This document shows positions 1 to 64,000 of a stretch of DNA of 64,000 nt, piece after piece (within the stretch, counting starts at the first letter, position 1; each line of letters opens with the position of its first letter). The notes under the pieces are model-generated. The model saw only the letters and a list, made by a program, of their open reading frames with translations. It was not told the origin of the DNA and ran no database searches. Source of the stretch: Octopus vulgaris (Eukaryota). The translations under genes were made by a program, and so were the position numbers. Location of the stretch: contig OX597818.1 in NCBI GenBank assembly GCA_951406725.2, forward strand, positions 73,656,001 through 73,720,000. The letters are read 5' to 3'.

Positions 1-97
1 CACTTTTCAAAGTTATCACCAATAGAGAAAGACCTGGAAATATTCCAGACTCATGTCTCCTTCATCGGAATTTATACATGACGCATGAGGGTCTTAC

Positions 98-203
<106 letters not shown>

Positions 204-244
204 GCATGTATATACCTATATATATATATGTATATACACACACA

Positions 245-640
245 TAAATGGGTGCAGGACGTCAAAAAAAAAACGTGAACATGAAGAACGAGCACGGGAA
301 GAACAAAAACCTGGAAAACGAACATTTTTTTCCGAACATCGAAAGAAACAAATAAAGAAACGAAACAGGCAACATAAAGAACAATCCCTTCATCAATTCA
401 CCCCTGTTTTATCTACTCCGCGTTTCGAACGCTGGACCAAGACGCGTGTTCGTTCAAACAGTCGTTCCCGCAAAGCAAATAAAATAAAATTTGGGATTTG
501 CGGAGGGATAACGTGGTAACAAAAACAGGACAGTAAGAACAAAACAGTAAAAACAAACAGTAAGTGATGTTAAGCTATAACTAGGTGAAGTGGTGAACGC
601 TGGAGAAAGGAGCTTTGACAGGAAACAGGCGATGCATGTG
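245..640 (-). mobile_element. Penelope-like pLTR/3' tail fragment with half-conserved hammerhead motif
   Basis: Minus strand GAAC..GTTC-GAAA-C-GCGGA-GTA (410-462) plus TTGATGAAGGG; T-rich tail runs into (TA)n at ~240. Confidence 0.45.
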
Positions 641-690
641 TATATCCATATATATATATGTATGTACATATATGTATGTATATATTCATA

Positions 691-1078
691 TTTTTGGAAG
701 CACTCCGTCGGTTACGACGATGAGAGTTCTGGTTGATCCGAATCAACGGAACAGCCTGCTCGTGAAATTAACGTGTAAGTGGCTGAGCACTCCACATACA
801 CGTGCAACCTTAACGTAGTTCTCGGGGATATTCTGCGAGACACAGAGAGTGACAAGGCCGGCCCCTTGAAATACAGGTACAACAGAAACAGGAAGTAAGA
901 GTGAGAGAAAGTTGTGGTGAAAGAGTACAGCAGGGATCACCACCATCCCCTGCCGGAGCCTCGTGGAGCTTTTAGGTGTTTACGCTCAATAAACACTCAC
1001 AACGCCCGGTCTGGGAATCGAAACTGCGATCCTATGACCGCGAGTCCGCTGCCCTAACCACTGGGCAATTGCGCCTCC
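691..1078 (-). mobile_element. tRNA-derived SINE (octopus OR-like)
   Basis: Minus strand head GGAGGCGCAATTGCCCAGTGG (A box) ... GTTTCGATTCC (B box), then ~300 bp body; flanked by TA tracts. Confidence 0.85.
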
Positions 1079-1086
1079 ACCATATT

Positions 1087-1168
<82 letters not shown>

Positions 1169-1265
1169 CATGTATGTATGTGTAAATACACATATATACA
1201 TATACACACACATATATGTATATATATATATATATATACTTCTGTTTTATAAATGTCAATGTTTG

Positions 1266-1358
1266 TGAAGAAGAAGAAGAAGAAGAAGAAGAAGAAGAAG
1301 AAGAAGAAGAAGAAGAAGAAGAAGAAGAAGAAGAAGAAGAAGAAGAAGAAGAAGAAGA
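1266..1358. repeat. (GAA)n microsatellite
   Basis: About 30 GAA units. Confidence 0.99.
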
Positions 1359-1424
1359 ATGAGGAGGAGGAAGAGGAGAGAAGCATAGGAGAGAAAAATG
1401 ACAAAGAGGTAAGAAAAGAAGAAG

Positions 1425-2225
1425 AATAGCAAGTGCGAATGATATTAGGTTCTGAAAGAAGTAGGACCAAAATTACTGAATGGATCCTTATGATTTTCGG
1501 AATTTAGATTCAATTCAGAAGAGCAGATATAATTGTGGTATGGTTGGTTTGATTTGGAGGGAGCTCAAAGGGGGCATTCACCACCCCTGAACATTCATAA
1601 ATTTCCAATGCTGATGAAATTTCCACCATAAGTAATTGACACAAATCAAGGAGTATTCCCCACGTTTCTGCTTCTTATGAGGATTCTAAGACCCCCTAAC
1701 TCCCAAATTTTAGTCATTTATTATGATCCAAAACAAAGTCAAATATACTGAATGGATCTTTATGAAATTTGGAAATTATATTCTATTCATAGGGGCGGAT
1801 GTAATGCAGCATCTGTGAATGTGAGGGAGCATAAATTTTTCCTTTTTTTGTAGCTTTTATCAGATAGAGTGGACATCAGAGATAGTTTTGTTTTTTTACT
1901 TTCTGTCTTTGTTACATGAGTATAATATTCTGAAAATTTCGAGTTATCTTGCTAAGATTTTGCAATGTACACTCAAAAGATATTTTTCTCATTTAACTAA
2001 TCAAAAATAAAGTATTAACAAAGTTCGTAAAAATCTACATATTGACGAATACATTGTCAATAAATCATTTAATATATAATTTCTGCTTTAAATTTAAAGA
2101 GAAAATTTCGCCATTAACAAATGATATAAATAAACTTTTTTAAATATTTCATTTTAAAGAACAAAAAGAAAGAATGAAGTAGGCACTGGGCCAGACGAGC
2201 ACTTTGGTGCACTTTCGTGCACTCA
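1425..2225 (-). mobile_element. Possible Helentron-associated non-autonomous element
   Basis: Internal diverged direct repeats (ACTGAATGGATC.TTATGA at ~1475 and ~1747); terminal hairpin GTGCAC-TTTC-GTGCAC at 2207-2222. Confidence 0.3.
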
Positions 2226-2864
2226 ATGAACTAAATGCAATTTATCGATTTTTTTTTCAATTTTATTGGGAAAATTTAAAAGTACAAAACAATTGTATAC
2301 TGAAAAAACATTGTAAATTGAAGAATGAAAAACCTCGAAAAAACAAAAAAAATCTGACATCCGATTGAATACACACGTATAGTACATATTTTTATGATAA
2401 TTTAGTCTTCCTTTACGCACTATGTATATATTTATGAAAGCTTTTGTGTGTGTGCGTGTGGTGCCTCGTGTGTGTATGTGTGTGTGTGTGTGCGTGCGTG
2501 TGTAAATGTGTCTGTGCATGTATGCGTGAGATTGGTGATTCGTTACTTTTAGCACTTTTAGCAACCCCTCCTGCAGTTATACCGGTGCGTCATCTTTAGA
2601 TTTGAATGGCCTCTGTTTTTTTTTTTTTCTTTCCGTCTCTGTTCGCATGAAAATACAAAAATCTTTGCTTTCCGAATGTTAAGGAAACGTGACTGACATT
2701 TCTAAACGCTGGATCAAAGAATAGGTGCAGGCCACTGCGGTTTGCTGGCTCGTGTGTGAGTGTGTGTGTGTATGTGTATGCGTATGTGCGCGCGCTTGTG
2801 TCTGTGTGTATCCGTATGGGTGCGATACAATCATATATACATACATATACATAAGTGTACGTAT

Positions 2865-3112
2865 GTATATGATGGAATAGTTACTATGAAGCATTGTATA
2901 GAATATATTGTATAAATGATTATGGGTGTGCCTTGTTTTTACTTCATATTATTCTGGCCTTAGCCACGATCCTTCATATATATATATATATGTATATTAC
3001 GTATATGATGGAATAGTTACTATGAAGCATGGTGTAGAATATATTGTATAAAGGATCATGGGGTTGCCTTGCTTTTACTTCGTATTGTTCTGGCTTTACC
3101 CACGATCCTTTA
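2865..3112. repeat. Two tandem diverged ~110 bp units, each with an internal inverted repeat
   Basis: 2865-2974 and 3001-3112 align; TAAAGGATCATGGG (3049-3062) pairs with CCCACGATCCTTTA (3099-3112), 1 mismatch. Confidence 0.85.
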
Positions 3113-3116
3113 TGCA

Positions 3117-3231
<115 letters not shown>

Positions 3232-4791
3232 TATTACATATAAGAGGGTCTTTCACGCATTTACCATGTAACAATTCCCTCACAAAGCATTAACTTGTAT
3301 GTTTCGTATATTCTCTCCAGGCAAAATTATGAAGTGGTAGATACCATCAACTCTAGAACTTGGCTGCTACTTAATACTATCGACAGCCGAAAAAAGAAAG
3401 GTAATATTGACAGGGTTTGAAATGGCAACATAGAAAGGTAGATGAAATAACCAAAGTATTTTTCTGACACCTCAAAATATTGATAATATAACGATAATGA
3501 AACGCGTATAAGAAAAAAATAAAGGACAACGGAAGGAAATTGCACCAATGCATAAACCACAGAATAGAATGCACCAAAGGTAGGTTGATAATTGTAGGAG
3601 TTAGTTCAGTGTGGATTGAGGAGGAAGTTATAGAATTGGCTATGGATACAGGATTTTAGGCATTGTGAAAATTGGGAGGGGAGTAATATCTTGTGTGGTG
3701 TTGCAGGGCAGTGTGTAAGGAGAACCTCAAAAGATTGTAGGTGATCGGTGTTATATGGAAAATCTGTGTGATTGTGACTATCGGTTTTAGAAGGTCAGTA
3801 TATATGCAGATTAGACCTATTACGAGTAAGTATAGATTTGAAATAGTTGTACGTCTGAAGAATATTAGGATTAAAAAATAACTTTCAGATCGATGTGGGG
3901 AAAGTCGTCACTTGTCTTTTAAACCTTGCAACTAAATTGGGTGATTCGATAGAGCATCGAATAAAATGCCTTGTAGTATTTGCTCTGTCCCATTATGCCA
4001 CGTTCAGCTGTGTCTGTCATCCCTTTTCGATTGCCAAGACAACCCCAATCTACGGTAGTAAGTTGGTAAAACAGTATATGTTTAGACTAGATATTTCACT
4101 GTATTGATTAAATAGTTTTGGGTTGTCAGTTTAAACTTTATCGTGGTCAATTTGGACGGTAAACTTAATCAACTTGGACGGTACACTTTTGGACACATTG
4201 TGCACCTCTAGTAGACTCTGTTACAACAATTCGAAACAGATCTCCTACTTGAGCATATCATTCTACATCCATTCCCTCCCACCAGGCGCTGAGGCCTTCT
4301 AAAAATATCATTCACATAACAAAAATACATGAACCACTGCGTTTAACCTAACAAAGACTAACACGAAGTACCTCCATACTGGGATGTCAAGGATATCGAA
4401 TAACCGAACACTTAAAACACAGGGTGGAATTTTATATCCGTTAGTGTCCAGGTTGGAAATGTATTCCGGAAAAATGTTAGTATTAGCTTGCATAAATCAG
4501 TTACAGCGCTTTGCGTCAACGACACTCTCTGGGAAGGTTTTTTTTTTATTAAGTTATTGACGCGTTACTTAGCAGCCCTTGAATTTGAGTTTGACTTGAG
4601 TTTCTGAAAAACTACAATACGTGTATCATCAGAGTGAACATGCTTGAGTGCATAAGTATGCATGAGAGTGCATCTCTTTTTAATATGTATCGTGCTGCGC
4701 AGTCAGTTTTCGAAAACATAGGCAGCATGATTTGTCTAAATAATGACGCAACATGTAATAAGATACTAATACACACACACACACACACACA

Positions 4792-4835
<44 letters not shown>

Positions 4836-4861
4836 ACTATATACGATGAAATGCTAATGTG

Positions 4862-4917
<56 letters not shown>

Positions 4918-5042
4918 AGCCCCCGCACACAAAAGAGTATGTGAATGTGTGTAGTGCGTATGTGTCGATCGATATGCATGATAATCTGTCAAAATTTTTA
5001 TTTTCTTAGCTATCTATGCATAAGAATCAACACCTTTATGTG

Positions 5043-5184
<142 letters not shown>

Positions 5185-5455
5185 CACACGCATACACATA
5201 TATTTCGGATTAACTTTTGGTTAATTCCATGCATGTCTATGTTTGCATATATGTGAATATGTGAATGTGGACTTATAATTTCGTGCGTGTTCGTTTATGT
5301 GTATTACTGTTTTACTGTATACACACGCGCGTGCATACATACATACACAACTGAATATAAACTCATATATTCAAATATATATATTTACATATACATATAT
5401 ATATGTATATATATGTATATACATACATATACATATATGTATATATATATATATG

Positions 5456-5542
<87 letters not shown>

Positions 5543-5984
5543 TCCCATATGTACATGTATAATATCATACATACACATATAAATATGTACCTATGTATAT
5601 ATATATATATATATATTAATGTATACATAGGTATAAATATATGTAACTTCAGACACATACATTTGTAGTACATAATAAGATGACAGCCATATTATCCCAA
5701 CGCTTCTATTCAACCACTCTGTGTACATTGAAGGTGATATTTATATTATAAATTATATATTATTTCATTCAGGTATATTCCGTTGGCTTTAGCGAAAATA
5801 TAATTAATTTAGAAAATGAAAAACGAACTAAAACGAATAAACACACAACAATGATATAAAAAATAATAAAATAATAGTAAAAAAAAATTATGAAATAAAA
5901 TCTTCAGAAAATGGCGAAATAAAATATAAAAGTAAATTCTATGGAGAAAGAATTGAGCGAAAATCATGCAGCTTTTATGCATAT

Positions 5985-6020
<36 letters not shown>

Positions 6021-7064
6021 CTTTGTGCATTTTATTGAATTAAGCGTAATCTGACTAATGGAATATGTTTGAGGAGGAGAACTGATCGGAATTTTTATCT
6101 TGTAGGATTGAAAGAATATAGGACTCAATGTCTGGCTGATTGAATATATCTCCTTGTTTACAGTTCGAGTAGTAATCCTGACTGATATTGGAAATGAATA
6201 ACTATATTAAAACAACTGACGCCCATCACCAACAACAAACTTGCAAAAAAAAAAACTCATACAAATTCTGGTTCTCGCTCTGTCTGTCTGTCTGTCTGTC
6301 TCTTTCTCTTTCTCTCTTTCTATTTTTCTGTCCCTCCGCGCGCTCACTCCCCCCATCTCCGAGACATACGTACGACCGTGTGTATATTTACATCAATACG
6401 TATATATAAGTGTACTTGTGTGCTTGTGTTTGTGTGTAAATATATATATAGACATAATGAGATAGAGATAGAGAGAGGGGAAAGAGAGAGACAGTTACAT
6501 ACACACACAGGCGTACTTATAGATAAATATAGTTATGAATGCGCTCACATCGACACCCACGCAGATATAGGTTACGCACATATTTATTTTCTTCTATTGT
6601 TATATTTATATATCTTTCGTTAAAGATAGTATTTTCATGAATTTTATATACATTTAATTTATATGAGCATTAAATTGCATTCATAGTGATAGTAAAGCTC
6701 CCCAGAGGCCAGATTTACTCCCTTCATCTTGGTAGAACAAACACCGTGTCTATAAACAAACAGCGTAAACAAAATATGTTCGGTTCAACGAAATTTCAGG
6801 CCCTGCCTAAATAACTACAACACATTCCGGGAAAAACAGGAACGTACGGCATAACTGGAGTACGAAGAGCACGACCTGCTAGAATCAGCATGAAAATTTC
6901 TCTCTAAATATACTCTCCGGTACTAAACCGAGCTCACATTATATGGTGTAGCCCTGACAACAATAAATGACATGATGACGTGATAATCACGATCAGTATT
7001 TATGTACCAAATGCAAATATCGCATACATAAAGCCCGCGGATATGCATGATAATCATCCGAATA

Positions 7065-7482
7065 GGCGCAGGAGTGGCTGTGTGGTAAGTAGCTTGCTTA
7101 CCAACCACATGGTTCCAGGTTCAGTCCCACTGCGTGGCATCTTGGGCAAGTGTCTTCTGCTATAGCCCCGGGCCGACCAATGCCTTGTGAGTGGATTTGG
7201 TAGACAGAAACTGAAAGAAGCCTGTCGTATATATGTATATATATGTAGGTGTGTGTGTATGTGTTTGTGTGTCTGTGTTTGTCCCTGTAGCATTGCTTGA
7301 CAACCGATGCTGGTGTGGTTACGTCCCCGTAACTTAGCGGTTCAGCAAAAAAGACACCGATAGAATAAGTACTGGGCTTACAAAGAATAAGTCCCGGGGT
7401 CGATTTGCTCGACTAAAGGCGGTGCTCCAGCATGGCCGCAGTCAAATGACTGAAACAAGTAAAAGAGTAAAGAGTAAAAGAG
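7065..7482 (+). mobile_element. Full-length OK-like tRNA-derived SINE
   Basis: GGCGCAGGAGTGGCTGTGTGG (A box), GGTTCAGTCCC (B box), internal TA/TG microsatellite, 3' GGCGGTGCTCCAGCATGGCC..GAAACAAGT and (AAGAGTA)n tail; several other copies in the window. Confidence 0.92.
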
Positions 7483-7489
7483 TATATAT

Positions 7490-8030
7490 TACAATTAGTT
7501 CTAATGTCACCAGTGGTTAAATTGTAACAGATGTTGGCTTTTCAAAACATGGCAGAGAAAATCATAGAGTGTTCGAAACGTTCGCTTTGCAATCATGTGG
7601 TCCCTTGGTGGACTGTGGTGCACCTGAAGTGTTTCCTCCATAATCTCTGAATCGGGGCTTGTCCATATATTCGGAAAATATATTTTGGCCAAAATAATAT
7701 GAAATGGCACAGTACTAAATCTTAAGAAATTAATAAAGAATAGGCCCTCCAGATTTTTTCGCAGAATAATCGAGCCACATACGCCTGGAATGTCGTTAGA
7801 CACTCACACTCAAACAATGCATACATTACCCACGAGGAAGAATGTGTTGGGCTTGGGCGGTTTCGGGGTACTTTCGGGCCAAGGACTACAATGGAAAATT
7901 TCCAGAAATCATACCAAGGGGCACTACCGGTTCGGGATAAACTCTGGAGGCGTGAAACAAGCCGCATGTACAAAAGGTGGAACTGGCGGCGACAAATAGT
8001 GAAAATAACACCACCTCACACCTTTAACAA
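7490..8030 (-). mobile_element. Possible highly decayed Tc1/mariner-superfamily transposase remnant
   Basis: Weak similarity to VWCG..IGPFF and QQDGAP motifs (GVCGS..EGLFFINF; GAPQ); no TIR pair found. Confidence 0.25.
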
Positions 8031-9101
8031 GGTCTGACTAGTGATATCCTCTGTCTAGGAACTACGTTGAAAGAGGATATGGAGCGCACGATGCTGAAAT
8101 GAATGAGAATAGAAATCTTCCGCAGCGCCGCATAGACCTATCGTGACTGAACGCGTATGCAAAATTCATTGAACAGAAAATTCTGAGTTGAACAAACATG
8201 AAACCCAGTTCAAATGGAATTCGTAATTATTAAAATGTGGAATTTATACTAAATTGAAAGAACACATTTTTCTGGTCGTAAATGCTAAATATTGGAGTGT
8301 TTATTCGCTCTATCCTATTATGATGCGAATGACTCTATGGATTAATAAAAAAAAACAAAAAAACACGTATCAACAATTTCCATTCATTTGTCTTGGCTGA
8401 TATCAGGAGAAAATGTTTTTATAAAGAGATGAGATGGAACAGAACAAGACTTAGCTGTATGTAAGTAAAAATGAATATCTTTACAAAAAAGTAAATAAAT
8501 CAATAGAATATGTGTTTATAAAGCACAGTTATTGTAGAACCATAAGAGAAAATTCTATCATTTATTATTCGCTGGCGACGTTCTCCCCTAATTCCTACAC
8601 TTATAATACCTATTGCTACCTCACGAGAATAAACATTTAGAAAATTTGTTTCCATTGCTATTATCATATATTTTATTGATTTTATTTAACACAGCAATTG
8701 ATAAGAAATGGGCGTCGCAAATTCCTAACGCCGATCCACTTTTCAGAGTATTATGTTGTTGTTTTTTTTATATTGGGTGTGGTGGTCTGCTTGGCACAAA
8801 GCGTACTATGATCAGTCAAACTAATGTGTACCAACAGCTAGAACCGTCCAGCTTGTGGCACACATTTGTTGGTTTTCTTTAAACTATAATACCAATAAAT
8901 ATATTCGATATACTTAGAAAAACATTAAGTGTTTTTAATATCATCACTGCTTTCTAGACATCCACAACAAATACAACTTACCCAAGTTCAATACGGCTAA
9001 GTCTTTTGTTGCTCATCCTATTTATATATCGCTGCTGAGCTAAACTCCTATCTAAATATTTCCACTAGTTTATTTCATCCAAACTAAAATCCATCCCATC
9101 A

Positions 9102-9316
9102 CTAGGGGTGCTGAAAAATTCTTGTCTTTACTTAAAAGAAAATACAGGAGGATCTATTAATTAAAATTTTATTCAGCATACTTCTCTCTCAGGATAACAC
9201 TTATTGTAGCGTCCTTCAATTTTTCTTAAGCCTTGTGAAAGAACTTAAAAGGTTGGGCCTTTCACCAGGCCTTTCGCGACAACTTTAACGCCAGAAACTT
9301 TTCTACATTGCATGAC
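9102..9316. mobile_element. Mariner-type MITE, degenerate
   Basis: Left GGGGTGCTGAAAAATTCTTGTCTTTA vs right TAACGCCAGAAACTTTTCTACATTGC: imperfect TIRs, ~210 bp, no ORF. Confidence 0.55.
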
Positions 9317-10089
9317 TTCGTTTAAGTCATTTATCTCCATAGGTTCTCCTACTACCTGACATTGTTCAATTATTTCTTACTCTGGACATTAAATCCCTTA
9401 CATACTTCTAATCTTCGAAATTGTTTTCAACTACCCAACTAAACCCCATTTGAATACGCATACTCTCCTCTTCCACTGTGCTACACAACTCTTCCACAGT
9501 GCTATACAACTCTTGCAAGAAACTACTTCCACAGTGCTCTAAATCTCCTACAATGAAAACTATATAGGCACTACGTCACCAACACACATGTAGATCGCAT
9601 CTATTAAATACGTTGATTTTTCTCTCTTTGCTATATAATTCACTACATATCCATCACATTTGTCAATGTCTTTTAACATTTTTCTCTTAGTCGGGTATAT
9701 AAACCATCGAATCCCTTTCGTCGCTTATTGCGAATTTTCCTACATCACCCCCACTATCTGCTACATGCAATTCTGCCTCATCCGTACATAATATGCTTAG
9801 TCCACTGCTATCTGTCCCGTTCTCACTCTTGACTGAAGCCCAAATTTCCTACGTGGTATCTGCCTTATCACCACACCTTACCTTATTCGTACAATCCGCA
9901 TTTACTTTCAATCTATTCAACCATCCTCCTACCTCTAAAGTACAACATTGCATGATATATCCCACTCCTTAAATTATAAGTGTTATCTGGGCGACGTTCT
10001 GAAAATAGATCCTTCACTACACACTTCCCATGTCTTAACCCTATCGCCCGCACCCATATTGATATTCCAGTTGACACAACTTTCTTTCA

Positions 10090-10900
10090 TGGCAATAATA
10101 TGTATTATTAATCTGACATGTTCTGCATTAAAACGTACCTACTCTCATACACCTCCTCCTCCTCCTGTTCTACTTCCTGTCCCACTTCTTGTTTCTGGGG
10201 ATACCTCGCTTGCATGTGACCCCGTACTCCACAGTGGTAGCAGATGGGAGGTCTTCCTTCCACTATCCCTCTTAGTTTGACCTCCTCCGGCAACACAATC
10301 TCATCCACAATTTTATGTAGATCCGGGACACTGATTTCGAGCGTCATCTCAAGACCGTGTTGTCCTCGTGACCTTCAGGACATTGGTTTCCTCCACCGCG
10401 TTGAAGAGGAAGGCCACCACCAGCCACGTTTCATCAATTTCTGTGGGTACTCTGCCAATCTCAATTCTGGCCGCACGTTTTCCACAGTAAGTTGGCAGTA
10501 GTGTTCACTCATCCGGCCTTAATGGCACAGTGGAGCACTTAATTGCATGTTGTTCAGTCGCAAACCGTACCTCCACTGTGCCGTACTTCTTGCCTCTGAT
10601 TTAGTTGGCGTAAGGTGCTTCACCTCCTTGAGGCACGACTCCATTGCTTCAATGGCTGCTATTTCCACCTTTTTTGCTGAAGTTAGACAGAGTTCTAAAA
10701 GCAACCGTTCTTTTCGCTGTTTCCTCCAATATTTCTTTTGGAGGGGGTCAATGTGTGAGGCTGCTTCCTTCTTTAACAATTAGCTCGTTAGATTTTCTTA
10801 GTCTTCGTTCGTCGAATTTTACTTCCTTGACCTGCATAACGTCGCTATTTACACCCCTTCCTACTACTCTAGCATAGTTGACGGCTGGTTGAGTGTCCAT
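10090..10900 (-). pseudogene. L1/Tx1-like ORF1 (gag-like zinc knuckle) remnant with frameshifts
   Basis: ATG at 10900 (MDTQPAVNYARVV); VEGRPPICYHCGVRGHMQARY is a CX2CX4HX4C knuckle with last Cys changed to Tyr; acidic C-terminus; putative 5'UTR to ~11240. Confidence 0.7.
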
Positions 10901-12185
10901 AACTTCGTTCATCACAAATGACAGGAAAATTTCCAGAAATTGTTTTCACAAAATAACAGTTCAATAAATTTACAGAAATTTTCTACCCCGTAGGGCGAAA
11001 ATTAGTTTTCCACGGGACAACAGTTCAAATACCAATAACATTTGCAATTCAAATATAACAAATATTCGCAATAACAGAACAGGAAACGAACTCACAAACA
11101 ACTGAAAACAACACCATGTCGCAGACGAAAAGGAAGTGGCCTTGCTAGATGTCGCTGCCAATCTGCTGTCGAAAACTTACAGAATTCCAAGTCAAAAACA
11201 TTCACTGATCTACAAAAATAGAAATATTACTGTTCTAAATATCTCAGAGAGCGTTATGCATTAACAACACAAGGAAGACAACGCATGCCATGGACTGCAC
11301 AAGGGTGTCATTGGTAGCAGTTCTCACTATCAGTGAACTGTCTTCTCTTTGTTGATAGGTTTGGGGATAATTGATAGAGACAAAGTCAATATGTTAATCA
11401 GTTGTCTATTTAGATAGGGCTTCCGATATGTAAAGCCACTCACTGGAGAATAAGATAACGGAGATTTAAATGATCTAAATGACAATTACCATTCAAGAGT
11501 AGATGTACGATGTACATGCTAAGGAAGAAGCATATCTTTTCACAGAAAACCATTTGAACATAAATATTCAGATATGGCAGTATTATGTTTATGCTTACAT
11601 TAATTACTCCCTAGAATAGAGGTTAAAGGGGATTTGAAAAAATGTAAACGAGAGTTGAGGGGTTTTGTCAACAGTGAGGAGATACCTCTTTGTTCAGAGA
11701 CGGATATTTGGATATCCATAGGCAGATAAACTCAATTGTGCTTATGTTTCACACTATTACATACCGCGTTCTCATTGCTTCAATTAGATAACTTTAGTTT
11801 TAGCATGTGGTGAGCCCAAACAATTCAAAGCAATTTCGGAACATTTCCCATTTCATGTACTAAATATATTTTCTTTGATAATGTATGTATACTTTTCTTT
11901 CAATACACTTTTCTTCATAGTTACCATTCAGTATATGGCATTCACTATCCTCCACACTATTCGCTGACTGCACTTTTGATTTACTCGGTTGTACATATTC
12001 AGTTGAACTTTTATTCGTACTGAACCGAAAACTGTGTGTTTACTGTGTGAGTATTAAAAGAAAAAATATGCATATTATATCTACGTATGCGTTTCAGTGC
12101 TTAATATTATACACAAAGGTACACGTACATGAGCATATAAATATCAATATAATCATATATACATAAACACACACATACACACGCG

Positions 12186-12239
<54 letters not shown>

Positions 12240-12821
12240 GTTTATATGTACATATATATGTGTATATACCTATCTCTGCATAGGTATATGCATGCATACA
12301 TACAAACAGGCATACATAAGCGTATACATGCAGCGAATTTTTTATTCTTTTGGCAGCTGCTTAATATTATTCTATTATTGCATATATTAAGATAGGTTAA
12401 TATTTGGATGCTTTCCTTCTATTATGCTGCTTTAAAGTAAAACCTATATCTGACGATCAATCATTTCATTTTCTCTCCTTAACGAGCTTTTATCACCGAC
12501 ATTACTGGCACTGAATACATTATCTTCGTTTGAAACTTCAAAGTACAAACCCCTTAGATTTGTTATTTCTCCTCATCCCTTCATGCAATGCCTATATTCT
12601 ATCTCACTTAAACAACGTTTCATTGCCCTCAAAGAAGTAAATAAAGATATAAAAGTAAACGTTTACACGCTATGCAATTACATACACATGCACACAGGTC
12701 CGCATATATAACACACATGTTTATATATGTATTATATATGTATATATACGTACAAATATCTATATACATGTATATGCATATATGTATGCATATATACACT
12801 TATATGTATAGATGTTTATGG

Positions 12822-12892
<71 letters not shown>

Positions 12893-13410
12893 TATGCACA
12901 TACATATATACACATATACATATATAAATATATATTTGCATATATAATACATATATGTCCATATGTATGTGCATTTACCCATAAATACGTATACGTATAT
13001 GAATGCATACATAGATGTTACATACAAACAGGAATGTATATATGCATAAACGTACTACTACTACTACTACAACTACTACTACTACTATATTCATATATAT
13101 ATATATGAGTGGGTGGACAAATGAAAGAACGGGAACATTCAGAGACGTAAATAAAGATAAACAAGTAAACGTTCAAACACGATTTAATTGAACACACATA
13201 CATACATACATACTTACATACATACATATATGCATACATACATACATACATGATACATGCATACATACATACATACATACATACATACATACATACATAC
13301 ATACATGCATACATACATACATACATGATACATACATACATACATACATACATACATACATACATACATGTATACATACATACACACTTGTATATATATA
13401 TTATTATATA

Positions 13411-13570
13411 GGCGCAGGAATGGCTGTGTGGTAAGTTGCTTTCTTACCAACAACATGATTCCGGGTTCAGTCCTACTGCGTGGCAACTTGGGCAATTGTC
13501 TTCGAGTGTAGCCTCGGGCCGACCAATGACTTGTGAGTGGATTTGATAGACTAACTGAAAGAAGCCCGTC
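13411..13570 (+). mobile_element. OK-like SINE, 5' half
   Basis: Aligns with 7065-7227; ends where the internal microsatellite begins. Confidence 0.88.
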
Positions 13571-13572
13571 AC

Positions 13573-13608
<36 letters not shown>

Positions 13609-13774
13609 GCGTGTGTGTATGTGTGTGTGTGTGTGTGCATAGCTACACAGATAGATGTGCATATATATATATACACACAAACATATACATATATATATAT
13701 ACACACACACATATATATATATATAGATATATATACATATATGTATATATATATATATATATACACATACACAA

Positions 13775-13829
<55 letters not shown>

Positions 13830-14148
13830 CAAACGGAAACAAAAACAACAACAATGGAACAATTACAGTATTATTATTAATAGGCGCTCATATGTATATA
13901 TGTACGTGTGTATGTGTATGTGTAGAGCTATTTGTAGTTTGCTGTTGTTTGCCAAGTTTGTCGCTCATCATTTTATTTATAATCGCTACCATCAGTATCA
14001 TCGCTTCTACTATTTCTAGCAATACCAGAATCATTCAATTGTTATCTTAATCGTAGCGTTTATAGTCATAGAACATAGAAGCATCAACTCTATAATTGAT
14101 AATACGTCTATTACAGCCTCTGTATATGGCTCAAACTACAATTACTAG

Positions 14149-14241
<93 letters not shown>

Positions 14242-14300
14242 TAATACTTCTACTATATACATATATATGTGTGTGTATATATATATGTGTGGGGGGTGAA

Positions 14301-14632
14301 GGCGCAGGGCTAAGTGGTCAGAGCGTCGAGCTTACGATCGTGAGGTTGTGAGTTCGAATCCTGGATCGGGCTGCGTGTTGTGTTCTTGAGCAAGAAACTG
14401 TATTTCACGTTGCTCCAGTTCACCCAGCTATAGAAATGAGTTGCGACGTGACAGGTGCCAAGTTGTATCTGGTGTTGCCTTTCCCTTGGATAACAGTGGT
14501 GGCGTGGAGAGGGGTCGCCGGTATGCATGGGCGACTGCTGGTCTTCCATAAATAAACTTACCCGGACTTGTGGCTGGGAGGGTAACTTTCTAGGTGCAAT
14601 CCCACGGTCGGTCATGACCGAAGGGGGTCTCA
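14301..14632 (+). mobile_element. tRNA-derived SINE with V-domain-like core (OR-like)
   Basis: A box GGCTAAGTGG, B box GTTCGAATCC, core GTGTTCTTGAGCAAGAAACT..TTGCTCCAGTTCACCCAGCT..AAATGAGT. Confidence 0.85.
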
Positions 14633-14634
14633 AG

Positions 14635-14694
<60 letters not shown>

Positions 14695-14699
<5 letters not shown>

Positions 14700-14910
14700 T
14701 GGGTCGACAAATGACAGAACGTGGACTTAACACATATATTGGGAGTTTTGTGAGTAGCCATATAGCTTTAATAGATTCTCCAAGATAATTTTTTTTTTTT
14801 AAATAACAGAACTATCTGACTAGATAAAGATAAAAATCGGGATGATCACGTTCGTGTAGGATCAAGAAAATTTCGAGCACGATTCACATATAGCTTCCTT
14901 AAACAACAAT
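14695..14910 (-). mobile_element. PLE-like tail with degenerate hammerhead, ending in (TA)n
   Basis: Minus TTTAAGGA-AGC..GCTC-GAAA-T..ATC (~14846-14906); terminus ATATGAGTGGGT.GACAAATGA.AGAACG also occurs at 13103-13135. Confidence 0.4.
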
Positions 14911-14982
14911 ACTGACAATATATAAAAGAAACATATTTAAGTGATATCGTCATTTTGGGTGCTATTGTTAATAATAATGATA

Positions 14983-15155
14983 AGGCAGCCAGCTAACAGA
15001 ATCATTATCATGCCAGACAAAACACTAGAGCTCGATTTTGCCACTCATTCTTTAGGGAACGACAAAATAAGTATCAGTTGAGCACTGGATTTGATATAAT
15101 CGGCTCAGCCCCTTCCTTGATATTACTAGCGACCTGTAAAATTATGAAATCATAA
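14983..15155 (+). mobile_element. Degenerate Meta-domain-like SINE
   Basis: Diverged match to the 39359-39596 family (TCGATTTTGCC..GACAAAATAAGTATCAGTTGAGCACTGG). Confidence 0.6.
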
Positions 15156-15309
15156 TAATGTTTGACAACGGTAGAAAAGCAAGACGTTTTACTAGAAGCG
15201 AGAGAAGGATGAAATAATACCAATCAAGGAAAGGAAATTTGTAACATTCTGTTACACTTTTACTTATTTATATATTTATATTTATATACATATACATATA
15301 TATATTAAT

Positions 15310-16490
15310 TGCTTCACCTCTGACCATTCCAAGGAACGCCATCTCCTGGCCAGTTCCAAGCACTCGATCTTTTTGCGTGCTGTGGACCGGTTTGACTTTT
15401 CCAAGCGTCCCCGACACCTTCACGTCTCCCCAGCCGAACTCTCGGCCTTTCGATGTCTCCAACACCGCACTGACCCCATCATAAAATCGGCCGACTAGGG
15501 TGGAGCCGTGGTGGTGTAGAACGCGGATCTCTACAAGGCGGAGGCCCTAAGACAACTTCAAGACACCTCCTTCTACTGCCCTTGCCCCCCAACCTCACAC
15601 CCAGCTACCAACAAACTGTGTCCTCCATTAATCATGGCATCATCTCCTACTCCTGTCTCGCCCCACTGCATTTAACCTCATTGTCCGCACCCATCGCAAT
15701 CCCACAATTTACTTCCTGCCCCAAATCCACAAAACTAACAGCCCTGGATGCCCCATCATCTCCGCCTGCAACTGCCCCAACGAACTCATCTCCAGATATC
15801 TTGACGTGTCCTTGCCCCCCCCCTGGTGGCTTCCCTCCCCGCTCATATCCATGACACCAACCATGTTCTTCGTGTGTTCAACTCTTTCTCCTTCCCTCTT
15901 GGCCCTTCTAAACTTCTCTTCACTCTTGACATCAAGAGTCTATACACGGAGATCCCTCACCACGTGGGACTCGTGCAATCCAACATTTCCTTGACCTTCG
16001 ACCCAACCACCAACTTGATACATCCACATTCCTTCGTTTCGCTCGCTACGTTGATGCCTAAATATTCTCAACTTTCACTGGACCCACTCTTGAACAATAT
16101 AGTCGTTATATCGGTGCTACCTCACTCTCCTGCAAACATCTAGACTCGTTCCTCTCTTTTGTCAAATCTTTCCACCCTGCCTTTCTCTTCTCCTGCACTA
16201 TTTCCGACATCTCAGTCTCCTTTCTCAACATTTAGGTCAGCATCCATCACTCTACTTTCCCCACCTCCATCTCACACTCTTACCTCAACTTCTCCTCCTC
16301 CCACCTTAAACACACCAAGATCTCCCTTCCCTATTTCCAATCCCTCCGTCTACGCAGGCTCTGCAGTAACTACCGTGGACCGTGCACCTGCTCTCTGCCC
16401 TCGCACCCGCCTCGCCGTCACCCGTCTCCTGTTTCCCTTCATCTACCACCCCACCATCCTACCTCTCCAACGCACCATTCTCCGTGCTGA
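15310..16490 (+). pseudogene. Penelope-like retroelement reverse transcriptase remnant
   Basis: IKSAD*GGAVVV (IKPADKGG motif), YFLPQIHK..PGCPIIS..PNELISRYLD, LFTLDIKSLYTEIPH (RT motif A); stops, frameshifts and deletions. Confidence 0.9.
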
Positions 16491-16584
16491 CCGAATTACA
16501 ATGAAACTACACATCGCATCAACAAAAGTTGGACAAATGAGTAAATATCAAAAATCATCAAAGCTGTAGGGTGAAAAATCGGAC

Positions 16585-16642
16585 ATACTTGGATCAACAT
16601 TTCGAATTTGTGGCTAGTGCCCCAACTCTCCTCAGCAAGCAT
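16585..16642 (-). ncRNA. Type I hammerhead ribozyme with intact catalytic core
   Basis: Minus: ATGCTTG-CTGAGGA-GAGTTGGGGC-ACTA-GCCACAAATTC-GAAA-T-GTTG-A-TC^CAAGTAT; 7-bp stem I, ~9-bp stem II, 2-bp stem III, AUC triplet. Confidence 0.8.
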
Positions 16643-17042
16643 TATCGTATGAAAAACGAACACACATCGTTGTAATCCGTGAAGTTCTGAATTGCCCCGT
16701 GCAATTAATATCAGATGATATTGCCCCGTGCAATTAATATAGATGAGGGCTTTGCCCGTGGCTAAGTGCTGTTTTAACTTTTATTTCCAGCAAATCTGGT
16801 GCTGACTCGATCTCTTAGTGAGCACTGTACTCGTGCCTTTTGGTTTTTAAATTGCGACTAACCACCTAAATAATTTATACACACACACGCGAGCATGCTT
16901 GCATATATATATGTGTGTGTGTATATATATATATATACACACAAACACACACACACACATATATATATATGCAAGCATGCGCGCGTGTGTGTGTGTATAA
17001 TTTATTTAGGTGGTTATATATATATATATATATCCATATATA

Positions 17043-17195
17043 TGACGAGCTCCTTCAGTTTCCGTCTACCTAATCCACTCACAAGGCTTTGGTCGGCCCC
17101 AGGCTATGGTTGAAGGGTATAGTCCCACCCAGTGGGACTGAACCTGGAACCACGTGGTTCGTAAGCAAGCTACTTACCACACAGCCACTCTTACG

Positions 17196-17197
<2 letters not shown>
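17043..17197 (-). mobile_element. OK-like SINE, 5' half
   Basis: Reverse-complement match to 7065-7227. Confidence 0.88.
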
Positions 17198-17238
<41 letters not shown>

Positions 17239-17862
17239 CATATAATACACTTCATGTGCGTACTTATCTTTCGATATGAATGTGTATGTGTACCTTACCT
17301 ATTTAAATATTTTGCGTTAAGCTTAGTTAATTGCCTGTATGTTGATACATAAGATCATTCATTTGCCCCTCTGGTTTTTTTGTGGATTACTTTGAAGTTC
17401 CCAACATATTTTTAAAACCCATTTGTAGCACGTTACTGTATGTATGCAAATGAATCCTGTTTGCCAAATAAATTATTATTGTTGTTATAGCTGCTGATGA
17501 TGTTGTTGTTGTTGTTGCCGTCGTCGTCGTTGCTCTGTATGTTATATTGGTAGCAAAAGTAATGACAACGAGATGTGCATGTTTGCTGTTTAAACCAGAT
17601 TTTATTTGCATTTCCATTATCTTGATTGCTCGACAATGTTTCTTAAGCTAACACTTCTAAGCTACATTTTCTAGGTATGTTGAAACAGATGAAAACTAAT
17701 GGAATAGAAAAGACATGCATTGTGTATAGCACAGCATTTATAATATTCTAACTCAATTGAACATTTTGAATCCTTCTGGAGACAGATATTATTATAAAAT
17801 TGATGGACGCAAAAAATAGACGAAAACGGTGACTTTATTTATTTATTTATTTATTATTATTA

Positions 17863-17942
<80 letters not shown>

Positions 17943-18399
17943 TGGTTATTTGGGGGAAAATTAAACAAAAATTCCATGTGATTGATGGTTGCAATTTTGG
18001 TAAACTTGTACAAGTTATTTTTTTATAAGTTTTTGTTATTCATCGTATACGCAAATATTCCACTATAAACATATTTGTTGATGTCATATATAGGAAAGCA
18101 AAAATAAAATCCGAAATATCGCATAATATAATTTGAATTGAAAGCCATAAACAGAAACAGTGAAAGTGGGTGACAAAGCGAGAGAGGAACTGATGTAGAG
18201 AGAAAGAGAATAGCAGACAGACACAGTCAAAAGAAGCAAAAGAAATATTTCGCAATTCATTCTTCTCATACGCGTGTGCCTCAATGCACGTGAGTCTATC
18301 TTACACACACACGCGCGCGCACGCACACAAACATATGATGTTATAATGTACACTGTATCAAAAAAAAAGAGCTACAAATAGATTCTCGCCATAAAGACA

Positions 18400-19080
18400 C
18401 GTATCTAAGCGGGTATTTATAACGTGTCTTGAGTCTTCAAGCAGTTTTATGGCTTTGAGCACATGGTTTGCTGTGTCCGTAAGGCTGGACACTGAGCCAC
18501 GAGAAACTGCGTAAAAAATTAAGGAGATTGAATCAAAACGTGTAATGAGGAGAGAAAGGGTGAATAAGAAAGGAAAAAGAAAGTAGAGCAGACGTCATAC
18601 TTAACTAGTTGTAAAATAATTGAACAAAGGTGTCAGCAAAACAGATGCTCAATCCGCATATGGTGCTGTCCTCCAGTTTGCCAAAGAAACAAGTTTTGCA
18701 GATGATTATATTTGCTGAAAATTTCCGATCTGGAATTGAGCAGTGTGGTGATATTCTTGGACCTAAAAAGAATGCGCAATCTTTCAGAGACGCATTACTT
18801 GCATTTCTTTGGTTCATTTATAATATGCTATGGATTTCCATAGGATTCTGTACATTATTACATGTAGTATGCATTTTGTCTTCAAACGCCATACGTGCCT
18901 AGGCAACTTAGTGGCTTTACTTCTAAGGATGTAATTTTTCTTTTCAGTTACGTTATCTTGAAACACGTTGTTCGTTGATGCCTGTATTTATCAGACACTT
19001 CTGGTCAAGCAGGCAATTCTCAGGGCCTCGCCAATTACAATTGTCAGACTGACACGAGACAATGTTGTAACTGATATTAC
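18400..19080 (-). pseudogene. Penelope-like (Naiad-type) GIY-YIG region remnant
   Basis: Minus translations CNWRGPENCLLDQKCL, KATKLPRHVWRLK and KKCK*CVSERLRIL..LLNSRSEIFSK match CNCR..CPL.GKCL / LSKHVW.LK / C.LC..EK..IL / LLN.RSEI. Confidence 0.7.
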
Positions 19081-19470
19081 ATTAAACTTGAAACAAATAT
19101 TGGGATATACATGAAAAACTATACGTGAGAGTGAATATTTAAAGAAAGCTATTCTTTAAAATTTTCAGGATTTTAGTTCAAGCAAAAACAAATGTTTCGA
19201 ACTTTGGCCGCATTAGTGACGTTCACAGCTTTAGGAATATAAATATACTTATATTTTATCTTTGACCACTTATGCTGTTTGCCATATCTGACAGTGTACA
19301 CGATATTAGTTTCAGTGACTCCTTCATATATATTGCTTATAGCAATATCCGAATTACAACATAGAATCTATATTTCGCTGTCTATATGAAATTCTGCATA
19401 TTTTCAAACAAACAGATTAAGTTAAATGTGAAACAGAGTCTATTCGTCTCTGTCGCGACATATATATATG

Positions 19471-19536
<66 letters not shown>

Positions 19537-19833
19537 TGTGTGTGTATATATGTATGTATATATTGGTGTGAGTACGTGTGTGAGTGCGTGTGCGCGTGCA
19601 TGTGTATATGTATACGTGTATGTATATGTAAAGATATCTGTCCGAGTTTGTATGATTGCGTATAGAAGAATATAATGATAAGTGAAATTCCATCCCAGTC
19701 TGATTTTCACGTTTTATTACTTACAATTTTTAGAATTTCACAATATTATAATAATAGAATTTAATATACTTATTCTGATAAAAAATACTACTTTAATGTG
19801 TTAAGCAATCATCAAGTTTATGTAGTAATAGTG

Positions 19834-19899
<66 letters not shown>

Positions 19900-20009
19900 T
19901 CAGTAGCAGTAGCAGTAGTAGTAGTAGTAGTAGTAGTAGTAGCAGTAGTAGTTGTAGTAGTAGCAGTAGTAGTAGTAGTATAGTCGTGTTCCACAATTAA
20001 AATATATGA

Positions 20010-20046
<37 letters not shown>

Positions 20047-20325
20047 CATAGATATACATGTATATGTATTCATTCGCATGTATGCTATTGTATTGGATTA
20101 ATTTATACATTACACACATACACGCACACATACAAACACTCACACGTATATATTATAATATATAATAAACGATGAGAATTTTCATTATTTAGTTTAGCAA
20201 TAGATGGCGCTGATGTTAGTTTGTCCTTGGTAACTCTCAGTGTCGTTTGCGCTGCTGTCACGTGTGGTATGTGTATCTCTCGCTCTGCACGATTACTGTT
20301 TTAACTGTGTTCATTGTGTTAGATC

Positions 20326-22005
20326 ACGGATAGGTGAGGCTGTATGAACCACACAGAAAAAAATATTGTTATGTCTGTTGAAAATTTAATCCTCACGACC
20401 AGAAGAACATTGCCACTAAATAAAAAAAAACTGCCTATAAATATTATTTCATGTGTAAAGTTGGGGACCAAGACAAGCGGTGAGTACTCATATATGCTGC
20501 ACCGTATGTTACTCAAGGCTTTCACAGTGGCTGAATCAAAAACGGAAGGGAATTCCTTTTCCTATACCAATGGTATTGCGTGAGGCAACCAATGATGCCT
20601 CTGACTGTTACTTTTGCATGACTAATATTAGTGGTTTCTCAAAGAAATCCAAAGCAAAAGTTGTGCATGCAGAATGTAAGGCGGCCCTTAAACCGGTACC
20701 ACATGACTTCGAGAACCCTGTCCCAGTTCCCATCTCACATGATTCACTTGAAGACGTTGACACGTCACACAATGAACCCCCTGATTCTCCCATCGACGAC
20801 GTGTACGTAGATCATTCTGAGAAAAATGAGCCACGCTTGTTTAAACAAGAAGATTTGAACGATTTAGTAAGAGACCTCGCATTATCACTGGAGAAAGCAG
20901 AAGTTTTGGGATCCAGGCCGCAGGAACGGAACCTCCTACAGCAAGGTACAAAAATGTCCATTCTCCATTCTCGCCATGAAGGCTTATCTATCTTTTTTCA
21001 AGCAAGACAATAATATTTCTTTCTAACGCTAATGCACTCGTGCAAAAATTAGGACACGTGCATGTGGCTAATGAATGGAGATTGTTTATAAACTGGAGTA
21101 AGGTTAGCCTCAAAGCTTTGTTGTTACATTATGGTAATGAAAAACCTTCAATTCCTGTGGAACATGTTGTCAGTATGGTTGAAACTTATGAATCGATGGA
21201 ACTCATTCTGAATGGAGTTAATTACTCAATTCATAAGTGGAATATCTGTTTTGATTTAAAGGTGATTTCTCTCCTCCCTAGACTGCAGCTGGGATATACC
21301 AAGTATATCGTATACGTGCTTCTTGTATGTTGGGACAGCCGCGATGACAACAATCATTACACTGTAAAAGCCTGGCCTAAAAGCGATGAGCGCATAGTTG
21401 GTCGGTACAACGTGCATCATATGCCACTCGTAAGTCCGCAAAAGCTCTTCCTTCCCCCACTTCACATCAAACTCGGCCTCATGAAAAGCTGCCTAAAAGC
21501 AATGACACCCGATGGTTATGACTTCCAGTACTTAAAAGTAAAATTTAGTGCAGAGACAAGTTGCGCAAAACTGAAAGCAAGCATTTTCATTGGACCCGAG
21601 ATGAGAGAATTGACGTCTGATAACAAATTCAGGGGTAAGGTGTATTTAGTTGTGCTGATGGCATGAAATTCATTCGTGTCAGTCGTGCAGAACTTTCTTG
21701 GAAATAATAGAGCTGAAAAATATGCTGATTTCATAAGCAACATGCTAACAGTGTACGAAAGAGTGGGATGTCGAATGTCCCTTAAAATGCACTTCTTGCA
21801 TTCTCATCTCGATATTTTCTCAATGAATCATGGTGCTGTTCGTGATGAGCATGGTAAGAGGTTACACAAGGACATATTTGAGATGGAAACGAGGTATCAG
21901 GGCCAGTTATATCCACACGTGATGGGTGACTACTGGTGGATCCTACACCGGGCGGCCAGCACGATGCATAAGCACAAGAGCAAGCGCCTTAATCTTAAGA
22001 TCTGA
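20326..22005 (+). pseudogene. Chapaev3-like (CMC superfamily) transposase, frameshifted; element ~20170-22291
   Basis: CKVGDQDK, HICC..C, PMVLRE..DCYFC, WRLFIN.SK.SLKA.LLH, DLKV, LPPLHIKLGLMK, MSLKMHFLHSHLD..GAVRDEHG..YQG..MGDYWW over ORFs 20480-21013, 21040-21666, 21676-22005. Confidence 0.85.
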
Positions 22006-22554
22006 GTATATCAAAAATAAAGTGAGCATTCCCTTAAGATAAATATACTATGTACTATTATTTTACAATATTAGTTGCCTTGAACATAAATATACTATAT
22101 GCAGTACTAATATACTATTATAATAATTTACCTTGAACTTGACTATTCCTGATACTAATATAGTATTAACACAAAATCCTGAACAGCTACAACAATTCTG
22201 AGTCCGGATTCGGAATCAGCGAACTCAATTCCGTGTAGTACAGCACCATTTACCTGCGTAGCAGACAATAAATTGATTTTTTTAACCAATATTATATATA
22301 TTTGAACGCAGACATCCGCTATATACAGTACGCATATGCACACATATACATTCACACGGAGTGAAAATTTGATAATGCGTATGTCTGTGTATGTTTTGGA
22401 AAGTAGGAGATACGAACCCTCCGAACGAAACACCGGCATGTAAAGAATCTGATTTAATCGAACAGTAGATTATATCTTTTATTTGAAATTCCACACAGTA
22501 CAACTGTTAGTTTCTCGCTTCACTGATCTGTAATATCAATTTGGTAGTGAAATA

Positions 22555-23530
22555 TCGGTTTTAAAATTCGGCACAAGGCCAGCTATTTCGATGCATAGGG
22601 TAAAGCGATTACTTCGATCCCAGTGCTCAAATGGTACTTATTTTATCGATCTTAACCCCTTGACGCCGGTATTATCCGAAGCATACGAGTCACTGCTCCG
22701 TTTTGTTTTTATCGAATAAGGCCACAGAAACACACAAGTGCCATTTACATCTACCATTTTATGAAAACGAACTATGTGAAACTATTTATCATAATATGAT
22801 ATGCACAAGTTATTCTGCTAAAATTTTAAAAAATAGCTTGTGTGTGTTACAACTCTAAACACGGTATTATGCAAAGGGACACATCACAGCTCGGGCTACG
22901 ATATCTGGTTTCGCGCCTACGGTGGTGTGAGGTGCATACAACACATTCGCACGCCGGATTCTGCTTTTTTTCCGTTGGTGGTATGAAACGCGGGAAATGT
23001 CCTCGTCGGCTCAGAAGCCGGTTTGGAGTCGGTCGGAAGTGAGGAAGTCCAGGCGTTCGGTAGTTGGACAGCTCGGATACTTCGATAATTTCATTTATCG
23101 GACGCGATGACGAGCGTAAATTCGCTGATGGAGGACCGAAGCGCGAACGTAGAACTTGTAATTGATTTGAAGTCATTTTGAATTATGATGCGTTTTCGCT
23201 GGATACCGTTATTTTTATACCTCCTGTACCAATGCATATGCATGGAAAGTATCCGCATGTCATTGGTCTACTGCTAGTCTCATAACTTGAACGTAACCTA
23301 AAATAGCTAAGATAATGCACGGGACGGAGAGCGTGCGCACATCGAGAGATAAAGTACACGATAGCGAATGTAAACATACGTCAGCCGCTAAAAATCCGTG
23401 ATAGATGTAGGGCAGCTCTACATCGTATATTTACGTTAGCCGCAGGTAGGCAAGCAAAAGTGTGATCGCATATTTGCGTCAACCGTTGTCAAGGGGTTAA
23501 AAAGATAAAAGGGTAAGTCGATCCCAGCAG
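22555..23530 (-). mobile_element. Meta-domain-like SINE split by a piggyBac insertion
   Basis: 22555-22655 (..GGTACTTATTTTATCGATC) and 23497-23530 (AAAGATAAAAGGGTAAGTCGA) rejoin to match 39460-39510. Confidence 0.75.
22656..23496 (-). mobile_element. Non-autonomous piggyBac deletion derivative (841 bp)
   Basis: TTAA TSDs at 22652-22655 and 23497-23500; TIRs CCCCTTGACGCCGGT / CCCCTTGACAACGGT; ORF 22847-23176(-) ends in a piggyBac Cys-rich domain (HFP..CVVC..ETRY..C...LC..PC). Confidence 0.92.
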
Positions 23531-23689
23531 CATATATCTAATACTGAAATATCTTTGTTAATTATATATATTGTGAGCTACAGCATCTGTTGAGTAATCC
23601 AATTAACACTATAAAACTGTGTAGTGTAATGAGACTTTATTGCATTAATTTATTTCCCGTGCGCTTGTTTCTCATTTTTGTATAAACGT

Positions 23690-23865
23690 TTATCTTTTAC
23701 TTTTTCCAATCATTAGACTTGAAGGGATTTAGTCGAAAGATTCGAAGCTAATACTTAAGTTTAAGTTTGTACTTATATTTTTGGTATCTTTTGATGCACC
23801 GACTGGGTGAACGGACGAAAACGAACAAACACCGGTTGTCGGGTATTAGTGGTGGACAAGTACAA
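23690..23865 (-). mobile_element. OK-like SINE 3' part, degenerate
   Basis: Diverged reverse match to 7280-7470. Confidence 0.55.
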
Positions 23866-24152
23866 ACACAAAAACACGCGCATAGATACATGCACATACA
23901 CCCGGTTGAGAAGCAAACGGCTACGACTGAGATTATATATTCTACTATTGTGCATCGGCAGGAAATCGAAACTTGGCCTCTCGCGTGGCAGAGGAGCATT
24001 AAACCACTGCCCTACATTAGTAGGACAGTGGTTGTAAACAAAATTGACGATCTCCTGTTCCATTTGCCGGATTTTTTTTTTTTGTGTGTATGACAACGTA
24101 ATATGTGTATGTGCTTTTATATACTCGTATGTAAATCTGTGCTGATATCTAA

Positions 24153-24373
24153 CCCTTTAGCATTTAAACCGGTCATATCTGTCAAAACATATTCTACGTC
24201 TTTCATGTTTAAATTGGCTAAATACAGCCTCTCACATTTATGCTACACTGTCATCCTAAAAATAAACTATCATATCATCGAAATCTCGAAGCTATAAGAT
24301 AAGGCATAATTAATTCAAAACAATGGAAATAAATAAGCATTACATTTGACAGATCAATCTGAATGTTAAGGGG
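24153..24373. mobile_element. piggyBac-type MITE
   Basis: CTAA|CCCTTTAGCATT ... AATGTTAAGGGG|TTAA; 221 bp, no ORF. Confidence 0.75.
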
Positions 24374-24784
24374 TTAATAAAGTTGAATGATTGTGTAGAT
24401 AAAGGATAATATTTTCCTATATAATAGTATACCATAAATCTACCAATATGTCGCAATGTGTATAATTGGTTATTATAATTACCAGAAGATAGATAGCTCA
24501 ATGTAGCATTATTCCTGAGAAAAAAAATACACAAGAAAATGTGTATGTTATAGTCTATTTATAACAAGATGTTCATGGAAAGTGAGACGCTTTAACACAC
24601 CGAACTAGAAATTTTAGCTGCCATAGCTAAAATGCCGAGCAAGCAAATAAGGGACACATTTGTATCTGTATTTATAGGTCCTTGTTTCCGCATTGGAGAA
24701 TACGTGGAGTTTATATTGCGTGAGTTGCGAGCCATATCTACTCATTTCTACCATATTAGAAATATACATGCAGGCACACACAAA

Positions 24785-25182
24785 TCTTTATATATAAAAG
24801 TGAGGTTGTGTGCTGTCTGTCTCCTACGATCTAGATTCCTAACTACTCCCACATTTTGCGGTGCAGTTTAACCAAAACCGGGTATCTTATAGTCGTGATC
24901 CATATCGAGCCCTTCTGGGTATTAACGCGCGTCTACGATGAGTCTACGATTTAAAAAAAAAAATTACCATCAATTTTTCCCATTTTTAATGCATTTTTGG
25001 CATATATAAGAGAAGTAACTCTCTAAAAATTTATTATTAAATCTCAGAACGTAAAAAGCTACAGTAACACCGCCCTCTTTGTGGTTAGCCATATTGAGAT
25101 GGCTATTATACTTTACAGCTCTAAAAATGCTTATATAGTTATTTCCCTTACAAACCCGAGCAACGCCGGGCGATACTGCTAG
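24785..25182 (+). mobile_element. Non-autonomous Helitron
   Basis: A|TC 5' end (TCTTTATATATAAAAG), 3' hairpin CCCGAGCAACGCCGGG then CTAG|T. Confidence 0.88.
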
Positions 25183-25344
25183 TTTATTTATAAATCCCTT
25201 TCTCTCGGAAAATTTCTTAATGATTTACTACGTTGTGCAAGCGCGTTCCAGTACTGTAATACTTTCTGAGGATGAAAATTTAAGTTGTTCACGTCTAATA
25301 CCAGCAGTTGTTAAATGATATGTATGTGTGTTCGGATAAGTGTG

Positions 25345-25495
25345 TATGTATGTATGCATCTATGTATGTATGTTTGTATGTATGTATGTATGTTTGTTTT
25401 TGTATGTATGTATGTATGTATGTATGTATGTATGTATGTATGTATGTATGTATGTATGTATGTATGTATGTATGTATGTATGTATGTATGTATGC
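25345..25495. repeat. (TATG)n microsatellite (also 13197-13383, 28090-28200); (TAGA)n at 26990-27125, 39768-39890, 41124-41199
   Basis: Direct tetranucleotide repeats. Confidence 0.98.
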
Positions 25496-27012
25496 ATGCC
25501 ATTTTATTCAGTTTTATTCATGATACGTGTCCATAAATGTAAATATGTCACTTTAAGACAATCACATCAAATTAAGATAATAACTAAAATTTCCAAGACA
25601 AATTCATTTCTTTCACAAATCAAACCCTTTTTGTAATTATTTATTTACTTTTTACTATGTTTTGCTAATATAACTATATTTCCATTGAAGTGTTCTTAAA
25701 GCAATTTCGATGTTTAGATAAGTAAATCCTGCATACATCTCCACATCTCTTTACTCTGATGCTATTAATCTAATATGTTTCGCCTATTTATTTCTCTTAC
25801 TCACTCTCACACGCATCCTGAAAGTTGTAACATTGTTGTTATATATTTGGAAAATTAGATAATATCACATATCGACATTACACACATTTCTGCAAACACT
25901 ATCACAGGATAATCTTGAAAGAAATTCGATTATTGGGCATCCTTTAAGGAACAATTATTACTCAATGTCCATTGAGATTGTATTATTGATCATTTCTTTC
26001 AGCATCTTTTTAACAATACGTCAAAGAAGGAATAAAACTTTAATCAACATTCGGCATAGTGATATAGTGATATCTTTAGGTGAAATACTATCTAACAAAC
26101 GATCTACTGCAACAATGCTAAGCTAATTGGGAGAAATACCGAATTATAATTTCGTTGAAAACTAATGTTTTCAGTGATAACCCGCAGTCCACGCAAATCT
26201 TTAGAATCTTCCTTTCAATATGTATACTGAAACAGTTTATATGGTGAAAACAAACTGAATATCCTATCGCTACTGGCGTTACAATACGTGACAAGATCAT
26301 TTGTAATTAAATCAGGCAGAATATCGGATCAGGAAATCAATGAAGCTAAGCAAATTGAAGCACAATACAGAAAATATTTATACAAACACGGAAATAGGTG
26401 TATACAAATAACTGAAGTAGTAATATTGTGTTTAAACAAGTGTGTGATTAGTCAAAGCAAAATGTTTAACTTCGTTAAGTAGTGAAATATTCGAAAGAAC
26501 AGACGAATTATAGCCAGTAGCATGATAATAAATATGTACCATGGATAACTCCATCGGAAAGCTGAAAAACGGAACCAGGAACTTTTCTCGCTTAGTTAAA
26601 GCTATCGTAATTCTCTCAAACTCTTATAATATATTTCTTACTGATGTGTTTGTATGATCGTTGAAGATATATTGTATTTATTGTTTCTAATCGATCTTAA
26701 TGTGGAGGTTTCCGCTTCTAACTTTTAAATAAGAGATTCTTAAATCAAAGGGTGATTAAAAATTAACAGTTCTCTAGAATATCAGTTAAAAATACATTGA
26801 GAATGTTCTAAAAGTTAGACAAACAACATTGTATATATTCCATGTATACATACAGATATACATACATACATGCATAAATGTGTATGTGTATGCCTTGTGT
26901 GTAAGCACGCACGTACTCACAGACATATATCCACATACATACATGCAGAGATACAGACACACAAACACACATATATATGATATGAATATATATAGATAGA
27001 TAGATAGGTAGG

Positions 27013-27115
<103 letters not shown>

Positions 27116-27366
27116 ATAGAGAAATAGATAAATAGAGATAGAGATTGATAGATGGACAGATTGATACATGTAGATATATTTATATGTACATATTAATATA
27201 TGTATATATATATGTATGTATGTATATGTATACATATACATATATGCATATAGGGATATATAAATATTTATATTCATATATATATATACACACGCGAGTG
27301 CCCTCACACACACATACACGCACACACACGCACATACACACATACATACACACAGACACACACACA

Positions 27367-27402
<36 letters not shown>

Positions 27403-28869
27403 AACACGCCTGCAGTTAGTACCCGTCAACATGCGGATTGGATCAAAGTTGCGTTGTTGTACCTACACCTCTGGTTATACTTTTTGTAAACAATTTTTAA
27501 CCACCTCCAGGAAATTAAGGTGTTAACGTTAGGTAACGTTTTTAAGTAGATAATTGAAACAGAAGCTGAATGTGATCTTATCGATTTACCAACAGCTAAA
27601 TCATCTCAGAACTTTAACCTGCAGAGAACTTCATTTCTTTCTGTCACACACACAGAATCAGTCGACAACTTCACCAGTGCATATGAAGTTTTCGATCTGA
27701 CATTCCATATCCAAAAGTCCCAGTTCCTCGGAAAACTCACTCTGAAAATCGGCCTTTCTGGAACAAATAAATAACGTTGCATAGCACGGAGGTTTTCTTC
27801 CCAACAAATGCATTTTACAAAAAATGTGCAACACATACACACAAACACACAATATTTGTTAGGTGAAGGCAACCAAGCTGAATCTAAGAAATTGCTGTCA
27901 ACTTTGTTCCTAGAAAATAAAATATGCGATATATCGCTTCGAAGCTCCAGAAGGTAATTCAGTTAATGATTATTTATATTTGGTATCTCTGTACATGGGC
28001 ACAAATTCACCCACATACTCACACACCCACACACACCCACACTTACACACACTTCCATCCAGCCATCCAGTAATCCAGCCATCAACTCATACATACATAC
28101 ATGCATACACACACATATATACATACAGTCATACATACATACATACATACATACATACATACATACATACATACATACATACATACATACATACATACAT
28201 ACGTATGGACAAGTACTTCGAAATCCCAGTTGCTATGTCTAGATTATAAATTCACATCTGTACCAATAATAATTGGTACACATGCTTTTTTGTGTTTGAT
28301 GCCTAAGTGATAATCTGCATAACCTAGGGTCTACAGAAAAAGAAATCAATCAAGTAACTCTCATTACAAATACAATTTATAAGTAGACCAGTCAAAATAT
28401 ACAACATTTTTCTCAAGTTCAAAATGTGACTATGTCTAAATCCAACGATTGAGCTTTGTATCTTTTCTAAAAAACAGCTCCTTCGAAGTGGAAATATTTA
28501 ATAATTAAAACAGAAGATTGCATACATACAACACACAGCATAATAATTCAATTACTGCAAGAGGTTCTGATGTTGATAAGCATTCTTGAAGCATTACTAA
28601 TCTCAAGAAACACAGTTGCCTCCTGTTAAATCACTTGTCCATTGTATTTTAATGGTTATATCCCGAGTAGAACGATAAAAGCATCACATTTGCTTTACAG
28701 CTCTAATGCCGTCTTTCTTTACTCCATTTGTTTCTCTTTATTAAAAAAACGCTGTTGCTATAGCCTTTGTCTTTTGTTTCGATCTTTAGACTGCGGCCAT
28801 TCTGGATCAGTTCTTTTAGAGTTGTAGTTGAAAAAGTTACACCCGGAGCTAATGTGTTTTTACTGATAG

Positions 28870-29666
<797 letters not shown>

Positions 29667-30741
29667 CCTGCCAATATAAGCAAAACACAAATCCTGGCAG
29701 ACACACAATTTGAAAGAGTACCTTTGATGCAAATCTGAAGATTTACCACTTTGATGCAGAAATCCGTATATATTGCGTAAATCTTCACTTGGTACTATTA
29801 CCTGAACTGGCGTTGAAAATAGAGTTGGCACAAAAGCTATTGTAAATGGCCATTAAAGATGTGATACAATCTTTCTTTGTGTCCTTATTTCAATTATATT
29901 TTATTCTTCGCTAAACATATACAATAAATTTCCTGTTGTGACACACGGAAGTGCATATAGCCTAAAGCTCGGGTTCAGTGCCGCGTTGGAAAAATCCCAT
30001 CTGTCTACCTTTAATGAAGAAATCTGTATATGTATGTATGTATATATGTATGAGTGGATATACATGTGCGTGTGTGGGTGGGTGGAGGTGCTGTATGTGT
30101 GTATGGTTCCATGTATATGAGTATGTTTGTTCAGTATGTACATATGGATGTATGAAAACTTTTACTGAACACGAAGTATGACACCATGTTATGAGCTATG
30201 AAAATAACAATAATCACTTTCAACAGATTCTACTTATGATCAGTATTGGAAATAACAAGAAAAGGAATGTAATATTTGGTGACTTATTTCAGAAAGCAAC
30301 TGTATATCCGACTTAGAAGCATATGAAATAGCACTTAACAAATTGTAGCTGCTAGATATTTCATTCTCTAAGTCGAGCCAATCCTGGTAACAACTTTGTA
30401 TTCGTACAATATATTTAGTTCGTAAGATGATTGATATATTTATATATGATAAGGAACACAGCAAAGTACCACTAAGAGATTTATTTGACTGCGTACAAAA
30501 TATACATTTGTTTAACACCGTAAAATGCTTTCCAGGTATCCATGCTGTCCTCAAATAACTCTTAAAATCGAAATGCACTCTTCAAAACTTGTACTAAGAA
30601 TAATATCAAAGTAAGATTACTACCTGGTTTTATAGCAAGTTGATGCGAGTAGTTTATCTCGTCCCCCTCCGACTTTTAGTACATGCAATTGAAAAAAAAC
30701 CCACATTAGTTATGGGATGACCCAATATATGAGTATACTCT

Positions 30742-30961
30742 TTTACTACTTTTACTTGTTTCAGTCATTTGACTGCCGCCATGCTGGATCACCGCCTTTA
30801 GTCGAATAAATCACCCCCAGGAGTTAATCTTTGTAAGCCTAGTACTTACTCTACCTGTCTCTTTTGCCAAAGATTTAGCGGACGTAAACACATCAACATC
30901 GATTGTGAAGAGATGGTGGCGTGGAACAAACACAGACACATGAATACATACATATATACAT

Positions 30962-30993
<32 letters not shown>

Positions 30994-31125
30994 TACGGAA
31001 CTATATATATATATATATACATTCAGTTTCCATCTGCCAAATCCACTCACAAGGCCTGGGGCTATAGCAGAAGACATTTTCCCAAAGTGCCACGCAGTGT
31101 TACTGAAACCGGAACCATGTGGAAC
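30742..31125 (-). mobile_element. OK-like SINE, near full length
   Basis: Reverse match to 7085-7480 including the internal microsatellite and 3' tail. Confidence 0.88.
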
Positions 31126-32492
31126 AACACACCAACTCCTGCACTTATATACTGTGGGAGGGAGCTTCCATGCACAGATTTGCACTTACAGGGTATTTAT
31201 CCACCTCTACCGAAAATGCCCCCACAACAATATGTCGCTATTGAGTAAAAATTTGCGCCTTCATACACGACATTGGAATTCGTATTGTAACATATATCGA
31301 TTAGACAAGTGTTTTTATTTCCATTAAATTTGAGAATTATACATGGAAGAAACTTAATACTCACCAATAAATAAAATTCTCCATAAACGATTAAGTGGTC
31401 TTTCATACTTGCATTGAATCAGGTTTCAAATGCCAATGATGTCCAATCTGCATTTTGTCATTTCACAGGGGACAAAATGTACAAATCCAAGATGGTGTAC
31501 TGGCAAAAACTGAACGAAATTTGAACCGGATGCCCTGTTGTATCTATTCTGATTCTTCGTGTGCTGATTTGAAATCACACCACTTGGCCTACTTGTGTAT
31601 TAGTCATAATTTGTCAACTATTTTAGCACCACCACCAACACCACCATCTTGGCTGTTTTAGCAGCTCCAGACATTTTGCTATATTTTCGTCCTGATTTTT
31701 AGTTTGAGATTAACTTTCTTCCTCCCAATTCTCGGATGCCGTTGACGTAGGTTTCTCTTTGACTAAAAGATAAACTTGCACTATTAATTAGCTACAGAGC
31801 AAGTAAGTTTAATAATACATGGACCCATTTTACAAAGTATACATGTGAGTGTCAATAACAAAATACTTGCCGAATTATATAAAAAATATCTAATACTTCC
31901 AAAACCAACAGCCCCAATTGTGGTTTTAACAATATTTCTTATGTAACAAAGCGTATATCTCAATCTCACCGCATCTGAAATTTCATGAACGATGTTTCAT
32001 GTAGATCAGTTCACTCATTGTGATACAGTTGTACAAGTACATAAGATATGCATCAGTCACCCACAAACCTGGCTCTAGAAACAACACTCTAAACGTAACA
32101 TCTATCAAATTCATAATATTTTGCCATAAATGGAGAAGCAGAAATAAAGAATTATACGTTATCTGCAAAAATTATTGCTAAACTACTTTGAAATGGAGCG
32201 CACTCTACCGTTTTTAAGATGCAGAAGCATATTATATACACAAATCACTGTATCTCTGGATTTAATCAAATAGATTGATTTATATATTCTATATATGAGC
32301 AGTCAGGATTGATATATGGAAAAGCAAGAAAATTAATACTTTATATATGTAATTACATTGTAAGAAATCATTTTCATCTTTACAAATGCTATCTTCTTAC
32401 TGCTTGGTTCAGGGTAAGTATGAATATGTAATTGTTTTGTGAAATTGTATTTACGTATATTTTGTGAGTATGTATTCATATATGTATAAATA

Positions 32493-33419
32493 CGAGGGGA
32501 AGTCAAAAATTATCCGCACTTTCGCCATAACATAGCACATTGGCTTCTGCGCATGCGCACTTATAGTCGGTACTGTTGTGGTCATATGATCGAAGTTTGA
32601 GCCTGATTACGCCATTTTTCTTCCAGTGAGGGTAATGGTGAACCAGTGAGCTATCATGGCTCTGCCTATCAAATCATCCACGATGAGTTCCGCTTCCATA
32701 GACTCTGTGCAAGACAGGTGCCAAGAGATCTTACTGCATAGCAAAAGCGCAAACGTCACGAGATCTGCCAACGTTTATTCGATCGCTACAACAATGAGGC
32801 GGAGTAACTTTTGAGCAGAATAGTCACTGGAGATGAAACGTGGGTGTATCGTTATGAGGCAAAATCCGAAAGACAGAGTATGGTGTATAAACATCATGGC
32901 TCGCCAGCGCGAAGAAATTCAAGACTCAGTCTTCTGCGAGAAAGGAGAAGCTAACTCTTTTTTGGAGATTCAAAACGGCCATACTAAAGACTCCCTGGAA
33001 AAAAAGGTACGATCAACAGTGCAAGATACAGCACATTGCTACTGGCCAACAAAAAGAAGCGAGCAATTCACACCATATGCTAAAACCTATTGTGGAAAAA
33101 AGTTTTGTTGTTGTACGACAACGCACGCTCACACACGGCCACCCAGACCATTGAAAACATTAACCAATTGTGCTAAAAGCACCCGATGTATTTCAGAACA
33201 TGGCACATCACTGATCTTTCTTCTTCTTTGGTACAAAATGCGAGTGAATCGGCCATGCTGACACTGAAAAGCGAGATAGAAAAAATGCTCCGATGAGGCT
33301 CAACCTTCGAAAACGTGACCACAATAGTATCAACTATAAGCACGTATGAGGAGAAGGCAGTGTGACAATAATAAATGCATGTTATTGAGAAAGTGCGGAT
33401 AATTTTTGACTTCCCCTCC
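32493..33419 (+). mobile_element. Mariner transposon, internally deleted and dead
   Basis: TA|CGAGGGGAAGTCAAAAATTATCCGCACTTTC and matching 30-bp right TIR; CARQVPRDLT, IVTGDETWVY and YDNARSHTA motifs; stops and frameshifts. Confidence 0.93.
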
Positions 33420-34023
33420 GGTCATGCAAAATTAATATTCGGTGGCCCTCTTTCCACTTTAAATAGACTCTTTGTTATGGTTTTGTATCGCAAATAAAAT
33501 CACAGTTAGGACGATGGTATGCAAGACATAGTTCTATAGAGTCTTGCCCGACATTGATTTGTCCACATCTCTAATTCATGCAAATGATTTTCACTTTGCC
33601 CTTACACTGCATGATATTTCGTCATTCATGTCACAATTTATATTTACTATGTTTCCCAAACTAACATACTATTTTCTCCCCTCAAATTCATCACTTAGAA
33701 TCATTTGTAATCTGCTATCGAGTGTCATCTAATACAATGCCAAATAAAATATTTATAATCAGATAATTATTCAAATAAAGTATTTGTGAAAAATAATTTA
33801 CTAATGAGAAAAAAAATGAGATCATGAAAGATATATATAAAATTAATCATAGTCTTATCAATAACAGCTGTAAATGCGTCTAGAAATGATAAAAAAATAA
33901 TACAATTATAGAGCATTTTGCCAAAAATATTCAGTAACTCAAACGCCAAAGATTGTAATCTGACCTATTCAGATATACTTGTAATTAATCTAGTTGTATA
34001 ATATATATATATATATATGTGTG

Positions 34024-34058
<35 letters not shown>

Positions 34059-34060
34059 AA

Positions 34061-34362
<302 letters not shown>

Positions 34363-34842
34363 ATATTTTGTGACTATAATTTTCCCCAGTTTATCATTTT
34401 TATATATATTGATAGTTATAAGTTACGATAGATATTAATTATTATTTCTATTTATTTAGTCTTTTTTGTTATAAAGGGATCTAACGTATTACATTTAATT
34501 TAATTTGAGAATTAATTTTGTTAGACAATATATTATTTGATTATTGGGTGGTATATTTATTAAAAAGTATTAAACTTAAGATAATTAGGTATTATACTAA
34601 TTGATATTTAGTCAACTATATTATAGAGTAATATATAAAATCTATAGATACTAAACATATATATTAATTATATATATTAATTATATAGTTAGCTTATTTA
34701 ATGAGTTTGTCTACATTTGAACGATTTCTTATTTTGATTACATTATTAATAGCTTGTACTAGCATTGTGTAGATTAATTAATTTTAAAGTATTGAATAAT
34801 ATCAGTATTGTTTCTAGTTTTCCCTTAATGTATATTTAGTAT

Positions 34843-34877
<35 letters not shown>

Positions 34878-34881
<4 letters not shown>

Positions 34882-35194
34882 ATGCAATACGAGAGTATTG
34901 CTTTCCAGTAAAGAATAGCCCGTAAGGGAAAATTATACATAGAAGTAAATATATGGCACAACGAAGTACCGATATTTAATGGAAAATAGCGAACGTAATA
35001 ATACGACGCTAATGTATAGCTTCACCGCGTATGTACTAGCAAAAATGTTCTCCCTAGAAGTAAGACAATTTTTTTCAAGTTTGTTGCACACGCGCATTTT
35101 TGCTAGTACATACACGGTGAAGCTATACATTAGCGTCGTATTATTACGTTCGCTATTTTCCAGTAAATATCGGTACTTCGTTGTGCCATATATT

Positions 35195-35196
<2 letters not shown>
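34878..35196. repeat. TA-flanked fold-back unit with 102-bp inverted arms
   Basis: 34946-35047 vs 35095-35196, 2 mismatches, 47-bp spacer. Confidence 0.92.
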
Positions 35197-35254
<58 letters not shown>

Positions 35255-35258
<4 letters not shown>

Positions 35259-36390
35259 GTATATTTATTAATTAATTATCTTATTATTCTAGTTTATTTT
35301 TATCCTGATGAGTGGATATATTTATATCGATGGGATTTTACTACTACTATTAATACATCTATCGTACAATGCTGTACAATATAAGGCTTGGTTCTTTCAA
35401 CATGAAGTAATTGCCGGTTTCATATCGCTCATCAAACTGAGAGTTGAAAGAGATAAATTGATCCGGGGCAAAAATATTGCTAGGGGAGATAATTGTTCGC
35501 TCATATTTTTGCTGTAAAGGGGAGATAAATCTCTGTTTTGTTTTTGATCGCCTTTGTCTTTTCAGTTTTATTCTGGGTTACATCTTCCATTAGATGAGTT
35601 AAGTCCTTTATTTTTAATATGGGTTCATATTTAATTCTGGTTTATATTTTTTGGATAAATGAGGTTTCTTTATTCAGTCTTTCTCGTGTTGAGGTCCCGA
35701 ATGCAAGTTGATAAAATGGGAAAATTTCGAATTGTGTTTGTAATCGTTCTGCACATTCGTCAATGTGTTGATTGAGGTTTATTTGGCGAAATTTCTTGTT
35801 TGTGGGCCATACATCTCTTTAGGAACGAATTTCCTGTTGAGCCAGTATAATTTCGATGGCAGCCCGAGCATCTGTATACGTAAGTGAGGTTTCGGGAGGC
35901 GCAAGTGAAGTTAAACTTGATTTTGAATATTTCTCCATGTCTGTAACGGAATTCCGCCTTAATTGCGGACATATTCCGCAATTAAGGCGACCACATTTTA
36001 CGACTCTTGCATCAGTTTTTCAAGAGACTAGTCTGACATTAGTGAGAATTTTCTTCAAGGACTTAGGCAGTTTGTTACTGTTAATGATTTTATTGTTACG
36101 TAGAATCTCCTTATGGTTGAGGTCCCTATGAAGTATTGGAACATTTTGGACAATAATATTGAATGCTTTTTTGATTTTAGTGTTTTATGTGGAGATATAA
36201 TTTAGTACTTTGAAGGTAGATGTGTTGTTGTATTTGGCTTTTCTTAATGTTTTAATATTGATTGATGTTGTACTTTTAATTCTATCATTTATGAAGTTAG
36301 TTGGGTAGTGCATGTCCTGGAGTACATTTTTAAGCTATTGCAATCTTAGTTTTCTGGTAGTTTTTTTAAACAATAGAAACACCATTGATT
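35255..36390 (-). pseudogene. Penelope-like element 3' end: Zn-linker, GIY-YIG endonuclease remnant and pLTR
   Basis: KCGRLNCGICPQL; FTCASRNLTYVYRCSGCHRNYTGSTG..KRCMAHKQEI; degenerate hammerhead TTGATGA..GAAACCGG at 35409-35438; tail ends in (TA)n. Confidence 0.85.
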
Positions 36391-36793
36391 AACTCTAAAA
36401 GAGCTTATTAATGTGAAGTGAAATTCGAAAACTTATGTTTAATGCAATAACAGATAAGTATTAGAGCAAACTTGAAATGGATGTGTTTGTCAGCGTAGAG
36501 GCAGTGATACAGAGTTAAGATTATCAAAAAGTTAGCAAACTGACCCTGTGATATATTTATGTGTATATATATATATATATATATTTTTATAATTATATAT
36601 ATATTTATAAGTTTTATACTTATATGTACGTGTAGATATGTATAATCATATATATATGCGCACACACACAAATACACACACACTCACACAAACATACACG
36701 CACACACACACACACATATATATACGACGGGTCCCTCCAGTTTCCCTCAACGATATCCACTGACACTGTGCTACGCATAGGACTGAAGCCGGA

Positions 36794-36876
<83 letters not shown>

Positions 36877-37060
36877 TGAGAGTCTCCTTATTTACCTAAA
36901 TTCTATTATTCTATTTATTCTTTTATCTACTTTATCACTGATTCCTTTGTCCACTCCCCTAAGAATGATAGTTTGCGCCATGCCTACCCCAAAAAGTCCC
37001 CCACCACAACCCCTTTAAACCTGTCTAAATGTATAAATGCCAAAACTATTCTTGTCACCT

Positions 37061-37103
37061 AGCTTCCTGATGATTTCTTTTGAATGAAACAGTTCTAGAA
37101 GCT
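37061..37103 (+). ncRNA. Minimal type I hammerhead ribozyme motif
   Basis: AGCTTC-CTGATGA-TTTC-TTTT-GAAT-GAAA-CAGTTC-TA^GAAGCT; perfect 6-bp stem I and intact core, but weak stems II and III; followed by AATAAA and (TA)n. Confidence 0.6.
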
Positions 37104-37465
37104 TCTTCTATAAAATAAAATAAAATATATATATATATATTTGTTGAAATGGAAAGATGAATTATCTTGTTACGTATTATTGTCTCGCACCTAAAAAATA
37201 CACCCTGAATTCTTAAAATATTCAGAACATTAACTTTGGTCACACAGAACATCTCCACACCCCTTGTTCTCATTAATTCCTCACCTACTAGATTTGACCG
37301 CGGCCTGACCTGGATTTATTCCAACGGACCTTTTGTCGGCCCCCACCAACCCCCGAGTTCAACGTACATTGATAAACATTTTGCCCATGGGCTCTTAAGG
37401 AGCGTCCTCGTTCGAATTGCTTTGCTGCGCCTTTGTTTTGTTTTGTTCTGACAACGTAATTCCTG

Positions 37466-37550
37466 TTTTTACCTGAAGAGAAAGCTGCAATATGGTATCC
37501 TTATTTAATCAGAATTTGGAAAATTGTGGCCTTTGAAACATGTGTAGAAT
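37466..37550 (+). ncRNA. Type I hammerhead motif with long stem II
   Basis: CTGAAGA (37473-37479), GAAAGCTGCAAT/ATTGTGGCCTTT 12-position stem (1 mismatch), GAAA (37535-37538), AC-ATGT-GTA; stem I damaged; AATAAA and (TA)n follow. Confidence 0.55.
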
Positions 37551-37603
37551 GTAATAAAAGGAATTCTGTACAATATTCGTTCAACTCCATTTCTTCCATT
37601 CAC

Positions 37604-37650
<47 letters not shown>

Positions 37651-38239
37651 TCATACCTACATACATACTCATACACACCATTAGACACACATACAAAACA
37701 GTCTAGATGAGTATAAACCTGTTTCCCTACTTTTGCACCGTACACATGTACCAAATCTCATCATAATTTCCTCATATAATAGACTGTTGTTCATCTTTAG
37801 TATTATGTTCCTATGCAGAATAATTAAAATTGTTATATCTTCTTTGCTCCCTAAACAATTTCTATTTTATCTATATGCATTGTAGCTAAAGAAATAAAAT
37901 TACATTTTAAATTCAATATTTACTATGCCACTTGCAAGTCATAATTCTATAACGCTATTAACTGATACATTCACAAATGGTTTTCTATAACGATATATAT
38001 TTACATTCCATCATTTGAACAAATACTTCGTATGACATACCTTCATACATAGACGCAGGCGCATACATACAAATATACTCATATTTATATAGACGTGCAT
38101 ATTTAATATATTAACAAGATATATATGTGTGTTTATACGTACATATATATACATAGATAATTATATACACACACACTCACACATATATATATATGTATAT
38201 ATGTGTATATTCATGTGTGAGTGTGTATGTGTGTATGTG

Positions 38240-39205
38240 CGTTTATGTTCAATTATCATTAAAACAATTTTTCATTAATATTATGGGTTACTCTGAACTT
38301 TTGTAGATACAAATTTATTATACTTAAACAAGAATATTTTTGATAGTAACTTCGATTTTCCCAACGGCTAAGCCATCATCGGATTGCGATGCACTGAAGT
38401 TAATTGTAACTTTATATATTGTCAGTTCAGTTCAAATCTTCTTTTCGGCGTGTGTATTCTGGGGCAACTCTTAGCAGCACGGATTGTGATGGAGACGTGT
38501 TTTGAGGAAATGTTTATTGCTTAAATTTGGTTATCCAATTGTTGGGAACTTATTCATGTACATTTCCCTGTAAGTAGATCTGTATTTAAGTGAGGGCACT
38601 TCAGATCATGGAATAATCTTTTTAGTCGTTCACCAAAAGAATGTGGGAAGGTTTTTGCTGTTTTGGATTTTATTGGATATAAGCATCTGCATTCACAATC
38701 TAATGGTCAAAGTTTAGTCCAGTATTAAAAAAAAAGAAACATTAGATGTGCCAACTATTTGTAAGAGTTCACAAAATAATATAAGTATTATTTAGCGGCT
38801 AAACGTAAGTACGATATTGCGGGTAAATTTAAGTATGATTTAGCGGGTAAATTCACTTACTCGTTATTATTTCGTGTATATACCGTTTGTATTTGGAAGG
38901 TGGTGTTTATTAGTCGGGCATGTTAAGGTGGTGTTAGTATAGAAATTGGTTTTTCTTGTGCTTCGGTGTTAACAAGAGGATGTAGGTAGTTGTAAGGATT
39001 GGTACTCTATATATTGGTCTCTCTAGGCGTTCATTATTCGATGAGAAATTTCATTAATATGTGGAAATTTTAACCAGAATTTGTATTAGTATGGTTGTGA
39101 GTGTGGGAGTGTTTTTCAGTTGAAGCTAAACATAATATTTTTACATTCGGATGTCCATATATGTTTGGATAATGAAATATCATTGATCCTGTTTCGGTTA
39201 GGAAA
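38240..39205 (-). mobile_element. Decayed Penelope-like GIY-YIG/pLTR remnants
   Basis: Minus ISLSKHIW..SQPY (39090-39200); CCGATGA-T-GGC-TTA-GCC hammerhead-like half at ~38360-38385. Confidence 0.5.
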
Positions 39206-39358
39206 TATGTGTGCGTGTGTGTGTGTGTGTGTCGATTGTATTGTGTCAAGAACTGGTTTGCTGAAAATGCTATATATGTACATTTGCAAGATGGTGTCGT
39301 GTTTACCGGTTCTCTATATGCGAATTGAAATCACTACCTTACGTTCATGAGAGCAACC

Positions 39359-39596
39359 TATTTCTTTTTCTTTACTACCCACAAGGGGCTAAACACAGAG
39401 AGGACAAACAAGGACAGACAAACGGATCAAGTCGATTACATCGACCCCAGTGCGTAACTGGTACTTAATTTATCGACCCCGAAAGGATGAAAGGCAAAGT
39501 CGACCTCGGCAGAATTTGAACTCAGAACGTAATGGCAGACAAAATACGGCTACGCATTTCGCCCGGTGTGCTAACGTTTCTGCCAGCTCACCGCCT
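39359..39596 (-). mobile_element. Full-length Meta-domain-like tRNA SINE with 15-bp TSD
   Basis: TSD TTCATGAGAGCAACC at 39344-39358 and 39597-39611; B box GAGTTCAAATT; core GCCTTTCATCCTTTCGGGGTCGATAAATTAAGTACCAG. Confidence 0.93.
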
Positions 39597-39761
39597 TTCA
39601 TGAGAGCAACCACTTAACCGCTAGGTCATGTACCTGCACACATACAGAAATGCCCACACGCATACATATACATACTTGAGTGTGTGTGTGTGTATATCTT
39701 ATATATTGATATTCACACCAATCAACCTGCATATGCATATCACGCCAGTTAGCTAAATAGA

Positions 39762-39801
<40 letters not shown>

Positions 39802-39820
39802 TAGATAGATACATAGATAC

Positions 39821-39891
<71 letters not shown>

Positions 39892-40752
39892 CAGACCGAC
39901 AGACAGACGGACGGTCGGACGGTCGGACGGACGGACAGACAGACAGATGGATATCATTTTCTGCTTTACTGCTTTGTCGCAACATATCTCAGATTATATT
40001 GGTGTGTGCGTGTAAAAGTGTGCACACGCGTGAAAAACACACCTTTAAACATTACCGTTTATATGCATATCACGTCACAATTTTGCCAAAAAGTTGAATT
40101 TCGAGCAGATTTACCTGAAAGATAAATGAAAAAACTTTAATTAGTATCATATACAAATCAAACAGTAAAAAAACTATTTCACTTAGGATTTCTTGAAAAA
40201 TGTTGATTGATATTTTGTATTTTATCTTCTAAAACGAATGGAACATTGATAGACGATACATACTCCCTTTTTCATGTTTAACCTTTAGCAGTGTATTTAT
40301 TTTTTCTTAAAAGCTTATTCCAGAAATTTCACCTAAATATATTTACATATATAGATTTTTCAAATATTTATTTTTCTATTTTTACAAAATAAAATTATCG
40401 GTGAAAATTATATTATGTGCATAAAACATTGAGGGTATTAGTAAATTGAGACATGATCTCATTCCTATAATTATTTAAGGATCCGGAAAATATTTCCCTT
40501 TCCCACCTATATTTCAAAAGCTGCGAAACTATGTTCATATATTTAGAAGAGCTTTCTTTCTATGGCATAACTTAAATGCCACAAACTTTCAATGGACTAT
40601 GTAGAAAGAAAATATATATTAGCAAACACCTCAAGCTGTCACGTCATCGACCTTATCTGAATCGCCAATTTTACCGAATGAGTATATATGTGTATACATG
40701 ATATATGTATACATGAATATGTATATATGTTTATATCTACATACACACACAC

Positions 40753-40783
<31 letters not shown>

Positions 40784-40959
40784 TGCACACGCACACACAC
40801 ACATATATATATTTATGAAGATTTGGCGAAAAGACACTTGACAATAAATCAAAACCATTCAATTCCAAGATATATTTATGTTTATCAACTGAATGAATTT
40901 AATAAAAGCATCTAAATATGAAACATCATGAACATTATTCAAACTGAAGTCCTTCTTGA

Positions 40960-41120
40960 GCGATGCTGGTGTGTTTACGTCCCTGCAACCTAGCAGTTTG
41001 GCAGAAGGGAACGATTGAATGAGCAACAGATTACAAAGAATAAGTCCACGAGTCGATTTCTTCGACAATAAGGCGGTGTTCCAGCGTAGCCACAATCAAA
41101 TGATTGAAACAAGTAAAAGA

Positions 41121-41123
<3 letters not shown>
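40960..41123 (+). mobile_element. OK-like SINE, 3' part
   Basis: Matches 7305-7466; tail passes into (TAGA)n. Confidence 0.85.
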
Positions 41124-41199
<76 letters not shown>

Positions 41200-41689
41200 T
41201 CACAAAATATCCTTCGAAATAAAAAATATGCACAATTCTAGGTCTGTTATACGTTATAACCATCGTAATCATAACTAGTTAAGTATAATCTTTGTAGGCT
41301 GTGATTTAATTTGACGTACGAAAATTATTTTAACATCATTATCGTTTACTTTAAACTGCAGAGAATAAAAACGAAAGCCAGACATAAAGAAAATATATGA
41401 GTGGAAGAAACACTGGTCGGTACCGACTACAATGTCTTTATAAAAAGTACAGCGCGATCACAACTGAATCAGAGTTAAACTTAAACAACAGAATTAATAA
41501 TTTCAAAGCTTTGTGTGCCAAGCATGTAAAAATACATGGCAGAATATTTTCCTGTTGTAAATGACAAATGAATATTCCGGCTCTTCTTGCTGAACAACTA
41601 GCACAGATTCGTTTATATTACTGTATATTAGTTCACTCCCTCCATGAAATCGTTATTGTTTGTAGAGGTGCACAGTGTACCATATGTCA

Positions 41690-41825
41690 GTTGTGAGAGA
41701 GATCACAGAGCAACGTGAAATGAAGAGCTTCGCGCAAGAAGATATGGGAGCGCTCGGTCCGGGAAACGAAACCACGATCTAACAGTTGTGAATGCAACGC
41801 CCCCTAAACGCAAAGCTACGCATCT
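41690..41825 (-). mobile_element. Degenerate OR-like SINE head
   Basis: Reverse similarity to 14301-14420 (GAGCAACGTGAAAT..CAAGAA..CCGGGAAACGAAACC). Confidence 0.5.
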
Positions 41826-42829
41826 TTAGTAAAAGACGCATACAGTACTTTGTAGTATTATGCAAATTTGAAGAGTCTACTTACACCTGTCCATTCATGA
41901 TGACAGTCTCTCGTAGTCCTAAGAAAACGCTTCTGCAATATCTTGCTGAACAAACTGCACAAATGATTTGCAGTTGCTTATACTGATGAAATATACGCGC
42001 TGTACATTAGTACCTTCTCTCCATTAAATGAACTCTATCTGAACAGTTGTCGAACTGATCGTAGGGAGGCATGCGCTGAAGTATTTTGCTCAAGATCAAA
42101 ATGCATTACCTTATGCAGAAATAAAAACCACCTTCTCGCGAACGTGAGTGCAACACACAAAACATTAGACCACGAATCATTATTGATAGAATCATACAAA
42201 CAATTAATTAAATTCAATGTGGTATCATACAAATATGATGTGTATTCTTACAATTACCCCTTTATAGAAAGATGCATGCCTATGTACACATATACAGGCA
42301 CACACGCGCGCACACAAACTCACAGAGATTGCGTACTTTCAATTTATTTATATGATGCAAAAGAATTGATTTGAACAAGCCAAGTGGTTAACTCGTAGCC
42401 GTGACAGTTCGAATAAACGTTAGCAATGTATTCCTTTGACGGTATAACTCACTTAAATCCACATCTAAATACACCGAACGCACAAAAAGCAAACACGCAC
42501 ACACGCACATACACAAGCACACACGCTTCACACTCACACACAAGCACACACGCATACACACAAACACAAGAATGGACCATGGTTGGTGAAGCATGATTGG
42601 TATTTTACCAATTTACATAACAATTATAGATACTAAATAAATGATACCCCACACGTTTATCATATAGCGTTAAAGATAAAATATAAAGAGAATTTACTCC
42701 AAAAAAGTCGACATTCCTTTGAGAATAATCCTGATATCCATCAGAATCATTTAATTATCCTTTGATATTTACGTTTTTAAGTGTTTATCTTATTTTCCTT
42801 CTCACGTTATCATCGGTGTGATTATCGTG

Positions 42830-42883
<54 letters not shown>

Positions 42884-42887
42884 ATCA

Positions 42888-44035
42888 TCTCTCTCTATAT
42901 AAACGGCATTTTGTCTGTCTGTGTGTCTGTGTGTCTGTCAGGTTGTACCCTTACCCTGACCACGGCTTTCAACCGATTCTGATGAAACTTGACACACACA
43001 TAGCCCAATGTCATAATTCAAAACTAAAGCAGGGAAAATTTTGAAAAGTTCCCCCAGTTCTGAAAAAAATCGATAAATTCGACATGGTGTCGAGAATCTA
43101 AGCTTTTTCTATGCAACACATTTTCTGTTGTAGTTTTCGCAACTTCCAATCGATTTTCACCAAACTCATGGTGATGCTTAATGCTGCCCTAAGAAACGTA
43201 ATTCTGGCGTTAGTTTTCCATGCAATACCTCACCATCAGAAAAAATCGATAAAATCATGCCATTTTGGGAAATCGCGTTCAAATTCAAGATGACATATTT
43301 TCAACAATATCTTTCACAAATTGGCATGAATTTTTTTTTTAAATTCACAGCGAGCATCATGTCTGCTCCAAGGAAGCTATATGGCCCTTATTATTCCAAT
43401 AGGATACTTTATTACTGGAAAAAATCGGTTAATTAAATCATAGGTGGCACACATAGCAAACCAATTTGTGTATTAAACACAAACCACAGACTGTCTAGGG
43501 AACGCTACTCGACCTTTTTACCTCTCGGAACACGTGGGGTAAGTATCCCAAAAAACTGTACAAAAACGGCAAAAAAGCGAGCAGCAATGTGAGTGACAAC
43601 AACGAAAAAGTCAAAAGTGACCAAACTGAACAAACGAATGGAAAAGGTTTTTTGGTGCACACGACAAAAGCGGTTTATAATAAACCAAGAGTTTGCAAGT
43701 AGCATCCGAGGACCCTTAGGGTACGTAAAAAATTTAAGGTAAAACATTTGGAGTGGTAGTTATAAAGAAAGTTTAAATAAAAAAAGGATTCGAATAACTT
43801 GCGGCTGCAGCAGCTATTAGCAGAAGTGGGGTAAAGTCTCGAATGTAATTTCTTCCTGGTAGGAATTGGTTGCGTTGAATTATCGATACCTGTTTGATAG
43901 TTATTTGGGAGTGAAGAGAAGACATTGCAAACTACACATGCGCCTTCGTTCCCTAGAGGGAAAGGACTAGATTGGGATTGGTCGTTGCCTACTAGGGGCT
44001 CTTACATACCCGGGCAACGCCGGGCTATGCTGCTA

Positions 44036-44036
<1 letters not shown>
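42888..44036 (+). mobile_element. Non-autonomous Helitron
   Basis: A|TCTCTCTCTATATAAACGGC 5' end, (TCTG)n, 3' hairpin CCCGGGCAACGCCGGG then CTAG|T; lies in an (ATT)n tract. Confidence 0.88.
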
Positions 44037-44116
<80 letters not shown>

Positions 44117-44490
44117 GCCATTGCACATCTTTTAACATTGGGGATGTACTACAGTATCAGCTGTTCACTACCAGTGAACTAAGGTAACTAAGGTATTTTT
44201 CGAGCAACTTCCGGAGTATTCGAGCGGTTCCAAGCAGAGCTGTTTTCTGCAAGTGCTCCATCCTTATTGCAGCCCACATTTGTTACATATACTTCTCAAG
44301 ATTTTCACTCACTGTTACCATGACTCTGACTGTTATCGGTACTACTACCACCTTTTAATCGACCACAGCTGCTTAACCTCCCAAGCTAACCTGTCATATA
44401 TATCGACTTTTCTATATTCCTGATGTGTTGTCTGTTCTGTATTTTATGTAGTTTCGTATTAGTGCTTGCTCATGTGCAGCACCGATTAGT
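44117..44490 (-). mobile_element. R4/Dong-type LINE 3' fragment (restriction-like endonuclease C-terminus)
   Basis: Minus YDRLAWEVKQLW..VVVVPI..LQKTALLGTARILRKLL; flanked on both sides by (ATT)n. Confidence 0.82.
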
Positions 44491-44529
44491 CTATTATTAT
44501 TATCATTATTATTATTATTATTATTATTA

Positions 44530-44646
<117 letters not shown>

Positions 44647-44727
44647 AATTATAACACGATATTCAATAAAGTTTTCACCGTCAAATTAAAAAAACAACAG
44701 GCAAATCGCAGCACATGAAAATTAACA

Positions 44728-44797
44728 TGTGGCCAACAACATGGTTGTGGCCAACAACATGGTTGTGGCCAACAACATGGTTGTAGCCAACAACATC
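44728..44797. repeat. 18-bp minisatellite (TGTGGCCAACAACATGGT), ~3.5 copies
   Basis: Direct tandem copies. Confidence 0.9.
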
Positions 44798-45839
44798 GTC
44801 TTCCTCATCACCGTCACAACGACACCAAACGGAATCCTCATAAGCATCTTTAGCAGCAGCAGAAGCAGTAACAATAGTATTATCACCATTTTTTACATTC
44901 CCACAGTTCATTTTTCACCGCCGTTCAACTCTGTGTAATTTATATTGTCAGGCGTCCCTACGATGCCGTTCTTCTAATCGATTGACGAGTAAGTTACGTG
45001 CTGTTAACGGATTAGCATTGATGATGTCACCGATCAGAATGAAGATAAATATAAAGGTAAATTAATTGTTTGTCAGAAGCAGGGAGAATATTATTGTCAA
45101 CGAAAGACAGTTACGGGAGCAATACAAATCACGAATTTACAGTTACATAAAATAGCGTTAAAATAGCTATGAACTGTACAATTTATGAAATGCATCTACA
45201 GTATTTACCCATGTAGGCACGTCATCTTGGATAAAGAACCTTCCTCTATAGACCTTTACTCAAAACTGACTACGTGTGCATTGATATGTGTGTGTTTTCC
45301 TGCGCGTAAATAAGAAGACAGAGAGAAAAGAGGGAGAGATGGGGAGAGAAAGAGAGTGTAAATAAGATACAGTGGACACAGAGTTGAGTGCTAGAGCATT
45401 ACCTCATAACTTCCTCGAATTGTAGAGGAACTGGACAAGCAGCAAGTGTATATATACACGCACACACATATATATATATATTGGATTGGATTGTCAATCT
45501 TCCGTCACATATAGGACGAAGGGCTTATCATGTTCTCTCAGACTAATGTGGACTTCGTGAATTTTGACCTTGAGGTAATACAGATTTAATGAGCCTACTC
45601 TGAAACACTGGCCCGACATCGTTTGGCAGTGGAGTGCAGTTTTTATACTCTTATCCACGAATATAAAGGAAATTGGAATAGAGTATTACAAAAGTTTGCC
45701 TCCTTGACACAACCACAATAATCAGGAAAGTATTAGATACCGTAGACTGCAGGTAGCAAGTCCAATACGCATGTAAGACTCCAGGAGTCCCAAGAAAACC
45801 TGGGATGAAATGAATAAATAAATAATAATAATGTTAATA

Positions 45840-46483
<644 letters not shown>

Positions 46484-47062
46484 ATAATAATGTTGATCGC
46501 TTTAAGAGAATATGTTAGGCTCTAGTACAAACACGGCTTGTATAAAAAAAACAGATGACGCATTAATAGAATTTATTACTCAATGCATCCCATATAGTGC
46601 GATCTGTATCGCGACTGGGCAGAAATTTCCGATAAGATGACATTTATAATACAACTTCATTTCCAAAGCAACACACTTTGCTTATAATGTGATAATCAAT
46701 TTGAGATAACTGTGACTCTTCCACACGGGATAGTAATTGCTACCATACTCAGCGGTCACCATCTCTGGTCGAGAGACCCAAACTCCCCCATCTACATTTA
46801 ATGCAAATTCTAGTATTTATATTTATATTTTATTATTATATTTTATATTTTATTATTAACTATTCACAATGATGACTTTTATTACTTTTATTCCCAACTC
46901 AGTTCAACTAATTGTACATATCTATCGTAACTTTTCATAAAAAGCCTTTACTTTTTTGATTTCCAATGTACATGTTCGCTATATTTCTTCTTATTTCCCT
47001 TTATATTTCGACGTGTAGTTTCTATTTTCTTTTTGTGGCACATTTCTATTTTATATATATAC

Positions 47063-47117
<55 letters not shown>

Positions 47118-47479
47118 GACATTAATATACATAGATACCTCACGCTATGAAGGACTCTTAGAATCAAAACTACCATAATAAATACAGTGTACCGGACGCG
47201 AATGCAAGTTTTGAAGTGAGACTAGGTTAAAGCTTAGTTGTGATCCGAAAGTAACCTCTTCTGACACAGGATTTGGAGCCTTTTTGGGCCTCCTATTTTC
47301 CTTGTCCGAAGAGTTCCCAACCCTTGGGCCAAGGGATGAGATGATGGGCAGTTCGAAAGGGCAGGTATGTGCAACCTGATCACCTCTGCCGGTCAAATTC
47401 CCAACCCATGCGTTCCCATCGCGACACTGATTCGGCAGAACTGTGTGAAAACCAACTTTAAATTATAAATATAGATTTT

Positions 47480-47950
47480 TTGAATCAGCAATGTTGAATC
47501 AGCAATGTTAAGTCCTATTTGGGGTGAAATGTCAATAAACTGATTCCTTATGGGATTTTCCATTCAATCAGGATGAAAAATCGATAAACTGATTCCTTAT
47601 AAGATTCCCCACTAAAATTGGCTACACCCCATTTTCAACCATAACTTTTACCAAGTTTGACGTATTTTGTTCAAACTTGATGCCGGCATTACTTAGGACT
47701 CATGGGAACTTTGAATGCTCTAAGTTCGCCCAAAAATATAGCAATCGATGAGTGGAAAAATCGAGAAACCGATTCCTTATAAGATTTCCCAATCAAATCA
47801 TGTGCACCCTATTTTCAGCCAAACGTTTACCAATTTCAATAGATTTCGCTCAAATTTGACGTCGATGTTACTTAGTTTGGTTTGAAACAAAGCGCTTGAT
47901 TAGCTTAATAATCCTAACTTAATCCCGAGCAATACTGGCTATACTGCTAG
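47480..47950 (+). mobile_element. Helitron 3' fragment with internal tandem repeats
   Basis: AAAC.GATTCCTTAT recurs at ~47537, 47586 and 47766; ends CCCGAGCAATACTGGCTATACTGCTAG|T. Confidence 0.7.
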
Positions 47951-47964
47951 TATATATATATATA

Positions 47965-48970
47965 GCCAAAATTACTAGCTATGCCGACAACACAAAAGTA
48001 GTACAAATAGTCAAGGGACCCTCTGATGCTAATTTTCTACAGAAAGACCCAAATGCCATATATGAATGAGCTGAAGACAACAACATACAATTTAATGCAG
48101 AGAAATTCCAAGCTTTCTGCTACCAGCTGATTAGTGCACAGAATTCACAACAACGATACTTTGTTTGGACCAAAAGGAGCGGCAATCCTAGAATTACAAA
48201 CCGTGCGTGATCTTGGGATTCATATGAGCAACCATGCCTCGTTTCACATGCATGTCTCTAAGACGGTTGTAGTGTGAAGCGAATGGACGGATGGACCCTG
48301 AGAACCTCCAGAACAAGGGACCAGGAAACTTTGCTGGTCCTATGGAGGGCACTTGTCTTCACCCGTCTGGGCAACTGCTCTCAACTATGGTCGCCTTACA
48401 GTGTAGGATTTGTATGAGAAACTGAGGCAGTTCAGCGATACTACATGACGAGGATTGCATCGATGAAACAGCTGAGTTACTGGGAGAGACTGAAAGAGCT
48501 ACGACTTTACTTCTTGGAGCGAAGACGTGAGAGGTATGTAGTGATATATGTGTGGAAGATACTGGAAGAGTTGGCTCCAAACTTTGGAATTGGCAGTTAT
48601 AACAGACTTCGAGTCTCTGCACTGTTCCGATGGTCCCAGTTGTCTCATCTAACAAGAGGATCATGTGCTGTAATAGTAATGGATTCAAGGGACCACAATT
48701 ATTTAACTCCTTGCCAAAACACCTGAGCGAACTCCATGTAGAGTGAGTAGTTGTTTTCAAGAAACAGCTTGACTTCTTGCTATTCAAGATCCAAGATAAA
48801 CCAATATCAAAGCAGGAAACTCAAAGGAGGGTAGGGGTATCGATCTCCCTCATTCACCAAAAGCCAATCCCATAGAACTGGTCAATTCAAAGGTGATAAT
48901 ACAGGCGGTGCCCCAGCATGGCCACGGCCTCAGGGCTGAAACATATCAAAGAATAACAGAATAAAAGAAT
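47965..48970 (+). pseudogene. CR1-group LINE ORF2 3' part with 3' tail
   Basis: SYADNTKV (YADD box), WAEDNN.QFNAEKFQ-like, VRDLGIHM, LSYWERLKELRLYFLERRRERY; tail GGCGGTGCCCCAGCATGGCC..GAAACA plus (AGAATAA)n. Confidence 0.9.
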
Positions 48971-49107
48971 ATATAGTTATGCATAAATACACACCACACA
49001 CACACACATACATATATATATATATGCATATATATGCCTACATACATACATACATACATATATATATATATGTATATACGTACATATATACATATATATA
49101 TTTCTAA

Positions 49108-49157
<50 letters not shown>

Positions 49158-49580
49158 TACACTCACACATGTACGTGTACATACCTATATATGTATATAT
49201 GTAGTTTCCTTTCCCATTTTTAATTGAGAGCTAATTTTTTTAGCGGTTCTTTTTGTCGTAGCAAACATTTGAAAATTGTCAGCAGGTCTTGCAAGTTCTC
49301 ATTCTCTTAGATATCGTGACCAATCGTAGTGTATGATTGATAATTTGCATTCACTCTCCAAGAATCCAATTTCAGGTAACCTTTGATCCAGACGGGTCGG
49401 TATATAACCTATTGCTCTAGTATCTTTGGTATTGGGTTTGCAAACCCATATCTGTACTCAAATGTTTCCTTTTTCTCTCCTATTTTTTCAGTATACTGGT
49501 GTCGAGTGGGTCGTGTTTTCCACAAGATATTTTATGTGCTAATATATATATATATTTATATATATATATATATATATATA

Positions 49581-49684
49581 CTAGCAGTATAACCCGGATT
49601 TGCCCGGGATTAAGTTAGGATTATTTCCAACCAAACTAAGTAACATCAACGTCAAATTTGGGCGGAATCTGTTAAAATTGGTTT

Positions 49685-49751
<67 letters not shown>

Positions 49752-50880
49752 AATACAATATAATATAAATAATATAAATACATATGGGCAACATACACAC
49801 ACACAAACATACACACACACAAACATACACACTCGTACGTACATACACCTATTGCATATATGTTTTTTGATATTGCATACATGTCCAAAAACTTAAATGA
49901 ATGGGAAAATGTTGGTAAATTTGTAGATTAACACTCGCACGATTTTCACTAAAAGAAAATCGGAATTTTTGCGTGGAATCACGTACTCTGGCCTCCTAAT
50001 TTGCTACAAAACCCTTTTTGTGTGCCGAAAAATGGGGTGCGGTGTGGTGGAAGCCACGGACATTGTACCCATTTATATTGTGTAATTCACTGACAAATTG
50101 TTTCTCTGTTGTTTTAATAAATTTATATTGTGTAATTCACTGACAAATTGTTTCTTTGTTGTTAAATAAATGGATTCTCAGCAAAGCACTTTTTTCTTCG
50201 GCGTAAAATAAAAACAAAATTCTTTCGCGCCCAATGCAATGTGTGTGTGTGAGAGGGGTGAGAAACATGGACGATTTAACATAAATAAATGATTTAAAAT
50301 ATATTTTAATTGTTGTGTGAGAAAGTATATATAATCTGATTATAAAATTTAGTGCATTTCAAAAACATCCCAAATTTGAAGATTATATCTCGTGTTTAAG
50401 AAGAAACAAAACATTTTACATATTTTATTTTGTTAAGCGCTATCAAACTCCATCCCTCTCTCCGTCTCTCCGTCTTTCCCTTACACATATTTTTTTTTAC
50501 TTTCTTGTTAGACGATGTCAAATACTCTCTCTCCCTCACACGCACACACATTCATCAACACACAACTTCTCTCTCACACACACACACATACATCAACACA
50601 CAACTTCTCTCTCTCACATACACACATACATACATCAACACACAACTTTTCTCTCTCTATCTCACACGTACACACAGACTTTCACTTCAAAATTGGTAAA
50701 AGTTATGGTTGAAAATAGATTTTTACCGCTATCCACGGGAGCCACGGGAAGCAGTAAGTTGCCAAAACCCAGGTAGGATGGTGACGAATGTCCTCCTAAA
50801 ATTGGAGCGACATGCGTACTAATTTGTGGACGTGCATAAATAACATTCACGTATACACACACATCCTGGCTTTTGCATAT

Positions 50881-50886
<6 letters not shown>
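49581..50886 (-). mobile_element. Non-autonomous Helitron containing internal tandem repeats
   Basis: Minus 3' end CCCGGGCAAATCCGGGTTATACTGCTAG|T at 49581; degenerate 5' end ~50886; 50-bp duplication at 50071-50170; ~40-bp triplication at 50525-50680. Confidence 0.75.
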
Positions 50887-50920
<34 letters not shown>

Positions 50921-50926
<6 letters not shown>

Positions 50927-51186
50927 TGTTGTGTCTGGGGAGAGTCATTTTCTTTTTGTAACACACTCACCGGTAAAATTTTCACTTTTTTATGTTTATT
51001 TTCCTAAAATTTTCGTTGCGTCTAGCAACCTTTTCAATACTTTTTACTCTGTCCGTTAATTACACTGCGTTCCCTTTTATGTTAAATTATAAGGCACAAA
51101 AAAGAAAATGACTCTCCCCAGACACAACAGAATATGCTTCAACACACGAACTCATATAAAGAATCTTGCAAACAAAATCCCAAAAA

Positions 51187-51190
<4 letters not shown>
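50921..51190. mobile_element. TA-flanked fold-back unit with ~39-bp arms and a hammerhead-like motif
   Basis: Arms 50921-50959 / 51096-51135; minus TA-TTGAAAA-G-GTTGC-TAGAC-GCAAC-GAAA-ATTT-TA at 51004-51040. Confidence 0.7.
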
Positions 51191-51223
<33 letters not shown>

Positions 51224-52303
51224 TATTCATGCATGTATGTATCTATGTTTATATTCATGCATGTATGTATCTATGTGTGTATGTATATATGCATATGTTT
51301 ATGTAGATTGCTATGCATGCAACTAGGTTGCTACATAGGTTGATATGTAAGTAGTTGGTTTCCGTTTTGAGCATATGCAGTTGTCAACATGCTATTTTGT
51401 AGTTGCGTCAGTTGCTTTATATATAGTGGCAATTCTCTATAAAACTCTACAGGAGGCTTCGTCATAAACTCATTGATACGAGATCTAAATTCTTATTATT
51501 AAGTGAATGGATGTCGTGCTTTACGCCTACTAAAACTGGAGCCAGAAACAGAAACCTTGCCGTATGTCTTCTCGCTATAATTCTATGTTTCAATTCTAAA
51601 ATATGTTTTGCATTATGAGCCTATTAAATGAGGCCGAATTCATTTTGTTTGAGGCTTCTATTAATTATATAAGGAAACAATTTGCTATTTAGCTTATGAT
51701 CCACACGTTATGAAATTTATATTATGTATATGAAACAGTTCATTTCATTGGATCAATAATATTTGAATAATATAATATAATATCAAATCCATCCATCCAT
51801 TTTCTCCAGCTACTATTCCTGGGAGTGTCGTGGATAAAGATTCCTCAGGTAACTACGCCATAGAATATCACCAGAAGCATCCGTCATTACACATTCCTAC
51901 TAGTTTTCCGAGTGGGAGCAAATGGTATTATGCGTAAAATCCCAGTATCTCATTCTTCGTCTACCCTCAATTGGTTGACTCAGCTTCAAACATTTGTATT
52001 CCTAACTTTTCCGTGGTACATACTAAACCTATGACAGTGGTAGGAGTGTAGTGAAATTTCAATGGGAAAATTTGCGGCTACACTTGGAAAGACATGACGG
52101 TATACGCACTGCAGAATTTCATATAGTTCGCCTGCAACGTAAATTTAGAATGTGGCCATATTTGCTGGCGCATGAAACGTTCGTTAAAAGTGTATTGAGA
52201 ATGTGCATTACGATGCTAACTTCATTGCTATGTACTCATATTTATTTCTAGCAAATATATGTGAGGGTGGAGGCGTGTGTGCGCGCTTACACGTGTCTGA
52301 CTG

Positions 52304-52364
<61 letters not shown>

Positions 52365-52668
52365 CTTCATATGTATATACATATATATATACATACACAC
52401 ACACGCATATATATATATATATATATCCGTATATATGTATAGGCGTATGTTTGTATGTATACATATGTATGAATATTTGCGTTTAAGTTTATGTATATGT
52501 ATGTTATGTATTTGCGTCTATGTTTACGATATCCGTAACTAACATTCAGTAACTTGTGAATAGTTTTCGGTAATTGAAATCACTGAAATACACTAATTCT
52601 AGAAATTCCTGTCCTGACGTACGGCTTTTATACATACTCATGCGAATATGCATGGAGATACATGATAT

Positions 52669-52776
<108 letters not shown>

Positions 52777-52795
52777 ATATATATATATATTTATA

Positions 52796-52899
<104 letters not shown>

Positions 52900-53399
52900 C
52901 ATACATATATTTATATAAATGTGTATATGAACAGATATATATATATATGTGCGTATATACATTTATATGTATGTATATTCATGCATATCTGTCTGTCTAT
53001 ATATGTATAGCTACGTACACACTTCCAGACACACATACATACACACACACACACTCATTGACACCCAAATCAGACTACACCAGCCATACGCTTTGTATGT
53101 GGTATTTCTTGATCGTTTGTTTTGATTTGACCTTTACTTCTGATGTCCCTAGAACATACCTGTGTTTCCAATAAAAACTGACTTAGATACACTTTATACG
53201 TTTTATTTACCAACCCGTAATGACATTTTGCAATGTTTCGGCGAAAATGTCGTGTTCTGATGCTTTTTGAATGGAACATTTTATATCGATTTCAAATCAT
53301 TTCGTTTGTAAAGAGCAGGTGGTTTGAATATTGAAGAGTGCTACCGTTACAACAACGATGAGTGTTCTTTCTAATCTATAGCTCATGTTATTGCAACGT

Positions 53400-53498
<99 letters not shown>

Positions 53499-53594
53499 AG
53501 TACGCATATATGTATATTATACTGTATATTATATATATCAAATATGTATATACATACATACATACATACATACATACATACATACATACATACG

Positions 53595-53629
<35 letters not shown>

Positions 53630-54239
53630 CTATGATTATGTGTGTCTATTGTATATATTTGTTATTTTGGTATTGTATCTCATCAAACGGAAAAAAAACA
53701 TATCAGTAATTTGGACAATGTCCTATCGTCAGTTGCTGCCAGAAGAGTTATCCGTGTTCCATGAAAATGAGCAAATCTGCTTTCTTAGAAAAATTAATAT
53801 ATTGATATACCTTGTGACCTAGATGCCACTCATGTGGGTTTTTTTTTCTTTGAAACCAAATTCTAATTCCTCTCTGAATTTATAACTGCTTATATTTCTT
53901 TGATTGCATCCTTTTCATAGATTACATCACCCATTACAGTGAACACTATACAGTCCATTACTATAATACAGGTGATTTCCAACGTATACCAAGATATACC
54001 ATTCTTACAATTAAGGGCGAGATCAACATATATTCTAAATGTAAGCTTTTAATAACAACACTCCCTCTGTCTGGCTCTCTCTCCCTCTGTCTGGTTCTCT
54101 TTCCCTCTCTGTGGTTCTCTTTCCCTCTCTCTGGCTTTCTTTCCTTCTGTCCGTCAATATCTCTTTCTCTTTCTCTCTCTCTCTCTCTTTCTCTCACACG
54201 CGCAAACCCAAACACATATAGAAAAACAAACGCACACAT

Positions 54240-54410
54240 ATGAAAAGCATTTGAAATACGGAAAATCGAAGGCTCCACCTTGAAAAGAAAACTTCGTATA
54301 GAGGATTTGCCTGCAATTCCAAGCACGTTTCAGACTGAAAATATGTGCAACATCTGCAGTAGGCTGTGTTCGTCCAAACTGCCAATCATATCTCGTGGTG
54401 ATATTTACTG
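54240..54410 (+). mobile_element. RTE-clade LINE C-terminal fragment
   Basis: AFEIRKI...LKRKLR....MCNICSRLCSSK resembles the RTE terminal zinc finger. Confidence 0.55.
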
Positions 54411-55684
54411 ATTGGTGAAATGAACTTTCCCGTTAAGAAATTCTAATCATCTACACCACCTATGTTTGTGTGTATTTATGTATCTAGATATATATGTTCG
54501 TATCTATGTATGCACATATAAGTAGTGCTGTGACGTTATTGATGTGATCAACCAAAGAAGTACTCCATCAAGCGTGAGTTGATATTGTTCAATAAACAAA
54601 CGATTTAAATGTGAGCCACTAAAAGATTAATATTCGAATATTACCTTAATCGATCGAGCATGTCTAGTGTCACGAACTGTGTACTCTGCACTATCCTGCA
54701 ATCGCTAAAGCTCATTAAAAAAATGATATGTTGATTTCGATGTCAGGATTTGAGAGAAAGTGAAAGACATTAAAGAAAGATCATAGAAGAAAAAATTAAA
54801 ATAGCTTGGTATGGCATGTTAACATTATTCTTGTTACTCAGACTACAATTGCAACTTAGCTACTATGCAATTACAAGTTACATTCTTTTGGCATTTACTT
54901 TTTGATTATATCTATTTTACTCCAAGAGGGCTGTCAGTCACGCCATATTTTGGTATTTTATTTGCATTCGCTAAATTATGGGGAAATCTATAGTGAAACG
55001 ATGATCTATTTCAACAGACAAGCATCCACGCTAATAATCCGAGATACTTGATAAATCTGTAAGCAAATACAACCACAAAAACCTCAGGCCTTCGGTGAAT
55101 AGATTTGTGGACTGTTAACCTTCTGTGAGGGAGGTGATTTTTATGTACCCTGCAAATGAACTTGTCCACAGATAGATGATTTCATTAACCAACGTCAATC
55201 CTTTAGATTGCATATAAATATGTGCATTTCACTGTACATACAAGCAGGCTACTTTGTCTCGAAATTTGTTGGGTTTGTAGTCTCTCTTCGATTCACCTAT
55301 TGTTTTCTACTTCGCTTCTGGTGTACTTAAAAGTTTTTAAACCTTCACAGAATGAACCTCGTGGCGTACAATCGAGTGTAACTGCCACATTTGAGGTGAA
55401 CGTATTATGAAGTCTTAACCCACTTTTTAAAGATCAATTAAATCTCATATTTCCACCCAACTATGAATTGATGGTGTACATTCGAATACGGCAACTAAGA
55501 TAACATGCAGGTCAGTAACTAAAGAATATCACCACATTCAATATGGTAATTCACCGGACTGTACTACATACATTCTGTAAGAGTGCGGCGTACGTAATAA
55601 TGAGCGGAGCAGTGACAATACGCCAAACATGTGCGCAAATAGGGTGTTCTCTGAATGACGCTAACTTCTAGCAAGTATTCTTTT

Positions 55685-55900
55685 GCTTTCTATTCAGTCA
55701 CTGGATTTTGCCCATGCTGGGATACGGCCTTTGGGCTTAAACGTACAAATGGAACCTATTGCTTATATAGTAAGCCCTGAACTTAAATAAAATGACATTG
55801 AATTTGAAGTGGTGCAAAGAGACAAAAAGACAGAAAAGCCTGCCCTCACAAACATAGTCACCTCTGTATATTAACACACAAGCATAACGCACAAAGGTGC

Positions 55901-55958
<58 letters not shown>

Positions 55959-56095
55959 TCGACGAGTTTTTACAATTTCCCTCAACCAGATTCATGTTCA
56001 CGCACAAGTTATTAGTCGAACCGGGGTTATAAATGAAGACTTGCCCAAGATGCCTCGGAAAAGGAAACCATGTGACTACAAAGCCAGCCATACAA
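55685..56095 (-). mobile_element. OK-like SINE, degenerate and interrupted
   Basis: 3' part 55685-55735 and 5' part 55960-56095 match 7065-7470 in reverse. Confidence 0.65.
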
Positions 56096-57124
56096 TGCAG
56101 TTTGCACAGATACTTTATCTATTCGTACGGAGGAAAACTGTGTATGTATGTATGTATATATATATATATATATGTGGGGGGCTGTACATATATTGTGTGT
56201 GTGTGTGTTTGTGTGTGTGTATTTATGTATGTATGCATGTATATAGGCATGAATGCATGTATGTATGTGTCTATGTTTGTATATATACACAAACAGACAT
56301 AGTAAGTAATGTATATGCGCTGTATTACATACACAGATGCATACACACACATATATAAGTATATATATATATATATATATATATATACGTGTGTGTGTGT
56401 ATATAAATATATGTGCGTTTATGTATACACATATATTTTATGCATGTATGTATGTGTGTATGAATATAAATTTGTGAGTGTGCCTCCAAACATATTCGCA
56501 TCTATGTGCAAATAGTGTTGGAAAGACAGGAAGAAAAAGAGAGAGTGGCAGGAAGCGCAGGAGAAAATATGGATAAATATATCTATATCTATATACATAC
56601 ACTTATCTTTATTGTTCATGTTTTGTCATTTACAACTAAATGTCTAAATACTTAATCTCGCAAAAAATATATAAACGAGAAAGTAAAAATCCCTCTTAAT
56701 CTCCAAAAGGATTATTCTCTACTTTGTTGTTTTTTATTTGTAATGGACTAAACCGTAGTATATCACTAAGCCGTGTGTGGTTTATTTGTTTTCTCAAAAA
56801 TATACACACATCGTAAGAACTTCAAACACGCTGCGTTGTCTTCCACTGTAATATATGGTTTGTAGATAATTAAGTGTCGTGTTAGATTAATTTGTTACAA
56901 AGCAAGTCAGAGGGAATAAAAATGTTACACAGAATAGAAAGTTTATATTCGTCTGTCAATGTGTTGATACGTGACCCTCACTCTACATCTGAAATCCTGA
57001 ATCTCGTCTTTCCAAGATACCAGCCATATGAACATTAAGTAAGCCTATGTTAATCTACTTCTTGCAGAGAATATCAAAATATGTTTGGTAATTAAAAACT
57101 TCGGGCGTTGTGCCTGCAGAAGAA

Positions 57125-57330
57125 AAGAATTGTTAGCACACCGGAAAAGGTGCTTAGTGGCATTTCGTCCGTCTTCATATTCTGAGCTTAAATTTCGCCA
57201 ATTCGACTTTGCCATTCATATATATTTGGGGGCTCGATAAAATTAAGTACAAGTTGAACACTGGAGTCAATGTAATCGACTTAGCTCCTTCTTCGAATTT
57301 GCTACTCTTGTACCAAATCTTGAAACCAAT
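57125..57330 (+). mobile_element. Meta-domain-like SINE, degenerate (further copies at 58441-58562 and 60485-60695, both minus)
   Basis: TCGACTTTGCC..CGATAAAATTAAGTAC..GTAATCGACTT core shared with 39359-39596. Confidence 0.75.
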
Positions 57331-57344
57331 GTATATATATACAT

Positions 57345-57417
<73 letters not shown>

Positions 57418-57419
57418 CG

Positions 57420-57450
<31 letters not shown>

Positions 57451-58036
57451 GTATATATATATATTTATATATATATTACGCTAAGTCTCTTCCCAGAATG
57501 AATTGGTCGGTTTTGCTATAGCATCTATCATACTACTCTACTAAGACCACACGCAAATCTCTCACAAAACATACCCTCCTGTCTCACACGAAGAATCCAT
57601 TCAATTATACTTCAGTAGTTTCTCTACGTTTGAAAATTTAAGGAAAAAAACTATTACCGTGTTTTTAAAGCGGCATATTTTTGTTCATTGTTCTTGACAA
57701 TGTAGATGTCTCAGTCAGTCGAGAGTTCACCAGTGGAATTCAAAAATATAATCATAACACCATTTTCATAATAAATATAGTTGTGTTTTCTCTGTTAATA
57801 CATTATTACATGTTATCTATGTAAATTAACACAATTAAATTGCACGCGCACGCACACGCACCACACGCACACACACACACAGACACACACACACACACTC
57901 ACAAGCATTTGTATGTGTGTGTATTTATATAATATAGTATACTGATAAACTTACTTGGAAATAGATGCCTGGCGTTCAATCATATAATAATATGTATATA
58001 TATATATATACATATATATCTACATATATATATCCA

Positions 58037-58067
<31 letters not shown>

Positions 58068-58112
58068 TGAATATATACATATATATATGTACAAACATAC
58101 ATATATGTATAA

Positions 58113-58166
<54 letters not shown>

Positions 58167-58178
58167 TATATATATCCA

Positions 58179-58209
<31 letters not shown>

Positions 58210-58244
58210 GAATATATACATATATATATGTACAAACATACATA

Positions 58245-58293
<49 letters not shown>

Positions 58294-58391
58294 GTGTGTG
58301 TGTGTATCCATCTATCGCATGTATAGTATTTATATATGCAATATATGTATATATATATATATAATATATTTACATAATATTTATATATTTG

Positions 58392-58444
<53 letters not shown>

Positions 58445-61400
58445 TATCCTACTCAAGGCACAAGGCCCGAAACTTTTGGGCGAGGGACCAGTCGAGTAGA
58501 TCGATCCTAACTTGTACTTGATTTGTCGACCCCGAAAGGATGAAAGCAAAATTCGACCCGGCTGATATATAATCGTGTAGATATGAGTATGTTCGTATAT
58601 ATGGAAGTGACTCTAACAAAGGTCCTCTGTTTTCCTTGAAATTAACTTATTTAGAAAACCAGTTACTCTTACGAAAGAACAAGAAATGCACCACAGTTTT
58701 ACTCCATCTGCAGGAAATACCAACCAAATCTTTACATTGCTCTGTAGCCTTAAGAAGAGGAGCTAATAATTGGTTGAAGTGACCTTTGTCACATCTGTGT
58801 GTGAATTTAAGTTGACTACAGCTACAATGTATTATTTCAACATATATCTTCTTGACAAGAACTGACCTGGTGCCAAACAACAACAAAGACATTAATCTAA
58901 TTTTGCCAAGAGTCATTCTTTTTTATTCCTCTCCTGCTCTTATCTTCCATCTAACTCTTAATCTCGCAGCCCACTAGTTATTTGTCCATTCTTTATTCTG
59001 TATTAAACTTCTCAACTTACATTCCTATGAAAACATTTGTCATATTCAGTGACTTGACATCACAGAAATCCTCAGGGCGTTTACCCTCCAAATATCCATT
59101 CTTCAAACATGCTGACTATGTAAATAGGACTCCTGCTGTTCAAGCTATTGTATTTGCTACCTGTTTTAATTCTAAATCCATGCTACGTACACAAAAAGCT
59201 TCTAACTGTCACATTTACGACTTCATCAGACACTGCCAAAACCAACACACAATAGTGGCGCGCTGATACATAAACAGTATAATAATTCAAATCTGAAGAT
59301 CTTCTAACAGTGTCTTTTTCATGTTGTTCCATCTGTTATTGTTGAGCTCCAACTAACCATGATCAAATCATTCAGGCCATGACAACTTTTTGTTTTTCTT
59401 AGTATTCATGAAATCAATGATTATATTATCTAACATGATCTTTGCTTAGACCCAATTGACCAGGAGCACCACCAGATATAGGGATCTCATAGAGACCCAT
59501 TTTTATGGGGTTCAGATTATTATTTTAATGGTTTATCCTGAAGTAAGATGACTCCGATGGTTTGCAGAAATCCTCCAATATTATAAATAGCAGTAATCGC
59601 ATATATATAAAAAAAAATTCTTTACATTGATAAAAGACCACAGATTTTAAATTTGGATATAGTCAAGTACATCTAATCAAGTGCTACAATGATGGGGCTG
59701 GATCCTAGAAGAAACTACGTAATTACAAAGGAAGTCATTTTTTATAACCCTACACAACAAGCTTCGCCCTAAGTATTAATATTTGCTTGCCTTAATGCAA
59801 GATTATTTGGATGCAACTTTTCGGAACAAAAAGTTATAGAAAAACTGAAGGAAAAAATGAAGCATATAATCGATGTGAAAGAAGGATTATGTTTTAAAAT
59901 GGATCGAAGTCAGCTATGGCGGCCAGTGGCATCATCCAAATAATAGAAAGATCTTAATCAAATTTTCAGAAAGCAGTGTTATTAAATTATAATGTAAGGA
60001 AATTGATTTGTTCAGAAATCACGAATTCAATATATACAAGTTTTATTAGTGGAGTGTGTTAACTTTGTTATTTGTAAATTTGCAATTAGTTTCATTTCTT
60101 CCATAGAAGCATATTAGTTGTTGCCGTCAGATGTTAATTATTGCTGGTGTTTTAATTATGAAAAAGGGGTTTGATTATAAAGAACGGAACCAAGCAAACA
60201 TTATACAAGCGATAACACACCAAACATGTCCATTGATTAGATTACTTCAGATATGGTTATTGATTATTGAACAATAAATTGTTAAAGAAAAATCCTGATT
60301 TATCTCAGATAAGGTATCTTAAATCCTACCTTTAGAAGTAGTCAGTGTTAGTTTCGCTGTTGCTGTTTCTGCTGATGCCTCCGCTACTGTTTTTATTTCC
60401 TAGCCATTTCCGATCAAGTAAACTTGTGGTCAGAGCCTTCTAGCCATAACTTAATGTTAGACATTATACCCATGATTATCTGTTTTTCTAATACGTGGCC
60501 AGCAATTTTATGGGGAAGTTTTAGTAAATATTATGGATACCAGTACTTAGCTGGTACTTCATTTTATCAACAACGGAGAGATGACATCCTATGTAAATGT
60601 AGACTGTATTTGAACTCGAAACGCAAAGAATCAGAACAAATATCGCAAAATATCCCGTCCTGATACTCTGACGTTTCTGAAACATGCTGCCTTATATCCA
60701 AAACTTTTTAGGTAATGTGTAAAGAGAATAAAATTGTCATTTTTTATTGTTCATGTGACCATCAGTATCGTTTATGAGGATTCATTAGAAACAGTTATAC
60801 AGTGATAGTACTCTACGAATAAGAAAAAATAAAGCAGTAAGTAAAGAAGAGACATTAATTATTGATCTTTATTTAAATAAAATGCGGTTGTCATAAGATT
60901 ATATCCAAAATAAATAAACCAGATAAAATGGATCTGAGGCAGTAGAATGAAATGAAACCTCACTCAGCAACATAATACATTGACTGCAATGGATATTAAT
61001 TAACCTATGATGCTAATTATCCTAAACATAATCAATTTGCTAATTTAACCAATAAAACAACTGTTACAATCGGTCGTTATTTAAGTTATAATGGTAACCG
61101 TTTTCATCCTTTCTTAGATAGTTATGTCGTCAACAGTAAACATTAAACAATGAAATATCTGAATGCAATTCGTTTCAAAGAATACTTCCCGACCTTCTTT
61201 ACTACTTTGCAATAATAATATATATAAAAAAAGGGAGAGACGACGTAGTTTTCTTTCACGAATGAGCGTTTTTCTAATTATGTTGATTAGATTTTCAATC
61301 ACAAACCAAATGTTAAGATTGTTTTCTACTTTTATATATTTCTTTATTTTTTCAACGTATTTAGGAGTTTATTTGTTCCTATTATCGCAAAACTATCTTA

Positions 61401-61891
61401 AATAAACGAATGTTTTCTAAAGCAGTTTTCCTGAAGTTATCTTCAATCTCCTTCGCAATTTCTCATCCGCCAATACATACCTGCTTCAACAAAAACATAG
61501 ACACGCACACACACACATACACACATAAGCGCTTATATATATGTTTCTTATTTACTGTTTTGAATTCTATTTTCAATTTTGTTGTTATTGTTATGTGTTT
61601 TTAAATATCTATTCATTTCGTTCTGTAAACAATACAAATGTTATTTTGAGAAAAGAAAGAAGACAAAACTACGGGAAATGAGAGAAAAGAAGTACAACGG
61701 AAAAATCAAAATACCTCTTCAACGTTTCCATAGTAATTACTTTTTTTTATTCTTTTATTTATAGATTTATTTGCTATTTAAGTCAAAGCTTTATTTGTTA
61801 CTCAAATTACACCAGAGAAAAAAATGTTAGAAATGGAAAGGATGACAATAAGGATAGCATGAACATGGTGGCGGTAGTGGCGGTGATGGTG

Positions 61892-61966
<75 letters not shown>

Positions 61967-61968
<2 letters not shown>

Positions 61969-64000
61969 ATGTTTGACTTTTACTTTGTATTTATACAAGT
62001 TGACTGCAAGTCTCACCTAGAAACCTTAAGAGACAAGTTAGAAGTTCAAGTATTATGCCTAGGGTGTTATATATTTGATTTTTCACATAGCATTGTTCTA
62101 GAGAATGTTTAAGAAAACAGAAAATTATAAGTCTGCTTTAAAATTTGAGATTACATAGACAGTATTTTAAGAAGGATATGGGCAGTTCCCATTAGCTCTA
62201 TCTTTTGAATTTCTGCCATTTTGGGGTTTCCTGGTATCTGAGCTAGGAAGAAATCAGCCCCTTTTGCTATCATTCCGAGGGCACCTATGACAACACGTAT
62301 TGTTTTAATCTTCAGGCTCCAATTTTTCTTTGAAGATCTTTATAATTGCTCAGTTTTTTTGTAGGCCTTGACAGATACATTTATGTCGATTGGGACAGTC
62401 GTCTCGATGAAGAAACATGATTTTCTGTTCAAGTTTTTCAATATACTATCTGACATCTATGTTCTGTCAATTTGTGACGGTGAAGTTCCAGAGGAGCGCG
62501 ATGCAGTTATTTCAAGTACTGGAGGGGGCTAGTGTTCCCACCAGTATTTATCATGGGGCAGGTCTAGGTTTTTGCAAATTACCCAGTGAATATACTGTGC
62601 TGTTCTATCATGCCTGTTGAGATACTCTGTAGGCGCTAGAAGACTACACGTGGAGACAACATGATCAGTGGTTTCATTTTGTTGTTGACATACATGACAT
62701 GTTGGACTACTGGCGTCCTTTAATATGTTGGCCTGATAGTTCCTTGTAGGTAGGCATTGATATTGGGCTGCGATGATAAACCCTTCTGTTTCTGATTTTA
62801 AGCCAGAAGTCACTAAACATTGATGGGTAAGGGCTTTGTCAAAATCAGCATTATTAGCTCTCTTTGGGTATTTGCCACTGAGTGGTTTATCTTGCCATTT
62901 ATCAGTAAGAATATCTAAAGCAGCAGTTTTAGCACAGATTGTCATGCTTTCTAGTACGTCTAATTCTGGAATTTGTCGTATTTGAAATTCACTTAGATAT
63001 TCCTTTGCCTGTTTGATTACTGAGTACGATGCTTTCTTGTTTTCATGCTTTGAGACAAGTTTTAACATGCAGTCATCAGAGTTTTTCAGGTAGGTGCCTA
63101 GGCCAATTGTGGCAATCTTCATTGTTAATTCTAGTTGTAAATGTCCACGGCCGCCTTCTTTTCTTGGGAGATAAAGTCGGTCTACATCTGCAATAGGGTG
63201 CTGCATTCAGTGCATTAGCAACAATGTGCGTATATTTGAACAGCTAATGATATTGAAACTTTAAGGCACGACCGGCATGGCTAAAGTATTGATCGTTTCG
63301 ATCCTGTTCCTTGCATTCAGCTTTGGCTTGAGAATTGCCCTTACCCTGCGATAATATTCTCTTCTGATCTTTTTCCTCATCACTGAATTCTGATTTCGTC
63401 CCCTTCAAATGTCCTTAGATATTTGTAGCTCTCTGCTGGTTCAAACTCCTTTATGACATTCTGATGGTCAAAATTAACGTTGAATGTTTCTGTCATTTTT
63501 TTCCTTTGATGGAGGTAGTTTTTGCACATTTATCAAGGCCAAATTGCATCCTGATGTCATCAATGAATTGTTTAGCAATCGCTAGTAAGCCGTGTTGTTT
63601 TAAGAATTGCTTGTAAGCTCTCTTGGTTTAGCAATTGCTAGTAAACCCTGTTGGTCACTTTTTTGGAAAGAGCTTTAAATCATCCAGGTAGAAGAGATTA
63701 TTAATATTTTTTTCAAACATTTTATAGCCATATTGTACATCTTTGTGCAGTTTTAAAAGTGGTATCAAGGCTAGACAAAAGAGGAGTGCTGATAGAGAGG
63801 CACCCTGGAAAATGCCACATTAAATTATTACGTCTCCAGCATTAAGCGTTTCATTGTCACTGTTCAATGTCAGTGTGGTTCTCCATGATCTCTTACTTTT
63901 AGACAAGAACTTTCGAGTGGGTGCTATTTTGCACATTTCCAGATATTTCTTAATCCAGATATGTGGTAAACTGTCAAAATGATTTTTATAGTCTACCCAG
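61967..64000 (-). pseudogene. R4/Dong-clade non-LTR retrotransposon (RT, CCHC finger, restriction-like endonuclease), disrupted; continues past the window edge
   Basis: GIFQG.SLS.LLF, FYLDDLK, HPIADVDRLYLPRKEGGRG, ETEGFIIAAQ, CHVC..ETTDHVVSTC, RHDR, MTVP.D..K..NYKDL, QKI.LMGTAHIL; 3' end abuts (TAA)n at 61891-61966. Confidence 0.92.

What the first reader, a model, noticed from the sequence alone, without database searches (positions are those of the whole stretch)
16585..16642. Apparently intact, potentially self-cleaving hammerhead ribozyme
Seen: all conserved core nucleotides (CUGAGGA, G10.1-C11.1, GAAA, U16.1, C17), a 7-bp stem I (AUGCUUG/CAAGUAU), a ~9-bp stem II with ACUA loop and a 2-bp stem III. 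Predicted cleavage is on the minus strand between 16592 and 16591. It lies ~100 bp past the end of a plus-strand Penelope RT remnant, in the opposite orientation. Inference: it could cut any minus-strand transcript (e.g. a host intron), although the short stem III may need dimerisation.
Basis: partly seen in the sequence, partly recalled or inferred. Interest (0 to 1): 0.75.

Follow-up and report, generated by a model that had tools for sequence, protein, structure and literature searches.

The report
Decayed hammerhead ribozyme from retrozyme repeat
This is a genuine self-cutting-RNA motif (a hammerhead), but it is one worn, truncated copy of a common protein-less jumping repeat, and it has lost the short palindrome that its relatives likely use to pair up and cut, so it is probably inactive and ordinary.

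Summary
The type I hammerhead is there: minus strand, 16642-16585, all 14 core positions intact, predicted cut 16592/16591. It is not part of the adjacent reverse-transcriptase remnant. It lies in a 210-nt fragment of an old, dispersed, non-coding repeat of about 475 nt (289 first-look candidates). That repeat shows Penelope-type insertion marks: partial tandems, inversions and microsatellite flanks. In the family, stem III is the self-complementary AUCAUGAU (16 of 28 copies), the known layout of dimer-cleaving hammerheads. This copy reads AUGUUGAU: 4 of 8 pairs in a homodimer, +4.6 versus -7.2 kcal/mol. No complementary partner turned up among 61 pattern matches. 'Apparently intact' therefore holds only for the core. 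One result points the other way: the same two changes make the monomer fold less disfavoured than in relatives, though still at most about 0.2% populated. No host gene was found within about 50 kb of the window. Cleavage is untested. The scan already noted similar retrozyme families elsewhere in this genome. Verdict: ordinary member of a known kind, probably dead.

The parts
16585..16642 (-). Type I hammerhead motif: core intact, stem III palindrome broken
16629..16635 (-). CUGAGGA catalytic core strand (C3-A9)
16604..16628 (-). Stem II: 5 bp + internal loop + 3 bp, ACUA loop; one G-C pair is G-U here, and there is an extra C at 16610
16593..16600 (-). Stem III / loop 3 octamer AUGUUGAU; the commonest family form is the palindrome AUCAUGAU
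16591..16592 (-). Predicted cleavage bond, after C17 (AUC triplet)
   Evidence: hammerhead consensus numbering as in PMC4209133
16490..16699 (-). Fragment (positions about 154-365 of 474) of the non-coding repeat 'family A'; most of its 3' part is missing
15322..16487 (+). Remnant of a different, high-copy C-rich Penelope-like RT family; stops, frameshifts, two internal deletions (about 110 and 95 bp), no endonuclease part
16692..16749 (.). 29-bp tandem duplication across the family A / family B junction
   Evidence: read directly
16739..16880 (+). Fragment of a second hammerhead-bearing repeat ('family B'); its own hammerhead is absent from this copy

Best explanation
The motif is a real type I hammerhead inside a truncated copy of an old, dispersed, non-coding repeat of about 475 nt that was likely spread by Penelope-like retrotransposon proteins, and this copy is probably inactive because two substitutions broke the palindrome that the family likely needs to cut as a dimer. 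Shown: the motif, the family, the unit length, the insertion marks, the two substitutions. Inferred from published work on Penelope and retrozyme hammerheads: two hammerheads on a tandem transcript swap strands, the AUCAUGAU octamers form an 8-bp stem III, and each cuts after C17 to release unit-length RNA that is reverse-transcribed and inserted at (TA)n-type repeats. Predicted from folding: in a lone family copy the palindrome pairs with the CUGA core and keeps the monomer off. Inferred for this copy: after insertion it drifted (about 15% from the family majority) and lost its 3' part where it now abuts an unrelated RT remnant.
For: Family: 289 first-look candidates, 40 scored; 37 exact core-plus-palindrome matches and 0 control matches. 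Direct-repeat offsets of 470-505 nt in six loci (L058, L062, L131, L132, L140, L147); L090/L132 is a tandem with two hammerheads 485 nt apart. Unit 34% GC, longest ATG frame 44 aa. Of 27 loci, 12 carry an inverted piece and 25 have a microsatellite flank, against 33% of background pairs. Structure: 88.5% of cells paired in 27 copies; stem II pair 27-49 is G-C in 13 and A-U in 12; covariation score reached by 0 of 500 shuffles (relatedness inflates this). Palindrome perfect in 16 of 28 full-length copies; the window copy has the joint-lowest self-pairing, 4 of 8. Double-hammerhead energy relative to two monomers: +2.4 kcal/mol here, against -3.2 to -6.6 in 5 of 8 palindrome-intact copies. Decay: 17 of 28 copies have a core lesion; this copy differs from the family majority at 26 of 168 non-core columns. 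No motif with the complementary octamer among 61 genome matches, and no family A partner in the window or 50 kb on each side. Literature: single minimal Penelope hammerheads showed no cleavage and dimers only low cleavage (PMC4209133).
Against: All 14 core positions are intact: P about 0.09 at this copy's non-core divergence, although 6 of 17 copies share this against 2.1 expected. Stem I is a full 7 of 7 and extends further. The monomer hammerhead fold is only 2.4 kcal/mol above the minimum-energy fold here, against 5.1-16.9 in 10 relatives, and GUUG ranks 7th of 256 loops in the short context (55th in a longer one). An axolotl hammerhead with a 2-bp stem III and a tetraloop cleaved 22% in 1 h as a monomer (PMC7229834). 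The dimer-energy test is not clean: 3 of 8 palindrome-intact copies also came out positive (+2.6, +2.8, +17.0). No autonomous parent element was identified. No cleavage assay exists.
Confidence: 0.8

Rival explanations
1. Same origin, but this copy keeps weak activity as a monomer: the two loop changes removed the palindrome and also the inhibitory pairing with the core, leaving a 2-bp stem III with a GUUG loop that would cut slowly in any minus-strand transcript.
For: Core intact, stem I 7 of 7. Monomer fold 3.8-10.0 kcal/mol above the ensemble over 30 sequence contexts, against 7.2-13.2 for four palindromic relatives, leaving out two values of 72-79 in the longest context of an inverted-repeat locus. 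Precedent for partial monomer cleavage with a 2-bp stem III (PMC7229834).
Against: Even the best context gives about 0.2% occupancy. The pair next to the core is U-A. No loop 1 / loop 2 tertiary contact was identified. No host gene was found. Core retention is not exceptional among copies (11 of 28).
Confidence: 0.13
2. The hammerhead is the inverted pseudo-LTR of the neighbouring plus-strand RT element, so both belong to one insertion.
For: 98 bp apart and in opposite orientation. Inverted terminal copies are typical of Penelope-like elements (PMC8557442).
Against: None of 94 RT-family matches extends past window 16488. No family A module in 14 RT-family loci or in 8 of them extended to about 9 kb. 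No RT-remnant homology in family A loci. The two pieces meet tail to tail with both 3' ends missing, whereas published inversions lie at the 5' end.
Confidence: 0.03
3. Family A is simply the pseudo-LTR of an extinct autonomous Hydra-clade element, not a free-standing retrozyme, and the window holds a solo remnant of it.
For: In L062 an inverted family A copy runs directly into a 5'-truncated ORF that is 56% identical to intact Hydra-type ORFs, and a sense copy lies about 1.1 kb past that ORF. Young Hydra-type elements here carry a similar long-stem-II, palindromic hammerhead about 270 nt before the ORF.
Against: This direct junction was seen at one locus only; L082 has a short ORF piece about 0.9 kb away. 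The inverted L062 copy itself has the 481-nt period, and the two L062 copies are only about 73% alike. No other locus among the 30 pattern loci has such an ORF within 1.5 kb. The conclusion for the window copy (dimer palindrome broken) would not change.
Confidence: 0.15
4. A chance match to the hammerhead consensus.
For: No Rfam hammerhead hit; folding z-score +0.58.
Against: 0.02-0.07 expected per window; dozens of paralogues with the same core and compensatory stem changes.
Confidence: 0.01

Closest known systems
Type I hammerheads of metazoan Penelope-like elements (Cervera and de la Pena 2014, PMC4209133; parts 1-2 of 4 read: abstract, results, discussion, start of methods)
   Same: Type I topology, full core, G10.1-C11.1, long helix II, very short helix III with a palindromic loop, mostly dispersed single copies, high sequence variation, pairs on opposite strands.
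   Different: [quoted passage not shown]
Metazoan non-LTR retrozymes (Cervera and de la Pena 2020, PMC7229834, passages seen; Li, Clavereau and Pollet 2026, 10.64898/2026.07.22.740005, part 1 of 5 and passages seen)
   Same: Non-coding, low-GC (34%) unit with one type I hammerhead; monomers and a tandem dimer; link to Penelope-like elements.
   Different: Unit of 470-490 nt, a little above the 150-450 bp quoted; mostly old, truncated or 1.1-1.6-unit copies, no long arrays seen; circular RNA not tested; the window copy is under half a unit.
Hydra-clade Penelope-like elements (Craig et al. 2021, PMC8557442; section 11 read in full plus passages)
   Same: Intact ORFs in this genome show RWK/RWR, DKT, CxCx5C, CxxC and CxH, and carry canonical hammerheads; (TA)n targeting matches the family A flanks; one family A copy abuts such an ORF.
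   Different: Family A is non-coding and its hammerhead sequence differs from those of the young Hydra-type families found; mobilisation by Hydra proteins is inferred from one junction.
Axolotl HHR_Amex2 (PMC7229834, passage seen)
   Same: [quoted passage not shown]
   Different: Amex2 is a high-copy tandem family with tested activity (22% in 1 h as monomer, better as dimer); here the loop is a private mutation in a solitary fragment, untested.

Membership tests
Type I hammerhead ribozyme | Core CUGANGA, GAAA and U16.1-H17 around three helices, ends in helix I | tested here: met
Type I hammerhead ribozyme | Helices supported by covariation among relatives | tested here: met
   compensatory changes in stems I and II; relatedness inflates the shuffle test
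Type I hammerhead ribozyme | Match to an Rfam hammerhead model | tested here: not met
   an intact family copy also fails, so not discriminating
Type I hammerhead ribozyme | Mg2+-dependent self-cleavage after position 17 | not testable with these tools
   needs an in vitro assay
Dimer-cleaving Penelope-type hammerhead | Palindromic helix III / loop 3 (family) | tested here: met
   16 of 28 copies perfect; 47 of 61 pattern matches have the CAUG loop
Dimer-cleaving Penelope-type hammerhead | Palindromic helix III / loop 3 (this copy) | tested here: not met
   4 of 8 pairs, +4.6 kcal/mol
Dimer-cleaving Penelope-type hammerhead | A second compatible hammerhead nearby on the same strand | tested here: not met
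   the only intact neighbour found (22 kb away) has different stem I and stem III arms
Non-LTR retrozyme | Non-coding, low-GC unit of a few hundred nt with a type I hammerhead | tested here: met
   474 nt, 34% GC, longest ATG frame 44 aa
Non-LTR retrozyme | Tandem units, each with a hammerhead | tested here: inconclusive
   one two-hammerhead tandem (L090/L132) and several partial tandems in the family; not met by the window copy
Non-LTR retrozyme | Expressed as unit-length linear and circular RNA | not testable with these tools
   only contigs of guessed RNA runs were available
Penelope-like insertion pattern | Variable 5' truncation, partial tandems, inverted adjacent copy, microsatellite targets | tested here: met
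   12 of 27 inverted, 25 of 27 microsatellite-flanked against 33% background; the window copy itself shows neither within 60 nt
Pseudo-LTR of the adjacent RT element | Same module flanks other copies of that RT family | tested here: not met
Hydra clade (as mobilising partner) | Family A physically linked to ORFs with RWK, DKT, CxCx5C | tested here: inconclusive
   one direct junction (L062); no phylogenetic tree built

The most novel reading that the evidence does not exclude
Two neighbouring substitutions switched a dimer-only retroelement hammerhead into a monomer-active one: they destroyed the palindrome and with it the pairing that locks the core in a lone copy. The copy was then kept as a solitary cutter of a minus-strand host RNA. 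This would be a natural example of how a selfish, self-silenced ribozyme becomes a stand-alone one.
Probability: 0.06. Interest if true: 0.6.

Novelty: new member of a known kind. Interest (0 to 1): 0.14.

Why it matters
For this copy, little: animal genomes with Penelope-like elements hold hundreds to thousands of such solitary hammerheads (PMC4209133). The case shows that an intact core is not enough to call a copy active, because the stem III palindrome has to be read against paralogues. Two side points could interest specialists. Folding predicts that the palindrome doubles as a monomer off-switch by pairing with the CUGA core. One locus joins this non-coding repeat head to head with a truncated Hydra-type ORF, which hints at the enzyme that spread it. 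If the copy did cut as a monomer in a host transcript, it would be a neat natural dimer-to-monomer switch.

Tried and rejected
Rfam scans: no hammerhead hit at any threshold tried. Host gene search: 520 low-repeat stop-to-stop frames of 55 aa or more were found in the window plus 50 kb each side; the top 140 by a composition score were scanned against Pfam (135, 5). All hits above the curated cut-off were transposon domains. A weak Cu2_monooxygen hit at 44684-44914 came from a short tandem repeat and was rejected. Small or divergent exons would be missed, so an intron is not excluded. RNA: no RNA holder listed. One contig of a guessed-RNA run (X2, depth 4.1) covers 16354-16599 and so runs 8 nt past the predicted cut; contigs show neither strand nor ends, it may be DNA, and X3, X15 and X6 gave no cover of the motif. 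This is no evidence either way. The 'wrap' count (16 of 27) was discarded because it depends on where the unit was cut. Naiad was considered for the L062 ORF and rejected: its endonuclease is C-terminal. A GATGA-GGGC-TTT-GCCC stretch at 16742-16758 (+) looked like a second hammerhead but has no GAAA and lies in family B sequence downstream of that family's real hammerhead. Lunse et al. 2017 on dimer cleavage was not held; I saw only its citation and a review's summary (PMC6765202 passages). No supplements were read; the min-HHR family lists in the supplements of PMC4209133 and PMC8557442 might already include this family. A paper search for 'hammerhead ribozyme' with 'octopus' (the organism is a guess) returned nothing on this family in 4 listings. 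Look-ups of earlier findings by place and by sequence returned nothing. Genome-wide copy number was not obtained; counts are lower bounds.

Full report
Observation. On the minus strand the window reads AUGCUUG (16642-16636), CUGAGGA, a 25-nt stem II closed by G10.1-C11.1, GAAA, UGUUGA, UC, CAAGUAU (16591-16585). This is a type I hammerhead with the predicted cut between 16592 and 16591. A descriptor scan finds only this site in the 64 kb, with 0.07 (loose) or 0.02 (strict) hits expected per simulated window. Rfam gives no hammerhead hit, but also none for a palindrome-intact relative. The isolated 58-mer folds no better than shuffles. Contigs of two public runs span 16455-16880 with two differences, both outside the motif.

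The family. A search of the own genome with 16500-16860 split into two groups of matches: one to 16502-16699, with the hammerhead, and one to 16739-16860. The first group (family A) gave 289 first-look candidates, 40 scored. A profile search of the fetched loci gave 36 distinct hits; 8 truncated or rearranged rows were dropped and 28 were scored. An exact pattern for core plus palindrome has 37 matches genome-wide and 0 control matches; these include sister families with other stem II sequences. Direct repeats inside loci have offsets of 470-505 nt, and L090 has two hammerheads 485 nt apart. One period of the L058 copy is 474 nt, 34% GC, with no ATG frame over 44 aa. Of 27 distinct loci, 12 have an inverted piece next to the main copy and 25 have a microsatellite within 60 nt of an end, against 33% for random flank pairs. 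The 5' ends vary, while seven 3' ends cluster at unit positions 124-130. These are the marks described for Penelope-like insertions: 5' truncation, partial tandems, adjacent inverted copies and microsatellite bias (PMC8557442 passages). The window holds only unit positions 154-365.

Structure. On 27 aligned copies (the 28 without L089) the hammerhead fold is paired in 88.5% of cells. Pair 27-49 in stem II is G-C in 13 and A-U in 12 copies, and pair 15-66 in stem I is U-A in 16 and C-G in 5. The covariation score is reached by 0 of 500 shuffles and drops under sliding controls. Two of the five measures were not above shuffles (206 and 180 of 500), and subfamily relatedness inflates the rest, so this is support, not a probability.

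Stem III decides the reading. In the family, A15.1 to U16.1 is the octamer AUCAUGAU in 16 of 28 copies. It is self-complementary (8 bp, -7.2 kcal/mol between two strands) and would close only a 2-nt loop within one strand. Published metazoan hammerheads of this build cleave poorly alone and better as dimers (PMC4209133; PMC6765202 passage). The window copy reads AUGUUGAU (C>G at 16598, A>U at 16597): 4 of 8 pairs and +4.6 kcal/mol as a homodimer, and -0.2 with a family-type partner. Whole double-hammerhead structures are 2.4 kcal/mol worse than two free monomers for this copy and 3.2-6.6 better for 5 of 8 palindrome-intact copies; the other three came out worse. Among 61 genome matches to a pattern allowing 16 loop variants, 47 have CAUG and none has the loop complementary to this copy. 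The family model finds no second copy in the window. In the 50 kb on each side it finds a degenerate inverted pair and one intact hammerhead of another family with incompatible arms.

The result against my reading. In palindrome-bearing copies the minimum-energy monomer pairs the palindrome with the CUGA core, and the hammerhead fold lies 5.1-16.9 kcal/mol higher in 10 relatives. In the window copy the gap is 2.4. In ensemble terms the gap is 3.8 kcal/mol (0.2%) in a 76-nt context, where GUUG ranks 7th of 256 loops, and 7.3 in a 160-nt context, rank 55. It is 3.8-10.0 across 30 contexts. A 2-bp helix III with a tetraloop gave 22% monomer cleavage in an axolotl motif (PMC7229834 passage). Slow monomer cleavage therefore cannot be excluded. 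The intact core is weak evidence of selection: P about 0.09 at this copy's 15.5% divergence, but 6 of 17 copies have all 14 core positions and 11 of 28 pass the core test, and copies were found with hammerhead-containing queries.

Neighbours. The plus-strand remnant (15322-16487) belongs to a C-rich, high-copy family (2423 candidates, 40 scored). It has stops, frameshifts and two internal deletions, and no match extends past 16488. [quoted passage not shown] None of 14 such loci, 8 extended to about 9 kb, holds the family A module. The remnant and the module meet tail to tail with both 3' ends gone, which I read as a later deletion (inference). On the other side, 16739-16880 is a piece of family B, whose relatives carry their own hammerhead with a longer palindrome just upstream of the part kept here. 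A and B meet head to head under a 29-bp duplication; a deletion and a mixed 5' inversion both fit. At L062 an inverted family A copy runs directly into a 5'-truncated ORF 56% identical to intact 840-960 aa ORFs with the Hydra-clade motifs. This single junction, with the shared (TA)n bias, makes Hydra-type proteins the best guess for the mobiliser.

Host context. Pfam scans of the top 140 of 520 candidate frames over 164 kb gave only transposon domains above cut-off. No RNA evidence could be obtained either way.

Comparison and verdict. It works like the dimer-cleaving type I hammerheads of Penelope-like elements and non-LTR retrozymes. The family meets the sequence and structure criteria; activity and circular RNA are untested. 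This copy fails the palindrome and partner criteria. A Penelope origin of animal retrozymes is in print (10.64898/2026.07.22.740005). Earlier notes of this scan describe younger 359-nt and 485-nt retrozyme families in this genome (unchecked by me; my reading was written down before I saw them). New member of a known kind, most likely a dead copy; interest 0.14.

Noticed in passing
L171:4180-4222 (minus strand; about 22 kb from the motif, left of the window): An apparently intact canonical type I hammerhead of another family: 6-bp stem I, CUGAUGA, 5-bp stem II closed by A-U, near-palindromic stem III ACUCGGGU.
   Followed up: partly
L062:1104-3400 (G000:C13:17473600-17475900): Inverted 1.1-unit family A copy joined directly, head to head, to a 5'-truncated Hydra-type ORF; may record a template switch between a retrozyme RNA and its autonomous partner. 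One case only.
   Followed up: partly
L117, L119, L121 (e.g. L117:2551-5344): Young, intact Hydra-type Penelope-like elements (about 840 aa; a second family of about 955 aa in L122-L126). The first has a hammerhead with palindrome CAATTG about 270 nt before the ORF, and L119 has a 6.3-kb tandem period.
   Followed up: partly
window 16739-16880 (+) and L009, L014, L017, L022: Family B: another hammerhead-bearing dispersed repeat, with a short stem II and a 10-nt palindrome in stem III.
   Followed up: partly
window 16859-17016: Long inverted repeat made of the family B 3' end and (CA)n/(TA)n; it draws many spurious microRNA matches in Rfam.
   Followed up: no
L008:821 (-), L013:2803 (+), L012:2638 (-), L123:7553 (+), L122:2596 (+): Further hammerhead families met by chance in flanks, several with very long stem II and palindromic stem III.
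   Followed up: no
L168:7980-8391: Inverted pair of degenerate relatives of the family A hammerhead, both with core lesions.
   Followed up: partly
window 20459-22005 (+), 22847-23182 (-), 32824-33261 (+), 62529-63206 (-): Long frames that look like broken DNA-transposon and LINE remnants (labels recalled, not from a call); Pfam gave only a sub-threshold zf-RVT hit for the last.
   Followed up: partly
L167:4631-7357 (-): 909-aa open frame with RVT_1 (E 1.8e-30), a LINE-type element about 43 kb left of the window.
   Followed up: no
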